From: Actinomycetes bacterium
GTDB taxonomy: Bacteria; Actinomycetota; Acidimicrobiia; Spongiisociales; ZC4RG35
Direction of reading: 5' to 3'
DNA: 64,000 nt
Assembly (NCBI GenBank): GCA_003242515.2
Contig: QGUS02000003.1
Span: 12,647 to 76,646 of the forward strand
The notes below the pieces were generated by a model, which was not told where the DNA came from, ran no database searches, and saw only the letters and a program-made list of their open reading frames with translations. This document shows, one piece after another, positions 1 to 64,000 of this stretch. Position 1 is the first letter of the stretch, and each line of letters starts with the position of its first letter. A program made the translations under genes and the position numbers.

Positions 1-2049
1 CCGTTCGCGGCTCAGTTCGAAGGCGCGGCGGGCGGTGGCGTGGACCGACCGGGCGCGGGCCTCCTCGGTGCGGGCCCGCTCCAGGGCGACCTCGGCGGTC
101 TCGAGGAGGACCGAGCTGGCGCCGTCGGGGTTGGCGAGTGCGGCGCCGTCGGCGGTGATCAGGTCGCCCTCCGGGGTCACGGCCCGGAGGTTCGGGTGGG
201 CGGAGACGATCTCCCAGCCGGTGGACCAGCCCTCGACCACGACCACGTCGCCGAGCAGGGCGGCGGCCATGGTCTGATCGGCTTTCGGCCCGAGGAGGTC
301 GATCAGGGCGTCCAGCCCCTTGAAGCGGGCGACGTCCCGGGCGGTGACGGTGACACCGGAGCGGCCCGTGACCAGGGCGACGGAGCCGGACCCCCGGGAC
401 TTGACCTGCCCGGCCACCTCGCGGAGGGCGGAACGGTCGGGGAAGGCGACGGCGTCGGCCCAGGGGCCGAGGGCGGCGGAGACGGCGGCCTCGTACCCCT
501 CGGGGACGTCCAGCAGGGACGCGAGGCGGCCCAGGCTGGTCGGGGAGCTCTCCACGATCTGGAGGGCCTCCTCGTCGAAGCGTCCGGCGAGCGCCGACTG
601 GATCGCCTCCACCCGGGCCTCGGCGGCGGCGACGGCGGTGCGGGCCTCGGCGAGGGCGCTCTCGGCGGCGGTCCACTGGTCCTGGTCGACCGTGCGGGCC
701 TTCACCGCCTCGTCGTAGGCGGACTGGAGCCTGGTGAGCTCGCCGTCGAGGGTCTTGATCTCGTCGTCGATCTCACGGATCGCGGCGGTCTCCGACTCGA
801 CCTGGGAGCGGACCACCTCGAGGCGGTGGTCGATGGCCTTGATCTCCCGGGTGTCACGCTCGATGGCGGCTTCGAGGGCGCTCAGCTCGCCGCGCACTGC
901 GGCGAGGGCGCCCTCCGGCGAGAGGCTCGCCTGGGTGGCGAGAGCACGCTCCTCGTCCTCGAGACGGCGGAAACCGGCCTCGGCGGCCTCGACCCGGGAC
1001 TGAAGCGTCGACACCTGCCGCTCCAGCTCCTGCTTCTCCGCCTCGATGGCCCCGGCCTCGACGGCGAGGTCCTCGAGAAGGGCGGCGGCGGCCTCGATGC
1101 GGCCCGAGGCGGCACGGGCCCGCTCGTGGGCGACGGAGGCGATGCGGCGGAGACGTTCGCTGGTGGTCTCGAGCAGGGCGGCGGCGCTGGACGCACGGTC
1201 CAGCTCGCCGGTGACTCGGGTCACATCGGCGGTGAGACCGGTGACGCGGGACTCCAGGTCGCCGAGGCGGGACCGGTCGACTTCCATGGTCTCGGTGAGC
1301 ATCGACCGCTCCGAGGTGGCGATGGTCAGCTCCCGGTCGAGCTCGGAGAGCTTCTGCCCGCCGAGGTAGAGACGCAGCTTCACCACCTCGTCCCGGAGCT
1401 CCTGGTAGCGCTCGGCGGCCCGGGCCTGGCGGCGCAGGGGGCGCATCTGCCGCTCGATCTCGCCGATGATGTCCTGGAGCCTGGTGAGGTCCTCGTCGGT
1501 GCGCTCCAGACGGCGCTCCGCCTTCTCCTTGCGGCGGCGGTGCTTGAGGATGCCGGCGGCCTCCTCGATGACGGCGCGGTGCTCCTCGGGTGATGCGTTG
1601 AGGATCTGCCCGACCTCGCCCTGGCCGATGATCACGTGCTGGTGGCGCCCGACACCGGCGTCGGAGAGCAGGTCGAGTATGTCGATGAGCCGGCAGGCGA
1701 CGCCGTTCAGCTCGTAGTCGCTGGAGCCGTCGCGGTAGAGGCGCCGGGTGATGGAGACCTCGTCGAGGTCGATGTCGATGGCCCGGTCGGTGTTGTCGAC
1801 GACCAGGACCACCTCGGCCTTGTTGAGCGCCGGGCGTGCCGCGGTCCCGGCGAAGATCACATCCTCCATCTTCGGGGTGCGCAGGCTCTTCGCCGACTGC
1901 GTGCCGAGCACCCACGAGAGGGCGTCGACCAGATTGGACTTGCCGGAACCGTTGGGGCCGACCACGACAGTGACGCCCGGACGGAACTCGAGGCGCGTGC
2001 GGTCGGCGAACGACTTGAAACCGGCGAGCTTGAGCGACTTCAGATACAA
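1..2049 (-). CDS. smc: Chromosome segregation protein SMC, N-terminal about 683 codons (C-terminus lies beyond the window start)
   Basis: Hand reverse translation from TTG at 2049 gives MYLKSLKLAGFKSFADRTRLEFRPGVTVVVGPNGSGKSNLVDA (Walker A), followed by a long coiled coil. The frame stays open to position 1. It is absent from the ORF track because it runs off the edge. Confidence 0.9.
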   Translation of the reverse strand, partial: MYLKSLKLAGFKSFADRTRLEFRPGVTVVVGPNGSGKSNLVDALSWVLGTQSAKSLRTPKMEDVIFAGTAARPALNKAEVVLVVDNTDRAIDIDLDEVSITRRLYRDGSSDYELNGVACRLIDILDLLSDAGVGRHQHVIIGQGEVGQILNASPEEHRAVIEEAAGILKHRRRKEKAERRLERTDEDLTRLQDIIGEIERQMRPLRRQARAAERYQELRDEVVKLRLYLGGQKLSELDRELTIATSERSMLTETMEVDRSRLGDLESRVTGLTADVTRVTGELDRASSAAALLETTSERLRRIASVAHERARAASGRIEAAAALLEDLAVEAGAIEAEKQELERQVSTLQSRVEAAEAGFRRLEDEERALATQASLSPEGALAAVRGELSALEAAIERDTREIKAIDHRLEVVRSQVESETAAIREIDDEIKTLDGELTRLQSAYDEAVKARTVDQDQWTAAESALAEARTAVAAAEARVEAIQSALAGRFDEEALQIVESSPTSLGRLASLLDVPEGYEAAVSAALGPWADAVAFPDRSALREVAGQVKSRGSGSVALVTGRSGVTVTARDVARFKGLDALIDLLGPKADQTMAAALLGDVVVVEGWSTGWEIVSAHPNLRAVTPEGDLITADGAALANPDGASSVLLETAEVALERARTEEARARSVHATARRAFELSRER

Positions 2050-2116
2050 GGCGTGCTCCGCACTCCTACCTGGCGAATGACAGACATGTGATTTTGCCCC
2101 GTCAGGCTAACAACGA

Positions 2117-2953
2117 TCACGCCCAGTGCTGGCACTTGGGGCAGTAATGAGTGGACCGGGCGCGGACGACGATGCGCTCGATCGGCGTCCCGCAGGTGAC
2201 GCACGGCTCGCCCGTCCGGCCGTACACCCGCAGCGACCTGAGGTTCTCCCCCGCCCTGCCGTCGGGCAGGAGATAGGCGAGGTCGTCGAGGGTGGTGCCG
2301 CCGGCGTCGATGGCGGTGGCCAGGACCTCCCGCATCGCCCCCACCATCGCCTCCAGGCGTTCGAGGGGTATGTCCCCTCCCGGCGTCAGCGGATGGACGC
2401 CGGCCCGGTGGAGCACCTCGTCGGCGTAGATGTTCCCGAGACCCGCCACCGGGCCCTGGTCGAGCAGCAGCGCCTTGATCGGGGCCTTCCGCCCGGCCAG
2501 CTTCGCCTGCAGGGCGGCGGCGTCGAGACCGTCGCTCCAGGCGTCCGGCCCGAGGCGGCCCAGGGTGGACGAGGCCATCTCGTCCTCGTCGTAGACGGCG
2601 ACGAAGCCGAAGGTCCTCGGGTCGGTGAACCGGACCACGGTGCCGTCGTCCAGATGGAGCATCACGTGGGTGTGGGGCGGAACCTCGTCGTCGGCGGCGC
2701 CGTACGAGAAGCGGCCGGACATTCCGAGGTGGGCGATCAGCGTCCAGCCGTCGTCGAGGTCGCCGACGAGGAACTTCCCGTGGCGGCGCAGCGCCAGGAC
2801 CCTCCGTCCGGCGAGCCGCTCCTCGACCTCCCGGGTCGACGCGTTGCGCCGGGCGGTGCGGGGATGGGTGACCTCGGCCCGCTCGATCACCCGGCCCACG
2901 AGCACGGGCTCGAGATGGCGTCGGGTGGTCTCTACCTCGGGCAGTTCGGGCAA
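2117..2953 (-). CDS. mutM: Formamidopyrimidine-DNA glycosylase (Fpg/MutM)
   Basis: TTG at 2953 gives (M)PELPEVETTRRHLEP, the catalytic Pro2/Glu3 N-terminus. C-terminal zinc finger CVTCGTPIE...YCPKCQ. Track ORF 2117..3088 over-extends upstream. Confidence 0.9.
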   Translation of the reverse strand: MPELPEVETTRRHLEPVLVGRVIERAEVTHPRTARRNASTREVEERLAGRRVLALRRHGKFLVGDLDDGWTLIAHLGMSGRFSYGAADDEVPPHTHVMLHLDDGTVVRFTDPRTFGFVAVYDEDEMASSTLGRLGPDAWSDGLDAAALQAKLAGRKAPIKALLLDQGPVAGLGNIYADEVLHRAGVHPLTPGGDIPLERLEAMVGAMREVLATAIDAGGTTLDDLAYLLPDGRAGENLRSLRVYGRTGEPCVTCGTPIERIVVRARSTHYCPKCQHWA

Positions 2954-2996
2954 CACATCTCCTGGTGGGGGGCGCCGGATTACGGTAACCCCCCGA

Positions 2997-3881
2997 ATGC
3001 GGATACTCCCCCGGCCGTTCGGGCTGATCGTCGCCGACGCCATGGCCGTCCTCGGCCGCACCTGGAAGACCCTCGTCCCGGTCTCCATCGCCGTGTTCGT
3101 GCCAGCGGCGCTGGCGTCCTGGGCGGCCTACTCCATCCCGGGGGCACTCGAGTTCGTGGAGGCCATCCTCCTCGAGCCGGAGACCCTGGCCGGTCTCCCC
3201 GCCGCGGAGTTCTGGGAGCGGGCCCGGCCGTTCGTCACCGCCGCGGTGGTCACGATGGTCGTGCAGCTCCTCGCGTCCGTCCTCGTGTTCCTCTTCTGCC
3301 ACCGCGTCGTGATCGCGTCGGTCCGGGAACAGCCCACCGGCCGGGCCTCCCTGCAGAGGGTGCTCCGCCGCTACCCCGTCGCCGCCGCGGCCACCGTCCT
3401 GTCCGCGGCCGCCGCGTTCGGTCTCTTCCTGATCGGGTACACGGTGTGGAGCATCCCGGCGACCATCGTCGCCTTCCCCAACCCCACCGCAGAGTTCGCC
3501 GGCACCGTCCTCCTCTTCGCCTTCACCGGCCCGGGGATCTGGCTGGCCGTGTCCATGTCGATGGTGACCCCGGTCGCCTCCGTGGAGGAGAAGGGGGTCT
3601 TCGCCTCGATCCGACGCAGCGCCGCCCTGGTCAGGGGCCGTTGGTGGGCCACCCTGGGGTTCCTGCTGGTGGTGGCGATGCTCGGGATCATCGCCGTGAA
3701 CCTGATCCAGCTGGTGGCCATCCCCGTCACCGCGGCCGGTGGCGGCGGCGCCACCCCGATCGCCTCGCTGCTCGGCGTCCTGGCCCAGGGACCGATCGTG
3801 GCGGCGATGGGCGTGATGTTCACCAGCTGGTACCTGGACCTGCGGGCCCGCAAGGAAGTGCTGCTGGTCGCTCAGCTCTGA
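2997..3881 (+). CDS. Polytopic membrane protein of unknown function
   Basis: ATG at 2997 lies in frame within ORF 2625..3881. There are several hydrophobic helices (LVPVSIAVFVPAALASWAAY, LGFLLVVAMLGIIAVNLIQLVAI). The upstream part of the ORF is antisense shadow of mutM. Confidence 0.6.
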   Translation: MRILPRPFGLIVADAMAVLGRTWKTLVPVSIAVFVPAALASWAAYSIPGALEFVEAILLEPETLAGLPAAEFWERARPFVTAAVVTMVVQLLASVLVFLFCHRVVIASVREQPTGRASLQRVLRRYPVAAAATVLSAAAAFGLFLIGYTVWSIPATIVAFPNPTAEFAGTVLLFAFTGPGIWLAVSMSMVTPVASVEEKGVFASIRRSAALVRGRWWATLGFLLVVAMLGIIAVNLIQLVAIPVTAAGGGGATPIASLLGVLAQGPIVAAMGVMFTSWYLDLRARKEVLLVAQL

Positions 3882-4540
3882 GCGAGCCGGCGGAGGGCCT
3901 CCTCGGCGGCGCCCTGCTCCGCCTCTTTCTTGGAGCGGCCCTCGCCCCTGCCCATGACCTCGCCGTCGATGACAACTTCGGCCACGAACCAGCGGTCGTG
4001 GTCCGGCCCCGACCCCGTGACCTCGTAGGCCGGGCGCTTGCCGGCCTGGGCCAGCACCTCCTGGAGGCGGGTCTTGTAGTCCTTGATGCCCGGCTGGCGG
4101 GCCCGGTCCTCGATCCTCCCGCCCCAGAGGTCGAGGATCATCCGCCCGGCGACCTCCAGGCCTGCGTCCAGGTAGACGGCGCCGATCACGGCCTCCATGG
4201 CGTTGGCGAGTATCGAGTCCTTGCCCCGGCCACCGGAGCGCTCCTCGCTGGGCGACAGCTCCAGGTAGGCGCCGAGATCGATCGTCCTGGCGATCTCGGC
4301 GAGCGTGGGACGGCTGACCAGGGCGGCCCGGATCTTCGCCATCTGGCCCTCGGGGAACTGCGGGTAATCCTGGTAGAGGCGCTCGGTGATCACCAGCTGC
4401 AGCACGGCGTCACCGAGGAACTCGAGGCGCTCGTTGTCGGCCCGGCCGGGGTCGTCTGCGCTGACGGAGCGATGGGTGAGTGCGAGTAGCAGGAGGTCCC
4501 GGTCGGCGAAGGTGTGGCCGAGCCGGGCTTCGATGCTCAT
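3872..4540 (-). CDS. rnc: Ribonuclease III
   Basis: ALTHRS...NERLEFLGDAVL RNase III signature plus a C-terminal dsRNA-binding domain (GEGRSKKEAEQGAA). Confidence 0.93.
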   Translation of the reverse strand: MSIEARLGHTFADRDLLLLALTHRSVSADDPGRADNERLEFLGDAVLQLVITERLYQDYPQFPEGQMAKIRAALVSRPTLAEIARTIDLGAYLELSPSEERSGGRGKDSILANAMEAVIGAVYLDAGLEVAGRMILDLWGGRIEDRARQPGIKDYKTRLQEVLAQAGKRPAYEVTGSGPDHDRWFVAEVVIDGEVMGRGEGRSKKEAEQGAAEEALRRLAQS

Positions 4541-5505
4541 ACGAGGCGAGCCGCGATCTTCCCGGGGAGGTCCCGCTCCGCGGCCTCCGCGGCAACCTGG
4601 AGCGCGTTGGCGATCGCCACCCGGCTCGACGAGCCGTGGCCGATCACCGCGACGCCCTTCACGCCGAGCAGCTGGGCGCCTCCATGGGTCTCCGGGTCGA
4701 GACGGTGCCGCACCTCGTTGAGGGCGGGCAGCACCTGGGCCCTGACCTCGGGCGGGAGCTTGGAGATCGCCTCCTGGAAGTACCCGCCGACGAGCTTGGC
4801 GGCGCCCTCGGTGGTCTTGAGGAAGACGTTGCCGACGAAGCCGTCCGTCACCACCACGTCGCAGCGGTCGGCGGCGACGTCACGCCCCTCGACGTTGCCG
4901 ATGAAGTTGAGGCCGCTCGCCTCCAGGATCTCATGGGCCGTCTTCTCCAGCTCGCGGCCCTTGCCCTTCTCCTCGCCGATGTTGAGCAGGCCGATGCGGG
5001 GGCGCTCCACGCCGAGGATCAGCTCCGCCGCGACCGATCCCATGACGGCGAACTGGAGGAGCTGGTTGGCGTTCACCTCGGGGTTGGCCCCTGAGTCGAG
5101 GACGAGCGTGGGGGTGCCGGGTGTCGGGAAGATCGTGGCGATGGCCGGACGCTGCACGCCCTTGATGCGGCCGACGAGGAGCGCCGCCGCGGCCATGGCC
5201 GCACCGGTGGAACCGGCGCCCACGAAGCCGGCGGCGTCGCCCGAGGCGACCATTCGGGCGCAGACCGAGATGGAGGCGTTGGGCTTCTCCCGGAGCGCAC
5301 GCGCCGGGTCCTCGCCCATCTCGATGACTTCGGGCGCGTCGACGACGGGGAGGTCGGCCTCGAGCCGCTCCAGCTCGGACCGGACGATGGACTCGGGACC
5401 GACGAGGACGACATCGACCCCGCGACGCGCCGCATCGACCGCACCGGCGACGGTCTCTGCGGGGGCGTGATCGCCCCCCATGGCGTCGAGGGCGATTCGG
5501 GCCAA
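4537..5505 (-). CDS. plsX: Phosphate acyltransferase PlsX
   Basis: MARIALDAMGGDHAP N-terminus and overall PlsX-like sequence. 4-nt overlap with rnc. Sits downstream of rpmF, as in many bacteria. Confidence 0.9.
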   Translation of the reverse strand: MARIALDAMGGDHAPAETVAGAVDAARRGVDVVLVGPESIVRSELERLEADLPVVDAPEVIEMGEDPARALREKPNASISVCARMVASGDAAGFVGAGSTGAAMAAAALLVGRIKGVQRPAIATIFPTPGTPTLVLDSGANPEVNANQLLQFAVMGSVAAELILGVERPRIGLLNIGEEKGKGRELEKTAHEILEASGLNFIGNVEGRDVAADRCDVVVTDGFVGNVFLKTTEGAAKLVGGYFQEAISKLPPEVRAQVLPALNEVRHRLDPETHGGAQLLGVKGVAVIGHGSSSRVAIANALQVAAEAAERDLPGKIAARLV

Positions 5506-5510
5506 TCGGG

Positions 5511-5687
5511 TCAGTCGGTCGCGATCACTTCACGGCCGGCGTACGTGCCGCACTCCCGGCACGCACGGTGCGGGAGCTTCGGCTTGCCGCACTGTTCACA
5601 GGCCACGGTGCGCGGCGCGTCGACCTTCCAGGCGGCCTTGCGCTGCCTGGTCCTCGAACGCGAGCTCTTCTTCTTGGGCACCGCCAT
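5511..5687 (-). CDS. rpmF: 50S ribosomal protein L32
   Basis: Not in the ORF track (58 aa). Hand translation gives MAVPKKKSSRSRTRQRKAAWKVDAPRTVACEQCGKPKLPHRACRECGTYAGREVIATD, with the L32 N-terminal motif and a CxxC...CxxC ribbon. Confidence 0.9.
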   Translation of the reverse strand: MAVPKKKSSRSRTRQRKAAWKVDAPRTVACEQCGKPKLPHRACRECGTYAGREVIATD

Positions 5688-5704
5688 GACGGAGCACTCC
5701 TGAT

Positions 5705-6196
5705 TCAGGGGTCGAACAGGTCCTTGAGGGATGCGAAGGGCGAGTCGGAGTCATCCGGGTGCCCGTCGCACGGATCAGTATTCAAGTCGGTTCCGCAGAT
5801 TGGGCAAAGTCCCTTGCAGTCCGGCTTGCAGAGCGGGGCCAGCGGGATGGCGAGGGCGAGCTCGTCGGTGGCCGGACCGGACATGTCCACGGTGCCGTCG
5901 ACGATGGCGTATCCGTCCTCGTCAGGGGTCCTGGAGAAGTGCTGGCTGCCGGTGACCTCGAGGCTCTCGGTCCACTGCGTGAGGCAACGGGTGCAGGTGA
6001 GGTCGACGGGTGCGGTGACGGTGAAGGCGGCCTCCACGCCGTCGACGGTCCCGGTGAACGTGCCGGTGACCGCCATCTCGTCGTCGACGGCGGAGTCGAG
6101 GACGGAGACGTGGACGTGCTGGACGCCGGAGAAGCCGCGCTTCTGCCCCGGATGCCCGGCGATCCCTTCGACCTTGAAGATGAGAGCGTCACTCAT
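5705..6196 (-). CDS. yceD: YceD/DUF177 family protein (large-subunit rRNA accumulation protein)
   Basis: C-terminal CKPDCKGLCPICGTDLN motif and acidic tail. Classic yceD-rpmF-plsX gene order. Confidence 0.8.
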   Translation of the reverse strand: MSDALIFKVEGIAGHPGQKRGFSGVQHVHVSVLDSAVDDEMAVTGTFTGTVDGVEAAFTVTAPVDLTCTRCLTQWTESLEVTGSQHFSRTPDEDGYAIVDGTVDMSGPATDELALAIPLAPLCKPDCKGLCPICGTDLNTDPCDGHPDDSDSPFASLKDLFDP

Positions 6197-6309
6197 GACC
6201 TACCCCGTGTCCCGTTGCTCGTGCCTCGACCCCGTGGCCGGGCCACCTCCGGTTTGGCCGGCTGCCTTCCCATCGCTCCCGGCGATGAGGGACCGATGGT
6301 ACGGGGTGT

Positions 6310-6858
6310 CTACAGGGGAACTTCCGGCGGCTTGGGGCGGGCCTCGTGGAGCTCGGCACGAGCACGCTGGATCTCCGCCATCAGGCCGGCGAGGGTCGAC
6401 TCCGCCTTCTGCAGGCTCTTCTCGATGAGGTCCTCCGCCTCCAGCCGGATGCGCCGGGCCTCGCCCTCGGCGCGGCGGACCAGGATGTTCGCCTCCTCCA
6501 CGGCCTCGGCGACGATGTTGTGCTCCGAGACCAGGCGGTCGGCCTCCTCGCGGGCCTTGGTGACGATCTCTCGCGCCTTCTCGTTGGTGCGGGCGATGAA
6601 CGCCTCCCGCTCCCGGACCATCCAGCGGGCCGCCCGCAGCTCGTCGGGGAGGCTGGCGCGGATCCGCTCCAGGCGATCGAGGAACAGCTCACGGTCGACG
6701 AGGGCGTTCGACGACAGGGGCATCGACTTCGCCTCGTGGAGGTGGACGAGGAGGTCGTCGATCATGTCGAGCACGTCCTCCGGCTCCGCCGGGGGCACGG
6801 GCGCCGTCGCCGGCGCCTGCTCGATCTGTTCCTCGACGAAGTCCCGTTCCTCGGTCAT
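6310..6858 (-). CDS. Conserved coiled-coil protein of unknown function
   Basis: 182 aa with an acidic N-terminus followed by a long Arg/Glu/Ala heptad-like helix. 4-nt overlap with coaD. Codon usage is typical of the genome. Confidence 0.6.
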   Translation of the reverse strand: MTEERDFVEEQIEQAPATAPVPPAEPEDVLDMIDDLLVHLHEAKSMPLSSNALVDRELFLDRLERIRASLPDELRAARWMVREREAFIARTNEKAREIVTKAREEADRLVSEHNIVAEAVEEANILVRRAEGEARRIRLEAEDLIEKSLQKAESTLAGLMAEIQRARAELHEARPKPPEVPL

Positions 6859-7322
6859 TGCAGCTTCTCCTTCAGGGCTAGCTCGACGGCTTGGGGCACC
6901 AGGCCGGTTATCGACCCTCCGAGCCTCGCCACCTCCTTGACGAGGGAGGAAGAGATGAACGAGACGTCCGGGCTCGTGGGCAGGAACATGGTCTCGATGC
7001 CGGAGAGATGCCGGTTCATGTGGGCCATCTGCGTCTCGTACTCGTGGTCGGCGGTGGTGCGGATCCCCTTCACGATCACGTCCACGCCCTTCTCGCGGGC
7101 GTGGTCGACCAGCAGGCCCGAGAAGGTGGTCACCTCGACGGTGTCGCCGAAGACCACCCGGAACAGGTCGGCCCGCTCGGCGGCCGTGAACATGTGGCGC
7201 TTGGAGGGGTTGTCGATGACGGCGACGATCACCCGGTCGAAGACGGCGCGGGCGCGTTCCACGAGGTCGATGTGCCCATTCGTGGGCGGATCGAAGCTAC
7301 CGGGGCACATCGCGGTCGTCAT
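6855..7322 (-). CDS. coaD: Phosphopantetheine adenylyltransferase
   Basis: CPGSFDPPTNGHIDLVERA (HxGH nucleotidyltransferase motif). 155 aa. Confidence 0.93.
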   Translation of the reverse strand: MTTAMCPGSFDPPTNGHIDLVERARAVFDRVIVAVIDNPSKRHMFTAAERADLFRVVFGDTVEVTTFSGLLVDHAREKGVDVIVKGIRTTADHEYETQMAHMNRHLSGIETMFLPTSPDVSFISSSLVKEVARLGGSITGLVPQAVELALKEKLQ

Positions 7323-7861
7323 CGGCTCACCTTCTCGTACCGGAAGATTCTTGTATCCCCGTACCGCTTTGCCGCGGCACTCTCCCAGGTTTTCGGAGCT
7401 GACGGCTCCCGGTCACCGTGGCGACGGGACAGGACGACCGTAGCTCCCGGCGCCAAGCGGGCGTCGAGCAGGGCGAGGTCGCGGTCCAGCTGCTCGGTGG
7501 GCATGTCCCACGGCGGGTCGATGAACACGAGGTCGAAGGTGGCGTCCGACGACTCCAGCCAGGAGCGGACGTCGGCGACCACGATCTCACCTCCGAGACC
7601 CACGGCGGCGAGGTTGGACCTCAGGGCCTCGACCGCCTTGCGGCCCTTCTCCACGAACACGGCCGACCGTGCGCCCCGGGACAGGGCCTCCAGGCCGAAG
7701 GAGCCGCTGCCGGCGTAGAGGTCGGCCACCCGGGCGTCGTCGACCAGGGGCCCGAGCGAGCTGAACACCGCCTCCCGCACGCGGTCGGTGGCGGGCCTGG
7801 TTCCCGTCGTGTCCGGGGCCGCCAGCCTCCTCCCCCGTGCCTGTCCGGCGATGATCCTCAT
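7319..7861 (-). CDS. rsmD: 16S rRNA (guanine966-N2)-methyltransferase RsmD
   Basis: MRIIAGQARGRRL, DLYAGSGSFGLEALSRGA and FIDPPW motifs. ATG at 7861 overlaps the recG stop (ATGA). Confidence 0.85.
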   Translation of the reverse strand: MRIIAGQARGRRLAAPDTTGTRPATDRVREAVFSSLGPLVDDARVADLYAGSGSFGLEALSRGARSAVFVEKGRKAVEALRSNLAAVGLGGEIVVADVRSWLESSDATFDLVFIDPPWDMPTEQLDRDLALLDARLAPGATVVLSRRHGDREPSAPKTWESAAAKRYGDTRIFRYEKVSR

Positions 7862-10020
7862 GACACGAACAGCCACTCGACGCGGTCGCCCAGGACCGCC
7901 CTGATCTCCTCGACGAGTGCGGGCTGGGTGACCAGGTCGGGGTCGGAGGCGACCAGCCCGAAGGCGTCCCGCCGCGCCGCGATCAGCATCTCGAAGTCCT
8001 CCAGCAGGTCGGCGACCCGCAGGTCGCCCATGCCCGACTGCCGCGCCCCGAACACCGTGCCCTGGCCGCGGATGGCGAGGTCGACGTTGGCCAGCTCGAA
8101 CCCGTCGGTGGTGGAGACGAAGGCGGAGAGACGCATCTCGGCCTCCTCGCCCGGCGGGTCGGAGATGACCACGCAGTGGCCCCGGTGGGAGCCGCGACCG
8201 ACGCGGCCGCGCAGCTGGTGGAGCTGGCTCAGGCCGAACCGGTCGGCGTCCTCGATGACCATCACGGTGGCGTTGGGCACGTCAATGCCCACCTCGATGA
8301 CGGTGGTCGACACCAGCACGTCGATGTCCCCGGCCCGGAACGCGGCCATCACCTGCTCCTTGTCGGCGGGGCGCATCTGGCCGTGGATCAGGCCCACCCT
8401 GAGGTCGGAGAAGATGGCGCTGAGGCGGGCGTGCTCCGCCGTGGCGGACGCCGCCTCCACCTTGTCGCTGTCCTCGACCAGGGGGCACACCACGAAGGCC
8501 TGGCGGCCCTTCGCCACCTCCTGCCGGACCAGGTCCCAGGCGAGCCCCTCCTGAGCCTTGTGGACGTGGCGGGTGATCACCGGCGCCCGTCCCGGCGGCA
8601 TCTCGTCGATCACGGAGACGTCCAGGTCGCCGTACAGGGTCATGGAGAGGGTCCGGGGGATCGGCGTGGCGGTCATGATCAGAAGGTCGGGGTCGATCCC
8701 GGCCGCCTTCTCCTTCAGCTTGATCCGCTGATGGACGCCGAAGCGGTGCTGCTCGTCGACGATGGCAACGCCGAGGCGGGCGAACTCCACCCCCTCCTGG
8801 ATGAGGGCGTGGGTGCCCACGAGCATGTCGACCCTCCCCGCGGCGACGTCTTCCAGGAGCGTGGCCCTGGTGATCTCCGGGTCGTAGTTGGAGGCGGCGG
8901 TGTTGCCGGTGAGCAGGCCGACGCGTACCGCCGGCTCGTCGGTCTCGAAGAGGCTGGCCATCCCGAGCCGGGCGCCCTGCCCGAACGGCTCCGGGGACAT
9001 GCCCGCCTCGGCGAGGAGGTGGGTGACGCCCAGATAGTGTTGCTCGGCGAGGACCTCGGTGGGCGCCATGATCGCTCCCTGCCATCCGCCCTCCACCCCG
9101 GCGAGCAGCGCCATCACCGCGACGACGGTCTTGCCGGAGCCGACCTCGCCCTGGAGGAGCCGGTGCATCGGGTAGGGGCCGCGGAGGTCGGCGGTGATCT
9201 CGTCGATCACCCTCCGCTGGGCTCCGGTCAGCCGGTAGGGGAGGCCGGAGAGGAACCGTTCCGTCAGCTCACCCGTCGGCTCGTGGGCGACGCCCCGGGA
9301 CTCCTCGAGGCGGCGCCGCTTCTGCAACGCCAGGGCCAGCTCGAGACGGAAGAACTCGTCGTAGACGAGCCGCCGTCGGGCATGGCCGACCTGGTCCATC
9401 GACTGCGGGAAGTGGATGTTCTGGAAGGCGTCGTCCCTGGTCACGAGGCCATGGGTGGCGAGGAACTCCACCGGCACCGGGTCGGCGACCGGCCGCGACC
9501 GCTTCAGGGCCTGCCGGATCAGCTGGGCCACCTTCCACGGCTTGAGCTGGCCGACCTGGGAGTGGACCGGGGTGATCTCGGTGTCACGGAGCAGGTGCTC
9601 CCCCTCCGCCAGCCGGCGGGCGAGACGGACCCGGATCTGCTTCTTCCCGGCGAAGGTGTCGACCACTCCGGTGACCGCCCACCACGACCCCGGCTGCAAT
9701 TGGGCGGCCATGTGGCGCTGGTTGAACCAGACCGCGGTGATCGTGCCGGTCTCGTCGGCCAGCACGGCCTCGATGATCAGCAGGTTGCGCCGCGGCCGGC
9801 GGTCCCGGACGGTCCGGACCTGGCCCTGGATGGTCACTTCGGCGCCCTTCGAGGCGGTGGCGATCGTCGTGCCCTCCGCCTCCATGTAGCGGTGTGGGAT
9901 GAAGTGGAGGAGGTCGGCCACGGTCTGGATGCCCGCGTTGGCCAGGGCCCGGGCACTCGCCGGGCCCACTCCGGAAAGCTCGGTCACGGGGATCTGGCTC
10001 AGCCGGGCGAGGGTGGCCAT
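7858..10020 (-). CDS. recG: ATP-dependent DNA helicase RecG
   Basis: 720 aa. Wedge domain followed by a helicase core: GEVGSGKTVVA (Walker A), IVDEQHRFG (motif II), GQMRPADKE. Confidence 0.93.
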   Translation of the reverse strand: MATLARLSQIPVTELSGVGPASARALANAGIQTVADLLHFIPHRYMEAEGTTIATASKGAEVTIQGQVRTVRDRRPRRNLLIIEAVLADETGTITAVWFNQRHMAAQLQPGSWWAVTGVVDTFAGKKQIRVRLARRLAEGEHLLRDTEITPVHSQVGQLKPWKVAQLIRQALKRSRPVADPVPVEFLATHGLVTRDDAFQNIHFPQSMDQVGHARRRLVYDEFFRLELALALQKRRRLEESRGVAHEPTGELTERFLSGLPYRLTGAQRRVIDEITADLRGPYPMHRLLQGEVGSGKTVVAVMALLAGVEGGWQGAIMAPTEVLAEQHYLGVTHLLAEAGMSPEPFGQGARLGMASLFETDEPAVRVGLLTGNTAASNYDPEITRATLLEDVAAGRVDMLVGTHALIQEGVEFARLGVAIVDEQHRFGVHQRIKLKEKAAGIDPDLLIMTATPIPRTLSMTLYGDLDVSVIDEMPPGRAPVITRHVHKAQEGLAWDLVRQEVAKGRQAFVVCPLVEDSDKVEAASATAEHARLSAIFSDLRVGLIHGQMRPADKEQVMAAFRAGDIDVLVSTTVIEVGIDVPNATVMVIEDADRFGLSQLHQLRGRVGRGSHRGHCVVISDPPGEEAEMRLSAFVSTTDGFELANVDLAIRGQGTVFGARQSGMGDLRVADLLEDFEMLIAARRDAFGLVASDPDLVTQPALVEEIRAVLGDRVEWLFVS

Positions 10021-10147
10021 ACGCTCCCGCCACGGTACCGCCTGGCGGGGACGATCACGGCTAGGACTTTCGCGGGGCCGGGGCTAACATTCCGGGGCGG
10101 TCGGCCAGCCCGGCCCCTCTCTCGAGAGTCTTCCAGGAGTTCCAGTC

Positions 10148-10336
10148 ATGTCTTACAGGTGCGAGGTCTGCGGCAAGGAGCCGAGCTACGGCAAGACCGT
10201 CAGCTTCTCCCACAAGCGCAACAACCGCCGCTGGCTTCCGAACATCCAGCGCATCCGTATCAAGCACGGCTCCAACACCCGCCGCGCCCGCGTGTGCACT
10301 TCGTGCATCCGAGCCGGCAAGGTGGTCAAGGCCTGA
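10148..10336 (+). CDS. rpmB: 50S ribosomal protein L28
   Basis: [37 protein letters not shown] is L28-like. GGAG lies upstream of the ATG. Confidence 0.92.
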
Positions 10337-10551
10337 TGGAGCAGGGGGTCGTCAAGTCGTACGACCCCGTGACCGGGGTCGGTGTCGTCGTCCTGGACTC
10401 CGACCGGTCCGAGGTGTTCCTGCGACCGGGGTCCCTCGACGGCTCCATCTTCCGCATGCTCCGGCAGGGGCAGCGTCTCCTGGTCGACACCGTGGAGGAG
10501 GACGGCGTCCGTTACGTCACCACGGTGAAGGTCGGCCAGGACGAGTACTGA
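10336..10551 (+). CDS. Small beta-rich protein (71 aa), possibly cold-shock/OB-like, translationally coupled to rpmB
   Basis: ATG at 10336 overlaps the rpmB TGA (TGATG). Sequence is [34 protein letters not shown].... Nearly all third codon positions are G/C, as in real genes here. Confidence 0.6.
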   Translation: MEQGVVKSYDPVTGVGVVVLDSDRSEVFLRPGSLDGSIFRMLRQGQRLLVDTVEEDGVRYVTTVKVGQDEY

Positions 10552-10757
10552 CGCACCTGGCAGCCCGTAGCTCGCAAGCACGCCGGCGGCCTCGCCGCGT
10601 CTGACTGCCGCCCGCACCGACCCGACGACGGTCCGGCCCGCCCCTCCGGCGGCACTCCCCCACCCGCAGACGCCCATCGGGAAGTGGTCCGGTACCAGGT
10701 ACCCGGCACCCCGATTGCGCTACATTGCCCCGAACCCCTAGAGCACAGGAGGCTCAG

Positions 10758-10991
10758 TTGGTTCAGGCATACATCCTGATTCAGACGGAGGTCGGCAAGG
10801 CCGCTTCCGTCGCCGAGCAGGTTCGGGCCATCGAGGGTGTCGAGGCCGCGGACGACGTCACCGGCCCCTACGACGTGATCGTCAAGGCCGGGGCTCCGGA
10901 TGTCGACTCCCTCGGCAAGCTGGTGGTCGCCCGGATCCAGTCCATCGAGGGGATCACCCGCACCCTGACCTGCCCGGTCGTCAACCTCTGA
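10758..10991 (+). CDS. Stand-alone Lrp/AsnC ligand-binding (RAM) domain protein
   Basis: TTG at 10758 lies 5 nt after AGGAGG. (M)VQAYILIQTEVGKAASVAEQVRAIEGV...YDVIVKA...IEGITRTLT is typical of small AsnC-type RAM proteins. No HTH is present. Confidence 0.7.
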   Translation: MVQAYILIQTEVGKAASVAEQVRAIEGVEAADDVTGPYDVIVKAGAPDVDSLGKLVVARIQSIEGITRTLTCPVVNL

Positions 10992-11015
10992 CGGACGGGG
11001 CCGGCGGGGCCGGCC

Positions 11016-12086
11016 TCAACCCAGCTTGGAGGCGATAGCCCCCGCACTGCGGAGGGCGGTGCCATCGCTGCCCGCGGTGGAGAACACCCGGGCGGGGGTG
11101 GCCAGTGCCTCCGCGAGCATGTCCTCGAACAGCTGCCTCCTGCCCAGGGGCGGATCGATCCAGAGGTACGCGGCCATCGAGCCCGGGATCGTGTTCACCT
11201 CGTTGACGAAGACCTCGCCGCCCTGGCAGAGGAAATCGATGCGCGCCACGCCGCGCAGACCCGCCGCGGACGCCACCCGGCGGGCGTACTCCCGTATGCG
11301 GGCCTCCAGCTCGGGCTCGAGCTGTGCCGGCAGCTGGCGGCCTCCGCTCACCTCGCCACCCCACGCCAGGTACTTCTGGTCGTAGCTGTAGATGCCGCCC
11401 TCGGGACGGATCGGCTCCTCGATGGCCGACAGCTCCAGCTTCGGGTGGGTGCGCACCGCGATCTGGATGTCACGGCTCCCCTCGAGGAACGGCTCGACGA
11501 CGGCGCCCTGCTTCATGAACGGCGAGGTGCGCCAGAGGGCCACGACCGTGTCCCAGTCCTCCACCACCTCGATCCCGATGGACGAGCCGCCGAAGCGGGG
11601 CTTGACGATGTACGGGCCGCCGAACGGGGCGGTCACCCCCTCCCCCACGAGCGTCCGCGGCAGCGTCGGCAGGCCGACCGCGGCCATGGCGGCGCCGAAG
11701 GCCAGCTTGTCCATGCCGAGGGCGGACGCCGCCTGACCCGGCCCCGTGTAGCGCAGACCGGCCAGGTCCATGAGCCCCTGGAGGGTGCCGTCCTCGCCCG
11801 GCCCGCCGTGGCAGGCGTTGATCACGGCCGTGGGCGCCATCGGCTTCTTCTTGAGCACGAAGCCGCGTCCCGGGGAGGCCTCGAAGGTCAGCTCACGGGC
11901 CTTGCGGGGCACGCCGTCCGCGAAGTCGGCGGCCTCGAGCCCCGGGTCGACCAGGTACCACTCGCCGGACTTGGTCCAGTAGACGCAGTCGACGTCACCG
12001 AGGGCCCGGGCGACCTGGAGCCCGGTGAGGATCGAGATGTCGTGTTCGTCGGATGGACCGCCGAAGACCACCAGGGGGCGGCTCAT
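11016..12086 (-). CDS. ddl: D-alanine--D-alanine ligase (ATP-grasp)
   Basis: ATG at 12086 is preceded by GGAGGG. MSRPLVVFGGPSDEHDISILTG N-terminus and ATP-grasp core. The track ORF extends 48 codons too far upstream. Confidence 0.85.
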   Translation of the reverse strand: MSRPLVVFGGPSDEHDISILTGLQVARALGDVDCVYWTKSGEWYLVDPGLEAADFADGVPRKARELTFEASPGRGFVLKKKPMAPTAVINACHGGPGEDGTLQGLMDLAGLRYTGPGQAASALGMDKLAFGAAMAAVGLPTLPRTLVGEGVTAPFGGPYIVKPRFGGSSIGIEVVEDWDTVVALWRTSPFMKQGAVVEPFLEGSRDIQIAVRTHPKLELSAIEEPIRPEGGIYSYDQKYLAWGGEVSGGRQLPAQLEPELEARIREYARRVASAAGLRGVARIDFLCQGGEVFVNEVNTIPGSMAAYLWIDPPLGRRQLFEDMLAEALATPARVFSTAGSDGTALRSAGAIASKLG

Positions 12087-12099
12087 CTTCCCTCCATCG

Positions 12100-13581
12100 T
12101 CATGGGTAGTGATCGGGTAGGTCGTTCTCGTACAGAACCGCGTCGCCGGGCCCGAGGTTCTGCCTGGCCCACTCGACGGCCTGTTCTCTGGTGGCGACGA
12201 CGGTAACCGACGCCCGGCCCTTAGCCGCACCCCGCAGCAGCGCGGCCCGGTTGGTGCGGCCCACTATGACCAGGTGGTCTGCCACCTGTGCGGCGGCCGC
12301 GGCGAACGCCTCGTTCTCCTCGGCCTGGCGGGGACCCAGCTCCACCATGCCGGGGGTCACCACGGCCTTCGTGCCGCCCATGCCCGACAGGAGGTCGAGG
12401 GCGCGTCTCGCGCCGGCGGGGTTGGAGTTGAAGGTGTCGTCGATGATCACAAAGCCGGCCTCCCCCACCGACACCGTCTGGCGGTGCGGGGTCGCGGGCA
12501 GGGCGCCGACGCGGCGGGCGATGTCCTCCGGTGACATGCCGAGGGCGAGGCAGATGCCGGCAGCCACTGCCAGGTTGGCGGCGAACGCATCCGCCGACAC
12601 CTCGGCGACCTCGCTGCCGTCGATGATCAGCTTCCCGCCGGTGACCCGGACCCTCCCGGCGTCGCCGGTGGAGACCTCGACGATCTCCTGGCGCCCTGAC
12701 CGCTCCCGGGCGAGGGCGGCGAGGAGGGGGGTGTCGACGCAGATCACCCCGACCCGGGCCCCGTCGAGGATCTCCGACTTGGCGGCGACGATCCGCTCCT
12801 CCGAGCCGAACCGCTCCAGGTGGACCGGGCCGATCGAGACGATCGCCGCCACCTCGGGCTTCACCCAGGAGCACATGTCGGCGATCTCCCCCGGGCCGTA
12901 GGTGCCCATCTCGGCGACGAAGAGCTCGGTCCCCGGGGCTAGGTTCTCGTTGATGGAGCGGGCGAGGCCGAGGCGGTTGTTGAAAGAGGCGGGGGTGGCG
13001 ACGGTCCGCATCGCCGCGGACGCGATGTGCGCGGTGTAGGCCTTGGTGGTCGTCTTGCCGTACGAGCCCGTGATGGCGACGACCCGGGGCGAGACCGACT
13101 CCAGCCGGGACCGGGCCTGCCGGACCCACTTCTCGCCGAGGGCCCGCTCCAGCGGCGCCATCACCAACAGGCCGATGTCGACCAGGACCGGCATGAGCAG
13201 GACGGCCGACGACGCGGGCAGTGCCGTGTCCGCGGCCAGCCCGACCGACAGCAGCACGAGGAAGACGACGCCCACGAAGGCGGCGAGGCGGCGGAGGCGA
13301 GGCGTGAAGGCGAGCCTGGAGGTCCGCCCCCGGATCCCCAGCCCGACGGGCCCGATCTGGGCGGCCGCCACGCCGAGGGCGGCCCAGCCCCAGGCGGCCG
13401 CGGTGGCGTCGGAGAGGACGGCGAGGGCGAGGAGGGCCGTGTTGACCGAGGTGGTGAGCCACCAGCGGAGGGCGAACCGGGTCACCACAGGCAGGTAGTG
13501 CTCCCGCTGGGCGACGCGGAGCCAGCGGAGCCCGGCGGCGACACCGGCGACGAGCAGGGCGGCGGATACGACCCGGATCAC
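12100..13581 (-). CDS. Mur ligase family protein (MurF-like) with an N-terminal multi-TM domain
   Basis: GTG at 13581 overlaps the hydrolase stop. The first 145 aa or so are hydrophobic helices, followed by GSYGKTTTK (P-loop) and DDTFNSNPAGA (MurF-type DxYNxNP). Confidence 0.8.
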   Translation of the reverse strand: MIRVVSAALLVAGVAAGLRWLRVAQREHYLPVVTRFALRWWLTTSVNTALLALAVLSDATAAAWGWAALGVAAAQIGPVGLGIRGRTSRLAFTPRLRRLAAFVGVVFLVLLSVGLAADTALPASSAVLLMPVLVDIGLLVMAPLERALGEKWVRQARSRLESVSPRVVAITGSYGKTTTKAYTAHIASAAMRTVATPASFNNRLGLARSINENLAPGTELFVAEMGTYGPGEIADMCSWVKPEVAAIVSIGPVHLERFGSEERIVAAKSEILDGARVGVICVDTPLLAALARERSGRQEIVEVSTGDAGRVRVTGGKLIIDGSEVAEVSADAFAANLAVAAGICLALGMSPEDIARRVGALPATPHRQTVSVGEAGFVIIDDTFNSNPAGARRALDLLSGMGGTKAVVTPGMVELGPRQAEENEAFAAAAAQVADHLVIVGRTNRAALLRGAAKGRASVTVVATREQAVEWARQNLGPGDAVLYENDLPDHYP

Positions 13582-14321
13582 GGGACCCGCTCCATGACCG
13601 CGGCGCGGAGGCGGTCGGGCACCTCGATCGGGAGCATGTGGCCCACGCCATCGACCACCTCGAGGGAGACCGGCAGACCGGCCTCCTCCCGGATGGCGAG
13701 GGCCCGGCGGGCCACTTCGACGGGGACTTCCCGGTCGTTCCCGCCCCAGAGGAGGTGGACCGGCGCCGGCGCCTGCGCCAGCTCGGCCTCGTAGGTCTCG
13801 GCGATCACCTTGACGAGGATGTCACGCATGATCCCGGTGGCGGCCCGGTAGTCCGCGGAGCCGCTGCGGCGCCGCCTCCGCTCCATGGCCTCGTCGGAGA
13901 CGACCCCGATCCGGTTGGCCAGGCGCATCAGCCGGTACGAGAGGGGCGGTCTGCGGGCCGGCCTGAGGCGGAGCAGCGGGACCCCGGTGAGGACGATCCC
14001 GGCGACGGCCTCGGGGTGGTTCACGGCGAGCCGCATCGCCACCCTCCCGCCGAAGGAGTGTCCCACCACGAGGACGGGCGCGTCGAGGTCGTCGAGCATC
14101 CGCTCGACCACGCGCGCGTACCCTTCGGCTCCGATGACCTCCTGCGGTGCGGGAGACGCCCCGAAGCCCGGCAGATCCGGTGCGACGGCCGGCAGACCCG
14201 CCAGAGCCTTCGTGAAGTCGGCCCCCCGGCGGCCCCAGCCGTGCAGTGCGAGGATGCGTGGCACCCCCTCACCGAGGACCTCGGCGAAGAGGGCACCGTC
14301 AGCGAACGACCTCAGTGCCAA
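13578..14321 (-). CDS. Alpha/beta hydrolase
   Basis: ILALHGWGRRG and the GHSFGG nucleophile elbow. Start chosen at TTG 14321, after GAGGA. The longer track ORF (to 14414) would overlap the kinase gene. Confidence 0.7.
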   Translation of the reverse strand: MALRSFADGALFAEVLGEGVPRILALHGWGRRGADFTKALAGLPAVAPDLPGFGASPAPQEVIGAEGYARVVERMLDDLDAPVLVVGHSFGGRVAMRLAVNHPEAVAGIVLTGVPLLRLRPARRPPLSYRLMRLANRIGVVSDEAMERRRRRSGSADYRAATGIMRDILVKVIAETYEAELAQAPAPVHLLWGGNDREVPVEVARRALAIREEAGLPVSLEVVDGVGHMLPIEVPDRLRAAVMERVP

Positions 14322-14381
14322 GAATGAATCCTCGATCGGGTGGCTGGACCGACCGAGAATAACTTCTGATCCCCTGATCCC

Positions 14382-16151
14382 ATGACCACCTACTCCTCTA
14401 GACCCACCGTCCACGAGGCGATGTCCCGTTTCCGGGCGTCGCTGCTGCGACGCGCCTCGGCGGTGTCGTGGGTCGTCCTCGCGATCATCGGGGCGCAGGC
14501 GGTCAGGACCGAGGTCTACGACCGCCAGGAGTTCTATATCCCCGCGATCGGCCTGATCCTCCTGGTGGTCCTCTCCACCATCGCCCGGTGGGAGCGGGTC
14601 ATCGCCGCGTCATGGGCGCCCCTGGTCGTGGGGTCGTGGATGCTGGCGCTCATCGCCGGGGTCACCGCCGTGGGCCGGCTCCCCGAGCTGTCGGGGACCG
14701 CGGAGCCGATCCTCTATGGCCTCGCCGCCATCTCGGGCCTCCTCCTCCCCTGGTGGGCCCACACCCTCTCCACGGTCGCCATCGGCTCCGCCATCGCCCA
14801 CATCGCCCTCACCCTCGGGGAGGTCGACGCCGTCTCCGACGTGGTGGCGCCGGTCCTCACGGTGGTCGTGGTGGCCGCCGCCACCGCCCTGGTCAACTTC
14901 GAGCTGGAGCGGGAGATGGTCGTGTCGGCGAGCCGGGAGCGGATGCTCGAGGACCAGCGGCTCGACTTCGAGCGCCTCTACGAGGTGTCGGCGACGCTCG
15001 CCCGCGCCGAGTCGCTTTCCGAGATCGTCCCCTACCTGGTGGGCACGATCTGCCGCTACCTCGACGCCCAGGTCGGGGTGGTGCTCCTCTTCGACGGATC
15101 GACCAACAAGCTCCGGGTGATGAGCCCGATCTGGGTGAACGGGTCGACGGTCGACGCGGAGGAGACCGCGATCGAGGTGGTCGGGCCCAACGTCATCGCC
15201 CAGTCGTACCGGTCGATCCGGCCGATCCACGTGCGGAGGGTCGACGAGAACTCCGACGCCCACATCGTGCTGCGGGAGCTCGGCCTCACCCAGGCTCTCG
15301 TCGCCCCGCTGAAAGTGGAGGCCCTCCGGGTGGGCGTGATCGTCGTCGGCGAGCCGGTGCACGGCGACTTCACGCAGGACCAGCTGGAGCAGCTCGGCTC
15401 GCTGGCGGCGCCGGCAGGCCTCGTGCTCAGCCAGATCGGCCGTTACGAGGCGCAGACCGAGATGGCTCGCCGCCTCGAGGAGGTGGCGCAGATGAAGACC
15501 GACTTCGTCTCCACGGTGAGCCACGAGCTGCGCAGCCCGCTCACCTCGATCATCGGATCGCTGGACACGGTGAGCCGCCCGGAGCTTGCCCCGACGCACC
15601 CGACCTCACAGCAGCTCCTCCAGTCGGCACGGCGGCAGGCGGCCCGGCTGCAGCGCCTCATCGAGGACCTGCTCGTCGTCTCCCGCATCGACCGGGGTGC
15701 CATCCCCGTGCACCTGGAGAACATCGCCCTCAAGGAGATCTTCGACGAGGTCAACCGGGTGGTTCAAGTGGAGGCCTCGATCTTCGTCGAGCCCGCTGAC
15801 GCCACCGTCGAGGCCGACCGCGACCACCTCACCCGGGTGCTGATCAACCTGGTGGAGAACGCCGCCAAGTACGCCCCGGGGAGCCCGATCGAGCTCAAGG
15901 GCACCCAGATGGCCAGGCACTGCCGGATCGAGGTGGTCGACCACGGCCCCGGTATCCCCGAGGATCAGCGGGAGCGGGTCTTCGAGCGGTTCACCCAGCT
16001 CGACCAGTCGGACACGCGTTCACGCGGCGGCACCGGCCTGGGTCTCTCCATCGTGAAGAGTCTGGTCGAGGTGATGAACGGCTCGGTGCGGATCGAGACC
16101 ACGGAGGGCGGCGGCGCCACCTTCGTGGTCGACCTGCCCCGGGGTCGCTAG
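14382..16151 (+). CDS. Membrane sensor histidine kinase with a GAF-like domain
   Basis: N-terminal TM helices. H-box HELRSPLTSIIG, N-box VENAAKYAP, G-boxes DHGPGIP and GGTGLGLSIV. Confidence 0.85.
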   Translation: MTTYSSRPTVHEAMSRFRASLLRRASAVSWVVLAIIGAQAVRTEVYDRQEFYIPAIGLILLVVLSTIARWERVIAASWAPLVVGSWMLALIAGVTAVGRLPELSGTAEPILYGLAAISGLLLPWWAHTLSTVAIGSAIAHIALTLGEVDAVSDVVAPVLTVVVVAAATALVNFELEREMVVSASRERMLEDQRLDFERLYEVSATLARAESLSEIVPYLVGTICRYLDAQVGVVLLFDGSTNKLRVMSPIWVNGSTVDAEETAIEVVGPNVIAQSYRSIRPIHVRRVDENSDAHIVLRELGLTQALVAPLKVEALRVGVIVVGEPVHGDFTQDQLEQLGSLAAPAGLVLSQIGRYEAQTEMARRLEEVAQMKTDFVSTVSHELRSPLTSIIGSLDTVSRPELAPTHPTSQQLLQSARRQAARLQRLIEDLLVVSRIDRGAIPVHLENIALKEIFDEVNRVVQVEASIFVEPADATVEADRDHLTRVLINLVENAAKYAPGSPIELKGTQMARHCRIEVVDHGPGIPEDQRERVFERFTQLDQSDTRSRGGTGLGLSIVKSLVEVMNGSVRIETTEGGGATFVVDLPRGR

Positions 16152-16192
16152 TCCCCTGTGATCCGGGACGGCGGGTGGTCTCCCGGCGCCGA

Positions 16193-16975
16193 TCAGTCCG
16201 CGGGACCGGCGGCGATGGCGTGGAACCCGCCGTCGACGTGGACGATCTCGCCCGTCGTCATCGGCGCCCAGTCGCTCAGCAGCACGCAGTTCATCATCGC
16301 CACGGGCGTCGGGTCGGAGGTGTCCCACCTGAGCGGGGCACGCTCCGCCCACACCTCGTCGAAGCGCTCGAACCCGGGGATCGCCTTGGCGGCCACGGTG
16401 CCCAGCGGGCCGGCCGACACCAGGTTCACCCGGATGTTGTGCTTGCCCAGGTCCCGGGCGAGGTAGCGGGTGACGCTCTGCAGCGCCGACTTGGCCACGC
16501 CCATCCAGTCGTAGGCGGGCCAGGCCTGGCGGTTATCGAAGTCCATCGCCACCAGCGCACCTCCCCCGGCCTCGATCATCAGCGGCATCAGCGCCACGGC
16601 CAGGGTCTTGTAGGAGTAGGCGGAGGTGACGAACGCGGTCTGCGCCGACTCGACGGGCGTGTCGAGGAAGTTCCCGCCGAGGGCATCGCCCGGGGCGTAG
16701 GCGATGGCGTGCAGGGCGCCGTCCACGGCACCCCACCGCTTCCGCAGGTCGTCGACGACGGCCTCGACGTGCTCGGGGTCGTTGATGTCCAGCTCGAGGA
16801 CGTCGGGCGGGTTCGGCAGTCGCTGCGCCGAACGCTCCGTCAGCCGCATGCTCCGGCCGAAGCCGGTGAGGACGATCTCCGCGCCCTGCTCCTGGGCGAT
16901 GCGCGCCGTGTGGAAGGCGATCGAGTCGTCCGTGAGGACGCCGGTGATGAGCAGGCGCTTGCCCTGGAGGAGCAT
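16193..16975 (-). CDS. fabI: Enoyl-ACP reductase (NADH), FabI/InhA type
   Basis: MLLQGKRLLITGVLTDDSIAF... with a FabI/InhA-like SDR core. 260 aa. Confidence 0.85.
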   Translation of the reverse strand: MLLQGKRLLITGVLTDDSIAFHTARIAQEQGAEIVLTGFGRSMRLTERSAQRLPNPPDVLELDINDPEHVEAVVDDLRKRWGAVDGALHAIAYAPGDALGGNFLDTPVESAQTAFVTSAYSYKTLAVALMPLMIEAGGGALVAMDFDNRQAWPAYDWMGVAKSALQSVTRYLARDLGKHNIRVNLVSAGPLGTVAAKAIPGFERFDEVWAERAPLRWDTSDPTPVAMMNCVLLSDWAPMTTGEIVHVDGGFHAIAAGPAD

Positions 16976-17346
16976 CAGAAGCTCTCCCCGAAGGTCATGA
17001 TCCCCCGGATGGCCAGCCCCATGCAGAACAGGAGGAGCAGGCCGAAGTAGAGGGTGGGGCGCTTCCGGAACTGCGCCCGATAGATGTAGGTGAAGGCCAT
17101 GGCGAAGGCGATCACCACGCCGTAGAAGACGTGCTGGTTGCCCGGGTTGATCCCCTGGATCGACATGGCGCCGACTCCGAGCAGCACCTGGACCAGGAGC
17201 CCGGCGACGGCGACACCGACCGCCCAGTAGAAGGCCTTCGGCGGGGTCTGCTTGCGAGCCATGAGTACGCCCCAGAGACCGACTACCCCGCTGATGCCTG
17301 CTGCGATCGGTCCCCAGGCTTGATGGATGGTGCCCACGATCGGCAT
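16975..17346 (-). CDS. Small integral membrane protein (4 predicted helices)
   Basis: ATG at 17346 (MPIVGTIHQAWGPIAAGISGVV...). Its stop overlaps the fabI start. The upstream part of track ORF 16975..18015 is off-frame shadow. Confidence 0.55.
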   Translation of the reverse strand: MPIVGTIHQAWGPIAAGISGVVGLWGVLMARKQTPPKAFYWAVGVAVAGLLVQVLLGVGAMSIQGINPGNQHVFYGVVIAFAMAFTYIYRAQFRKRPTLYFGLLLLFCMGLAIRGIMTFGESF

Positions 17347-17419
17347 CTTAGGTGGAGCGAGACCCCGCGAGTCCGACGCCCGTGGGAACCATCCGCCCCG
17401 TGGGTAAGTTCTCCTCGAT

Positions 17420-18706
17420 GTGAGACGCGTCGCGGCGCTCGTCGTCCTCCTCGCCGCCTGCTCCGGAGCCGGCCCCGTCACCACGGGCACGACCGCGCCA
17501 CCGGCGGCGCCGACCACCACCGCCGCACCGGGGACCACCACCACGACCGGCCCCGCCGAGCTGGGCCCCGTCGTCTTCGCCTTCCTCGGCCCCGACGGGC
17601 TCGTCCTCGGCGATGGGGAGGTCCTGCTCCCCGGGCCCATCGAGGGCCGGCACGCCCTGGCGCGGGACCACGCGGGTGGTGTCGCGTACCTGGCCGAAGG
17701 CGTCCTCTGGTGGCTCCCTGCGGGCGCCACCGAGCCCAGCGAGGTGGGCGCCGCCCCTGGGGACGCCCTGGTCGAGGTGGTGCCGACGGATTCCGGTCCG
17801 GTGGCGCGGCTCGGCGTCTGCCCGTCCCGGTTCGTCTCCCTGGCCGACGGCTCGGAGGTCGCAGAGCCCGATCGGGTTGCAGTCGAGGTCGACTGCGGCG
17901 ACCCGGCCCTCGACCGGGCCACCCGGCGGGCCGCCAATGGCCTGGCCGTCGAGATCGCCGGGCCCGACAGCGACGGCCTCCCCCAGACGCTCGAGGTCAC
18001 GCAGGACGGCGCCATCGTCGTCTCGATCCCGGTCGGCGGCTTCTACGAGGACCGGGCACGCATCCACGACTTCGACGGGCGCGCCGTGATCGTCTCCAGG
18101 GGCACCGCCGACCAGCACGTGCCGGAGACCTTCTTCGTCATCGACCTGGCGTCCGGCGACCTGGTGCGCTGGAGCGAGGGCGTCCACACCCAGGCCGCTC
18201 TGCTGACGCCGGACGTCACGACGGTCCCCCCTGTCCCGGAAGAAGTGGTCCACGCCGTCTACAGGGGGACCCCTCTCCGCACCGACGACCTGATCGCATC
18301 CCTCGAAGACGGGGTCTACGCCGGGTACGTCGACTATGCCGCCACCTCGGGCCTCACCGGAGGGCCGGAGATCCATCTCGACCTGATCGTCTGGTTCATG
18401 GGCCGGGAAGCCGGGTACGCCGCCACCGAGGACGGCGAGGAGTGGCCACCCGGCGACTTCTACGTCCGCAACGAAGACCCGACCCAGATCGTGCTGCCGG
18501 TGTCACCCGACGTCGAGGTCACCTCGGTCTGGTTCCACTACGACGCGACGCAGCAGCTCGAGAACCGGCCGATCACCTATGAGGAGTTCGTCACGGCAAT
18601 GACCGGTGAGCCCGTCGGGGCGGAGATGAACATGCTCTCCGACCCCTGGTGGGTCACCGTCCGGGACGGCCGGGTCGTCGCCATCCACGAGCAGTACGTG
18701 CCCTAG
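17420..18706 (+). CDS. Secreted lipoprotein of unknown function
   Basis: GTG start. Signal peptide with lipobox VLLAAC, then a Thr/Pro-rich linker and a globular region of about 380 aa. Confidence 0.7.
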   Translation: MRRVAALVVLLAACSGAGPVTTGTTAPPAAPTTTAAPGTTTTTGPAELGPVVFAFLGPDGLVLGDGEVLLPGPIEGRHALARDHAGGVAYLAEGVLWWLPAGATEPSEVGAAPGDALVEVVPTDSGPVARLGVCPSRFVSLADGSEVAEPDRVAVEVDCGDPALDRATRRAANGLAVEIAGPDSDGLPQTLEVTQDGAIVVSIPVGGFYEDRARIHDFDGRAVIVSRGTADQHVPETFFVIDLASGDLVRWSEGVHTQAALLTPDVTTVPPVPEEVVHAVYRGTPLRTDDLIASLEDGVYAGYVDYAATSGLTGGPEIHLDLIVWFMGREAGYAATEDGEEWPPGDFYVRNEDPTQIVLPVSPDVEVTSVWFHYDATQQLENRPITYEEFVTAMTGEPVGAEMNMLSDPWWVTVRDGRVVAIHEQYVP

Positions 18707-18767
18707 GCACAGCCGGCGCCCGGCGAGAAGACGGCGGCGATCATCGGGACGGCGCCGGGGAGGCGAA

Positions 18768-18791
18768 GGCCGGGAGGGCGTCCCCCCGGCC
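18768..18791. terminator. GC-rich hairpin between convergent genes (possible bidirectional terminator)
   Basis: GGCCGGG-A-GGG-CGT-CCC-CCCGGCC gives a 10-bp interrupted stem. It lies between the lipoprotein stop (18706) and the fadD-like stop (18832). Confidence 0.35.
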
Positions 18792-18831
18792 CGACGCCGC
18801 CTGGCGAATCGGCCGGCCACGACCGGCGGGC

Positions 18832-20439
18832 TCAGGCCTGGTCGAGGAGGAGGTCGGCGTACTGGTCGCGCACGACCTTCTTGTCGAACTTCCCGGTGCC
18901 GGTCTTCGGAATGGCCTCGATGAAGACGATCCTGTCCGGGAGCCACCAGGAGGCGACCCGACCTTCGAGGTGCTTGCGGAGCTCCTCCTCGGTGACCTCG
19001 CCCTTCCTGACCACGAAGGCCACCGGGCGCTCCTGCCACTTCGGGTGCTTGAGGCCGACCACCGTGGCCTCGGCCACGGCCGGATGGGCCATCAGCTCGT
19101 TCTCCAGGTCCAGCGAGGAGATCCACTCGCCACCGGACTTGATCACGTCCTTGGCCCGGTCGGTGATCCGGATGTAGCCCTCCGGGGTGATCTTGCAGAC
19201 GTCACCCGTGCGCATCCAACCGTCGACGAACGACTGGGCGGAGCGGTCGTCCTTGTAGTACTCACCGGCGATCCACGGGCCGCGGATCAGCAGCTCGCCG
19301 AACGCCTCGCCGTCGTGCGGGAGCTCCTCTCCCACCTCGTCGACGATCTTCACCTGCAGGCCGAAGACCGGGATGCCGGCCGTCTCGAGACGATCGAGCT
19401 GGTCCTCCAGCGGCCAGTCCTCCATGTGCGGCTTGAGCACGGCGACCGACGCGACCGGATTGGTCTCGGTCATGCCCCATCCCTGGATGATCCGGATCCC
19501 CTGAGCCTTCCAGAACCACTCGATCAGGGCCCGGGGGACGGCGGAGCCGCCGCACAGGAAGGCCCGGATCGACGACAGCCTGACATCGGGGTTCGCCTCC
19601 AGGTACTGCTTGATCCCCAGCCAGACCGTGGGGACACCGGCGCTGAAGGTCACGTTCTCCTCGGTGAACAGCTTCACCAGCCCCTGCGGCGAGAGGTCCG
19701 GTCCCGGGTAGGTGAGCTTGACGCCCCGGGTCACCGCCATGAACGGGTAGCCCCAGGCGGCGGCGTGGAACATCGGGACGACGGGCAGGACGTTGTCCGT
19801 CGGCTCGATGGGGAAGTTCGCCATGTTGTGGACGGTGTGGAGGTAGGTCGACCGCTGGGTGTATGCGACGCCCTTGGGGTTCCCCGTGGTGCCCGACGAG
19901 TAGCAGAGCATCATCGGCGACCGCTCGTCGAGCATCGGCCACTGCCCGTGCTCGGGCTGGTCGGCGATCAGGTCCTCGTAGGCGATGGAGCCGGGCAGGT
20001 CGTCGGATGCCTCCGGGCCCATGACCACCCAGTGCTTCACCGTCTCCATCTTCGAGGCGATCGGGGCGAGCAGCGGGACCAGGTCGGGGTCGACGAACAT
20101 CGCCTCGTCACCGGCGTGGTTGGCGACGTAGACGATCTGGTCGGCGAAGAGGCGGATGTTGATGGTGTGGCAGATCCGTCCGGTGTTGGCCGTCGCCCAG
20201 TAGAGCTCGTGGTGGCGGATGTTGTTCCAGGCGAAGGTACCCACTGCGGCGCCGCGCTCCAGGCCGAGGGCGTCGAACGCCGACGCGAGCCTGCGGACGC
20301 GATGGTCCGTCTCGGCGTAGGTGGTGCGGGTGATGGAGCGGTCGGCCTCGACCGACACGATCTCGGCGTCGGGGTGGATCCACACCGCGTGGTCGTAGAG
20401 CGTGGAGAGCAGGAGCGGGAAATCCATCATGTGGGGCAT
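18832..20439 (-). CDS. Long/medium-chain fatty-acid--CoA ligase (AMP-dependent synthetase)
   Basis: YSSGTTGNPKGV AMP-binding motif. 535 aa. GGGAGGA lies 5 nt upstream of the ATG. Confidence 0.85.
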   Translation of the reverse strand: MPHMMDFPLLLSTLYDHAVWIHPDAEIVSVEADRSITRTTYAETDHRVRRLASAFDALGLERGAAVGTFAWNNIRHHELYWATANTGRICHTINIRLFADQIVYVANHAGDEAMFVDPDLVPLLAPIASKMETVKHWVVMGPEASDDLPGSIAYEDLIADQPEHGQWPMLDERSPMMLCYSSGTTGNPKGVAYTQRSTYLHTVHNMANFPIEPTDNVLPVVPMFHAAAWGYPFMAVTRGVKLTYPGPDLSPQGLVKLFTEENVTFSAGVPTVWLGIKQYLEANPDVRLSSIRAFLCGGSAVPRALIEWFWKAQGIRIIQGWGMTETNPVASVAVLKPHMEDWPLEDQLDRLETAGIPVFGLQVKIVDEVGEELPHDGEAFGELLIRGPWIAGEYYKDDRSAQSFVDGWMRTGDVCKITPEGYIRITDRAKDVIKSGGEWISSLDLENELMAHPAVAEATVVGLKHPKWQERPVAFVVRKGEVTEEELRKHLEGRVASWWLPDRIVFIEAIPKTGTGKFDKKVVRDQYADLLLDQA

Positions 20440-20789
20440 CGAATCCTCCCTGCTGGTCGAAGACGCGCGGGAGGTTACGCGAGCAACCGGCGGGGTGGCC
20501 TGCCGACCGGCATCTTTTCCGCACCGCCCCCCATGCGCATCGGTGCCGCTCCGGCGGCAACTTCATCCGGACCGTCGGCCGCATCCGTCCTCCACGGAGT
20601 CGGGCCTTCCGGAGAGCTCCCGGGCTCCCCGTTCCCGGCGCTCCCCCTCCGCCCGGAAACGGGGGTCCGCTCGGAGCGCTGCTCCCCTGCCGACTTCGCC
20701 GCCACGCGTCGGGGGCACGACGAGGCGGCTCACGACCTGGTGGGAACCACCCCCGGCCCGTGGGGACGGAGGGCGGCTCCCGCGGAACG

Positions 20790-21128
20790 AGGGAGAAAAG
20801 AGAAACCCCGAGGGAGCCTCGGCCGAAGCCTCAACCCTCTCGGGGCTCTCTTGCCGCGCTTCGTCGGGCCGGGGACCCGAATCCGAGCGGACTCTCTTGC
20901 CACCGGCCGAAGCCGACGGCGGGTGCGGCCCGAGGGCCGCCGTTCCCGTTGCCGGGAACTGGTACAGGCCCGAAGGCCTGTTGCCGTTCGTCGGTGACGA
21001 TCCCGAAGGATCCCCGCCGAGCGATCGGCCATCCGAACGCTGCGGGCCGAAGCCCGGCTGCGATTCGGGAAACCTTCACGGACGGTCTCCCGCCCGATCC
21101 GGTGTCTCCGGGTTTCCCCTTCGACGTG
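20790..21128 (-). ncRNA. Candidate structured RNA, unit 2 (about 340 nt), minus strand
   Basis: Bounded by the promoter-like hexamers at 21163-21135 and the terminator-like repeat at 20850-20795. It contains hairpins with UUCG (5 copies including the repeat) and GCAA loops when read on the minus strand. Ends and strand are inferred, not measured. Confidence 0.3.
20795..20850 (-). repeat. 56-nt repeat copy A, terminator-like on the minus strand
   Basis: 54 of 56 nt identical to 21305-21360. Minus strand reads CCCCGAGAGGG..GGCUUCGGCC..CCCUCGGGG followed by UUUCUCUUUUCUCCC. Confidence 0.6.
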
Positions 21129-21134
21129 ACCGGA

Positions 21135-21163
21135 AAGTTACGCCACCAGGTGGGGTGGCACAA
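21135..21163 (-). promoter_or_regulatory. Sigma70-like promoter candidate for unit 2 (TTGTGC-17 nt-TAACTT on the minus strand)
   Basis: The hexamers sit at exactly the same offsets (331 bp shift) as the stronger promoter candidate of unit 1. Confidence 0.3.
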
Positions 21164-21180
21164 GCGGATTCGGCACTTGT

Positions 21181-21208
21181 TTTTCGCGAGCTGCGAGGAG
21201 TTTTCGCG
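21181..21208. promoter_or_regulatory. Pair of TTTTCGCG boxes, 20-bp centre spacing (module 2)
   Basis: TTTTCGCG at 21181-21188 and 21201-21208. The pair ends 17 nt upstream (minus-strand sense) of the -35 candidate. Confidence 0.35.
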
Positions 21209-21302
21209 CTCTGTGTACTCGAAGAACAGCACGAGACCTCTCGCGGCCCGGCGGGAGCCACCCCCACATCTCCACACGCTTCGCTTGGGGAAGGGCAGGG
21301 TG

Positions 21303-21459
21303 CGGAAATGAGAAACCCCGAGGGAGCCTCGGCCGAAGCCTCAGCCCTCTCGGGGCTCTCGGTGTCGTCTCTCCCGGGGAAAGCGGGCCCCCCGTTCGAG
21401 GCGACTGGTCTCCGGGGCCGAAGCCCCTTCGACGGTGACCGGGGCGAACCCCGTTCACG
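21303..21459 (-). ncRNA. Candidate structured small RNA, unit 1 (about 155 nt), minus strand
   Basis: Runs from just downstream of the TATGTT -10 (21471-21466) to the U-tract after repeat copy B. It has a 5' hairpin GUGAACGGGG-UUCG-CCCCGGUCAC, a long hairpin capped by GGGGC-UUCG-GCCCC, and a terminator hairpin. Confidence 0.35.
21305..21360 (-). repeat. 56-nt repeat copy B, terminator-like on the minus strand
   Basis: 54 of 56 nt identical to 20795-20850. On the minus strand it is followed by UUUCUCAUUUCC. Confidence 0.6.
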
Positions 21460-21465
21460 GCACGA

Positions 21466-21494
21466 AACATATGGGTCCCCTCCCGAGCCGTCAA
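21466..21494 (-). promoter_or_regulatory. Sigma70-like promoter candidate for unit 1 (TTGACG-17 nt-TATGTT on the minus strand)
   Basis: The reverse complement of 21489-21494 is TTGACG and that of 21466-21471 is TATGTT. The spacer is exactly 17 nt. Confidence 0.4.
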
Positions 21495-21511
21495 CCGGGA
21501 CCGCTCGCGAC

Positions 21512-21539
21512 TTTTCGCGGCTTGTCACGAATTTTCGCG
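21512..21539. promoter_or_regulatory. Pair of TTTTCGCG boxes, 20-bp centre spacing (module 1)
   Basis: TTTTCGCG at 21512-21519 and 21532-21539. Both are exactly 331 bp from the module 2 boxes, and 17 nt from the -35 candidate. Confidence 0.35.
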
Positions 21540-21565
21540 ACCGGTTTCTGTCCCACCCCCTACCT

Positions 21566-22384
21566 ATGATCGCCACCATGACCGCGACCGCGGCACAGGC
21601 CGTCCCGCTGCGACTCGAGAACCTCTCGCCCAGCCGGGCCGGCGACTTCAAGACCTGCCCCCAGCTCTTCAAGTTCCGGGCCATCGATCGCATCCCCGAG
21701 CCCGTGACCATCCATCAGGCGCGGGGCACCACGGCGCACCTTGCGCTGCAGCGTCTCTTCGACCTCCCCCGCACCAACCGCACCCCGGACACCCTGTTCG
21801 ACCTCTTCAGGCAGGCGTGGACCGAGATCCGGGGCGACGAGGAGTTCACCGGGCTCTTCCCGTCGGTCGAGGAGGAGCGCGCCTGGGGGATCGAGTCCCT
21901 CGGCCTCCTCGCCAACTACTTCGCCATCGAGGACCCGGCCACCTTCGAGCCGGTCGCCCGCGAGCTGGACATGACCGAGCAATTGGGCGACATAGTGATC
22001 CGGGGGATCCTCGACCGGATGGACCGCCGGCCCGACGGGGCGCTGGTGATCACCGACTACAAGACCGGCAAGGCGCCACCCGAGTCGTACGCCCTCCCCG
22101 CCTTCTTCGCCCTCAAGATCTACGCCCTGCTCATCCGGAACCGTCTCGGCGAGACCCCGGCGGAGTTGCGGCTCCTCTACCTGAACGGGCCGACCATGTA
22201 CACGCTGCCCGTCGACGACCGGCAGCTCGACGGCATGGAGAGCCAGCTGCGCGCCCTGTGGTCGGCCATCGACCGGGCGCTGGCCTCGGGCAACTTCCCG
22301 CCCCGGCCGGGGACCCTGTGCAACTGGTGCTCCTACCGGGACATGTGCCCGGCCTGGGTCGAGCCCCCGACCGAGTCGGTCTAG
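21566..22384 (+). CDS. PD-(D/E)XK nuclease, RecB-family exonuclease / Cas4-like with Fe-S cysteines
   Basis: ATG at 21566 (MIATMTATAAQ...). FKTCPQLFKF, GILDRMD, VITDYKTGK (D..D/ExK core) and C-terminal CNWCSYRDMCPAW. Codon usage changes sharply to high GC3 at this ATG. Confidence 0.8.
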   Translation: MIATMTATAAQAVPLRLENLSPSRAGDFKTCPQLFKFRAIDRIPEPVTIHQARGTTAHLALQRLFDLPRTNRTPDTLFDLFRQAWTEIRGDEEFTGLFPSVEEERAWGIESLGLLANYFAIEDPATFEPVARELDMTEQLGDIVIRGILDRMDRRPDGALVITDYKTGKAPPESYALPAFFALKIYALLIRNRLGETPAELRLLYLNGPTMYTLPVDDRQLDGMESQLRALWSAIDRALASGNFPPRPGTLCNWCSYRDMCPAWVEPPTESV

Positions 22385-22385
22385 A

Positions 22386-23684
22386 TCACGGGAAGACGCC
22401 GCGGACGAGCTTGGCGTCGGCGACCCGCTTGATGCCCTTGATCAGGGCGGCGGTGCGCATGTCCACGTTCTCCGAGATGGAGATCGAGTACACGTCGTCG
22501 AACGCCTTGGTCATGATCTCCCGGAGGCGCGCCACCGTCTCGTTCTCCGTCCAGAAGTACTTCTGGACGTCCTGAACCCATTCGAAGTAGGAGACGGTCA
22601 CACCACCGGCGTTGGCCAGGATGTCCGGGACGATGAAGACCTCGCGCTCGCGCAGGATCTCGTCGCCCTCGATGGTCGTCGGGTTGTTGGCTCCCTCGAT
22701 GATGATCCTGGCCTTCACGTCCCTGGCGGTGTCGGTGTTGATCACGCCCTGGACCGCGGCCGGGATGAGCACGTCGCACTCGAGCCCGAGGAGCTGCTCG
22801 TTGGTGATGTGGTCAGCCTCGGGGTAGCCCTCGAGGTACTTGTGCTCCTGCACCCACTTCTGGGCAGAAGGCACGTCGATCCCGTCCGGGTTGTAGATGC
22901 CGCCGGAGATGTCGGACACCGCGATCACCTTGTGTCCCGCCTGCTGGGCGGCGATGGCCGCGTACAGGCCGACGTTGCCGAAGCCATGGATGGCGACGTC
23001 GAGGCCGTTGCCGTCCAGGCCGATCGCGTTGGCGGCCTGCGGGATGAGGAACACCAGGCCGCGGCCGGTCGCCTCGCGCCGGGCGACGGAGCCGCCGAGT
23101 GCCGGGGGCTTGCCGGTGACGATGGCCGGCACCGCATGCCCGACGTACTGGCTGTAGGTGTCCATCAACCAGGCCATCACCTGCTCGTTGGTGCCCAGGT
23201 CGGGCGCAGGGATGTCCTTCTCGGGGCCGATGACGTTGATGATCTCCATGGTGTAGCGGCGGGTGACCCGCTGCAGCTCGGCGCGGGACAGCTGCATCGG
23301 GTCGATGCGGACTCCGCCCTTGGCGCCACCGAACGGGACGCCGACGATGGCGCACTTCCACGTCATCAGCATCGCGAGGGCGGCCACCTCGCCGAGGTTC
23401 ACGTCCGGCGCGTAGCGGATGCCGCCCTTGGTCGGGCCCATCGTGGTGAGGTGCTGGACCCGGTAGCCGAAGATGGTCTCGACGTCCTTGTATGTGTCAC
23501 GACGGAACGGGAAGGCGACGATCGTCGACTTCTGCGGGACACGGAGCCGGGCGGCGACGTTCTTGTCGAGACCCATCAACTCCGCCACACGGTCGAACTG
23601 CCCCACCGCGTCGTGGTACATGGGAGAGTCGAACTCGTGACCTACGTCCAACAAAGTTGATCCCTTCCTTGCGGGTGGCCTCAT
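22386..23684 (-). CDS. gdhA: Glutamate dehydrogenase (Glu/Leu/Phe/Val dehydrogenase family)
   Basis: KGGIRY and GVPFGGAKGG motifs with a Rossmann fold (GFGNVG). The start is uncertain: ATG at 23684, or TTG at 23654/23651 after AGGAAGGG. Confidence 0.88.
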   Translation of the reverse strand: MRPPARKGSTLLDVGHEFDSPMYHDAVGQFDRVAELMGLDKNVAARLRVPQKSTIVAFPFRRDTYKDVETIFGYRVQHLTTMGPTKGGIRYAPDVNLGEVAALAMLMTWKCAIVGVPFGGAKGGVRIDPMQLSRAELQRVTRRYTMEIINVIGPEKDIPAPDLGTNEQVMAWLMDTYSQYVGHAVPAIVTGKPPALGGSVARREATGRGLVFLIPQAANAIGLDGNGLDVAIHGFGNVGLYAAIAAQQAGHKVIAVSDISGGIYNPDGIDVPSAQKWVQEHKYLEGYPEADHITNEQLLGLECDVLIPAAVQGVINTDTARDVKARIIIEGANNPTTIEGDEILREREVFIVPDILANAGGVTVSYFEWVQDVQKYFWTENETVARLREIMTKAFDDVYSISISENVDMRTAALIKGIKRVADAKLVRGVFP

Positions 23685-23754
23685 CCTATTGATGGGCGCC
23701 GGGGTTGCCACTTCTCCGCGGAATCTGTCACACCCGGTTCGTAGGGTGACGACC

Positions 23755-23877
23755 ATGAACCAGAACTTCGACACCGAGAAGGTGTTCGCCGACCCGGCGG
23801 CGTGGCTCGCCCGCTTCGGCATCGCCGCCGAGGTCGTGGAGACCCTCGCCGAGCAGCCGCTGGCGGAGGCCGCCTGA
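23755..23877 (+). CDS. Small acidic protein (40 aa) upstream of adnA
   Basis: MNQNFDTEKVFADPAAWLARFGIAAEVVETLAEQPLAEAA. By hand count every third codon position is G/C, matching real genes. It ends 17 nt before the adnA GTG. Confidence 0.45.
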   Translation: MNQNFDTEKVFADPAAWLARFGIAAEVVETLAEQPLAEAA

Positions 23878-23894
23878 CCCCTACGATCGGTTCC

Positions 23895-26819
23895 GTGGCG
23901 GAGTCACGGATCGGTCCCGACGAATGGCAGTCCGCGATCGAGCGGACCGACGGCCGTCAGCTGGTCGTCGCCGGCCCGGGCACCGGCAAGACCGAATTCA
24001 TCGCACGCCGGGTCGAGCACCTGGTCTCGTCGGGCAAGGCGCGCCGCGACGCGATCGCCGTCCTCTGCTTCTCGCGCCGGGCGGCCGGTTACCTGACCGA
24101 CCGCATAGCCGACCTGGTCGGGGCGACCGGGCATCCGATCACGGTCACCACCTTCCACTCCCTCGCCCTCTCCATCATGGAGGCGGCCCGGGACGGCGAG
24201 CCCCCGACCGTCCTCACCACACCAGAGCAGATCGACTTCGTGAGGCGGGTCCTCGCCGACGAGGACCCTGAGGACTGGCCCATCGTCTTCAGGGGCATCC
24301 TCGGGACCCGTCCGTTCGCCGTCGAGGTCGCCGACTTCGTGATGCGTTGCTCGGAGCGTCTCCTCACCCCCGAGGACCTCCAGTCGATGGCGGAGCAGCG
24401 GGCCGACTGGCGGGCCATGCCCGGCTTCTACCGCCGCTATCTGGACCGGCTGCGCCAGGCAGGGCGGACCGACTACGGGGTCCTCCTCGCCGACGTGGTG
24501 GGGATCCTCGCCTCGGGGCACGAGACGCCCTTCCGCTACGTCCTGGTCGACGAGTACCAGGACACCACCCCCGCCCAGGCGGAGATGGCCCGGCTGCTCG
24601 CGGAGCCGCACGGCAACCTCACCGTCGCAGGCGACCCCTACCAGTCGATCTACTCGTTCCGGGGCGCCGAGCTCTCCAACATCGCCGCATTCGCCGACGC
24701 GGAGCGGATCGTCCTCGCCGAGAGCTTCCGGGTGCCGCAGGCGATCATGGAGGCGGCCCTGCGCGTCGTGTCCGGAGCCGACCTGCCCGGCGCCGCCGGC
24801 CCGGTGGTCCCGGCACCGCACCAGGGCAGCGCCGAGGCCTACGTCTTCGACCAGGAGACCGCGGAGGCCGAGTGGATCGCCGACCAGGTGGAGAAGGCGA
24901 TCGTCGTCGACGGCGTCCCGGCCTCCCGCATCGCCATCCTCCTCCGCACCAAGAGGGAGCTCGCCGCCGAGCTGTCCCGGGCCCTGGACCGCCGCGGCAT
25001 CCCCCACGACCCGCCCCGGTCCCGCCTCGTCGACCACCCGGCGGTCAGCCTGGTACGGGACATCGTGACTGCCTCCGTGCACGGCGGTCCGCTTCCCACC
25101 ACCGACGCCTCCGACGCGGCGGAAGCCGACCGGGCCATGCGCCGCGTCCTCCTCGGGCCGGTCTTCGGGCTCGACCTCTCCACCGAACGCGCCCTGATGC
25201 GCGCCCGGCGGAGGACCTGGGAGCCGTGGCACCACATCGTCGCCGAGCGTCTGCCCCACCTTCCGGGGCTCGCCTCCCTCCTCGCCGACCCCTCGTGGGC
25301 CACCACCCGGCCGGCAGCCGAGGGCTTCTGGCACCTCTGGTCGACCGTCGAGGGGGTCGACCGGATCGTCGCCGACCCGGAGCGCGCCGACTGGCGGAGG
25401 GCATGGAGGTCGTTCGCCCAGACGCTGGCGCGACAGTCCGAGCGGGACCCGTCCGTGACGCTGCATCACTACTTCGTCCTCACCGAGGACGAGGACTTCG
25501 AGGCCCAGCCGATGCTCCCTGCCCACCTCCCCTCGGAGCGGGTCACCCTGACCACCCTCCACCAGGCCAAGGGCCTCGAGTTCGACATCGTCTTCATCGC
25601 CAACGCCGTCGAAGGCGTGTTCCCCGACCTCCGCCGCAGCCGCCGGCTGCTCCGGCCGGAGCTCCTGGAGCCCTCCCGTCTCACCGACATGGAGGCCCAG
25701 GGCACGTTCCATCTCCAGGAGGAGACCCGCCTCGCCTACACCGCGATGACCAGGGCGAGGTCCCGGGTCGTGTGGACCGCCACCCGGGCGGCCGACGATC
25801 TCGGCGAACGCCGGCCCTCGAGGTTCCTCGTGGCCGCATCCGGCGGGTCCGCCGACCTGGGTCCGCCCGACGACGCCGAGACCGAGCCCGTCACGGTCGT
25901 CGGCATGGAGCGTGTCCTCCGCCGGCACCTCCTCGACCCGGCTGCGCCCGCCGCGGTCCGGCTCGGGGCGGTGAGGGTGCTGGTCCGGCATGCCGAGGGC
26001 CGGTGGAACCCGATGCGGTTCGCCGGGGTCCCCGAGCGCGGGCCGTCGTCGCCGATCCTCCCCGAGTTCTTCCGGCTCTCCCCGAGCCAGGCGGAGTCCT
26101 TCCGCGACTGCCCCCGCAGGTACGCGCTGGAACGGCGCCTCCAGCTCACCGACTCGGACAACGACTACGCCCAATCGGGCTCGCTGGTCCACAAGGCCTG
26201 CGAGCTGGCCGAGACCGAGATCGTCGGCACCGGCGAGATCCACGCCCCCCTCAAGCGCGTGCTCGAGATCCTCGACGAGGTCTGGGAGGAGGAGGCCGAC
26301 TTCGGTGGCCACACCAGGAACCGCGCCTTCCTGAAGCGTGCCCGGGAGATCGTGACCACGCTCTACACCCTCTGGCCGAGCAACGGGACCCCGGTCGCCC
26401 TCGAGAAGCCCATCCGCATCGAGATCGGCGGGGTCACCTGGAGGGGCCTGGTCGACCGCGTCGAGAGGACCGACGCGGGGCTCAAGGTGGTCGACCTCAA
26501 GACGGGAACGAAGCCGCCTTCCCACGAAGAGGCGGCACGCTCGCTGCAGCTCGCCTTCTACGTCCTGGCACTCCAGGAGGAAGGAGAGGACGTGACCGCG
26601 GCCGAGCTCTGGTACCCGGCCGCGAGGTACAAGGCGAGCATCGCGGTGAGGAGGCTGGACATGTCGGCCGTGCCCGAGATCCGCCAGGAGCTCGAGGGGC
26701 TCGTGACCGAGCTCAGGGCGGAGAGGTGGGAGGCCCGGGTGTCCGCAGCGTGCGAGCACTGCGCCTTCAAGTCCTCATGCCCCCAGTGGCCCGACGGCAA
26801 GGAGGCCTACCTCCCGTGA
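23895..26819 (+). CDS. adnA: UvrD-like helicase + RecB-like nuclease subunit (AdnA-like)
   Basis: GTG at 23895. VVAGPGTGKTEF Walker A, VDEYQDT motif II. C-terminal nuclease VVDLKTG plus the cysteine set FRDCPRRY...CEHCAFKSSCPQW. Confidence 0.8.
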   Translation: MAESRIGPDEWQSAIERTDGRQLVVAGPGTGKTEFIARRVEHLVSSGKARRDAIAVLCFSRRAAGYLTDRIADLVGATGHPITVTTFHSLALSIMEAARDGEPPTVLTTPEQIDFVRRVLADEDPEDWPIVFRGILGTRPFAVEVADFVMRCSERLLTPEDLQSMAEQRADWRAMPGFYRRYLDRLRQAGRTDYGVLLADVVGILASGHETPFRYVLVDEYQDTTPAQAEMARLLAEPHGNLTVAGDPYQSIYSFRGAELSNIAAFADAERIVLAESFRVPQAIMEAALRVVSGADLPGAAGPVVPAPHQGSAEAYVFDQETAEAEWIADQVEKAIVVDGVPASRIAILLRTKRELAAELSRALDRRGIPHDPPRSRLVDHPAVSLVRDIVTASVHGGPLPTTDASDAAEADRAMRRVLLGPVFGLDLSTERALMRARRRTWEPWHHIVAERLPHLPGLASLLADPSWATTRPAAEGFWHLWSTVEGVDRIVADPERADWRRAWRSFAQTLARQSERDPSVTLHHYFVLTEDEDFEAQPMLPAHLPSERVTLTTLHQAKGLEFDIVFIANAVEGVFPDLRRSRRLLRPELLEPSRLTDMEAQGTFHLQEETRLAYTAMTRARSRVVWTATRAADDLGERRPSRFLVAASGGSADLGPPDDAETEPVTVVGMERVLRRHLLDPAAPAAVRLGAVRVLVRHAEGRWNPMRFAGVPERGPSSPILPEFFRLSPSQAESFRDCPRRYALERRLQLTDSDNDYAQSGSLVHKACELAETEIVGTGEIHAPLKRVLEILDEVWEEEADFGGHTRNRAFLKRAREIVTTLYTLWPSNGTPVALEKPIRIEIGGVTWRGLVDRVERTDAGLKVVDLKTGTKPPSHEEAARSLQLAFYVLALQEEGEDVTAAELWYPAARYKASIAVRRLDMSAVPEIRQELEGLVTELRAERWEARVSAACEHCAFKSSCPQWPDGKEAYLP

Positions 26820-29800
26820 CGCTCCCCAAGCCCTCCCCCGAACAGCAGGCCATCCTCGACCTCGGCCTGACCACCATCAAGGTCCGCGCCGGCGCAGGCA
26901 CGGGCAAGACGACCACCGTGGCCATGGTGATCGCCAACCTGGTTGCCAACCACGGCATCGACCCCACCCAGGTGGTCGGCCTCACCTTCACCAACAAGGC
27001 CGCCGCCGAGCTGGCCGACCGGGTCCGCGCCTACATCGGCGAGTCCGACCCCTCCCGCCAGGCGGAGATCCACACCTACCATGGGTTCGCCGCCCAGCTG
27101 CTCTCGGAGTTCGGCGTCCTCGCCGGGCTGGACAGCCGGCTCAAGGTGATCACCCCCACCTTCGCGCGGCAGATCCTCTCCGACGTCGTCTACTCGGGAG
27201 ACCTCCCCGAGCACCTGGACATCAGTTGGAAGGGGCGCATCGACCTCATCGGCACACTGGCCGACCGCCTCGGCGATCACCTGCTCACCCCCGACGACCT
27301 CCTGGCCCACGAGGAGGAAGACTCCAAGGCCTCCCGGGCTCGTCGGGACATGGCCATCATCCTCCGCCGGTACGAGGAGGAGAAGCGCCGTCTCGGAGTC
27401 GTCGACTTCTCCGACCTGGTCCGCATGGCGGCGATGCTGATGCAGGATCCGGCCGTCGCCGACATCGTCCGCAACCGCTACCGCGTGGTCGTCCTCGACG
27501 AGTACCAGGACACCAACCCCGCGCAGCGCAAGCTACTCCAGTCCCTCTTCGGGAACCGCTTCCCGGTGATCGCCGTCGGCGACGAGGACCAGACCATCTA
27601 CGAGTGGCGCGGCGCCTCCATGGAGAACTTCGCCGCCTTCGAGGAACACTTCACGGCACCGGATGGGCGCCGGCCCGTGCTCCGGACGCTCACGCTCAAC
27701 CGCCGGTCCACCCCCGCGATCCTCCAGGTCGGGAACGTGGTCAGGAAGCGCGCCAACGAGGACGCCGACGACCTGGTGCCTGCCCTGCCCGACGACCCCG
27801 ACGGGACGGTGCGTACCCACTGGGCCCAGACCGCGCTCGCAGAGGCGGAGTGGGTCGCCGCCCGTTTCGAGGAGCTCCACGACCGCGGCCTGCGATGGAA
27901 GGACATGGCCGTGCTCCTCCGCAAGAACAAGGACTTCCGCGTCGTGGTCGAGGCGCTCGCCCGTCACGACATCCCCGTCGAGGTGGCCAACGTCGGCGGT
28001 CTGCTCTCCATCCCCGAGGTCAACGACCTCGTCTGCTGGCTGAAGATCCTGGAGCGCCCGGACGACTCCGCCTCGCTCACCACGATCCTCATGGGCAGCC
28101 GGTTCCGGCTCGGCCTCGCCGACCTCGCCATCCTCTCCAAGCACGTCCGGGCCCGCTCGGAAGAGACCGAGTCGGAAGACGCCGAGGGCAATCCGGTCCC
28201 GGTGACCCTCCTGGAGGTCGTGGAGGACGAGGTGCCCGGGCTCCGGCCCGATGCGGCGGCCGCACTCTCCGACTTCCGGGACATGTACCGCCGCATCCTC
28301 ATCGAGTCGCAGGGACTGAGCCTGGTGGAGACCTGCCGTCTCGTCCTCGACGTGACCGGGGCCTGGCGCGACGTGGAGGCACTCCCACCCGTCCCGCGCC
28401 TCACCGCCCGCCTCAACCTCTACCGCGTGCTCGACCTCGCCCAGGACTGGAGCCCGCTCCAGGGGCGCCCCTCCCTGGAGGCCTTCCTGGACTACCTGGA
28501 CACGGCGAACGAAGAGACCTCGGTGGACGAACTCGACTCCGCCCGCCTCTCCGGCGAGGACGCGGTGACCCTGCTCACCGTCCACCGGGCCAAGGGTCTG
28601 GAGTGGGAGGCGGTCGCCATCCCCGCGGTCTACGAGAAGAACTTCCCGTCCTCATCGACCAACTACGGCAATCCCATGACGACCCCGGCGGCCGTCCCGA
28701 TCGAGCTGCGCCTCGACACCGTGATGGCGCACCTGGGGCCGGAAGAGAAGGCGGTCACGGCGTTCCTGACCGAAGCCCACCTGAGGCAGGAGTGGCGGAC
28801 CGCATATGTCGCCGTCACCCGGGCCCGGCGCCACCTCTTCGTCACCGGCGCCTACTGGTACGGCTACCCGGAAACCCTGAAGGATCCGAGGAGCCCCTCT
28901 CCCCTCTGGGAGGAGGTGAACCGCATCACGGGCGACGTCCCCGAACTGCCGCCGCCCATCGACCGCCCGGACCTGATCCGGTTCGAGTCGCAGGCCACCC
29001 CCGACCCGGTGTTCCCCGAGGGCTGGGACGCCGCGGTCCGCAGCACCCTCAGGGACCCGGACTGGCCCGACCGGCTCGCCGAGCAGCGGCAGATCGAGAC
29101 CGAGTACCGGGCGGCGGTCGCCTACATGGAGGAGCGGCTGTTCTCGCTGGCCGAGACCGATCCCCCGGCCGCCGTTCCGGAGACCCGGCCGGTATCGGTG
29201 ACCGGGCTCGTCACCTACGCCCAGTGCCCGAAGCGCTTCTACTGGAGCGAGGTGGACCCTCTGCCCCGGAGGCTCAACCCGGCCGCCGTGCGGGGCACGG
29301 AGCTGCACCGGCGCATCGAGCTCCACCAGAAGGGCATGATCCCGCTCCCGATCGACGACACGCCGTCCTACGACGCCGTCGCCGAGGACGACTGGTCGCC
29401 CGGGGCGTACGACACCTACCTCCGCTCCCGTTTCGCCGACCGGCAGGCGGCCCTGGTGGAGCAGCCGTTCAACCTCGAGGTCGGGCGGACCGTGATCCGG
29501 GGCCGCATCGACGCCATCTACGTCGAGGGCGACCGTTGGGAGATCGTGGACTTCAAGAGCGGGCTGCCCTCGGACGACCCGAACCGGCTGGTGCAGCTCC
29601 AGGCCTATGCGGTGGCGGCGAACGACGTGGACTTCGGACTGCCCTCCCCGGCGGACCTCCGGGTGACCTTCGCCTACCTGGGCGGGGGCGGGCACGAGGA
29701 GACCCACGTGGCCGACCGGGGGTGGACCGAGCGGGCCCGGGACGCCGTGACCGGGCTCGTGTCGGGCATCGAGTCGGGAGCCTTCGAGGAGACGCCGGGG

Positions 29801-29866
29801 ACCTGGTGCCGGCACTGCGACTTTGTCCGTTTCTGCCCCGCGGGACGGGAGTTTCTGGGAGGATGA
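26816..29866 (+). CDS. adnB: UvrD-like helicase + RecB-like nuclease subunit (AdnB-like)
   Basis: GTG at 26816 overlaps the adnA stop, after GGAGG. VRAGAGTGKTTT, LDEYQDTNP, IVDFKSG nuclease core, YAQCPKRF...CRHCDFVRFCPAG. Confidence 0.8.
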   Translation: MTLPKPSPEQQAILDLGLTTIKVRAGAGTGKTTTVAMVIANLVANHGIDPTQVVGLTFTNKAAAELADRVRAYIGESDPSRQAEIHTYHGFAAQLLSEFGVLAGLDSRLKVITPTFARQILSDVVYSGDLPEHLDISWKGRIDLIGTLADRLGDHLLTPDDLLAHEEEDSKASRARRDMAIILRRYEEEKRRLGVVDFSDLVRMAAMLMQDPAVADIVRNRYRVVVLDEYQDTNPAQRKLLQSLFGNRFPVIAVGDEDQTIYEWRGASMENFAAFEEHFTAPDGRRPVLRTLTLNRRSTPAILQVGNVVRKRANEDADDLVPALPDDPDGTVRTHWAQTALAEAEWVAARFEELHDRGLRWKDMAVLLRKNKDFRVVVEALARHDIPVEVANVGGLLSIPEVNDLVCWLKILERPDDSASLTTILMGSRFRLGLADLAILSKHVRARSEETESEDAEGNPVPVTLLEVVEDEVPGLRPDAAAALSDFRDMYRRILIESQGLSLVETCRLVLDVTGAWRDVEALPPVPRLTARLNLYRVLDLAQDWSPLQGRPSLEAFLDYLDTANEETSVDELDSARLSGEDAVTLLTVHRAKGLEWEAVAIPAVYEKNFPSSSTNYGNPMTTPAAVPIELRLDTVMAHLGPEEKAVTAFLTEAHLRQEWRTAYVAVTRARRHLFVTGAYWYGYPETLKDPRSPSPLWEEVNRITGDVPELPPPIDRPDLIRFESQATPDPVFPEGWDAAVRSTLRDPDWPDRLAEQRQIETEYRAAVAYMEERLFSLAETDPPAAVPETRPVSVTGLVTYAQCPKRFYWSEVDPLPRRLNPAAVRGTELHRRIELHQKGMIPLPIDDTPSYDAVAEDDWSPGAYDTYLRSRFADRQAALVEQPFNLEVGRTVIRGRIDAIYVEGDRWEIVDFKSGLPSDDPNRLVQLQAYAVAANDVDFGLPSPADLRVTFAYLGGGGHEETHVADRGWTERARDAVTGLVSGIESGAFEETPGTWCRHCDFVRFCPAGREFLGG

Positions 29867-29870
29867 CCCC

Positions 29871-30452
29871 GTGACCATGCTGGCCGCCCCCGTCGTCGGC
29901 TACCTGATCGGCACCATCCCGACCGCGGAGTGGCTGGGGCGGCTCTGGAAGGTCGAGCTCCGCAAGGAAGGGTCCGGCAATCCCGGGACCGCCAATGCCC
30001 TCCGGGTGGGCGGGCTGGCGCTGGCGGTGTCCGTGCTGCTCGTCGAGATGACCAAGGGCGCCACGGCGGCGATGCTCGGCGACTTCATCGCCGGCGAGCG
30101 GGGCATCCTCCTGGCGGGCCTCGCCGCCATCCTCGGAAACGTCTACAACGTCTGGTACCGCTTCGGTGGCGGCAAGGGGCTCGGGATCACCGCCGGCGTG
30201 CTCCTCGTGGCGTGGCCGTGGGTGGTCCCGGCGGTCGTCGTCGTGATCGGCCTGGGGGCGTGGCTCACGAGGTCGTCCGGCCGGGGGACCATCGTCGCCG
30301 TCGCCTTCCTCGTGGCCGCGGCCCTCGCCTGGGAGCCGCTCGGCCTCCCCCGGGGCTGGGGCATCGACCCTGGCCTGCTCCCCATCCTCGCCGCCGGCGC
30401 CGGGCTCGTCATCCTGCCCAAGCACCTGGCCGACGCCCGCAAGGCCTCCTGA
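29871..30452 (+). CDS. plsY: Glycerol-3-phosphate acyltransferase PlsY
   Basis: VVGYLIGTIPTAEW...EGSGNPGTANALR motif, multi-TM. The start is GTG at 29871 or ATG at 29877. Confidence 0.85.
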   Translation: MTMLAAPVVGYLIGTIPTAEWLGRLWKVELRKEGSGNPGTANALRVGGLALAVSVLLVEMTKGATAAMLGDFIAGERGILLAGLAAILGNVYNVWYRFGGGKGLGITAGVLLVAWPWVVPAVVVVIGLGAWLTRSSGRGTIVAVAFLVAAALAWEPLGLPRGWGIDPGLLPILAAGAGLVILPKHLADARKAS

Positions 30453-30453
30453 C

Positions 30454-30891
30454 TCAGAACTCGAGGATCAGGGTCACCGGCCCGTCGTTGACCAGCTCGA
30501 CGTCCATGTGCGCGCCGAAGGACCCCCGTTCGGTGTGGACGCCCCTCGACTCCAGCTCGCCGGCGAACAACTCGACGAGCGGCTCGGCCTCCGGGCCCGG
30601 GGCGGCGTCCGTGAACGACGGCCTCCGACCCCGGCTGGCGTCCCCGAGGAGCGTGAACTGGCTGACCACCAGCGCCGCCCCGCCGACGTCGGCGAGCGAG
30701 AGGTTCATCTTCCCCGCGGCGTCGGGGAACACCCGGAGCCCGGCGACCTTGTCGGCGGCGGCGCGCACCTGATCTGGCCCGTCACCCCGGGCGACGCCGA
30801 CGAGCAACAGGAAGCCCCGATCGATCTGCCCGACGACCGAGCCGTCGACGGTCACCGATGCCCTGGAGACGCGCTGGAGGACGATTCGCAT
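30454..30891 (-). CDS. dtd: D-aminoacyl-tRNA deacylase
   Basis: ATG at 30891: MRIVLQRVSRASVTVDG...VSQFTL...GAHMDVELVNDGPVT. 145 aa. Confidence 0.9.
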   Translation of the reverse strand: MRIVLQRVSRASVTVDGSVVGQIDRGFLLLVGVARGDGPDQVRAAADKVAGLRVFPDAAGKMNLSLADVGGAALVVSQFTLLGDASRGRRPSFTDAAPGPEAEPLVELFAGELESRGVHTERGSFGAHMDVELVNDGPVTLILEF

Positions 30892-30926
30892 GGCTCCGAT
30901 TACAGCACCGACCGTAGAGTGTTCCC

Positions 30927-33167
30927 GTGGCCCGTAAGGCCGTGGACACACATCTCCGCCCGCCGGACGGCAAGCAGGCCGTCTACCTGATCGACGCGTC
31001 CTCGGCCCTCGAGGAGCGCATCCTCCGCTCCTGGCTCGCCCGCGAGGTCGGGGCGTCCGCCCGGAGCATACGGATCACGCCCTCCCGCCGGCACCACAAC
31101 GCGGCGAGCACCGACTACCTCACCCGCATCCTCGCCGACGACTCCGACCCGTACCTGATCCCGCTCCGGGTGGTCTGGATGGCGCCGGAGCGCAACGGGA
31201 GCCGCTCGGTGGACTGGACCGACATCTTCAAACCCGGCGACCCGCGCGACCCGAGGTGGCTGCGTGCCTGGTGGACCCTGATCTTCAAGCCTTCCCGGGT
31301 GGTCCGGGTGAGCGGGGCGGGCGCCAGCGTCTCCGAGCTGCGGCGGGCCTACGAGGAGTCCGAGGACATCGACGGACTCGTCCCGTTCGTCACCCGGCGC
31401 GCCTGGCGCGCCCTGGACGTCGAGGAGCGCGGCGTCCTGGGCAACCGGTACAAGGTGCCCCGGTTCGTGCCGGAGGCGATCCTGTCCCGCCGCAGCTTCC
31501 GGGAGTCGATCACCGAGGCGGCTCGCGCCCAGGGGCTCGACCCCGAGTCGGCGATGCGGCTGGCCGAGCGGAACCTGGACGAGATCGCCGCCACGCACAG
31601 CCCCTATGCCATCGACATCATCGCCAACCTCATCCACGCCCTCTACCGGCAGGGCTACGGCCGCATCCGCTACCACGCAGACGAGGTCCGCCGCATCTCG
31701 GACCTCAACCGGGAGCACCCGGTCGTGTTCCTCCCCTCCCACCGGTCCAACCTGGACCGCCTCACGCTCCAGTACCTACTGTGGGAGAACGACCTGCCCG
31801 CCAACCACACGGCCGGCGGCAACAACCTGGACTTCTTCCCGGTCGGGCCGCTGATGCGGCGGACCGGCGTGTTCTTCATCCGCCGTTCGTTCAAGGACGA
31901 CGAGATCTACAAACGGGTCCTCCGGGCGTACATCGACTTCCTCATTGAGAAGCGGTTCAACCTGGAGTGGTACATGGAGGGTGGCCGCTCCCGGTCGGGC
32001 CGCCTCGCCCCGCCCCGCTTCGGCCTCCTCTCCTACGTCAACGACGCCCTCCGCCGCGGCAAGGCCGACGACGTGATCCTCGTCCCGGTCTCGATCACCT
32101 ACGACCAGATTCAGGACGTCCCCGACTACACCCGGGAAGCGCAGGGCCGGGCCAAGGAGAAGGAGTCGGTCCGCTGGCTGGTGAAGGCGGTCCGTTCGCT
32201 GCGCAAGCGATACGGGGACATCCACGTCCGCTTCGGCGAGCACATCTCACTCCGCTCGATGACCGCCGCCGCGGAGGCCGAGGAGGACTCGATCGTCCTG
32301 CAGAAGGTGGCGTTCGAGGCGATGCGCCGGGTCGGCCTGGCCACGCCGATCACACCGCTGGCCGTCGTCTCCATCGCCCTGCTCGCTGAGCGGGGCACGG
32401 CCCGGGACGCCGGGCACCTCGCCGGGTCATGTAGCCGCCTGCTCCGCTTCATCCACGACCGCAAGCTGGAGATGACCGACGACCTGAACCTCGCCGACCC
32501 CGCCGTGGTCACCGGCCTGCTCGAGTGGCTCGTGGAGACCGGGAATGCGTCGGCGCACGAGGCCGGCGGGCGCCGGGTCTACTGGCTCGACGACACCCAG
32601 ATGATCCAGGTCTCCTACTACCGGAACGTGGTGCTCCACTTCTTCGTGCCCCGGGCCATGGCGGAGATCGCCCTCGCGTCGGGGGCCTCCGATCCCGACG
32701 ACCTCATCGAGCGGATGCTGGAGCTGAGGGACCTGCTCAAGTTCGAGTTCTACTTCGCGGAGCGGGACCAGTTCGCGTCCGAGGTCGACGTCGACCTTGC
32801 CATCGACTGCCCGGACTGGAAGCGGGTCCTCACCGAGCAGGGCCCGCAGGCCGTCCTCGACTCCCTCGGGATGCGCCTCTCCCCCTGGGCGCTGCTGCCG
32901 ATCCTCGACGCCTACCAGGTCGTGGGCGACGAGCTGGAGACCTGGAAAAAGGCGTTCGACGAGAAGAAGTTCCTCTCGGCCTGCCTGGCACGGGCCCGCA
33001 TGTACCGATTGGAGGGCCGGGTCATCCACGGCGAGAGCGTGAGCCAGGTGGCTTTCAGGACGGCGCTGCAGTTGGCGCGGAACCGGGGCCTGCTCGACGA
33101 TCCGTCGGGCCGGGCGGCGTTCGCCGCCGAGATGCGGGAGGCCCGCCGGGCCGCCAGCGGCGGCTGA
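30927..33167 (+). CDS. plsB: Glycerol-3-phosphate acyltransferase, PlsB type
   Basis: 746 aa. Acyltransferase HxxxxD block FLPSHRSNLD, FFIRRSF, EGGRSRSGRL. Confidence 0.8.
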   Translation: MARKAVDTHLRPPDGKQAVYLIDASSALEERILRSWLAREVGASARSIRITPSRRHHNAASTDYLTRILADDSDPYLIPLRVVWMAPERNGSRSVDWTDIFKPGDPRDPRWLRAWWTLIFKPSRVVRVSGAGASVSELRRAYEESEDIDGLVPFVTRRAWRALDVEERGVLGNRYKVPRFVPEAILSRRSFRESITEAARAQGLDPESAMRLAERNLDEIAATHSPYAIDIIANLIHALYRQGYGRIRYHADEVRRISDLNREHPVVFLPSHRSNLDRLTLQYLLWENDLPANHTAGGNNLDFFPVGPLMRRTGVFFIRRSFKDDEIYKRVLRAYIDFLIEKRFNLEWYMEGGRSRSGRLAPPRFGLLSYVNDALRRGKADDVILVPVSITYDQIQDVPDYTREAQGRAKEKESVRWLVKAVRSLRKRYGDIHVRFGEHISLRSMTAAAEAEEDSIVLQKVAFEAMRRVGLATPITPLAVVSIALLAERGTARDAGHLAGSCSRLLRFIHDRKLEMTDDLNLADPAVVTGLLEWLVETGNASAHEAGGRRVYWLDDTQMIQVSYYRNVVLHFFVPRAMAEIALASGASDPDDLIERMLELRDLLKFEFYFAERDQFASEVDVDLAIDCPDWKRVLTEQGPQAVLDSLGMRLSPWALLPILDAYQVVGDELETWKKAFDEKKFLSACLARARMYRLEGRVIHGESVSQVAFRTALQLARNRGLLDDPSGRAAFAAEMREARRAASGG

Positions 33168-33908
33168 TCAGCCCTGGCCGATGCCGAGACGCTCCTTGGC
33201 CTCGGCGACCATCTCGGCGGAGGTCTTGATCCCCGCGGGCTGATGGCGGGCGGTGCGGGTCATCCCGGTGGTGCGCCCCACCGATCCGCCCATGGTGGTG
33301 GTCCCGGTGCGACGGGCGGTCGTGGTGCCGGTGCGCCGGGCCGTGCCCGTGCCGATGCGCCGGGAGGTCGAGATCCCGGCCCTGGCGACGGAGGTCTGCC
33401 CGGTCGGTGAAGGCTGGATCGTGGTGCGGGCCGCGGCGGTGCGGCCGACGGTGATGGCCGGGTAGGCGAACTCGGACGCCTCGTCCACGGGTCGCCTCTG
33501 GCGCTCCTCCCTCGCCGGTCGGGGCGGCGGCTCGGGACGGGGCACCTGCGCCACCGGCTCCGGCACGGTCCCGGCGGGCTGCGGCGCCCCGGTGGCGGGC
33601 CTGGACGCGGTGCGGGCCGGTGCGGGCTTGGGGGCCGGGACCGTCCCGCCGGGGACGTCGGCCGCCTGGCGGATGGCCTCCTCGAGGCTCTGCTGGGCCT
33701 TGTTCGGCTTCGGCAGGTTCGCCGGCTGGCCCTCGGTGCCCTGCCTGGCGGCACGCCACACGCGGCGCACGATGAAGAAGAGGAAGACCAGCCAGACGAG
33801 GAACCCGATGCCCTCCCCGCGTTCGGACAGGGCGCCGACGATGCTCATCGCCAAAATGAACGGAACCACGAACCGACTGGGTGACTGGCGCTTCACGGGG
33901 TCATTCAA
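33168..33908 (-). CDS. Membrane-anchored Pro/Thr/Arg-rich protein with short tandem repeats
   Basis: Two N-terminal hydrophobic helices, then a PxP-rich linker and GTARRTGTTTARRTGTTT repeats. 4-nt overlap with the upstream permease gene. Confidence 0.5.
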   Translation of the reverse strand: MNDPVKRQSPSRFVVPFILAMSIVGALSERGEGIGFLVWLVFLFFIVRRVWRAARQGTEGQPANLPKPNKAQQSLEEAIRQAADVPGGTVPAPKPAPARTASRPATGAPQPAGTVPEPVAQVPRPEPPPRPAREERQRRPVDEASEFAYPAITVGRTAAARTTIQPSPTGQTSVARAGISTSRRIGTGTARRTGTTTARRTGTTTMGGSVGRTTGMTRTARHQPAGIKTSAEMVAEAKERLGIGQG

Positions 33909-35068
33909 CCAGAGGTGAGCGTCCGGCGGAGACGCCAGGTGCCCAGGGCGAACAGTGCCACCGCGAAGAGGAGCAACACCCCGACCTCGGGGAGGATGTC
34001 ACCGATGCCCCCGTCGTGGAGCACCAGCTTGGAGAACCCCTCCAGCGCCCATGCGTGCGGGGTGATCAGCGACGCAGTCTTCAGGCCGGGCGGGAACAGC
34101 TGGCGCGGGAGCATGGAGCCGCCCAGGGCGGCGAGGGTCATCGAGACCATCACCGCGATGCCTCCCGCGGCCTGCTCTGTGGAGAAGACCGACCCGAAGA
34201 CCATGGCGGCGCCGGCGGCAGCCGCGGTGAAGGCCGCCAGCAGCAGGATGGCTGCCACGGGGTCGCCCCAGTCGACACCGAAGACGACCATGCTCACCAC
34301 CATGATGTAGACGCCCTGGAACAGGCCCGTGAGGGCCCGGCCGAGGCTTTCCCCGACGATCACGGTGCGCAGCGGCGTGGGGGTCGCCAGCATCCGGTGG
34401 GTGATGCCGAGCTTGCGCGACAGGATCAGCGCCGCCGACCCCGTGAGGGTGGTGATGAAGGTGAACAGGACCAGTTGTTGCGGGGCACCGAGGTCGAAGC
34501 GGCCCATGTTCTCGGGGAACACCGACTCGCCCAGGTACGACACCTCGACCGCCACGTTCTCGAAGCTCCCGACCGCGCTCCGCGCCACCTCCAGGGCATC
34601 GTCGAAGCCGGCACCCGCACCGGCGGCCGCGTATCGGGCGGCCCCGGCCGGGGCGAGCGCCCTGGCCACGGCCGAAGTCACGAAGGTGCGGAGGTCGCTG
34701 CCGAAGTCGTCGGGCCGGGCGACGAACTCCACCCGCGCCATGCCGCCCGAGGAGATCGTGTCCTCCATTCCGGGGGGTAGGAAGACCCCGGCGTCCACTC
34801 GGCCCCGCTCCACGGCCCGGATCAGCAGGTCACGGTCGTCGAACTCCTCCGCCGCCACGGCGCCGTTCGCCTCGAGCTCGTCCATCACCGCCCCGGCCAG
34901 CGTCCCGGAGTCGGCCCGGAACACGCCGATCCTCGGCGCGGTGCCGCCGCCGAACTGGATCCCGATGAGCAGGATGAGCGCGATCGGGAAGATGAAGACG
35001 AAGAAGATGTTGCTGCGCTCGCGCAGCATCCGTTTCAGGTTGGCCCCGGCGATGACCAGCGCCTTCAT
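33905..35068 (-). CDS. ABC-2 type transporter permease
   Basis: ATG at 35068 overlaps the stop of the upstream permease (ATGA). MKALVIAGANLKRMLRERSNIFFVFIFP, a large extracytoplasmic loop and 5 C-terminal helices. Confidence 0.8.
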   Translation of the reverse strand: MKALVIAGANLKRMLRERSNIFFVFIFPIALILLIGIQFGGGTAPRIGVFRADSGTLAGAVMDELEANGAVAAEEFDDRDLLIRAVERGRVDAGVFLPPGMEDTISSGGMARVEFVARPDDFGSDLRTFVTSAVARALAPAGAARYAAAGAGAGFDDALEVARSAVGSFENVAVEVSYLGESVFPENMGRFDLGAPQQLVLFTFITTLTGSAALILSRKLGITHRMLATPTPLRTVIVGESLGRALTGLFQGVYIMVVSMVVFGVDWGDPVAAILLLAAFTAAAAGAAMVFGSVFSTEQAAGGIAVMVSMTLAALGGSMLPRQLFPPGLKTASLITPHAWALEGFSKLVLHDGGIGDILPEVGVLLLFAVALFALGTWRLRRTLTSG

Positions 35069-36246
35069 CGCTCGAACCTCCGGTTGAGCGACCACCAGCC
35101 GATGGCCCCGAAGACCACGGCGATCCCGAGCAGGACTCCGGCGGATGGAAGGGCATCGGTCCACGGAGCCCCGCCGGCGATCTCGCCGAGGCCCCTGAGG
35201 AACCAGTGATGCGGGGTGAACGAGGAGAGAAGCGCCAGCGCCCCGCCGTTGGTGTCGATCGGGAAGAAGACCCCGCCCAGCATGCCGAAGACCACGGCGA
35301 TGATCGAGCCGAGATTCTCGGCCGCCTCCGGGGTCCGGGCGAGGCCGGCGATGACTCCGATGATCGACGACGCCGCCACGATCGCGGCCAGGGTGACCAC
35401 GGCCACGCCCAGCGGGGGCCCCCACTCGGCGCCCATGAGGAACGTCGAGGCGATGATCAGCGTCGCCATCGCCACGATGCCGAGCATGACGGCGAGTAGG
35501 GCCTTGCCCAGGATCACGGCATGTCTCCGCACCGGGGCCGCGAAGAGGCGCACCAGCGTGCCGTCACGCTCCTCGTCGAGCAACCCCAGCACCGCCGACT
35601 GGACGGTGAAGAATAGGAAGAAGACGGCCATGCCGGCCGTGAGGTAGGTGGTGCCGTCGAGCTGGCGGACCTGGGCGTCCACGTCCACTACCTCCGCGGT
35701 GAACGCCGCGGTCGCCGGGTCACCGAGCCGGCCGATGAGGTCCGGCGTGGGTGGCTGGCCGAGGATCTGCGCCGCGGTGACCACCGCGAGCCGGGCCGCG
35801 TCGACACCGGCCCCGTACTGCCGGGCGATGGCGGCCGCGACCGAGGTCGCCGTCCCCTGGTCGATGTCGCCGATCACCTCGAGGGTCGGCTTCCCCGCGG
35901 CCAGCGCCTCGTCGAACCCGGACGGGACCAGCATGAAGGCGTCGATCTCCTCGTCCTCGACGGCGGCGATGGCGGCGTCACGGTCGTCGTACCGGAACAC
36001 CTCGATGAAGCCCTCGGCCTCGATCTGGTCCAGGACCTCCCCGAGCGCCTGCGAGCTCTGGCTCCGGTCGAGGTCGACGATCCCATACTGGAGGTCGAGG
36101 CCGCCGGGGACGAGGAAGCCGCCGAAGATCAGGTTGAAGATGAACGCCAGGCCCAGCGGGGCGATGATCCCGACGATGAGGAACGACCTGTCCCGCAGCC
36201 TCAGTCTCAGGTCCTTGGCGGCGATGAGACGGGCGGCTGCGAACAT
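35065..36246 (-). CDS. ABC-2 type transporter permease
   Basis: Paralogous architecture to 33905..35068. 393 aa. Confidence 0.8.
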   Translation of the reverse strand: MFAAARLIAAKDLRLRLRDRSFLIVGIIAPLGLAFIFNLIFGGFLVPGGLDLQYGIVDLDRSQSSQALGEVLDQIEAEGFIEVFRYDDRDAAIAAVEDEEIDAFMLVPSGFDEALAAGKPTLEVIGDIDQGTATSVAAAIARQYGAGVDAARLAVVTAAQILGQPPTPDLIGRLGDPATAAFTAEVVDVDAQVRQLDGTTYLTAGMAVFFLFFTVQSAVLGLLDEERDGTLVRLFAAPVRRHAVILGKALLAVMLGIVAMATLIIASTFLMGAEWGPPLGVAVVTLAAIVAASSIIGVIAGLARTPEAAENLGSIIAVVFGMLGGVFFPIDTNGGALALLSSFTPHHWFLRGLGEIAGGAPWTDALPSAGVLLGIAVVFGAIGWWSLNRRFER

Positions 36247-36247
36247 C

Positions 36248-37186
36248 TCAGTCCCGTAGGGCTTTGCCCGTCAGGTGGAGGAACACCGCCTCGAGGTTCG
36301 GCTCCTCCACCTCCACGCCGCTCACATGCCCGCCCGCCTCGCCGATGCGGGCGAGGAGGGCCGGGAGGAGGGACGAGGCCTCGGCGGCCATCACGTCGAG
36401 CCGGTGCTCCGACGGATACACGTCCGCCACTCCCGTGAGCCCGCGCACCGCCTCCGCGGCCTGCTCCACGTCCCCGGTGACCACGATGCGGTCCTTCTCC
36501 CCCACCATGGAGACCAGCTCGCGGCGGGTGCCCTCGGCCTTGATCTTCCCCTCGTCGATGATCCCGACGCGGTCGCAGAGGCGCTCCGCCTCCTCCATGT
36601 AGTGGGTCGTGTAGAGCACGGCGAGGCCTTCGGCGGAGAGGTCCTCGACGGCGGTGAGGATGGCGTTGCGGGACTGGGGGTCGACGCCGACGGTGGGCTC
36701 GTCGAGGATGAGCAGGGTCGGCTCGTGGAGCAGCCCGATGCCGATGTTGAGGCGGCGCTTCATGCCGCCGGAGAACTCCTTGGTGAGGTCGTCGGCGCGG
36801 TCGGCGAGCCCGATCAGCTCCAGGACCTGGTCCACCCGCTTCTTGAGGTGGTCCCCGGACATCCCGTACATGCGGCCGAAGAAGACGAGGTTCTCCCGGC
36901 AGGTCAGGTCGGGGTAGATCGCCAGGTCCTGGGGGACGAGGCCGATGTGCTCCCGCCCCTTCGTGGACCGCACGGAGATCGGCTGGCCGGCGACCACGAT
37001 CTGGCCGGCGTCCGGAGCGAGCAGCCCGGAGATCATCGAGATGGTCGTGGTCTTCCCGGCGCCGTTGGGGCCGAGCAGGCCGTAGGTCTCGCCTGCGGAG
37101 ATGTCGAACCCGACCCCGTCGACAGCCACCAGGTCGCCGAACCGCTTCTCGAGACCGCTGACGGAGAGGACTTCACTCATCTGCAC
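36248..37186 (-). CDS. ABC transporter ATP-binding protein
   Basis: GPNGAGKTT (Walker A), FSGGMKRRL (signature), LLILDEPT (Walker B). Confidence 0.92.
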   Translation of the reverse strand: MQMSEVLSVSGLEKRFGDLVAVDGVGFDISAGETYGLLGPNGAGKTTTISMISGLLAPDAGQIVVAGQPISVRSTKGREHIGLVPQDLAIYPDLTCRENLVFFGRMYGMSGDHLKKRVDQVLELIGLADRADDLTKEFSGGMKRRLNIGIGLLHEPTLLILDEPTVGVDPQSRNAILTAVEDLSAEGLAVLYTTHYMEEAERLCDRVGIIDEGKIKAEGTRRELVSMVGEKDRIVVTGDVEQAAEAVRGLTGVADVYPSEHRLDVMAAEASSLLPALLARIGEAGGHVSGVEVEEPNLEAVFLHLTGKALRD

Positions 37187-37236
37187 ACCTCACGGAATTG
37201 CGAGGATACGCGGAAGGGCCGCCATACTCTCGGCCG

Positions 37237-38133
37237 ATGGGCCGCTTCTTCGAGCTCGCCGACGGCACCCGCATCCACCGGGTGGACCACGGTGGCGACG
37301 GCGCGCCCATCCTGCTGGTCCACGGAATGGGCGGCTCGTCCGCCGACTGGACGGCCGTGGCGGGGCCACTCAGCGGCGTCGGGAACGTGGTGGCGATGGA
37401 CCTCCCCCGGTTCGGGGTCTCGCCGCCCACCCGGGCCAGGGGACTCGAGGGCATGACCCGTGCCGTGGAGGCCGTGCTGGCCGATCTCGTCAGCGGGACC
37501 GGCCGCCGGGCGGTCCTGGTCGGCAACTCCATGGGCGGGCTCATCTCCACCTTCGTCGCCGCCCGCCATCCCGATCTGGTCGCCGGGATGATCCTCGTGG
37601 CCCCGGCGTACCCGCCACGGCCCGGGGACTTCCCCCGCCTCCACCGTGCCACGGCGCTGCGCCTCGCCCTGCAGGCGGCGCCGGGGACCGGCGAGCTGGT
37701 CGACGCCTGGCTCCACCGCCTCGAGCCCCGCGAGCGGGTGATGAAGACTCTGCAGTTGGTGGCGCACCGGACCGACCGCATCCCGGCCGCGGCGGTCGAG
37801 GCCCTGGTGGCGGTCGCCGAGCAGCGCCAGGCATTGCCCTGGGCCCGTGGTGCGGTGCCTGCGGCGGCCCGGTCGATCACGGCGGTGTGGGCGAAGCCGT
37901 CCAGGATGATCGCCGGGGTGCGTCAGGTCACCTGCCCGACCCTGGTGGTCCAGGGCGAGGCGGACAACCTGGTCCCACCCGCGGCAGTGGCCCGGATCGC
38001 CGGGCTCCGCTCCGACTGGGAGCTCGCGGTGATGGAGGACACCGGCCACGTGCCGCAGCTGGACGCACACGACCGCTTCCTCGACCTGGTCACCCCCTGG
38101 ATCCGGGGGCTCGCCTCCCCCGCCGTTCCCTGA
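37237..38133 (+). CDS. Alpha/beta hydrolase
   Basis: ATG at 37237. ILLVHGMGGSS and the GNSMGG nucleophile elbow. C-terminal DTGHVPQLD. Confidence 0.8.
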   Translation: MGRFFELADGTRIHRVDHGGDGAPILLVHGMGGSSADWTAVAGPLSGVGNVVAMDLPRFGVSPPTRARGLEGMTRAVEAVLADLVSGTGRRAVLVGNSMGGLISTFVAARHPDLVAGMILVAPAYPPRPGDFPRLHRATALRLALQAAPGTGELVDAWLHRLEPRERVMKTLQLVAHRTDRIPAAAVEALVAVAEQRQALPWARGAVPAAARSITAVWAKPSRMIAGVRQVTCPTLVVQGEADNLVPPAAVARIAGLRSDWELAVMEDTGHVPQLDAHDRFLDLVTPWIRGLASPAVP

Positions 38134-38160
38134 GCGCGCCCCGCTTAGTAGCCTGGCCTC

Positions 38161-40874
<2,714 letters not shown>

Positions 40875-40875
<1 letters not shown>

Positions 40876-42014
40876 TGAACCGGCTCGACCTCATCCGGCT
40901 CGCGCAGGACGTCGAGGAGGTCGAGCCCGGCCGGTTCGACCCGGACTCCGTGGTCCTAGTCGACGTCCGCGAGCCCGTGGAGACCGCGTCCGGGGTCATC
41001 CCCGGGGCGATCGTGATCCCGCTGGGCCAGCTTCCGGATCGGATCGGCGACCACCTCGCACCCGACGGACGCACTGTGGTCGTCTACTGCGCCCACGGTC
41101 ATCGGTCGGTCTTCGGCGCCGCCATCCTCAACCATCTCGGGTACCGGGCGGTGTCGCTGCGCGGCGGGGTCGAGGCGTGGCTCGACCGCGGGCTCCCCTG
41201 GGCGGGCCCGGGGACCCTCACCGGAGAGCAGCTGCAGCGGTACTCCCGCCACATCCGCCTCCCCGAGGTCGGGGAGAAGGGCCAGCAGCGCCTGCTGGAG
41301 TCGCGGGTATTGCTCGTGGGCGCCGGCGGCCTCGGCTCGCCGGCCGCCCTGTACCTGGCCGCCGCCGGCGTGGGCACGCTCGGCATCGTCGACGACGACC
41401 GGGTCGACGCATCCAACCTGCAGCGCCAGGTCCTCCACTCCCTCGACCGCATCGGCATGCCCAAGGTGGAGTCGGCCAGGGAGACGATCTCGTCGCTCAA
41501 CCCCGACGTCACCGTGGAGACTCACCAGGTGCGCCTCGACTCCTCCAACGTCCTCGACCTGATGAGCCGATACGACCTGGTGGTCGACGGGGGTGACAAC
41601 TTCCCCACCCGGTACCTGGTGAACGACGCCAGCCTGCACCTGGGGGTCCCGGTGGTCCATGGCTCGATATTCCGGTTCGAGGGGCAGGTCACGGTCTTCG
41701 ACCCGTACAACGGGCCCTGTTACCGCTGCGTCCACCGTCTCCCCCCGCCGCCGGGAGTAGCCCCCTCCTGCGAGGTCGCCGGCGTCTTCGGCGTCCTCCC
41801 GGGTGTGGTCGGGTCCATCCAGGCGACCGAGGCGATCAAGCTCCTCCTCGGCATCGGCTCCAGCCTGGTCGGGCGGTTGCTGGTCTACGACGCGCTCGAG
41901 CAGGAGTTCGCCACACTCCACATCAGCCGCGACCCGGAGTGCCCGGCGTGCCGGGACCGGGAGGACCCGCCGCGGCTGGTCGACTACGACGACACCTGCC
42001 GGCCCGTTGCCTGA
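40875..42014 (+). CDS. Rhodanese-fused MoeB/ThiF-type E1-like adenylyltransferase
   Basis: ATG overlaps the aceE stop (TGATG). N-terminal rhodanese loop VYCAHGHRS. E1 core GAGGLGSPAALYLAAAG. Zn motifs CYRC and CPAC. Active-site region PSCEVAGV. Confidence 0.85.
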
Positions 42015-42405
42015 GACCCTCCGTCTGCCGCCGGAAGCCAGGGAGGCGATCCTGGAGCACTGTCTGGCAGCCGCGCCCGACGAGGCGTGCGGACTTCTCG
42101 GGGTGGCCGGCGGGGCGGTGCGTGCCGTCTACCCGGCGGGGAACGACTCGCCCGAGCCGGAGCGTTCGTTCGTGGTGAGGCCAGGAGACCACTACCGGGC
42201 CCTGGTGCACGCCGAGGCCCGAGGTTGGGAGGTGGGCGGGTGCTACCACTCCCATCCGGGAGGCAGGGCCGAGCCGTCGGGCGCCGACGTCGCCGGCGCC
42301 CTCGACCCGAACTGGTTCTACCTGGTGGTCGGCCTGGGACCGGACCCGATGATCCGGGCGTGGCGGATCCGCCACGGCACGGTCACCGAGGTGGAGCTGG
42401 GCTAG
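42007..42405 (+). CDS. JAMM/MPN+ metalloprotease (Mec+/Mov34 family)
   Basis: EACGLL and HSHPGGRAEPSGAD (HxHx7Sx2D). The proposed TTG at 42007 overlaps the end of the E1-like gene; the start is uncertain. Confidence 0.8.
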   Translation: MPETLRLPPEAREAILEHCLAAAPDEACGLLGVAGGAVRAVYPAGNDSPEPERSFVVRPGDHYRALVHAEARGWEVGGCYHSHPGGRAEPSGADVAGALDPNWFYLVVGLGPDPMIRAWRIRHGTVTEVELG

Positions 42406-42785
42406 CCCTCGACGATCAGCTTGCCGGCCATGCCGGCACCCTGGGCGTTGCCGTGGAAGGTGCAGAAGAAGACGTACTCGCCCGGGGTGTCGAAGGTCAG
42501 CGTGGCCTCGTCGCCCTCGTACTGCTCCAGGCTGCCGAACACGTCCTCGGTGGACCAGGAGCCGTCGGCGGCGACCGCGTTGTGCGGGATCGTCTTCGAG
42601 GTCCCGACGAAGGTCACCGAGCCCCCGACCGGGATCCGGATCTCGTCGTACTCGAAGGTCGTGTCGAGCATCTTCACGGTGACGTGCTCGCCGGAGACCG
42701 GCCTGGTCTCGCCGCTGCCGCCGCCGCAGGCGACGAGCGCGAGCGCGAGCAAGAAGGGCAGGATTCGCTTGTACAAGATTCTCAC
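42402..42785 (-). CDS. Cupredoxin (plastocyanin/pseudoazurin-like blue copper) lipoprotein
   Basis: Lipobox LALVAC. Copper ligand pattern H(NAV)...FFCTFH...AGM. Confidence 0.75.
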   Translation of the reverse strand: MRILYKRILPFLLALALVACGGGSGETRPVSGEHVTVKMLDTTFEYDEIRIPVGGSVTFVGTSKTIPHNAVAADGSWSTEDVFGSLEQYEGDEATLTFDTPGEYVFFCTFHGNAQGAGMAGKLIVEG

Positions 42786-43333
42786 CTCTTACCGAAGAGG
42801 GCCTTGATGCGGGCCCAAAGGGCGGAGAAGAACAGCCGGAGGCCACGCACCTCGGGGGCCGACACCTGGGCCGCCTCCTCCGGGGTCGATGCGGAGAGCG
42901 AGGCCTCGAGGCAGGTGACGAACTCGGCGATGAGCCGCCGCGACATCTCGTTGATGAGGCCGGTGCGGCCGAACTGGGCAGCCGGGCCGGAGAGGGTCAC
43001 ATCGGCATCGACCGTGACCTTCGTCCCCCCGTCGGCTGGCTCGAGCCTGTAGTCGACGGTGACCTGGCCGCGGGAACCGCCCTTGCGGTCGACGCCGCGG
43101 CCCTCGATGCGGGCCGACCGGTTCGCCTCGTCCGGCGTCACCACCGCGGTCCCCTCGAACGACGCCGTCATCGGGCCCAGCTTCGCGGCGAGCTTGCCCT
43201 CCCAGGCACCCTCGTCGTTCTGGCCGGTCAGCTCGGCACCGGGGAGGCAGCGAGCCACGGCAGGGATGTCCTGGAAGTAGGTCCAGACGGTGTCCGGGTC
43301 ACGGGCGACGACGAACTCCTGGCTGATCTTCAT
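42782..43333 (-). CDS. SRPBCC family protein, CoxG-like
   Basis: MKISQEFVVARDPDTVWTYFQDIPAVARCLPGAEL... is typical of the CoxG/carbon monoxide dehydrogenase subunit G family. Confidence 0.75.
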   Translation of the reverse strand: MKISQEFVVARDPDTVWTYFQDIPAVARCLPGAELTGQNDEGAWEGKLAAKLGPMTASFEGTAVVTPDEANRSARIEGRGVDRKGGSRGQVTVDYRLEPADGGTKVTVDADVTLSGPAAQFGRTGLINEMSRRLIAEFVTCLEASLSASTPEEAAQVSAPEVRGLRLFFSALWARIKALFGKR

Positions 43334-43348
43334 GATTGCCCTGCGAGC

Positions 43349-43852
43349 CTAGTAACCATGCGGCTGCTGTTCATGGTGCCCCGTGCGCCCCTCCATCAGG
43401 TCCATGACGTGCGGCAGCAACCCGGCGATGGCCTCGAAGCTCTCCGTCGCGCCCTTCGGCGAGCCGGGCAGGTTCACCACCAGGGCACTCCCCACCGTGC
43501 CCGCCCGGGCCCGGCTGAGGGCGGCCATCGGGGTCGACTCCAGCCCCCGGGCCAGCATGACATGGACCAGGCCCGGTGCCTCCCGCTCCAGGACCGATGC
43601 GGTCGCCTCGGGGGTGACGTCACGCGGGCCGAAGCCGGTCCCGCCCGTGGTGAGCACCAGGAGCGAGTCGGCGGCGGCCCCGGCGATGGCGGCGGCGATG
43701 CGGTCCGCCTCGTCGGGGACGACGACCCGGTGCACCTCCTCCCAGCCCGTCTGCCGGAGCAGGTCCTCCAGGGCCGCACCGGAGAGGTCCTCGCGCACGC
43801 CCGCGGAGACGCCGTCGGAGACGGTGATGACGGTGGCCCGTCTCATCCCCAC
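43349..43852 (-). CDS. mogA: Molybdenum cofactor biosynthesis protein MogA/MoaB
   Basis: [11 protein letters not shown]...[19 protein letters not shown] motif. Confidence 0.85.
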
Positions 43853-44694
43853 ATGCGCGGGTCGACGTCGACCCCGCCCCGCAGCACGAGGATGTGGAAC
43901 GACAGGGCCACGGCCATGAAGCCGGCGAACCCGACCGGCCAGGGCGTGTGCACCTCGTCCTCGGGGCCCGTCACCGTGGTCGTCCCCGGGGCCGCGGCGA
44001 GCGTGACGAAGAACATCAGGGCCGCCAGCGGCAGGGTCGGGATCACGTTCGACTGCTCGTCGGGCAGGAAGTACGGGATCGACAGGAACACCGACGCCAC
44101 CGCCGGCACCAGGGCGATCCAGAAGCAGAGGCGCAGCCTCCGCCGGGCGTCGTAGACGAACCTGCGGTGCGGCGTGAACGCCAGGAACGCCGCCGCCGAC
44201 GAGAGGGCCACGAGCAGCAGGCCGATGGCGCCGCCCGCGGCGATCACCATGTCCAGCCCGGCTGGCGGGTTCAGCTCGGCGTAGGCGCGGGCCAGTGGCG
44301 CCGCGTCGTCGAACGGGAGCAGCATCGCCTGGGTGAGCGCCTGACGCAGCAGGTGGAGCAGCACCCAGAGGAACACCAGACGGGGGATCCCGTACCCGCG
44401 CAGCGTCGGGTAGGCGAAGAGGAGCAGGACGCCGAGGATCAAACAGAACAGGAACCCGCCTGCCCAGGCGAGGTCCCCCGCTCCCGTGAACTCGACGCGG
44501 TTGGAGAAGACCCTCGCGTCCCCACCCATCATCTCGGCGAGCAGGCCCACACCCAGGTGGCCGGCCAGATGGGACAGCACGATCCCGAAGGTTGATCCGA
44601 GCATCGACGCCACCACCAGGCCGGTGCCGACGCGGCTCGCCTGGCGTGGAGCCGCCTCAGTTGCTGTGGAAACGTCACCGGTCACGCCCGACAA
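43843..44694 (-). CDS. Integral membrane protein of unknown function
   Basis: 283 aa with 7 or more hydrophobic helices. Overlaps the mogA start by 10 nt. Confidence 0.55.
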
Positions 44695-44741
44695 TGCTAA
44701 ACAGCGGCGGCTGACCGGACCGGCCCCACTACCGTCCGATC

Positions 44742-45542
44742 ATGACCCCAGAGGCCGTCTACCTCCCCACCGACGACCCCAACGTCTACGAGTCCACCGA
44801 ACTGGCCAACGCCGGCTGGTACGACCAGGGACAGCACGGGGGCGCCGTCGCCGCACTCGTCACCGGCCACGTCGAGGCCACCGTCCCGACCCTCACCCCC
44901 ATGGAGGTGGCGCGGGTCTCGCTCGAGCTGTTCCGGGTCGTCCCCCTGGTGCCGCTGCGGATCGAGACCCGGATCATCCGGGAGGGGAAGCGTATCCAGA
45001 CCGTCGAGGCGCAGCTGATCGACCCCGAGGGGACCGTCCTCACCCATGCGCTCGTGCAGAGGCTCAGGGTGGCCGACCGGCCCATCCCGCCGGAGGCGCA
45101 GACCCCGGCCGCGCCGCTCCCGGCCCCCGAGGGCTGCCCGCCCATGTCCTTTGAGAACCGCCCGTCCAAGGTGATGTTCCACAGTGACGCCATGGAGTTC
45201 CGGGCGGTCGAGGGGAGCCTGAACGAGCCGGGGCCTGCAACCGTGTGGATGCGCCTCACGGTGCCCGTGATCGCCGGCCGCCCGGTCACCCCGGCGCAGC
45301 GGGCGGCACTGGCGGGCGACTTCACCAACGGGATATCGGCGAGCCTCGACCTGGCCGAGTGGGTCTACATGAACAGCGACCTGACGGTCACCATCGGCCG
45401 CCTGCCGGAGGGTGAGTGGGTCGCCGTGTCCGGCGAGTCCACCTACCACGACCTCGGACGCGGGTTCACGCATGCCCGTCTCTGGGACCGGGCAGGACGC
45501 ATCGGCCAGGCCAGCCAGACCCTCTTCCTGGACCGGACATGA
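44742..45542 (+). CDS. Thioesterase-like (double hotdog, acyl-CoA thioesterase family) protein
   Basis: 266 aa. GWYDQGQHGGAVAALV and overall similarity to TesB-like / thioesterase-superfamily proteins. The assignment is by recall, not a search. Confidence 0.6.
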   Translation: MTPEAVYLPTDDPNVYESTELANAGWYDQGQHGGAVAALVTGHVEATVPTLTPMEVARVSLELFRVVPLVPLRIETRIIREGKRIQTVEAQLIDPEGTVLTHALVQRLRVADRPIPPEAQTPAAPLPAPEGCPPMSFENRPSKVMFHSDAMEFRAVEGSLNEPGPATVWMRLTVPVIAGRPVTPAQRAALAGDFTNGISASLDLAEWVYMNSDLTVTIGRLPEGEWVAVSGESTYHDLGRGFTHARLWDRAGRIGQASQTLFLDRT

Positions 45543-46189
45543 GCGGCTACGAGGTCACGTCGCGCAACAAGGTGAGGCGGCTGGAGGGCCGGGCCCACTA
45601 CGACCGGGAGACGGTCCATGCCGTCCTGGACGCCGCACTCGTCTGCCATGTCGGGATCGTCCGGGAGGAGGGCCCGCTGGTGGTGCCGACCATCTTCGGC
45701 CGGATCGACGACACGGTCTACTTCCACGGCTCGGTGGCGTCGGGGAACCTCCGGGCGATGCGGGCGGGTACCGAGGTCTGCGTGGCGGCGACCGTCGTCG
45801 ACGGCATCGTCCTGGCCCGGTCGCTCTTCAACAGCTCGATGAACTACCAGTCGGTGGTCGCCTTCGGACGGTCGCGCCAGGTGAGCGACCCCGGGGAGCG
45901 TGAGGCCGCGTTGAAGGCCATCTCGGACCACGTCCTGCCGGGCCGGTGGGAGGACGCCCGGCGGCCCGACCACACCGAGGACCTCCAGACGGCGGTGGTG
46001 GCCGTCGACATCGAGCAGGCGTCGGCGAAGGTGCGTGACTGGGGCGTCGGGGATGAGCCCGAGGAGGACCTCGAGCTGGACGTCTGGGCCGGGGTCCTCC
46101 CGCTCCGCATGGTCACGGGCGAGCCGCAGCCTGACCCGAAGCTGAGGCCGGGGATCGAAGTGCCCGGCTACGTACGGGACCGGGAGTAG
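45539..46189 (+). CDS. Pyridoxamine 5'-phosphate oxidase family (flavin-binding split barrel) protein
   Basis: ATG overlaps the upstream stop (ATGA). RNKVRRLEGRAHYDRETVHAVLD...PTIFGRIDDTVYFHGS is typical of the Pyridox_ox_2 family. Confidence 0.7.
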   Translation: MSGYEVTSRNKVRRLEGRAHYDRETVHAVLDAALVCHVGIVREEGPLVVPTIFGRIDDTVYFHGSVASGNLRAMRAGTEVCVAATVVDGIVLARSLFNSSMNYQSVVAFGRSRQVSDPGEREAALKAISDHVLPGRWEDARRPDHTEDLQTAVVAVDIEQASAKVRDWGVGDEPEEDLELDVWAGVLPLRMVTGEPQPDPKLRPGIEVPGYVRDRE

Positions 46190-46758
46190 CGGGGCTCGAT
46201 CCCCGCCGCCTCCGCCAGGGTCCGCACCCAGTCGGCCATCGAGTCGATCGTGACGTGGGCATTGAGCCCGCTGGGGTTGGGGCCGACCCACAGCTCCGCC
46301 CCGGCGAGGTCCTCGGGCTGGCGACCCATCACCGCCCCGGGGCGATCGAACGCGGTGCGATAGGCCGTGACGCCGAGGATGGCAACCACCTTCGGGCCGA
46401 TGGAGGCGACCCGATCGGTGAGCCGGGTCGCTCCCGCCCTCAGGTCGTCGGCGGAGAGCTCGTCGGCGCGGGCCGTGGCGTGCTCGACGATGTTGGTGAT
46501 GCCGATGCCCGCCGCCACGAGGTCGGCCCGCTGGGCGTCGGTGAGCCCGGTGGACGCGTCCAGGTCCCAGTCGACGATGCCGGCTCGACGCAGCGCCGGG
46601 TAGAAGCGGTTGGACGGGTGGCAGAAGTGGGTCTGACGCGCCGCGGTCATCAGCCCGGGGTTGATCCCGACGAAGAGGAGACGCGTGCCGTCACCGACCA
46701 GGTCGGGCACGGTGCGACCGCGATGGGCCTCCAGCTCCTCCCGGGTCAGCCGGGCCAC
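46168..46758 (-). CDS. mug: G/U mismatch-specific DNA glycosylase (Mug/TDG family)
   Basis: LLFVGINPGL...HPSNRFY motifs. Confidence 0.8.
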   Translation of the reverse strand: MARLTREELEAHRGRTVPDLVGDGTRLLFVGINPGLMTAARQTHFCHPSNRFYPALRRAGIVDWDLDASTGLTDAQRADLVAAGIGITNIVEHATARADELSADDLRAGATRLTDRVASIGPKVVAILGVTAYRTAFDRPGAVMGRQPEDLAGAELWVGPNPSGLNAHVTIDSMADWVRTLAEAAGIEPRYSRSRT

Positions 46759-46761
46759 CGG

Positions 46762-47385
46762 TCAGTGGGCGTGGGCGGCGTAGTACGGGTTGGTGCCCGA
46801 GGCGTGGTCGGTCACGTCGACGACACCCGTGAGCTCGCCCTCGAAGGCCTCGAGCAGCGCCCGCTCTATGCCCTGGCGGAGGGTGACGGCGGCGAGACCG
46901 CAGCCCTGGCAGCCGCCCATGAGACGCAGGTACGCGGTGGTCCCGTCGATGGAGACCAGCTCGGCTGCGCCGCCGTGGCCGGCAATCGCGGGGTTGATGG
47001 TCGAGTTGAGGAAGGAGGCGACCCGCTCGGCCAGCGGACCGTCCAGGCTCCCCGGCACGTCCACCGAGCCCAGGAACGGCGACTTCGGCGTGTTGGGGTT
47101 GTTCATCGCCAGACCCTGGTCGGTCAGCTCGAGCGTGGCGCCGTCGAGCTTCTCGACGTCCCGGGCCGGGAAGATCACCGCCAGGTCCCCGTGACGCTCC
47201 AGCAGCCAGTCCTCGCCCTGGTCCGACAGCGGGACGAAGGCGAGCTCGTAGGCGTACTGGAGACCCCTCACCCCGGCGACCTCGATGGAGAGGGCGAACT
47301 CCTCGTCGCCCGGCTCCTGGTCGCGGAGCTTGATGATCATGTCCAGGGCATCCGGGGTGATGGTGAGTACCTGCATCTGAGACAT
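46762..47385 (-). CDS. NfuA-like Fe-S cluster biogenesis protein (IscA-like N-domain + NifU C-domain)
   Basis: C-terminal GGCQGCG (CxxC) Nfu domain. The N-terminal HesB-like fold lacks the Cys triad. Start at ATG 47385 or 47376. Confidence 0.7.
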   Translation of the reverse strand: MSQMQVLTITPDALDMIIKLRDQEPGDEEFALSIEVAGVRGLQYAYELAFVPLSDQGEDWLLERHGDLAVIFPARDVEKLDGATLELTDQGLAMNNPNTPKSPFLGSVDVPGSLDGPLAERVASFLNSTINPAIAGHGGAAELVSIDGTTAYLRLMGGCQGCGLAAVTLRQGIERALLEAFEGELTGVVDVTDHASGTNPYYAAHAH

Positions 47386-47511
47386 CACCACGAGACTAGC
47401 GACGAGGACCCCGTATTCCACTGCGAGGTCGTACGATGACCAATATTCTCCCAATGACCACGGCCACTTTCAACCCTCGATCCACCCTCGACCTCTACTT
47501 GAGGTTCAGAC

Positions 47512-47553
47512 CTTACGCGCGGTGTTGCGCGTAAGACGATTTTGTCATTTTCC
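47512..47553 (+). terminator. Perfect 9-bp inverted repeat + T-rich tract directly upstream of the TPK start (attenuator or operator candidate)
   Basis: CTTACGCGC-GGTGTT-GCGCGTAAG (47512-47535) is followed by ACGATTTTGTCATTTTCC, then ATG at 47554. Confidence 0.35.
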
Positions 47554-48171
47554 ATGGAGACCGTGCTCGTCTTCGCCGCCGGTGACCCCCTCCCCCGCTC
47601 GATGGCCGGGGACATCCCCGAAGCGGCCCTGGTGATCGCAGCGGACGGGGGCCACCGTCTAGCCGACGCCCTGGGGTGGCGCATCGATGTCCTCGTCGGG
47701 GACCTCGACTCCACCGGGACGGTCCCCGAAGGCGTCAATGTGCAGGCACATCCCACCGACAAGGACGCCACCGACCTGGAGCTGGCCCTGGAGCTCGCCG
47801 TCGCACGAGACCCGCGCCGGATCGTGGTGGTGGGTGGCGCGGGCGGGCGGCTGGACCACGAGCTGGCGGTGGCCGGCGTGATCGCCTCGACCCGCTGGGC
47901 AGGCGTGGGCGAGATCGACTGGGTGTCGGGGCGAGGCCGCAGCCACGTGGTCCGGGGGACGCGCCGGCTCCACGGCGAGGTAGGGGCGACGCTCACGCTC
48001 CTCGCCATGGGCGGCCCCGTGACGGGGCTGACCACGAGCGGGCTCCACTGGGAGCTCCGGGACGCGACCCTGCATCCCGGGAGCTCCCTGGGGGTGTCCA
48101 ACTACCTGGAGCGGACGGCGGTCGAGATCAGCGTGGGGAGCGGGACGCTCCTCGCCGTCTTCCCCGCCTAG
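47554..48171 (+). CDS. Thiamine pyrophosphokinase
   Basis: METVLVFAAGDP...VIAADGG...LVGDLDS...HPTDKDATDLELAL motifs. The track start, TTG at 47542, is the alternative. Confidence 0.8.
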   Translation: METVLVFAAGDPLPRSMAGDIPEAALVIAADGGHRLADALGWRIDVLVGDLDSTGTVPEGVNVQAHPTDKDATDLELALELAVARDPRRIVVVGGAGGRLDHELAVAGVIASTRWAGVGEIDWVSGRGRSHVVRGTRRLHGEVGATLTLLAMGGPVTGLTTSGLHWELRDATLHPGSSLGVSNYLERTAVEISVGSGTLLAVFPA

Positions 48172-49751
48172 ACGCCGAGACTGGCCGCGACCGACGGGTC
48201 GAGTGCCGTGTAGCCCTCGAGGTACGCCTTCCGCTCCGACTTGAGCCGGGCGACCACGTCCTCGTACTCGGCCAGCCTGCCGGTCCGCTCGTAGAGCCGT
48301 CTGGGCTGGAGCAGCTCGATGTCGTCGATGCCGTTCACCGAGGAGGCCACCAGGTAGCCGAAGTCGGGGTCCTCCTCCCACTGGATCGTCCCCTCGACGA
48401 TGCCCTGGACGATCGCCGACGAGTCGGGGATGGTCACCTTCTTGGAGCCCTCCCCTTCGCCACCGATCCGGCCGGTGTTGAGCACGAACGCCTCGAGGTC
48501 CGGGACGGTGTCCAGCAGCTCGAGCAGGCGGTTGCCCTGCATGGCGTCGTCGTCGAAGAAGAACGGGTTGGTGCCCGGCACCCGCAGGCTCTTCCCCGCC
48601 TCGGCGGCGCCGCCGGCATCGGTGCCCTTCGTCTCGCCGAGCATGAAGTACGCCACGATCTGCTCCCGGTTCAGCTTCGACACCGCCGGGATGACGTGGT
48701 CGGAGCGGTTGAGGATGAGCAGGTAACGGGCAGGCGGCACGTCACGCGGGTCGCGGTGCCGGATGTTCGCCAGCGGGAAGGTGCAGCGTCCGTTCGACGT
48801 GTAGGAGGTGTCGAAGAAGTCGACCTTCCCGTTCTCGTCGACGGACACGTTCTCCAGCCAGGCGTCCGGGCGGGTGGTGCCGCCGTAGATGGTCGGCTCG
48901 TCGTCCGGATCGAGACCGAAGGTCTTGGCGAAGCAGCCGGCCTCGGTGGTGTGGATGGTCCCGCCCGGCATGAGCGCCACGAAGTCGTCCTGGACCGGGA
49001 GCGAGCCCAGCTGCTGGCGGAACGTGGTCGTGGTCTTGCCGGTGCCGGAGAGGCCGATGATCAGCATCGACTCCTCCTCCCCGCTCCGGGTGACCTCGGC
49101 CGGGAAGGTCTTCAGCCCGGCGTGGAGGGCCAGGCCGCCGCGGTCGTAGACGAGGCGGTTCCACATCCGGAGACCGCCCATCTTGGACTCGCCGAAGTAG
49201 TCGGACCCGAATACACGGGTGGTCCAGTTGTCCAGGTCGATGATGATCAGCTTGTCGTCCGGCTTGCCCGGGGCGGGCAGGCCCGGCGTGTAGATCACGG
49301 TGAACTCGGGCTCCCAGGCATCGTCCTTGGGGAAGTAGAGATGCTTCTGCATCCCGGGGATGTTCGGCTGCGACTTCTCGATGTAGAGGCGGCAGCCGGT
49401 GCGGAACTCCGGGTCGGGGCCGATGTAACCCTCGACCAGGATCATGTCCTGCTGGGCGATGTACTCGTCCTGCCGGCGGGCCCATTCGTCCGCCTCCTCC
49501 CTGGAGATCCGGTTCTTCGGGATCTCACGGTCGGACACGAAGAACGTGGACGGTCCTAGGCGCGAGGTCGTGAGCGCGCGGTAGTTGAGGTTGCCGAACT
49601 CGGTCACCTGGATCCTCGGGTGCTGAAGGGCCAGCTCCCGGAGGAGCTCCTGGTCGGGGTTGGCCGTCACCGACCTCGCCGGGGGCAGATTGGAGTACGT
49701 GATCGCTCTCCTCCTTGGATGCTGGCGACAGGGTAACGACTTGGGGGCCAC
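48168..49751 (-). CDS. Phosphoenolpyruvate carboxykinase (ATP) family protein, divergent
   Basis: GLSGTGKTT kinase-1a, EAGCFAKT, LENV and NTGRIGG blocks are collinear with ATP-PEPCK. The start is uncertain: a strong AAGGAGGA lies inside the 5' end of the ORF. Confidence 0.7.
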   Translation of the reverse strand: MAPKSLPCRQHPRRRAITYSNLPPARSVTANPDQELLRELALQHPRIQVTEFGNLNYRALTTSRLGPSTFFVSDREIPKNRISREEADEWARRQDEYIAQQDMILVEGYIGPDPEFRTGCRLYIEKSQPNIPGMQKHLYFPKDDAWEPEFTVIYTPGLPAPGKPDDKLIIIDLDNWTTRVFGSDYFGESKMGGLRMWNRLVYDRGGLALHAGLKTFPAEVTRSGEEESMLIIGLSGTGKTTTTFRQQLGSLPVQDDFVALMPGGTIHTTEAGCFAKTFGLDPDDEPTIYGGTTRPDAWLENVSVDENGKVDFFDTSYTSNGRCTFPLANIRHRDPRDVPPARYLLILNRSDHVIPAVSKLNREQIVAYFMLGETKGTDAGGAAEAGKSLRVPGTNPFFFDDDAMQGNRLLELLDTVPDLEAFVLNTGRIGGEGEGSKKVTIPDSSAIVQGIVEGTIQWEEDPDFGYLVASSVNGIDDIELLQPRRLYERTGRLAEYEDVVARLKSERKAYLEGYTALDPSVAASLGV

Positions 49752-49752
49752 C

Positions 49753-50697
49753 CTATCGCCAGGGGACCTCCGCCGGCATCGTCTCGCCCCTGAGACCGGC
49801 CACCAGGTTGGCGACCGCCAGCTCCGCCATCGCCCTCCTCGTGGGCTCCGACGCGCTCCCGATGTGGGGCGTCACCAGGCAGTTGGGGAACCCGAGCAGG
49901 GGATGGTCCGGCGGGAGCGGCTCGGGGTCGGTGACGTCGAGCGCGGCCCCGGCGATCTCGCCGTTCGCCAGCGCCGCCACCAGGTCGTCGGTCACCACCA
50001 CCTCGCCGCGCGCCACGTTGACCAAGTAGGACCCCTCCCCCATGGCCTGCAGCTGGGGCCGGCCGACCAGGCCCCGGGTCTCGCCGGTGAGCCGAGTGCA
50101 CAGCACCACGGCGTCGGCGACCCGGAGCAGCTCGTCGAGCCCGAGCTTCCGGCCCGGGCCTTCCGACCGCGGCGACGAGTAGACGAACTCCATCCCGAAA
50201 CCCGAGGCCCGCCTCGCCACGGCGGAGCCGACGCGGCCCATCCCGACGATCCCCAGGGTCATCCCGTGGAGGTCGCCTCCGGTCAACCAGAAGGGAGACC
50301 ACGGTCCCCACGCCCCTTCCCGGACGGCCCGCTCCCCCTCCGGGATGCGTCGGACGATCGCGGCCAGGAGGGCGAACGCGGTGTCGGCGACGGTCTCCGT
50401 GAGCACGCCGGGCGTGTGGCCCACCTTCAGGCCGCGGCGGTGGCAGGCGGCGACGTCGATGTTGTCGACCCCGACGGCCATCTGGGACACGACCTCGAGC
50501 TGGGGAGCCGCGTCGAGCACGGCGTGGTCGATCGGGTCGGTGAGCATGCAGAGCAGGCCCCTCGCGTCCCGGACCGCCTCGAGCAGGGCTTCCCGCGGGA
50601 TCGGGCGGTCGTCGCCCCACACCCACGTCTCCCCCACCTCGTGTAGCGGGGCCAGGATCTCCTCGGGCAGGTTCCTCGTGACGACTATCTCGGCCAC
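49753..50697 (-). CDS. D-2-hydroxyacid dehydrogenase / glyoxylate-hydroxypyruvate reductase family
   Basis: GIVGMGRVGSAVARR NAD fold and a C-terminal PHIGSA catalytic block. GTG at 50697 is preferred, because the track start at 50754 would leave only 2 bp to the divergent gene. Confidence 0.75.
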   Translation of the reverse strand: MAEIVVTRNLPEEILAPLHEVGETWVWGDDRPIPREALLEAVRDARGLLCMLTDPIDHAVLDAAPQLEVVSQMAVGVDNIDVAACHRRGLKVGHTPGVLTETVADTAFALLAAIVRRIPEGERAVREGAWGPWSPFWLTGGDLHGMTLGIVGMGRVGSAVARRASGFGMEFVYSSPRSEGPGRKLGLDELLRVADAVVLCTRLTGETRGLVGRPQLQAMGEGSYLVNVARGEVVVTDDLVAALANGEIAGAALDVTDPEPLPPDHPLLGFPNCLVTPHIGSASEPTRRAMAELAVANLVAGLRGETMPAEVPWR

Positions 50698-50756
50698 GGC
50701 GTCCGAGGGTATCGGGCCGTTCCAGGAGCCGCCATGCCGCGCCGATACCATCACCG

Positions 50757-51542
50757 ATGATGCGGGGCCGAGTGATCACGATGGTCCTGGCGGGGACGGT
50801 CCTCGCCGGCTGCGCCGCGGCTCCGGCGTCCCCACCGCCCGCACCGACCACCACGACGGCCCCCGCCGTGGCGACGACCACGACGACCGCTCCGGGGCCG
50901 TTGCTCCCCGGGTATCAGGGGTTCGACTCGACCTACGAGCTGGACGGCACCCTGGTTGCCATCCTGGGGGCGGAGATCCCGGTGTATGCCAGGCCGGGCG
51001 ACACCGAGCCGAAGGTGGTCATGCCGGCCACGACGATCCTGGGGACGACCACCGTCCTCGCCACCACCGGGCCGCCGGTGGACGGCTGGATCGAGGTGAT
51101 GCTCCCGATGCGCCCCAACGGCTCCACCGGGTGGGTTCCGGTCGACGAGGTGGCGCTGTACGTGGTGCACCACCGCATCGAGGTCGACCTCAGCGACCGG
51201 GAGCTCATCTACTACGTCCGGGACAAGGAAGTGCTCCGCACCACGGTCGCCATCGGCAACGACCGAAGCCCGACCCCGACGGGGACCTTCTTCGTCACCG
51301 ACAACGTGCGGGTCTCGAGGAGTAGCGGGCCGTGGGGACCCGCGGCGCTGGGGCTGTCGGCCCGCTCCGACACCATCACCGAGTTCAACGGCGGCGACGG
51401 GATCATCGGGATCCACGGGACCAACCGGCCGGACACGATCGGGAAGGCGGCCTCGCTGGGCTGCATCCGGGTGCCCAACGACATCGCCCTGAGGCTCAAC
51501 GAGCTGGTCCCGCTGGGAACGATCGTGGAGATACGGGCCTGA
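50757..51542 (+). CDS. L,D-transpeptidase (YkuD) lipoprotein
   Basis: Signal peptide + lipobox VLAGC. Catalytic block GIHGT...SLGCIRV. Confidence 0.85.
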   Translation: MMRGRVITMVLAGTVLAGCAAAPASPPPAPTTTTAPAVATTTTTAPGPLLPGYQGFDSTYELDGTLVAILGAEIPVYARPGDTEPKVVMPATTILGTTTVLATTGPPVDGWIEVMLPMRPNGSTGWVPVDEVALYVVHHRIEVDLSDRELIYYVRDKEVLRTTVAIGNDRSPTPTGTFFVTDNVRVSRSSGPWGPAALGLSARSDTITEFNGGDGIIGIHGTNRPDTIGKAASLGCIRVPNDIALRLNELVPLGTIVEIRA

Positions 51543-51569
51543 GCCGCAGGCCCAGGCCCGTGGCACGCG

Positions 51570-52478
51570 CTATTCGGCCAGCTTCTGGCCGAGGAGCATG
51601 ATCTCGTCGGTGTTGGACTCCGGGATCACGTACTCGCCGATGTCCCGGATGGTGTCCATGTTGGCCGCGATGTCCTCGACGGTCGGGACCACGCCCTTGC
51701 CGGCGAACCAGCCGGGGTTGGTGGCAATGAACACCCGGCCGTAGCGGCCGCCACCGGCCGTGAAGATCTGGTGGGTGTACTGGTTGGCCTCCGAGCAGAG
51801 ATAGACCACCAGCGGCGTCACCAGCTCCGGGGCCACGTACTCGGCGAGCGGGCCGAGCAGGTCCTCGGTCATGCGGGTCCGGGCGATCGGGGCCACCGCG
51901 TTGGAGAGGATCCCGTACTTGGCGCCCTCGATGGCGAGCACGTTGCTCAGGCCGACCAGGCCGGCCTTGGCGGCGCCGTAGTTGGTCTGCCCGAAGTTGC
52001 CGAACAGGCCCGAGGCCGAGCTGGTGAAGACGAACCGGCCGTAGCCGTTCTCTCGCATCACCTGGAACGCCGGGAGCGAGACGTGGAACGCGCCCCTGAG
52101 GTGGACGTCGATGACGGCGTTCACCTCCTCCATGGTCATCTTGGAGAAGGACTTGTCCCGGAGGATCCCGGCGTTGTTGATGACGATGTCGACCTTCCCG
52201 AATGCGTCGACGGCGGCCTGCACGATCGCCTTGCCCCCATCCTCGGTGGCCACGGAGTCGTAGTTGGGGATCGCCTCGCCGCCCAGCGCCTCGATCTCGG
52301 CCACCACCTTGGCGGCCGCGGTCTGGTCCGAGCCGGTCCCGTCGACGGCGCCTCCCAGGTCGTTGACCACCACGCGGGCGCCGCGCCGGGCCAACTCCAG
52401 GGCGTAGGTCCGCCCCAGGCCGCCGCCGGCACCCGTCACGATGGCCACGCGGCCATCGAAGGTGATCGTGTCACTCAT
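51570..52478 (-). CDS. SDR family oxidoreductase, MFE-2-type 3-hydroxyacyl-CoA dehydrogenase-like
   Basis: TGAGGGLG and NNAGILRD motifs with the YGAAK catalytic motif. Confidence 0.75.
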   Translation of the reverse strand: MSDTITFDGRVAIVTGAGGGLGRTYALELARRGARVVVNDLGGAVDGTGSDQTAAAKVVAEIEALGGEAIPNYDSVATEDGGKAIVQAAVDAFGKVDIVINNAGILRDKSFSKMTMEEVNAVIDVHLRGAFHVSLPAFQVMRENGYGRFVFTSSASGLFGNFGQTNYGAAKAGLVGLSNVLAIEGAKYGILSNAVAPIARTRMTEDLLGPLAEYVAPELVTPLVVYLCSEANQYTHQIFTAGGGRYGRVFIATNPGWFAGKGVVPTVEDIAANMDTIRDIGEYVIPESNTDEIMLLGQKLAE

Positions 52479-52500
52479 TCCCTACCTCCAGGATGTCGGA

Positions 52501-54342
52501 TCAGACGCCCGTGTACATGGCATCGATCTCGTTGGCGTACTTCTCCAGCACCACGTTGCGGCGCAGCTTGAGGGACGGGGTCAGCTCACCGGTGTCGGGG
52601 CCCCACTCGTCCGGCACGATGTACCACTTCTTGATCTGCTCGACGCGGGACACCGTGGCGTTCGCCGCCTCGATGGCGGCCGCGATCTCCTCGTGCACCT
52701 TCGGATGCCGGGAGAACGAGGCCAGGTCGGTGTACTCGATGCCGTGCGCCGCCGCCCACGCCGGGGCCTCCTCGGCGTCCAGGGCAATGATCATGGTGAG
52801 GAACTTCTTCCCGTCACCGACCATCGCGGCCTTGGAGATCAGCGGGTGGTTGCCCAGCATGGTCTCCATGTGGGCGGGTGCGACGTTCTTGCCGGCCGCC
52901 GTGATGATGATGTCCTTCTTCCGGCCGACGATCCAGATGAATCCGTCCTCGTCGATCCGGGCCAGGTCGCCGGTGTAGAGCCACCCGTCCTCGCCGAAGG
53001 TCTCGGCGGTCTGCTCGGGCAGCTTGTAGTACCCGGCGGCCACGATCCCGCCCTTGATGGCGAGCTCGCCGTCCTCCCCGATCTTCGCCTCGACGCCGGG
53101 GAGCGGCTTGCCCACCGACCCGATCCGGAAGGCGCCCGGCAGGCACGCCGTCGCCGGGCCGGTGTTCTCGGACATCCCGTAGATCTCGAAGAGCGGGACG
53201 CCGAGGGTGAGGAAGAACTTGACCAGGTCGGGGCTGATCGGAGCAGCCGAGGTGATGGCGATCTCCAGCTGGTCCATGCCGAGCTGGTCGCGCACCTTGG
53301 ACAGGACGATCTTGTCGAGCAGACCGGCCATCGCCGGTCCCTTCTTGCCCCGCTCCTCGGCGAGGACCCGCTTCTCGTTCAGCTCCAGCGCCCTGTCGAG
53401 GAGCTTCTTCTTGACGCCGGTCATCTCCTCGAACCGGGCGTGGAGACGGGCGGCGAACTTCTCGTACACCCGGGGCACGCCCACGAACAGGTTGGGCCGG
53501 GCCGCCTGGATGTACTCGAGGACGTTGGACAGGTTCGGGCAGTACCAGACCTGGCCGGCCAGGTAGGTGCCCAGGTAGTGGGTGGCGATCCGCTCGGCGA
53601 TGTGGGCCAGCGGCAGGTACGACACCATGCGGAAGCCGGGCTTGAGGTCGGCCGCCCGCACCATGGACTCCAGGGTCCACATCACGTTGCGCTGCGTGAT
53701 CATCACGCCCTTCGGCGTGCCGGTGGTCCCGGAGGTGTAGATCAGCGTGGCCAGGTTCCCGGGGGTCACCGCCCGGGCAGAACGCTCCACCGTCTTCGGG
53801 TCGCTGGCGAGGCGGCTGGCGCCGCGGAGCATCAGGTCGTCCCAGCTGAGCACCCAGTCGAGGGTGTCGTAGTTCTCGGCGCCCTCCATGAGGACGACGT
53901 AACGGAGGTTCGGGAGGTCGGACCGGATCTCCTCCCACCGCTTCATGAACTCGAGGTCCTCGAGGATGGCGACGGTGACCTTGCAGTTGTCCGCGATGTA
54001 CTGGACCTGCGAGGAGACCAGCGTCGAGTAGATGGTGACCGGGGTGGCCCCGGCGTGGACGACGCCGAAGTCGGCGATCACGTGCTCGGGGCGGTTGGAG
54101 GCCTGGATGGCGACGAACTCGCCGTCACCCACCCCCAGGGTCTGCAGGCCGGCAGCGACCTGGTGGATCTGCTCCCGGTACTCGGCCCAGGTGAGACTGG
54201 CCCAGCCATCGCCGTCCTTCCAGTGGATGGCGGGCTGGCCGCCGTACTGCTCAGCGTTCCGGTCGAGAAGGTCGACGATGGTCTTGCCTTCGACGAGGGC
54301 ATCGATCTCGGCCCTCTCCTTGAGGACTGCCTGGTCAGTCAC
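52501..54342 (-). CDS. Long-chain-fatty-acid--CoA ligase (AMP-dependent synthetase)
   Basis: YTSGTTGTPKGV motif. 613 aa. Confidence 0.85.
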   Translation of the reverse strand: MTDQAVLKERAEIDALVEGKTIVDLLDRNAEQYGGQPAIHWKDGDGWASLTWAEYREQIHQVAAGLQTLGVGDGEFVAIQASNRPEHVIADFGVVHAGATPVTIYSTLVSSQVQYIADNCKVTVAILEDLEFMKRWEEIRSDLPNLRYVVLMEGAENYDTLDWVLSWDDLMLRGASRLASDPKTVERSARAVTPGNLATLIYTSGTTGTPKGVMITQRNVMWTLESMVRAADLKPGFRMVSYLPLAHIAERIATHYLGTYLAGQVWYCPNLSNVLEYIQAARPNLFVGVPRVYEKFAARLHARFEEMTGVKKKLLDRALELNEKRVLAEERGKKGPAMAGLLDKIVLSKVRDQLGMDQLEIAITSAAPISPDLVKFFLTLGVPLFEIYGMSENTGPATACLPGAFRIGSVGKPLPGVEAKIGEDGELAIKGGIVAAGYYKLPEQTAETFGEDGWLYTGDLARIDEDGFIWIVGRKKDIIITAAGKNVAPAHMETMLGNHPLISKAAMVGDGKKFLTMIIALDAEEAPAWAAAHGIEYTDLASFSRHPKVHEEIAAAIEAANATVSRVEQIKKWYIVPDEWGPDTGELTPSLKLRRNVVLEKYANEIDAMYTGV

Positions 54343-54358
54343 TGAACCTCCAAGTAGA

Positions 54359-55492
54359 TCAGGCGACAGCGCCGCTGCTACGGAGCTTACCGATGTCCTG
54401 CTCGGTCCGGCCGAGCAGGGCGAGGATCAGGTCGGTGTCCCTCCCGGGTGCCGAGGGCGGCGCAGGCGCGCCGACCGGTGTCCCGGAGAACCTCGGGGCG
54501 GGCGCCGGCTGGACCACGCCCTCCACCTCGACGAAGGTCCCCCGGGCGGCGTTGTGGGGGTGCGAGGGTGCCTCGGCCATGTCGAGGACGGGGGCGACGC
54601 AGGCATCGGAGCCGGAGAAGGCCTCCTCCCACTCGGCCCTGGTGCGGGAGGCGAACACCTCGGCGAACCGGGCACGGAGCGCCGGCCACCCGGAGCGGTC
54701 GTGCTGATGCGGCAGGTCCTCCCCCTCCAGCCCGAGGACCCGGAGCAGCTCGGCGTAGAACTGCGGCTCGATGGCGCCCACCGCCATGTGCCCACCGTCG
54801 GCGGTGCGGTAGGTCGTGTACCAGGGGGCGGCCCCGTCGAGCATGTTGTCCTCCCGCTTCGGGCTCCAGAATCCTGCCGCCCGCAGACCATGCTGGAAGG
54901 CCATGAGCAGGGCCGACCCGTCGACCATGGCCGCGTCGACGACCTGGCCCTTCCCGGTGGCGCGGGCGGAGAGGATCCCGGCGAGGACGCCCACGGCGAG
55001 GAGCATCCCTCCCCCGCCGAAGTCGCCTACGAGGTTGAGAGGAGGTACCGGATCGGCTGCGGTGCCGATCGACCCGAGCACGCCGGACAGGGCGATGTAG
55101 TCGATGTCGTGGCCGGCCCGCTCGGCGAGGGGGCCGTCCTGGCCCCACCCGGTCATGCGACCGTAGACAAGGCGTGGGTTGCGCTCCAGGCAGACGTCGG
55201 GGCCGAGACCGAGGCGCTCGGTGACTCCGGGCCGGAACCCCTCGAGGAGGGCGTCGGCCCGCTCCACGAGGTCCAGCACCACCCCGACGCCGTCGGGGTG
55301 CTTGAGGTCGACGGCGATCGAGAGCTTCCCACGGTTGAGGAGATCGGTGTAGGCGCCGGGACCACCGGTCCCGGGGCGGTCGACGCGGACGACGCGGGCG
55401 CCGAGGTCGGCGAGGACCATCCCGCAGAAGGGGGCAGGGCCGATCCCTGCGAGCTCGACGACCGTCACGCCCTCCAGCGGACCCATCCTCAC
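54359..55492 (-). CDS. Family III CoA-transferase (CaiB/BaiF; alpha-methylacyl-CoA racemase-like)
   Basis: MGPLEGVTVVELAGIGPAPFCGMVLADLGARVVRVDRP N-terminus is typical of this family. Confidence 0.8.
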   Translation of the reverse strand: MRMGPLEGVTVVELAGIGPAPFCGMVLADLGARVVRVDRPGTGGPGAYTDLLNRGKLSIAVDLKHPDGVGVVLDLVERADALLEGFRPGVTERLGLGPDVCLERNPRLVYGRMTGWGQDGPLAERAGHDIDYIALSGVLGSIGTAADPVPPLNLVGDFGGGGMLLAVGVLAGILSARATGKGQVVDAAMVDGSALLMAFQHGLRAAGFWSPKREDNMLDGAAPWYTTYRTADGGHMAVGAIEPQFYAELLRVLGLEGEDLPHQHDRSGWPALRARFAEVFASRTRAEWEEAFSGSDACVAPVLDMAEAPSHPHNAARGTFVEVEGVVQPAPAPRFSGTPVGAPAPPSAPGRDTDLILALLGRTEQDIGKLRSSGAVA

Positions 55493-56979
55493 CCTCCGAC
55501 GATCTCGAAGTCCACGATCAGGTCCGGAGCGTATCCGCCGTCACCGGTGGGCCGGAACGCTCCCCGGTAGAGGCTGCGGCGAAGCGACGCCGTCAGCGGG
55601 TCGAGCGCCCGCAGCGTGGCCGGGTCCTCCGGCATGGAGGTCACGGCGATGCGGACCTCGCCGCCGAGGGCGGCCGCCACCTCGAACGGCCCGTCGTGTG
55701 GCCCCTGATCGGCTACCGGGCCCTGGAACGCCCAGACCACCGGCCGGCGGAAGAGAGGGATCACCACGAGGTGGCCCAGCACCTCCTGATCGATCTCCTC
55801 GATGAGGGCACGGCGCTCGTCGTCGTCGACGGTCCGGAGGGCGGCCTCGATCTTCCCGTCGAGGTCGGGGGAGCAGAGCCGGCCGATGTTCAGTTCCCCG
55901 CCACACCGGTAGAGGTCGAGGATGGAGGTCGGGTCGGCAGGCGCCTCCCAGGAGAACGCGACGACGTCCCACCCGTCACCCCCCAGGAACCCGGAGTTGA
56001 AGAGGTCGGCAGGGAGCCTCAGGTCGGGCACCACCCGGATGCCCGCCTCGCCCAGGTCGGCGGTCGCCCGCTCCAGCATCGCCACCCGCCACGGGTCGCC
56101 CGCGGTGGTGGCCCAACGGAGGACCAGGGGTGTCCCGTCACAGACCAGCACACCGTCGGTGCCGGGCCGGCACCGGTCCGGGAGCACCGCGACCGGCTCG
56201 GGCCGGCCGGACCCCGCGGCGAACACGAGCCTGCCCACCGCGGAGAGAAGCGGTCGCGCCTCCGGGTCCACCGTCCCGACCGTGAGGTCCGCCAGTGCCT
56301 GGCGGTCCAGGGACGAGACGACCCAGGCCCTGATCCCGGCGTCGGCGAGGAGCGGGTTGGCCAGGTTGAAGGTGATCATCTCCCAGTCGGGGCCCGGCGT
56401 CACCACCGTCGAGAAGCCACCCAGGTCCCGGAGCTCGGCGACCGCCCAGTCGGGAGCCCCGGGCAGCCACGCCATGTCGGCCTCCCCGCGCCGCAACGCC
56501 TGGATCACCCCCCTGACACCGTCGGCCGGCACGGCGGTGACGGTCACGCCGTCGCCGGACCACACCCCGTCACCGTCGGGAGCGAGGTCACCCGAGGTCG
56601 CGTCCGGGTCGTGCGCGGGCAGGACGACCTCGAAGAGGCGCTGGAACGGGGCGCCGATCCGGTCGAGGACGATCAGCACCTCCTTCTCCCCCACGGCCTC
56701 CACCGAGACGACGTCGGCATACAGCGGGTCGAAGGCCGGCCCCTCGCCTGCGGACTCGAAGGTGTGGACGAAGTCGGCCGCCGTCACCGGGACCCCGTCG
56801 TCCCACGAGGCGTCGGGGTCGATACGGAGCAGGATGCACCGTTCCCCGGAGCAGGGGGCATCGGTGCTGGTGGGAGCGGGCGCCGCGGTCGTCGAGGGAG
56901 TGGTCGTCGCGGTCGTCGGGGTCGAAGCCGTGGTGCACGCGGCGAGGAGCAGGACGGCGGCGAGGATCCTGGCGGTCAC
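55489..56979 (-). CDS. Solute-binding lipoprotein, family-5 (peptide/nickel)-like
   Basis: GTG at 56979: (M)TARILAAVLLLAAC lipobox, Thr-rich linker, SBP-like body. The track ORF 55489..58128 is over-extended. Confidence 0.6.
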   Translation of the reverse strand: MTARILAAVLLLAACTTASTPTTATTTPSTTAAPAPTSTDAPCSGERCILLRIDPDASWDDGVPVTAADFVHTFESAGEGPAFDPLYADVVSVEAVGEKEVLIVLDRIGAPFQRLFEVVLPAHDPDATSGDLAPDGDGVWSGDGVTVTAVPADGVRGVIQALRRGEADMAWLPGAPDWAVAELRDLGGFSTVVTPGPDWEMITFNLANPLLADAGIRAWVVSSLDRQALADLTVGTVDPEARPLLSAVGRLVFAAGSGRPEPVAVLPDRCRPGTDGVLVCDGTPLVLRWATTAGDPWRVAMLERATADLGEAGIRVVPDLRLPADLFNSGFLGGDGWDVVAFSWEAPADPTSILDLYRCGGELNIGRLCSPDLDGKIEAALRTVDDDERRALIEEIDQEVLGHLVVIPLFRRPVVWAFQGPVADQGPHDGPFEVAAALGGEVRIAVTSMPEDPATLRALDPLTASLRRSLYRGAFRPTGDGGYAPDLIVDFEIVGG

Positions 56980-57002
56980 GCGGCCTACGGTAGGCAGGGT
57001 GA

Positions 57003-58655
57003 TCACGGCATCTGGCGTGGCCACGTCCGCGGATCGGAAGCGATCCCGCCCGCCACGGGGGCGAACGGCAGGGCCGACGAGTGCACCTCGATCACGGTCT
57101 CCCGGTACAGGAGCAGCTGGGGCACCTCCCTCAGCAGGAGCGCCTCCATGGCCGCGGCGGCCTCGGCGACAGCGACAGGGTCCGGGGTCACCCGATAGCG
57201 GTCGGCGAGGTCGTCGAACCCGTCCGAGGCGAAGCCGGTGACGTTGGTCCCGCCCCAGAGCGCTGCGTCCTCCGAAGAGTGGAAGAGGTGGATCATCCGG
57301 GCGGCAGGGTCGGACGGCCCAGTGTCGCGCCAGCCGACCAGGGCGAGCGCCCAGGACCCGGCGCTCGCGGCGTCGATCGGAGGGAGGATCCGAGCGGGGA
57401 GGTCGGGCTCTGCCACCACCGTCACCTCGATCCCGAGCAGGGCCAGCCGCCCGGCGATCCACTCGCCCGCCCGGACACGCAGCGGGTCGCCGGCCGGGAC
57501 CAGCATCTCCATCGGGCCGACCGGGGAGCCGCCCGGGAACCGGAGACCCCATCCCGCCGTGCCGCCTCCGGGTGGGACCTCCCACCGGAACCCGGCCTCC
57601 GTCAGAGCGGCGACCGAGGCCTCCACCCGGGCGCCCAGGTCTAGCCAGTCGCCGTCGAAGGTCCCGGGGCCCGAAGGCACCGTCTCGTCGGGACGCAGCC
57701 AGGAGTACGCCGGGAGGGCTCCCAGCTCCGCCGCCAGCTCGCGGCGATCGATCACCGCGGCGATGGCGAACCGGAAGGCCGGGTCGTCGAACGGGGCATG
57801 CCTCTGGTTCATCGCCAGGGCCCGGACCGATGAACGCGGGCTCACCGTGGTCGCCACGAGCGGGGACGCCTCCAGGCCCTCCACGACGTCGCCGGGGAGC
57901 CCGGAGACCCCGTCGGGGTCGGCCACCAGGTCGACCTCTCCCCGCTCCAGCGCCCGGTAGGCGTCCTCGCGGGAGCCGGCCACCACCCAGTCGATCGTCC
58001 CGGGTGCCGCCCGGGGCGGCTCGGGGGCCTCCAGGGAGTAGAGGTCGAAGCGGTCCGCCACTTCCCGGACCGAGTCCTCCCAGTGGTGCGCCGGTGCGAA
58101 CGGGGCGAACCCCACCGCGCCGGGCCACAGGCCGGGCCAGGGCTCGGTCTCGAAACGGAACCGGAGGGTGTGGTCGTCGACCGCCTCCACCTCCACCCCG
58201 GCCGCGACGACGTGCTCACCGTCCAGGGCCAGCCGGCGGGCGGTCTCCAGGTAGAACACGAGGTCGGCCGCGGCGATGGGGGTCCCGTCGCTCCAGGTGC
58301 GGCCCGCGACGATCCCCTGTTCCACAACCCAGGTGTCGCCGTCGCGCCTGGGCACCCTGAGCGGGGGCGCGGCCAGGTCGGGAACCGGGTCGAGGGAGCT
58401 GCCGGCGAAGAGCGACGCGGTGTGCGCCCGGGCGACGACCCGGTCGGTCCACGACGCCCCCTCCCCCAGGGCGGCCCACCAGTTCGTCGCCGCCGGCCTC
58501 TCGACCAGGGCGACGCGCAGGGTGGGCTCGGGGACGGTCGTGGTGGTGGACGGCGCCGGGGTGGCGGCCGGGGTCGCCGTCGTGGTCGTCGCCGCGACCC
58601 GGCAACCCGCCAGCAGGGCGCAGAGCAGGAGGACGAATGCGGCCTTGCGGGTCAA
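57003..58655 (-). CDS. Solute-binding lipoprotein, family-5-like (paralogue)
   Basis: TTG at 58655 overlaps the upstream stop (TTGA): (M)TRKAAFVLLLCALLAGC lipobox, Thr-rich linker. Confidence 0.6.
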   Translation of the reverse strand: MTRKAAFVLLLCALLAGCRVAATTTTATPAATPAPSTTTTVPEPTLRVALVERPAATNWWAALGEGASWTDRVVARAHTASLFAGSSLDPVPDLAAPPLRVPRRDGDTWVVEQGIVAGRTWSDGTPIAAADLVFYLETARRLALDGEHVVAAGVEVEAVDDHTLRFRFETEPWPGLWPGAVGFAPFAPAHHWEDSVREVADRFDLYSLEAPEPPRAAPGTIDWVVAGSREDAYRALERGEVDLVADPDGVSGLPGDVVEGLEASPLVATTVSPRSSVRALAMNQRHAPFDDPAFRFAIAAVIDRRELAAELGALPAYSWLRPDETVPSGPGTFDGDWLDLGARVEASVAALTEAGFRWEVPPGGGTAGWGLRFPGGSPVGPMEMLVPAGDPLRVRAGEWIAGRLALLGIEVTVVAEPDLPARILPPIDAASAGSWALALVGWRDTGPSDPAARMIHLFHSSEDAALWGGTNVTGFASDGFDDLADRYRVTPDPVAVAEAAAAMEALLLREVPQLLLYRETVIEVHSSALPFAPVAGGIASDPRTWPRQMP

Positions 58656-59782
58656 TCCGGTGTGGTGTCCGGGGTGGTGTCCGGGGTGCCGTTTCCCTCC
58701 GCCCGGGAGGCCATCAGCTCCACGTCGTCGAGCACGACCTCGTGACCGCGCCGGTACTCGCCGATGATCGCCTGGACGATGCCGGCCACGGGGAGGGCCA
58801 GGAGGACGCCCACACCGCCGAGCAGGTAGCCGCCGGCCAGGATGGCGCCGACCGTGATCGCGGGGTGGATCTCCATGGTCCGCTTGGTGATCCACGGGCC
58901 GACGACGAAGTTCTCCACCTGCTGGTAGAGCACGAAGATCACGACCACCCAGAGGACCGTCTGCAGGTCGTTGAAGGTGAGGGCGACGATGCCCGGGAGG
59001 ATCATCGCCAGGTAGGTGCCCACGACCGGCACGAACTGGCTGAGCACGCCCACCCAGGCGCCGAGCGCCGGGGCGAACGGGACCCCGAGGAACTGGAGCG
59101 CCGCCCAGGAGACCCCGCCGGCGATCACCGCCAGCACCAGGCGGGAGTAGATGTACCCGCCCATCTTCTCCACGGCCACGTCCCAGACGTGCAGGGCCTG
59201 CATCTGGCTCTCCTTCGGCATGAAGGAGAGGACGGTGCGCTGCATCTTGGGCAGCTCGGCCAGCATGAAGAAGGCGAACAGCCCGGTGGTGGTGGTGAAG
59301 AGGAAGAAGTTCCCCAGGGAGTTGAGGAACGCGATCACCCCGCCCGCCAGGCCGCTTCCGAGCTGCTGCCACGATGCGCCGAGGTCGGAGGCCAGCTTCT
59401 CGGGGTCGACCTCGATGTCGAGCCCGAACTGCTCGTTGAGCCAGGTGACCGTGGACTCGATCATCGTCGGCAGCTTCGCCACCAGCTCCTCGGCCTGGGC
59501 GACGAACACGGGGGTCAAGGCCGCGACGAACCCGAAGAGCAGCAGGATCGCCCCGAAAAGGACGACGAACGCGGCGAGGCCCCGCTTCCAGCCCTTCTTC
59601 TCGAGCCAGTGAACGCCCGGCTCGAACGCGACCGTGATGAAGAGGGCCACGAAGACCATGAAGATGAGGTTCGAGAGCTTCCAGATCAGCCAGAGGACGC
59701 CGAAGACGCCGAGCAGGACCCCGGCGACCACCAGGGTCCGGTCCCGGAACCTCTTCATCTCTGCTCGCTCTGAAGGTGTCAT
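58652..59782 (-). CDS. AI-2E family transporter (PerM/UPF0118)
   Basis: 376 aa, 8 predicted helices, PerM-like sequence. Confidence 0.75.
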   Translation of the reverse strand: MTPSERAEMKRFRDRTLVVAGVLLGVFGVLWLIWKLSNLIFMVFVALFITVAFEPGVHWLEKKGWKRGLAAFVVLFGAILLLFGFVAALTPVFVAQAEELVAKLPTMIESTVTWLNEQFGLDIEVDPEKLASDLGASWQQLGSGLAGGVIAFLNSLGNFFLFTTTTGLFAFFMLAELPKMQRTVLSFMPKESQMQALHVWDVAVEKMGGYIYSRLVLAVIAGGVSWAALQFLGVPFAPALGAWVGVLSQFVPVVGTYLAMILPGIVALTFNDLQTVLWVVVIFVLYQQVENFVVGPWITKRTMEIHPAITVGAILAGGYLLGGVGVLLALPVAGIVQAIIGEYRRGHEVVLDDVELMASRAEGNGTPDTTPDTTPD

Positions 59783-59841
59783 CGAATCGGAAGCGTAGGA
59801 GCGAGCCCGGGCCCGGCGCGGGTTTCGATACCCTCGTCGTC

Positions 59842-61779
59842 ATGGATCGCTTCGAGGTCGTCTGGAGGCCGGACCCCGAGCTGGCGGCATCGACGAACAC
59901 GGCCCGTTTCATGGAGGCTCACGGCATCGGCAGTCTGGACGAGCTGGGCGAGCGTTCCGTCCGTGAGCCCGAGTGGTTCTGGACCGAGGTCATCCGCTTC
60001 CTCGGGCTCCCTTTCGACCGGGAGCCGACGGTGATCAAGGACACCTCCCGCGGGCTCCCGTGGACCACCTGGTTCGTGGACGGCCGGTTCAACCTCTCCC
60101 GCGCCTGCGTGGACCGCTGGGCGGACGAGGCCCCGGACCGCATGGCGGTGAAGTCGCTGCGGGAGTCGGGCGAGGCGACGGTGGTCACCTTCGCCGGACT
60201 GCGGGACCTCGTGTCCCGCCTCGCCGGCGCCCTCGCCTCCCTGGGCGTGCGCCGGGGCGACGCGGTGGCCGTCTTCCTCCCCATGTCCCTCGAGGCCGTG
60301 GCGTCGATGCTCGCCGTGGCCAGGCTGGGCGGCATCTTCGTCCCGGTCTTCTCCGGGTACGGCGCCGAGGCGGTCGCCACCCGGATCACCGATCCCGGCC
60401 CGAAGGTGGTGATCTGCGCCAACGCCTTCCAGAGGCGCGGCAAGACGGTCGCCATGAAGCCCGTCGCCGACGAGGCGATGCGGATGGCCGGCTGCGAGGC
60501 CCCGGTGCTGGTGGTCGACTACCTGCCCGGCCACGAGCCGCCGATGACCGATGGCAGGGACCACCGCTGGGAGGACCTCGTCCCGGCCGCCGAGCCCCTG
60601 CCCCCGGCTCCGACCTGGTCGGAGGACCCGGTGATGATCGCCTACACCTCCGGCACCACGGGACGGCCCAAGGGCGCGGTCCACGTCCAGGCCGGGCTCA
60701 CCGTGAAGCTGGCCGCCGAGGGCGCCTTCCAGCTCGAGGTGAAGCCGGGCGACACCCTCATGTGGGTCACCGACATGGGCTGGATCATGGGCCCCTGGAC
60801 CGTGGTGGCGGGGCTCGCCAACGGGGCCGCGGTCGCCACCTACGACGGCGCTCCCGACTACCCCGGCCCCGACCGGATCTGGCAGGTCGTGGCCGAGCTG
60901 GGCGTGACCCATCTCGGGGTCTCTCCCACCCTGATCCGGGCGCTGCAGCCCCACGGCGCCGACCAGGCCCGCAGGCACGATCTGTCCCGTCTCGAGGTGT
61001 TCGGCTCCACCGGCGAACCCTGGAACCCCGAGCCCTGGTGGTGGCTGTTCCGGGAGGTCGGCGGGGAGAGGATCCCGATCGTGAACATCTCGGGCGGCAC
61101 CGAGATAGGCGCCTGCATCCTCTCCGTGAACCTGCTCCAGGGCATCAAGCCGACCTCCCTCGGCAGGCCTTCATTCGGGATGGCGGCGAACGTCTACGAC
61201 GCCGCGGCGAAGCCGGTGCGGGGCGAGGTCGGCGAGCTCGTCATCGAGGACTCCTGGCCCGCCATGACCCGCGGGTTCTGGGGCGAGCCCGAGCGTTACC
61301 TGGAGACCTACTGGTCGCGGTTCGAAGGGGTGTGGGTGCACGGTGACTGGGCGTCGGTCGACGAGGACGGCTTCTGGTATCTCCACGGCCGCTCCGACGA
61401 CACGCTCAACATCGCCGGCAAGCGGATCGGACCGGCGGAGATCGAGTCTGCCGCGGTGGCGCTGCCCGAGGTGACGATGGCGGCGGCGATCGGCGTGCCC
61501 GACCCGGTGAAGGGAGAGACCGTCGCCCTCTACGCGGTGCCCGCCCCCGGCGTGGAGGCGGGACCCGACCTCGAGGCGAAGGTCTCCGACGCGGTGGCGG
61601 CCTCGCTGGGCCGGTCGTTCCGGCCGTCGAAGGTCGTCTTCGTCCCCGACCTGCCCCGGACGCGGTCGCAGAAGATCATGCGGCGGGTGGTCCGTGCGGT
61701 CGCCCTCGGCCAGGACCCGGGCGACGTCTCCAGCCTGGAGAACCCGGACGCTCTCCAGCACCTCGGCGCCGAGCTCTGA
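59842..61779 (+). CDS. AMP-dependent acyl-CoA synthetase (acetate/acetoacetate--CoA ligase family)
   Basis: ATG at 59842. YTSGTTGRPKG, DTLNIAGKRIG and KIMRR motifs. Confidence 0.8.
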   Translation: MDRFEVVWRPDPELAASTNTARFMEAHGIGSLDELGERSVREPEWFWTEVIRFLGLPFDREPTVIKDTSRGLPWTTWFVDGRFNLSRACVDRWADEAPDRMAVKSLRESGEATVVTFAGLRDLVSRLAGALASLGVRRGDAVAVFLPMSLEAVASMLAVARLGGIFVPVFSGYGAEAVATRITDPGPKVVICANAFQRRGKTVAMKPVADEAMRMAGCEAPVLVVDYLPGHEPPMTDGRDHRWEDLVPAAEPLPPAPTWSEDPVMIAYTSGTTGRPKGAVHVQAGLTVKLAAEGAFQLEVKPGDTLMWVTDMGWIMGPWTVVAGLANGAAVATYDGAPDYPGPDRIWQVVAELGVTHLGVSPTLIRALQPHGADQARRHDLSRLEVFGSTGEPWNPEPWWWLFREVGGERIPIVNISGGTEIGACILSVNLLQGIKPTSLGRPSFGMAANVYDAAAKPVRGEVGELVIEDSWPAMTRGFWGEPERYLETYWSRFEGVWVHGDWASVDEDGFWYLHGRSDDTLNIAGKRIGPAEIESAAVALPEVTMAAAIGVPDPVKGETVALYAVPAPGVEAGPDLEAKVSDAVAASLGRSFRPSKVVFVPDLPRTRSQKIMRRVVRAVALGQDPGDVSSLENPDALQHLGAEL

Positions 61780-61814
61780 GCCGACGCCCGTGCGGCGGGT
61801 GCCGCGCAGCAGCC

Positions 61815-62585
61815 CTATTTGGCAGGCATCCGGGCGCCGGCGTCGAGCCGGATCACCTCGCCGTTGAGCATCGGGTTCTCGACGATCGCCTGGACCAGGT
61901 GGGCGAACTCGTCGGGACGGCCCAGCCGCTGCGGGAACACCTGGATCTTGCCCAGCGCCTCTTTCAGCTCCGGCGGGGCGGCGGCGAGCAGCGGCGTGTC
62001 CATGATCCCCGGCGCGATGGTGCACACCCGGATCCCGAGCGCGCCGAGGTCGCGGGCGATGGGGAGGGTCATCCCGACCACGCCTCCCTTGGACGCCGAG
62101 TAGGCGGCCTGGCCGACCTGGCCCTCGAAGGCGGCGATGGACGCTACGTTGACGATGACGCCGCGCTCGCCCTCCTCGTTGGGCTCGTTGCGGGCCATCA
62201 CGCCGGCGACGTTCCGGATCACGTCGAACATCCCGATCAGGTTGACCTCGATGACGGTCCGGAACAGGTCGAGGTCGAAGAGGGAGCCGTCACGGGACAC
62301 CGTGCGCATCGCAGGGGCGATGCCGGCGGCGTTGACCAGCACGTGGACCTCGCCCCACAGCTCGGCGACACCCTGCACCGCGGCGGCCACCGCCTCGCGG
62401 TCGGTGACGTCGACCTCGAAGAAGCGGGCGTTCTCCCCCAGCTCCTCCTCGGCGGCCCGGCCCCGGTCACGGTTGACGTCGAACATGGCGACCCTGGCGC
62501 CGTTGGCGATGAAGCGGCGCGCCGCCCCGTTGCCGAGGCCCGACACGCCGCCGGTGACGATTGCGGTCTTTCCCTTGAGGTCCAT
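61815..62585 (-). CDS. SDR family 3-hydroxyacyl-CoA dehydrogenase (HSD17B10-like)
   Basis: TGGVSGLG and YSASKGG motifs. 256 aa. Confidence 0.75.
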   Translation of the reverse strand: MDLKGKTAIVTGGVSGLGNGAARRFIANGARVAMFDVNRDRGRAAEEELGENARFFEVDVTDREAVAAAVQGVAELWGEVHVLVNAAGIAPAMRTVSRDGSLFDLDLFRTVIEVNLIGMFDVIRNVAGVMARNEPNEEGERGVIVNVASIAAFEGQVGQAAYSASKGGVVGMTLPIARDLGALGIRVCTIAPGIMDTPLLAAAPPELKEALGKIQVFPQRLGRPDEFAHLVQAIVENPMLNGEVIRLDAGARMPAK

Positions 62586-62637
62586 CGGTCGGCGACGCTA
62601 CCACCGATAGGACCGGGCAAGTGCTACTGATGATGCG

Positions 62638-63402
62638 GTGATCGGCGTCTTCGACTCGGGTCTCGGCGGCCTCTCGGTGCTGGCCGAGATCCGGCGCACC
62701 CTCCCCGACTCCGACCTGCTCTACGTGGCCGACCGCAAGCGCGCTCCCTACGGGACGCGCAGCCTGGAGGAGGTGAGGGACTTCTCCCTCGAGATCGCCG
62801 GCTGGCTCCTCGACCACGGCGCCGGCACGATCGTCGTGGCCTGCAACACGGCGTCGGCCGCATCCCTGGACGACCTGAGGGCCCGTCACCCGGACGTGCC
62901 GATCGTGGGCATGGAGCCGGCCGTGAAGCCCGCCGCCGAACGCACCGGCACCGGGGTCATCGGTGTCTTCGCCACGGCCGCCACCTTCCAGGGCCGCCTC
63001 TTCGAGACCACCGTCCACCGTTGGGCCGAGGACAAGCAGGTGAAGGCGATGGCGTGCCCCGAGTGGGTGGTACTGGTGGAGAGCGGCGTGCTCGACGGGC
63101 CGGAGGCCGACAGCGTCGTCAGGCCGCCGGTCGAGGAGGCCCTGTCGGCCGGGGCGGACACACTGGTCCTCGGCTGCACCCACTTCTCCTTCCTGGCCCC
63201 CGTCATCTCCCGAATCGCCGGGCCGGGGGTGGACGTGATCGACCCGGCTCCGGCCGTGGCCCGCCAGACCGCACGCGTCACCCGGGACGCAGGGGGCCGC
63301 GGAAGGGTCACCCTGGCCGCCTCGGGTGACCTCGACGAGTTCGCCCGTCTCGTCACCCGGATTGGCAGCTGGGACGGGGCGGATATGGTGCCGTACCCAT
63401 GA
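62638..63402 (+). CDS. murI: Glutamate racemase
   Basis: IGVFDSGLGGLSV, VVACNTAS and LGCTHF motifs. Confidence 0.92.
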   Translation: MIGVFDSGLGGLSVLAEIRRTLPDSDLLYVADRKRAPYGTRSLEEVRDFSLEIAGWLLDHGAGTIVVACNTASAASLDDLRARHPDVPIVGMEPAVKPAAERTGTGVIGVFATAATFQGRLFETTVHRWAEDKQVKAMACPEWVVLVESGVLDGPEADSVVRPPVEEALSAGADTLVLGCTHFSFLAPVISRIAGPGVDVIDPAPAVARQTARVTRDAGGRGRVTLAASGDLDEFARLVTRIGSWDGADMVPYP

Positions 63403-64000
63403 GGGCCGCCTGGTCGTCGCCGACGACCCGCATCGACGCGTCAGAGGGTGTCATCTCCGATCCCGGCACCGGGCAGGACCGGTACCGGGTGGCGATGTAC
63501 GCGCTGAGGACCAGCCCATCGCCGCTGGCGATCGCGGCGTTCACCTTCGACCCCGACGAGCCCGGCTCCGTCGTCATCGTCCCCGAGGCCGGCCATGCCC
63601 TGCCCGCGGCGCGCGCGGTGCCCCGCGGGAGGGTGGTGGACGACGGGAAGGCGGAGTGGGATCTCTCGTTCGCCCGCTCGACCGAGGCACTGGCGTCCGG
63701 GGCAGTCGAGAAGCTGGTCCTCGCCCGGCGGGTCACATGCCGGTTCGACGGCGAGGTAGATCCGGTGCGGGTCTGGCAGAACCTCGTGGCCCAGAACCCC
63801 GGAACCTACTGCTTCCTGGTCGACGGGTTCACCGGGGCCAGCCCGGAGCTGCTGATCCGGGTGGAAGGCCCGACGGTCGAGTCGCTGGCCCTGGCGGGCA
63901 CCGGGGTGACGGACTACGACCTCGCCGGTGAGCTGATCGACACCGAGCACCGTCTCGCCGCCGACTCCGTCGCCGAGGCGCTGGCCCCGCACGTGGAAGG
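63399..64000 (+). CDS. menF: Isochorismate synthase / chorismate-binding enzyme, N-terminal part (continues beyond the window end)
   Basis: ATG overlaps the murI stop (ATGA). Hand translation gives ...VEKLVLARRV...GASPELLIRVEG...LAGT. Not in the ORF track because it runs off the edge. Confidence 0.65.
   Translation, partial: MRAAWSSPTTRIDASEGVISDPGTGQDRYRVAMYALRTSPSPLAIAAFTFDPDEPGSVVIVPEAGHALPAARAVPRGRVVDDGKAEWDLSFARSTEALASGAVEKLVLARRVTCRFDGEVDPVRVWQNLVAQNPGTYCFLVDGFTGASPELLIRVEGPTVESLALAGTGVTDYDLAGELIDTEHRLAADSVAEALAPHVE

Follow-up and report, generated by a model that had tools for sequence, protein, structure and literature searches.

The question raised by this locus is what occupies the gap of approximately 1.1 kb that separates an acyl-CoA ligase gene from a RecB-type nuclease gene. 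The window, that is, the whole 64-kb stretch of DNA that was analyzed, carries two RNA genes inside this gap, both on the minus strand, which very probably are real structured RNA genes. In each unit, two CGCGAAAA boxes and a sigma-70-type promoter are followed by a series of hairpins with tetraloop caps and then by a terminator-like 3' module of 51 nt, nearly identical in the two units (Table 1). The neighbors encode an AMP-binding acyl-CoA ligase on one side and a PDDEXK_1 nuclease on the other, the latter followed by GDH and a UvrD/PDDEXK helicase. The gene order is conserved and reads ligase, unit 2, unit 1, nuclease, GDH, and AdnAB-like helicase. No RNA-binding protein gene linked to the locus was found.

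Table 1. Positions of the two RNA genes, their hairpins and their upstream elements in the window.
Feature	Position	Strand	Remarks
Whole feature (both units and upstream boxes)	about 20800-21539	minus	Far wider than the stretch originally predicted
Distal CGCGAAAA box of unit 1	21532-21539	minus	Box count
Proximal CGCGAAAA box of unit 1	21512-21519	minus	Ends 17 nt before the -35 hexamer
Unit 1 promoter	21466-21494	minus	TTGACG-17-TATGTT
Unit 1 RNA	21310-21460	minus	~150 nt; 5' end placed from the -10 hexamer, +/-3 nt
Unit 1 HP1	21435-21458	minus	GUGAACGGGG-UUCG-CCCCGGUCAC; 8/8 pairs covary
Unit 1 HP2	21408-21433	minus	GUC-GAA-GGGGC-UUCG-GCCCC-GGA-GAC; 7/8 pairs covary
Unit 1 HP3	21364-21405	minus	Invariant apex GGGGGCCCGCUUUCC at 21378-21392
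Unit 1 3' module	21310-21360	minus	Terminator-like hairpin GAGAGCCCCGAGAGGGCUGAGGCUUCGGCCGAGGCUCCCUCGGGGUUUCUC; repeat D1, terminator scan
Two CGCGAAAA boxes of unit 2	21201-21208, 21181-21188	minus	Box count
Unit 2 promoter	21135-21163	minus	TTGTGC-17-TAACTT, read from sequence
Unit 2 RNA	20800-21129	minus	~330 nt here; 330-450 nt in orthologues
Unit 2 5' hairpin	21104-21125	minus	GUC-GAA-GGG-GAAA-CCC-GGA-GAC; second segment of the original prediction
Unit 2 H4	21033-21067	minus	UUCG-type loop here; GAAA in 35/43 orthologues
Unit 2 H5 (long hairpin)	20983-21030	minus	Invariant core CGGGGAUCCUUCGGGAUCGUC at 20996-21016
Unit 2 H6	20964-20981	minus	7/7 pairs covary; 97% of cells paired
Unit 2 H7	20942-20959	minus	GNRA loop; 6/6 pairs covary
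Unit 2 Hf	20925-20940	minus	cUNCGg-capped; 5/6 pairs covary
Unit 2 Hg	20899-20920	minus	cUNCGg-capped; 7/9 pairs covary
Unit 2 Hh	20854-20890	minus	Invariant core GGGUCCCCGGCCCGA at 20864-20878; 7/14 pairs covary
Unit 2 3' module	20800-20850	minus	Same as the unit 1 module except GGGU for GGGC

Almost all of the Acidimicrobiia examined have the two RNA genes at this chromosomal position. Two or more units are present in at least 65 of 80 Acidimicrobiia species loci. Two 3' modules were found in 64 of these loci and three in one, and the covariance model detects two units in most of the others; L055 is an intact locus without any unit. Unit 1 orthologues were recovered from more than 50 species loci, and unit 2 has full-length nhmmer matches in more than 50 loci, with the number of hairpins differing between lineages. 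The protein search, directed at the distribution beyond Acidimicrobiia, returned only relatives with at least 70% identity. A metagenome scan with the 3' module pattern retrieved 80 loci, 71 of them with the same synteny; the others comprise eight contigs too short to judge and one chance match within a coding region. The RNA genes had no blastn match among plasmids and phages, and a 15-mer scan of viral contigs gave seven chance matches, none with the RNA. In these data, the element occupies a single locus.

Compensatory changes of the kind that mark a structured RNA under base-pairing selection were found in both units. In the unit 1 alignment (A1), 94.2% of cells are paired, compared to 66% or less in the slid controls, and 27 of 50 pairs have changed on both sides; none of 500 shuffles reached these values. 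In the unit 2 alignment (A2), 88.7% of cells are paired, compared to 50% or less in the slid controls, and both sides have changed in 51 of 93 pairs (0/500 shuffles). Both are sequence-only MAFFT alignments, so these covariation counts are conservative. Cells with G.U far outnumber those with A.C (306:42 and 479:97, approximately 5-7 to 1), and the structure is therefore assigned to the minus-strand RNA. The covariance model R1 scores the unit 1 RNA at 122.5 bits, and the folding z-score of unit 2 is -6.5. No reading frame is kept in the units, as gap runs are not multiples of three in 310 of 326 and 889 of 1074 cases, and the alignments show no 3-base periodicity, with stops in every frame in many orthologues. 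The original prediction attributed the pattern to selection on RNA structure rather than on protein, and this is borne out. Both conditions named there as refuting were checked and did not hold: compensatory changes occur in numerous homologues, and none of the frames is kept.

Conservation is unevenly distributed along the RNAs. Pairwise identity is 87-90% in the 3' module and 93-97% in the apexes, compared to 56-72% in the covarying hairpins. Most hairpins are kept structurally while their sequence and loop class drift; conserved as sequence are the 3' module and three apexes, one of the short RNA (GGGGGCCCGCUUUCC) and two of the long RNA (CGGGGAUCCUUCGGGAUCGUC and GGGUCCCCGGCCCGA). In unit 1, the HP1 loop is GNRA in 33 orthologues, UNCG in six and of another type in two. 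HP2 includes a 3x3 purine internal loop and has a UNCG loop in 35 of 41 orthologues; 29 of the 41 carry the motif GAAGG...C[CU]GGA. The HP3 apex, with the apical loop CCCGCU, has 95% pairwise identity above an outer stem that covaries (helices 3 and 4). The mean pairwise identity of the unit 1 3' module is 90% across species.

In unit 2, pair 10-29 of the 5' hairpin is CG in 18 sequences and UA in 18, and the loop is GNRA in 35 orthologues, UNCG in three and CUUG in two. The core of H5 has 97% pairwise identity, and double changes occur at the three outer pairs (21, 13, and 14). The H6 loop is UNCG in 16 sequences, GNRA in 17 and other in 10. The Hh core, with the apical loop CCC/UCCCCGG, has 93% pairwise identity, and 9 of 15 outer pairs of the 3' module never vary. 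The exchange of one tetraloop class for another on a kept helix, a central idea of the original prediction, is genuine among orthologues of unit 1 HP1, the unit 2 5' hairpin and H6. All 93 supported pairs of unit 2 lie in local hairpins, and a scan of all column pairs gave no convincing long-range helix, with the limit that a weak helix could escape in a sequence-based alignment. The long RNA is thus read as a chain of local hairpins.

The relationship between the two units differs in part from what was first proposed. Two diverged RNA genes of one family are present, of approximately 150 and 330 nt, and the terminator repeat said to be shared is a 56-nt repeat of 96% identity (20795-20850 and 21305-21360). 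The two predicted hairpins are also there on the minus strand, GGUCACCGUCGAAGGGGCUUCGGCCCCGGAGAC at 21440-21408 and GGUCACGUCGAAGGGGAAACCCGGAGAC at 21131-21104, although the end given for the second segment was off by one. They have the common fold GUC-GAA-(G/C stem)-tetraloop-(stem)-GGA-GAC; the tetraloop is UUCG in the unit 1 hairpin and GAAA in that of unit 2. The paralogy of these 5' segments, however, did not hold up. Across 35 genomes, HP2 is no closer to the unit 2 5' hairpin of its own genome than to those of other genomes (permutation p 0.87), and family-level homology of the two hairpins was rejected by this within- versus between-genome test. The alignment score of the two hairpins in the window is 9, compared to a mean of -6.7 (sd 3.25) across the 35 genomes, and thus exceeds chance. 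Their resemblance is a derived state of the lineage of the window and L001. The supposed 22-nt insertion in unit 1 (21458-21435) is the conserved hairpin HP1, which is present in 41 of 41 aligned orthologues and covaries at every pair. Nor are the two GGUCAC copies equivalent, since the unit 1 copy is the 3' arm of HP1 and the unit 2 copy is an unpaired 5' end.

Likewise, unit 1 was rejected as a homologue of the unit 2 body. The unit 1 covariance model scores 70 bits against unit 2 with the 3' module and 9.5 bits once the module is removed, compared to 7.2 bits on the reverse strand. The demonstrable sharing between the units is the promoter design and the 3' module. A C/U difference between the two modules (GGGC versus GGGU) is kept across species. 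The invariant apexes of the short and long RNAs show a 10-bp complementarity (CCGGGGGCCC versus GGGUCCCCGG, -24.2 kcal/mol), and 3 of 1000 shuffles were as good.

The upstream regions show that each gene has its own conserved, predicted sigma-70-type promoter preceded by paired CGCGAAAA boxes. The box occurs four times in the 64-kb window, always upstream of the two units, with 0.59 copies expected by chance. Of the 262 copies in 617 kb of related loci, 202 are upstream of a unit at a distance below 160 nt. Each gene has two boxes approximately 20 nt apart; among the unit 2 orthologues, 41 of 56 have at least two boxes and 50 have at least one. The unit 1 promoter is the only promoter-like site found by a consensus scan of 20400-21900. 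A TTGNNN-17/18-TANNNT promoter precedes 45 of 52 unit 1 orthologues, with TTGACG as the -35 hexamer in 40 of the 45, and 50 of 56 unit 2 orthologues, with TACTTT as the -10 hexamer in 30. As read from the sequence, each unit has the promoter, non-coding body, terminator-like module and independence from its neighbors that define a stand-alone sRNA gene.

On balance, we lean towards the reading that these are two adjacent, independently transcribed ncRNA genes of one Acidimicrobiia-wide family, taken together with a mechanism in which they are stable trans-acting RNAs with a shared partner. Both genes would produce discrete, stable transcripts that act in trans. The invariant 3' module would have two roles, acting as terminator and giving the shared partner, in all likelihood a protein, a handle for recognition or stability; the specific contacts of each RNA would be made by the invariant apexes, and the variable hairpins would be rigid spacers. 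The tetraloops are unlikely binding sites because their loop classes swap freely. The common upstream boxes would co-regulate both genes. The trans-acting, partner-binding mechanism by itself is tentative, possible rather than probable, and we infer the ends, abundance and stability of the RNAs from the DNA alone. To our knowledge, Acidimicrobiia, like other Actinomycetota, have no classical sRNA chaperones. In a speculative and improbable extension, the 3' module and the CGCGAAAA-box promoter would form a dedicated RNA-protein system of the Hfq-less Acidimicrobiia, with one protein recognizing both RNAs; in one version the partner would be RNA polymerase, and the long RNA would then be a functional analogue of 6S/Ms1 with a new structure, and the short and long RNAs might also interact via the CCGGGGGCCC/GGGUCCCCGG apexes.

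A DNA-level site or a special termination requirement are other conceivable causes of an invariant 3' module.

The two RNAs could instead be base-pairing riboregulators, comparable to 6C RNA of Actinomycetota and RsaE/RoxS of Firmicutes, with C-rich apical loops that pair with G-rich, Shine-Dalgarno-like mRNA sites and other hairpins that are merely protective; we consider this rather unlikely. In favor of it, the hairpins expose apexes that are C-rich and invariant (CCCGCU in HP3, UCCCCGG in Hh), and base-pairing sRNAs often come as tandem paralogues whose ends are shared. Hfq is not known from Actinomycetota, and the 6C RNA of this phylum base-pairs via C-rich loops with G-rich mRNA sites. 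However, a seed-type sRNA does not usually have ten or more covarying hairpins and a body of 330-450 nt, and this reading would not explain why the paired 3' module and the paired H5 core are invariant. In 680 kb, a set too small to exclude targets, complements of the motifs occur only on the RNA genes' own antisense strand.

It is doubtful that the long RNA is the Acidimicrobiia counterpart of the abundant, RNA polymerase-binding 6S/Ms1 RNAs, with the short RNA as its partner or a second isoform. Its 330-450 nt are near the size of Ms1, the conserved promoter with A-rich upstream boxes looks strong, and conservation is class-wide; Acidimicrobiia are not mentioned in the Ms1 survey (PMC9130861). 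Ms1 loci have adjacent genes for a HAD-IB hydrolase (phosphoserine phosphatase) and an oxidoreductase (PMC9130861), but the neighbors here are different. A 6S-like long irregular rod, in which the 5' and 3' ends pair and a large central bubble remains open, was rejected, as neither a closing long-range helix nor a bubble was found and the supported helices are all local, and neither the window nor 16 orthologous loci matched an Rfam family.

It is very improbable that the units act in cis as the leader or attenuator of a neighboring gene, here the acyl-CoA ligase gene. Unit 2 is co-oriented with this gene, which lies 360 nt downstream of the units on the same strand in this window, and in L063 and L071 the nuclease gene follows directly downstream of the units in the same orientation. 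The gene that the units face nevertheless differs between lineages: their orientation relative to both neighbors is flipped in several lineages, with only unit 1 inverted in L043. Unit 2 and the ligase gene are separated by approximately 85 to 1300 nt, each unit ends in a strong terminator-like hairpin with an unconserved spacer beyond it, and no riboswitch family matched. A riboswitch or cis-leader would have a fixed, co-oriented position and an expression platform reading into its gene, which does not fit the varying orientation, adjacent gene and spacer seen here. A WhiB7-type leader, which was prompted by the A-rich boxes and the adnAB neighborhood, was rejected because the region downstream of the units has no WhiB ORF. 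The conserved promoters, gene-specific boxes, orientation flips and unconserved downstream sequence suggest independent transcription units.

Finally, the reading that there is no RNA gene here but a protein-coding region, a REP-type DNA repeat or a mobile-element remnant is largely refuted and hardly credible, because the overlapping mechanical ORFs of 100-211 aa and the many GC-rich palindromes of the region are set against indels off multiples of three, absent periodicity, stops in all frames, public gene calls that leave the gap empty, the strand-specific excess of G.U over A.C, and a single locus without phage or plasmid matches.

Taken as two independently transcribed ncRNA genes, the units have a wider significance. 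Acidimicrobiia are abundant in soils, sediments and sea water, and their RNA biology is barely known; a class-wide RNA gene pair at one locus, absent from Rfam, is an entry point to it. The 330-450 nt member, with more than 10 covarying helices and invariant islands, is a new orphan structured RNA. The candidate shared 3' handle could lead to an RNA-binding protein, and the highly specific paired promoter box could define a small regulon. The locus is also a clean natural example of tetraloop-class exchange on conserved helices.

The RNA family is new, but of a familiar kind. At the gathering threshold, Rfam 15 gave no match in the 64-kb window or in the 16 orthologous loci. A relaxed search of 20400-21900 (E up to 10) gave a single match, an 18-bit Transposase-2 hit (E 0.9) that we regard as noise. 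Literature searches found no account of these RNAs. Among known families, 6C RNA (RF01066; B11 in Mycobacterium tuberculosis) is likewise an Actinomycetota small RNA of a Hfq-less host, similar to unit 1 in size, with consecutive hairpins, C-rich apical loops and an intrinsic terminator. 6C is characterized by two hairpins, each with a run of at least six C in the loop. The loops here have 3-4 C, and those besides CCCGCU and CCC/UCCCCGG are UNCG or GNRA. The 6C covariance model has no match even at E up to 10, the locus is another one, and here two paralogues share an invariant 3' module, one of them being much longer. Ms1 (approximately 300 nt) and 6S resemble the units as medium-sized structured RNAs from stand-alone genes with a strong promoter, kept across a large clade, but no rod with a central bubble was found in the units, and Rfam gave no 6S match.

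The raiA motif, OLE, ROOL and GOLLD are comparable as orphan RNAs that are widespread in a clade, exceed 200-300 nt in length, and combine many covarying helices with invariant islands. The raiA motif, which is also found in Acidimicrobiia, lies between raiA and comFC and has a P1-P8 fold with two pseudoknots (PMC10861870). The neighbors of the units are different, no model of these families matches, and unit 2 consists only of local hairpins, variable in number. Like the units, the CsrB/RsmZ-type sponges are made of successive local hairpins, differ between lineages in hairpin number, and grow by hairpin duplication, but no repeated loop motif is present here and a CsrA-type partner is not known in the phylum. 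The layout also resembles that of OmrA/OmrB, PrrF1/PrrF2, GlmY/GlmZ and Qrr, neighboring or sibling genes with shared promoter elements and 3' ends and divergent bodies. These are proteobacterial, mostly Hfq-dependent RNAs of approximately 80-200 nt, and they are analogues in layout only, unrelated in sequence and structure, with the members here differing twofold in length. Such a tandem layout would imply co-regulation of the two Acidimicrobiia RNAs and a shared binding partner at their 3' ends.

The 1.1-kb gene-free gap upstream of a PD-(D/E)XK (RecB/Cas4-like) nuclease gene was shown by comparative analysis to hold two conserved, structured and non-coding units, each a putative transcription unit, that have promoter design and 3' end in common, the short unit 1 and the long unit 2. 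In public annotations of the same strain, no gene is called in this gap; the G+C content of the window is 70.6%. The 8-nt box CGCGAAAA occurs four times in the 64 kb, always upstream of these units, with 0.59 copies expected. Each unit ends in the 3' module, a 51-nt terminator-like hairpin, and the shared terminator repeat of the original prediction was confirmed (56 nt, 96% identity, copies 510 nt apart). The module helix contains a central A.C mismatch, the A of CGAGAGGG facing C. In lineages with a module reading CUUUCUCGGGG it is replaced by an A-U pair, so the position behaves as paired. About 75 nt past each terminator stands a copy of a 35-nt repeat (77% identity), again with the 510-nt period. 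Other genomes do not conserve the stretches bearing it, and the repeat may have been left by a local duplication or conversion event in the window's lineage.

Coordinates of the two units, their elements and neighbouring features in the window
Feature	Position	Strand	Remarks
Two overlapping ORFs	11016-13821	minus	Mur-ligase M/C domains 12100-13821; D-Ala-D-Ala-ligase/ATP-grasp domains 11016-12263
428-aa ORF	17420-18706	plus	good codon bias; no Pfam or NCBIfam match
AMP-binding acyl-CoA ligase gene	18832-20439	minus	flanks gap on one side
Gene-free gap	20440-21565		holds both units
35-nt repeat	20720-20754; 21231-21265
3' module helix	21310-21360 (unit 1); 20800-20850 (unit 2)	minus
Unit 2 body	ends at 20800	minus	about eleven hairpins, then same 3' module
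Long-RNA apex GGGUCCCCGG	20864-20878
Unit 2 promoter	21163-21135	minus	TTGTGC-17-TAACTT
Unit 2 CGCGAAAA boxes	21201-21208; 21181-21188	minus
Unit 1 body	ends at 21310	minus	four hairpins, then 3' module
Short-RNA apex CCGGGGGCCC	21378-21392
Unit 1 promoter	21494-21466	minus	TTGACG-17-TATGTT
Unit 1 CGCGAAAA boxes	21532-21539; 21512-21519	minus
Nuclease gene	21566-22384	plus	272 aa; flanks gap on other side
Glutamate dehydrogenase (GDH); UvrD/PD-(D/E)XK helicase-nuclease			past nuclease gene
Weak unit 1 covariance-model match	46119-46243	minus	within coding sequence; 18.3 bits, E 0.011

Eighty species loci were retrieved with the nuclease as anchor, independently of the RNA, and both units were found upstream of it in nearly all of them (blastn, nhmmer and covariance model). 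When a species-level genome collection was searched with the nuclease, its nearest relatives all came from Acidimicrobiia metagenome-assembled genomes. Two 3' modules are present in 64 loci, three in 1, one in 11 and none in 4. Most single-module loci end at a contig edge or yield the second unit by covariance model, and three of the four loci without a module are truncated contigs. The fourth, L055, is an intact 8.7-kb locus (nuclease at 4001-4750) with neither unit nor CGCGAAAA box, so that the RNA pair appears to be missing from one related lineage or more. The conserved gene order is ligase, unit 2, unit 1, nuclease, GDH and helicase. Related loci totalling 617 kb contain 262 CGCGAAAA copies, and 202 of these fall in the 160 nt preceding a detected unit. 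A TTGNNN-17/18-TANNNT promoter precedes unit 1 in 45 of 52 orthologues (-35 TTGACG in 40 of the 45) and unit 2 in 50 of 56. When metagenomes were scanned for the 3' module pattern, 117 stretches came up and 80 loci were retained; 71 show the same synteny, for 8 the contig is too short to tell, and the remaining one matches by chance within a gene, indicating that the family is confined to one locus. No unit was found in phage and plasmid collections, and the weak match elsewhere in the window was taken as noise. Across the genomes compared, the predicted family of two neighbouring structured RNAs is real and class-wide. Among the nearby genes, the two overlapping ORFs have the combined domain set of a cyanophycin-synthetase-like enzyme and may be a single gene that appears as two because of a frameshift or of the start codons chosen in the analysis. 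The 428-aa ORF has tblastn matches in the six closest loci only.

Both units were aligned with MAFFT on sequence alone, the test sets comprising 41 sequences and 50 pairs for unit 1, and 43 sequences and 93 curated pairs in 12 helices for unit 2. Standard pairs fill 94.2% and 88.7% of cells, respectively, against 38-66% and 33-50% when partners are shifted by 1-3 columns; part of the unit 2 structure comes from the same sequences, which gives it an advantage over the shifted controls and leaves double-sided changes unaffected. Both sides have changed in 27/50 and 51/93 pairs. The corresponding cells number 127 against 36 ± 6.5 in shuffles for unit 1 and 349 against 137 ± 12 for unit 2, values reached by none of 500 shuffles in either case. 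G.U cells outnumber A.C cells (306:42 and 479:97), an excess seen only with the minus strand as RNA, and the fold of unit 2 is 6.5 sd more stable than those of shuffled sequences. A coding signal is absent: gap runs are mostly not multiples of three (310/326 and 889/1074), variability has no 3-base period in either alignment, and every frame has stops in many orthologues. The selected trait is RNA structure. The original prediction had proposed this in place of protein, and it is borne out by compensatory changes in homologues that preserve no reading frame.

The original prediction further compared the second unit 1 hairpin (HP2) with the 5' hairpin of unit 2 as paralogues. Both quoted minus-strand stretches are present, and each has a 3-bp stem, then a 3x3 purine loop (GAA/GGA) and a G/C stem, capped by UUCG in the first and by GAAA in the second. 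Their likeness is far above background (score 9; hairpins compared likewise between genomes give -6.7 ± 3.25). The paralogy itself did not hold, within-genome similarity being equal to between-genome similarity (p 0.87); the lineage of the window and L001 is the exception in which HP2 resembles the unit 2 hairpin. The supposed 22-nt insertion is HP1, a conserved hairpin in which 8/8 pairs covary, and GGUCAC, taken for a conserved flank, is in unit 1 the 3' arm of HP1. What the units share is the promoter design and the 3' module. The base after GAGAGGG in the module is C in unit 1 and U in unit 2 in nearly all species, which points to an old duplication whose copies escape homogenisation. Aligned over its full length, the unit 1 covariance model scores 70 bits on the last 157 nt of unit 2; with the module removed, its best score is 9.5 bits, no better than the 7.2 bits of the reverse strand. 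Beyond the module, only a similar hairpin order remains. The purine internal loop is widely shared: GAAGG...C[CU]GGA is present in 29/41 sequences of HP2, and the unit 2 5' hairpin has an R-A-N/G-G-A loop that is less constant. The 5'GGA/3'AAG combination forms a stable loop with three sheared G.A pairs, which here is only a lead.

The claim that a helix is kept while its stable loop class is exchanged is correct, but applies among orthologues, as seen in HP1, the unit 2 5' hairpin and the unit 2 hairpins H4 and H6. HP1 has GNRA loops in 33 sequences, UNCG in 6, including the window, and others in 2. The unit 2 5' hairpin has GNRA in 35, UNCG in 3 and CUUG in 2. H4 carries GAAA in 35/43 sequences and a UUCG-type loop in the window, and H6 has UNCG in 16, GNRA in 17 and others in 10, with all seven pairs covarying. 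HP2, the unit 2 hairpins H5 and Hg, and the 3' module apex almost always have cUUCGg.

A scan of every column pair gave no convincing long-range helix, and all supported helices are local. Unit 2 varies from 330 to 450 nt and in hairpin number among lineages: the 5' hairpin has a tandem copy in L062, Hg is duplicated in L054, and L041, L057 and L061 have 3-5 additional GAUCUUCGGAUC hairpins. The long RNA lengthens by duplicating hairpins. Pairwise identity is 56-72% in the variable hairpins against 95% in the apex of the unit 1 hairpin HP3, 97% in the H5 core, 93% in the core of the unit 2 hairpin Hh and 87-90% in the 3' modules, and this high identity is kept although most nucleotides of the apex, cores and modules are base-paired. 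The divergent lineages L063, L071 and L074 have two short units, both on the nuclease strand, one of which has an H5-type core GGGGACCUUCGGGUCGUCGAG in place of HP3, leaving the boxed promoter, hairpin chain and 3' module as the universal features of the family.

Since the paired helix and cores are fixed in sequence while neighbouring helices drift freely, we tentatively favour the reading that the units are stable trans-acting RNAs whose constant parts are read by a partner. The partner would read the 3' module helix and the hairpin cores, most simply as one protein common to both RNAs, and the variable hairpins would act as rigid spacers resistant to nucleases. Action by base pairing through C-rich loops is doubtful. 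As a separate observation, the short-RNA and long-RNA apexes are complementary over 10 bp, with a duplex of -24.2 kcal/mol against -14.0 ± 3.2 in shuffles (3/1000 as good); both apexes lie largely within their own stems, and a natural variant in L013, L022 and L078 is uncompensated. RNA polymerase binding in the manner of 6S or Ms1 is unlikely: these RNAs come closest in size and in being stand-alone genes, but no rod shape was found in the units, and the synteny characteristic of Ms1 (PMC9130861) is absent. A cis-acting leader is very improbable, because unit orientation relative to both neighbours differs between lineages (unit 1 alone is inverted in L043, and one or both units are on the nuclease strand in L051, L060, L063, L071, L072, L074, L079 and L080) and sequence past the terminators shows no conservation across related loci. 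That the units are not RNA genes at all is scarcely credible beside the selection on RNA structure.

No Rfam 15 family matches either unit, no description of these Acidimicrobiia RNAs was found in the literature searched, and the paired family is apparently undescribed so far. The raiA motif also occurs in Acidimicrobiia, but its locus and fold differ from those of the units (PMC10861870). The 6C RNA comes closest in host and style, but the units do not have the C-run loops that define it. Tandem sRNA pairs such as OmrA/OmrB resemble units 1 and 2 in layout only.

Follow-up and report, generated by a model that had tools for sequence, protein, structure and literature searches.

Co-regulated paralogous RNAs with an upstream activating sequence are a known type of arrangement. 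In Pseudomonas aeruginosa, the paralogous small RNAs PrrF1 and PrrF2 are encoded in tandem, each under a Fur operator of its own, and the adjacent E. coli paralogues OmrA and OmrB are both OmpR-dependent. Larger structured RNAs can act more globally; 6S and Ms1 are RNA-polymerase-binding RNAs, Ms1 being the actinobacterial one. To our knowledge, neither 6S nor Ms1 RNA has been reported for Acidimicrobiia. Members of this class are abundant in soils, sediments and waters and almost none have been cultured; we know of virtually no work on their gene regulation and non-coding RNAs. Direct repeats are bound by several kinds of regulators. AraC/XylS-type dimers bind 21-bp direct repeats. LytTR regulators bind 9-bp direct repeats that lie 11-13 bp apart upstream of the -35 element, at a distance of 4-11 bp and mostly of 10 bp (PMC6193735). 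At P2 and P3, the proximal repeat of the LytTR regulator AgrA is centred near -60 (PMC4227749). The published account of Ms1, in which Acidimicrobiia are not mentioned, describes conserved HAD-IB hydrolase/oxidoreductase flanks (PMC9130861), while the raiA motif RNA has been reported in Acidimicrobiia (PMC10861870). A literature search on non-coding RNA in Acidimicrobiia gave only raiA and one genome paper.

The locus described here appears, on sequence comparison, to contain an RNA gene pair with a private promoter signature that is class-wide in Acidimicrobiia and apparently undescribed. It lies in the window, by which we mean the whole 64-kb stretch of DNA that was analysed. The promoter features are given below; transcription start sites were predicted from the hexamer positions.

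21532..21539, minus strand: distal box of the short-RNA promoter, an exact octamer reading CGCGAAAA on the minus strand, at about -80 to -73
21512..21519, minus strand: proximal box of the short-RNA promoter, an exact octamer at about -60 to -53, 17 nt upstream of the -35
21489..21494, minus strand: -35 hexamer TTGACG of the short-RNA promoter, found by consensus scan and conserved in the short units of other species
21466..21471, minus strand: -10 hexamer TATGTT of the short-RNA promoter, found by consensus scan after a 17-nt spacer, with TA(C/T)nTT conserved
21201..21208, minus strand: distal box of the long-RNA promoter, an exact octamer, conserved in long-unit promoters
21181..21188, minus strand: proximal box of the long-RNA promoter, an exact octamer, conserved, 17 nt upstream of the -35
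21158..21163, minus strand: -35 hexamer TTGTGC of the long-RNA promoter, read from the sequence, with TTG(T/C)nn conserved in long units
21135..21140, minus strand: -10 hexamer TAACTT of the long-RNA promoter, read from the sequence; relatives have (ggtc)TAC(T/C/G)TT at equal distance

An initial annotation had described four octamers arranged as two pairs, together with hexamers separated by 17-nt gaps, and the sequence agrees with the octamers base for base and confirms the hexamers and their gaps. Read on the plus strand, TTTTCGCG begins at 21181, 21201, 21512 and 21532 and occurs nowhere else in the 64-kb window. The expected count is 0.48, and 0 of 100 dinucleotide-preserving shuffles contained at least four copies. 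One-mismatch variants of TTTTCGCG show no excess elsewhere in the window (12 versus 21.6 expected), and the local GC content, at about 0.65-0.70, is close to the roughly 70 percent given by the initial annotation. Within each pair the boxes are spaced by 20 bp, from centre to centre or start to start, and the two pairs in the window are offset by 331 bp. This offset, which the same annotation had emphasized, is measured here as described, but it has no special meaning: among 52 tandem pairs, values between 200 and 2622 bp occur, which rules out a conserved significance. In this genome, 331 bp is what the short unit and its spacer add up to and is incidental.

Both modules have the same layout on the minus strand, in which the proximal box is followed by 17 nt, the -35 hexamer, a 17-nt spacer and the -10 hexamer. 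In their core, the promoters resemble housekeeping-sigma promoters of Actinobacteria. An independent consensus scan returned the site running from 21494 to 21466 as the sole promoter-like site in 2.5 kb. The long-unit hexamers (TTGTGC/TAACTT) are weak alone and become convincing only through their conservation in other species.

The boxes sit inside a 1.1-kb non-coding gap, flanked as follows.

18832-20439, minus strand: an acyl-CoA-synthetase-type gene, on one flank of the gap
from 21566/21578, plus strand: a divergent PD-(D/E)XK nuclease gene, on the other flank

Beyond the nuclease gene lie genes for a glutamate dehydrogenase and a UvrD-type helicase-nuclease. The nuclease is a syntenic flank of the RNA locus in 53 loci and the acyl-CoA synthetase in 52, and the window nuclease, which belongs to an uncultured organism, has hundreds of relatives at 70-85 % identity, labelled Acidimicrobiia by their sources. 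On the plus strand, the 21512/21532 pair is just 25 nt upstream of the nuclease -10, as might suit boxes serving as plus-strand operators of the divergent nuclease gene. We regard this reading as extremely improbable, along with its variant in which the boxes are functionless debris of chance or duplication. The distance from box to nuclease -10 varies across four species (25, 25, 32 and 41 nt), whereas the minus-strand -35 always lies 17 nt away, and the boxes are therefore assigned to the minus-strand promoters. With such variation, a role as plus-strand operator of the nuclease is effectively refuted. Nor does any plus-strand gene follow the second pair (21181/21201), and a chance origin of the boxes is excluded by their conservation in about 65 species and by an 18-fold excess over permuted octamers.

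Behind each promoter, the minus strand encodes a predicted structured RNA, with the following parts.

21304..21459, minus strand: short structured RNA of ~156 nt, predicted, with its 5' end ~7 nt after the -10 and its 3' end at the end of the U-rich tail
21376..21393, minus strand: apical part of hairpin H3 of the short RNA, the invariant GGGGGCCCGCUUUCC, containing the palindrome GGGCCC, in 35 species
21305..21360, minus strand: terminal hairpin and U-rich tail of the short RNA, with an intrinsic-terminator-like score and a stem invariant across species
20794..21128, minus strand: long structured RNA of ~335 nt, predicted, 238-501 nt in relatives
20795..20850, minus strand: terminal hairpin and U-rich tail of the long RNA, terminator-like, repeat D1

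Each unit folds as a row of tetraloop-capped hairpins. Against dinucleotide shuffles, the fold of the short RNA has a z of -2.4 and that of the long RNA a z of -5.7; the 355-nt spacer at 20440-20793 shows no excess structure that would indicate a third element (z +0.23). The terminal 56-nt hairpins of the two RNAs are 96 % identical and no further copy exists in the window, and a 5' hairpin motif, GUCGAAGGGG-loop-CCCGGAGAC, is common to both units. These two shared sequences, the 5' hairpin motif and the terminal hairpin, mark the adjacent same-strand units as paralogous, and each unit has its own box-box-TTG-TAnnTT promoter and its own terminator consisting of a hairpin and U-tail. The proposal of tandem paralogous small RNA genes in the initial annotation is thus in keeping with the predicted structured RNA, ending in a common hairpin, that lies behind each module.

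The same organization recurs in related genomes. Three syntenic metagenome loci were identified by their nuclease protein (85, 80 and 74 % identity). They have matching short and long units and a matching hairpin stem, and their promoters combine TTGACG or TTGTGC at -35 with TAnnnT at -10, a box lying 17-18 nt ahead of the -35. A scan with the hairpin stem, using one genome per species, returned 67 stretches, essentially all from Acidimicrobiia MAGs, with 1-2 hairpins each and always with this locus type; stem invariance within these 67 stretches is fixed by the search pattern, and the three protein-found loci show the stem independently. Because the hairpin pattern is silent on the boxes, it provides an unbiased sample of promoters. 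In this sample, exact CGCGAAAA is present ahead of every hairpin whose stretch extends 470 nt or more upstream (83/83), and the four hairpins without a box are all truncated by the end of their stretch. The 81 distinct promoters align as (C)GCGAAAA-N12/13-CGCGAAAA-N17-TTGnnn-N17-TA(C)nTT. Overall, CGCGAAAA-N12/13-CGCGAAAA-N17-TTGnnn-N17-TAnnTT precedes two tandem RNA genes, on the minus strand, in about 65 Acidimicrobiia species.

The distal box is also widely retained. It is present in 110 of 122 regex-defined promoters, whose defining pattern did not require it, at a spacing of 20 bp (64 promoters), 21 bp (43) or another value (3). Promoters were also anchored independently of the boxes, by the -35, the -10 and the RNA 5' signature, which gave 95 candidates with the following box sequences.

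Proximal box, 95 candidates: CGCGAAAA in 89, CGCGAAAT in 4, CGCGAAAG in 0, CGCGAAAC in 0, other or absent in 2
Distal box, the 93 with a proximal box: CGCGAAAA in 67, CGCGAAAT in 13, CGCGAAAG in 2, CGCGAAAC in 1, other or absent in about 10

In this box-independent set, changes in the proximal box at -60 to -53 are limited to the eighth base, and the CGCG half (-60 to -57) is invariant. Such class-wide conservation supports the suggestion of the initial annotation that the duplicated promoters keep sites for one, still putative, regulator.

The octamer is highly specific to these promoters. In 570 kb of related DNA, 222 copies were counted, where permuted octamers average about 12. Some five of these copies look like isolated chance occurrences, and all others lie inside the RNA-family promoter architecture. 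Behind every promoter of the architecture type (124/124) lies an RNA recognisable as a short or long family member, and in no case a protein gene. No other promoter in the 634 kb sampled has the motif, including those of the ribosomal-protein and housekeeping genes of the window. The initial annotation had named a pair geometry common throughout the genome as an outcome that would speak against it, and in the 570 kb sampled the octamer is found essentially only in RNA-family promoters. A scan of metagenome contigs with the bare box pair serves as a specificity control only and carries no regulon information: among the matches listed, 140 of 143 are chance occurrences in unrelated organisms (GC 0.21-0.73), and the 3 of 143 with promoter architecture are all members of the RNA family. 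In viral contigs, the hairpin had 0 matches and the box pair plus TTG had 5 chance matches, giving no viral association. Searching full-text literature for the octamer gave nothing beyond eukaryotic E2F sites, primers and similar items.

Comparative analysis of the RNAs themselves indicates that they are under structural constraint. In the short-RNA alignment A2 (35 sequences, one per species), compensatory double changes are found in 20 of 41 consensus pairs, with covariation in hairpins H1 and H2. Column shuffles of A2 gave 9.7 +/- 1.8 such pairs and none of 500 reached 20, and controls with slid partners gave 5-10. The consensus fold of the long RNA has compensatory changes in 24 of 70 pairs (22 sequences, one per species). 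Its invariant blocks are the 5' hairpin, a central CGGGGAUCCUUCGGGAUCGUCG hairpin, GGAGUUGGGUCCCCGGCCCGAC and the terminal hairpin, and the number of hairpins between these blocks varies, which accounts for lengths of 238-501 nt. The strand assignment is supported in two ways. Firstly, several invariant G-U pairs in the short RNA would be C-A on the other strand. Secondly, GNRA- and UUCG-capped hairpins are about 4-fold enriched over shuffles, and this enrichment is confined to the RNA strand. Judged by these patterns in the alignments, both units are genuine structured RNAs.

The RNA pair of the relatives consists of a ~150-nt RNA and a 240-500-nt RNA, both ending in a nearly invariant hairpin and U-tail, and 52 tandem pairs keep the order from short to long. 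Three units are present in some lineages, among them a 56-nt mini unit that consists of promoter and hairpin only (L024, L055). In divergent lineages, the RNA bodies are beyond alignment, and the boxes and hairpin are still present. Neither the window nor 15 related loci gave a match to Rfam 15 at gathering scores, and nothing relevant appeared at E <= 10; the Rfam model for raiA likewise matched neither the window nor the 15 related loci.

The position of the long unit also permits a reading in cis, in which it would be a structured 5' leader, its terminal hairpin a regulated terminator for a downstream operon, and the boxes the control elements of the operon promoter. Co-orientation weakly supports such a role, as the nearest downstream ORF lies on the same strand in 38 of 48 loci, often 11-122 nt after the terminator. 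The acyl-CoA synthetase is syntenic in 52 loci, and in L012 and L013 the terminator is followed by only about 50-60 nt, with a ribosome-binding site, before the start codon. We nevertheless consider a leader improbable, for the downstream gene changes by lineage, its distance ranges from 11 to 2785 nt, and the nearest ORF lies on the opposite strand at 10 of 48 loci. In the window, the gap to the downstream gene is 355 nt long and lacks excess structure. The short unit and the 56-nt mini units (L024, L055) have the promoter and hairpin alike, with no protein gene behind them, and no alternative anti-terminator pairing was seen in the long unit. The downstream genes that could be candidates for a leader are the acyl-CoA synthetase or a ~200-aa membrane-protein gene.

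We consider it probable that the locus comprises two minus-strand promoters at which a putative activator, acting on two in-phase repeats, co-regulates both paralogous RNAs. Two promoters of the housekeeping-sigma type would each drive one of the tandem paralogous structured non-coding RNAs, yielding a short RNA from 21459 to 21304 and a long RNA from 21128 to 20794, and both transcripts would be stopped by the common terminator with its hairpin and U-tail. Each promoter would be preceded by two direct repeats, CGCGAAA(A/T), whose starts are 20-21 bp apart. As this is about two helical turns, the repeats face the same side of the DNA, and a putative sequence-specific protein could occupy them as a dimer or as two cooperating protomers. 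The bound protein would activate RNA polymerase from upstream, probably via the alpha subunit as in class I activation, and a single signal would thereby induce both RNAs at once. The position of the boxes suggests activation and not repression.

The helical phase of the 20-21 bp box spacing would also be in keeping with UP-element-like or curvature elements that are read directly by the C-terminal domains of the alpha subunit, giving constitutively strong promoters that need no dedicated regulator. The A4 tract of the proximal box at -56 to -53 and conserved A residues at -50/-49 fall inside the distal UP subsite region, a position that we take from E. coli rrnB P1. This account would also agree with the result that no regulator gene was found among the 30 window ORFs or in synteny with the locus. 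We consider it unlikely, however, in view of the sequence constraint and composition of the promoters. UP elements would be expected to present a continuous, A/T-rich and degenerate tract from about -59 to -38, and no such tract is seen. Unlike in UP elements, the DNA between box and -35 is mostly G+C-rich, with just 14-20 % A/T at four of the five positions -47 to -43, and the A-rich positions upstream of the -35 are only -56 to -53 and -50/-49. The last A of the box is the only tolerated change, the CGCG half being invariant; the distal box at about -77 is past the usual reach of alpha, and the motif is absent from other promoters in the 634 kb sampled. The initial annotation had offered both a site for a specific regulator and a generic UP-like A-tract element, and of these the specific site fits better. 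The co-oriented in-phase repeats, their fixed positions (-60 to -53 and about -80 to -73), the invariant CGCG and the absence of the motif elsewhere point to an upstream activator rather than a generic UP element.

The 30 window ORFs include no obvious gene for a DNA-binding regulator of the LytTR, response-regulator or other type, and no transcription factor was found syntenic with the RNA locus. An AraC/XylS-type regulator acting on the box pair is one possibility. An invariant 7-8-bp repeat that is private to the RNA genes in the DNA sampled provides a clean handle for finding the cognate regulator, and the combination of box pair, promoter and hairpin is a practical signature for annotating such RNAs in metagenomes. 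The two structured RNA families are supported by covariation, extend over about 65 species and have no match in Rfam 15. A bolder and rather doubtful proposal is that they form a closed class-wide circuit, in which the sole targets of a putative DNA-binding regulator would be two (sometimes three) large structured RNAs constituting a new RNA class. Within this doubtful proposal, the density of GNRA and UUCG tetraloops and the invariant blocks could also fit RNAs that serve as scaffolds or are ribozyme-like. If the long RNA is a global regulator or a new large structured class, it joins the few widespread bacterial RNAs of unknown function; otherwise, the RNA pair is a well-supported case of co-regulated paralogous RNAs in a little-studied lineage.

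Like Ms1 and 6S, the predicted long RNA is an abundant-looking structured RNA of 240-500 nt that is conserved across an actinobacterial class, and, on the doubtful circuit proposal, the RNAs might be the Acidimicrobiia functional counterpart of such global RNAs. Identity with either is not supported. The flanks here are the PD-(D/E)XK nuclease and the acyl-CoA synthetase, without the HAD-IB hydrolase/oxidoreductase synteny of Ms1, and no Rfam 6S match was obtained in the window or the 15 related loci. A 6S-type rod with a central bubble was also dismissed, as both the MFE and the consensus fold consist of local hairpins in series and a self-contained terminal hairpin.

The arrangement of the boxes is reminiscent of LytTR sites. 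The repeats here are 8 bp long and 12-13 bp apart, within the described spacing, and the proximal repeat is centred at about -56.5, close to the position near -60 of its AgrA counterpart at agr P3. The predicted target is an RNA gene, and AgrA at P3 likewise acts on the gene of a regulatory RNA, RNAIII. In contrast to LytTR sites, a 17-bp gap separates the box from the -35, against 4-11 bp there, and CGCGAAAA differs from the ACCGCTTAG-like repeats of LytTR regulators. No LytTR gene is present among the 30 window ORFs or next to the RNA locus.

RsmY/RsmZ and CsrB/CsrC are likewise paralogous RNAs of unequal length built from repeated hairpins, and their promoters also have a conserved, family-private upstream activating sequence, which is the target of GacA/UvrY in those systems. 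The upstream element here is a direct repeat instead of a palindrome, and the hairpins have stable GNRA/UUCG tetraloops instead of the protein-binding GGA loops of RsmY and CsrB. A CsrB-like GGA sponge was rejected because the motifs GGAAG, GAAGG and GGAGG add up to 4.3 occurrences per long RNA versus 4.5 in dinucleotide shuffles, which is no enrichment.

PrrF1/PrrF2 and OmrA/OmrB differ from the present units in having no sequence relationship to them. Moreover, the lengths here are very unequal (150 versus 240-500 nt), and the RNAs are tetraloop-rich, unlike typical base-pairing sRNAs. The PrrF operator is a repressor site over the promoter; here, a pair of direct repeats lies far upstream (-53 to -81), a position typical of activation. 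What the locus has in common with PrrF1/PrrF2 and OmrA/OmrB is its organization as adjacent same-strand paralogous RNA genes, each with its own promoter, terminator and copy of one cis-element, which would imply co-regulation by one factor.

The core of this RNA family, as suggested by its smallest members, is a promoter joined to a terminal hairpin. Two related loci, L024 and L055, carry three units each, and the third is a mini unit, with nothing but the family hairpin immediately behind a box-type promoter:

L024 4168-4223: mini unit, third unit, 56 nt
L055 2842-2897: mini unit, third unit, 56 nt

Because these mini units consist of just the two elements, promoter and hairpin probably constitute what the family conserves. 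In one lineage (L044, L046, L069 and L077), the short and long units are divergent and back-to-back rather than tandem, and the short RNA has a different body of ~158 nt, with the boxes and a variant hairpin retained. In the relative L013, a gene of the F420H2-dependent quinone reductase family (3294-3731) sits between the short and long units, which are therefore separable, each keeping its own boxes.

The promoters also differ in their boxes. The L019 promoter has three, spaced 16 and 20 bp apart, unit A of L012 has two adjacent boxes at 8-bp spacing, and the distal box is absent from unit B of L012 and about 10 other promoters. Variation in number and spacing is thus tolerated at the distal box and not at the proximal one. 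The box octamer also recurs in unrelated metagenome contigs: L125 (GC 0.68) contains 6-10 tandem 21-bp units of GTGTGCGCGCGAAAACCGCCG at 1698-1920, which include the octamer, and the A/T-rich L158 carries many TTTTCGCGAAAA palindromes throughout, with a 20-bp period. These may be iteron-like arrays of other organisms.

Logan contigs from the same organism (L002-L010) all stop within the repeated terminal hairpin, 390 nt ahead of the synthetase gene. Short-read assemblies break at the 34-nt exact repeat, and the RNA locus will therefore often be split in MAGs. Downstream of the long unit lies a spacer:

20440-20793: non-coding spacer, long-RNA terminator to synthetase start codon, 355 nt, G+C 0.74-0.76

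Folding of this spacer revealed no excess structure (z +0.23). Its segment 20720-20754 is 77% identical to the segment that follows the short-RNA terminator (21231-21265), and its counterpart in the relatives L012 and L013 spans only about 50-60 nt. At about 20 loci, a same-strand ORF of ~200-228 aa precedes the synthetase gene, often starting 11-122 nt past the long-RNA terminator; that of L013 (2139-2774) encodes a bPH_2 domain.

A separate observation concerns the DNA around the start codon of the divergent PD-(D/E)XK nuclease gene (21549-21580, plus strand):

21549-21552, plus strand: TGTC element
21565-21570, plus strand: TATGAT, N12 after TGTC
21578, plus strand: ATG of the nuclease gene, 7 nt past TATGAT

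The arrangement TGTC-N12-TA(TGA/CAC)T-~7-ATG/GTG is present in 31 loci, and the mRNA looks leaderless. TGTC looks like a -26-type element resembling that of the mycobacterial PafBC, or RecA-independent, DNA-damage promoter. The concept of a -10 plus -26 element, though not the motif consensus, is supported by published work (PMC8635444).
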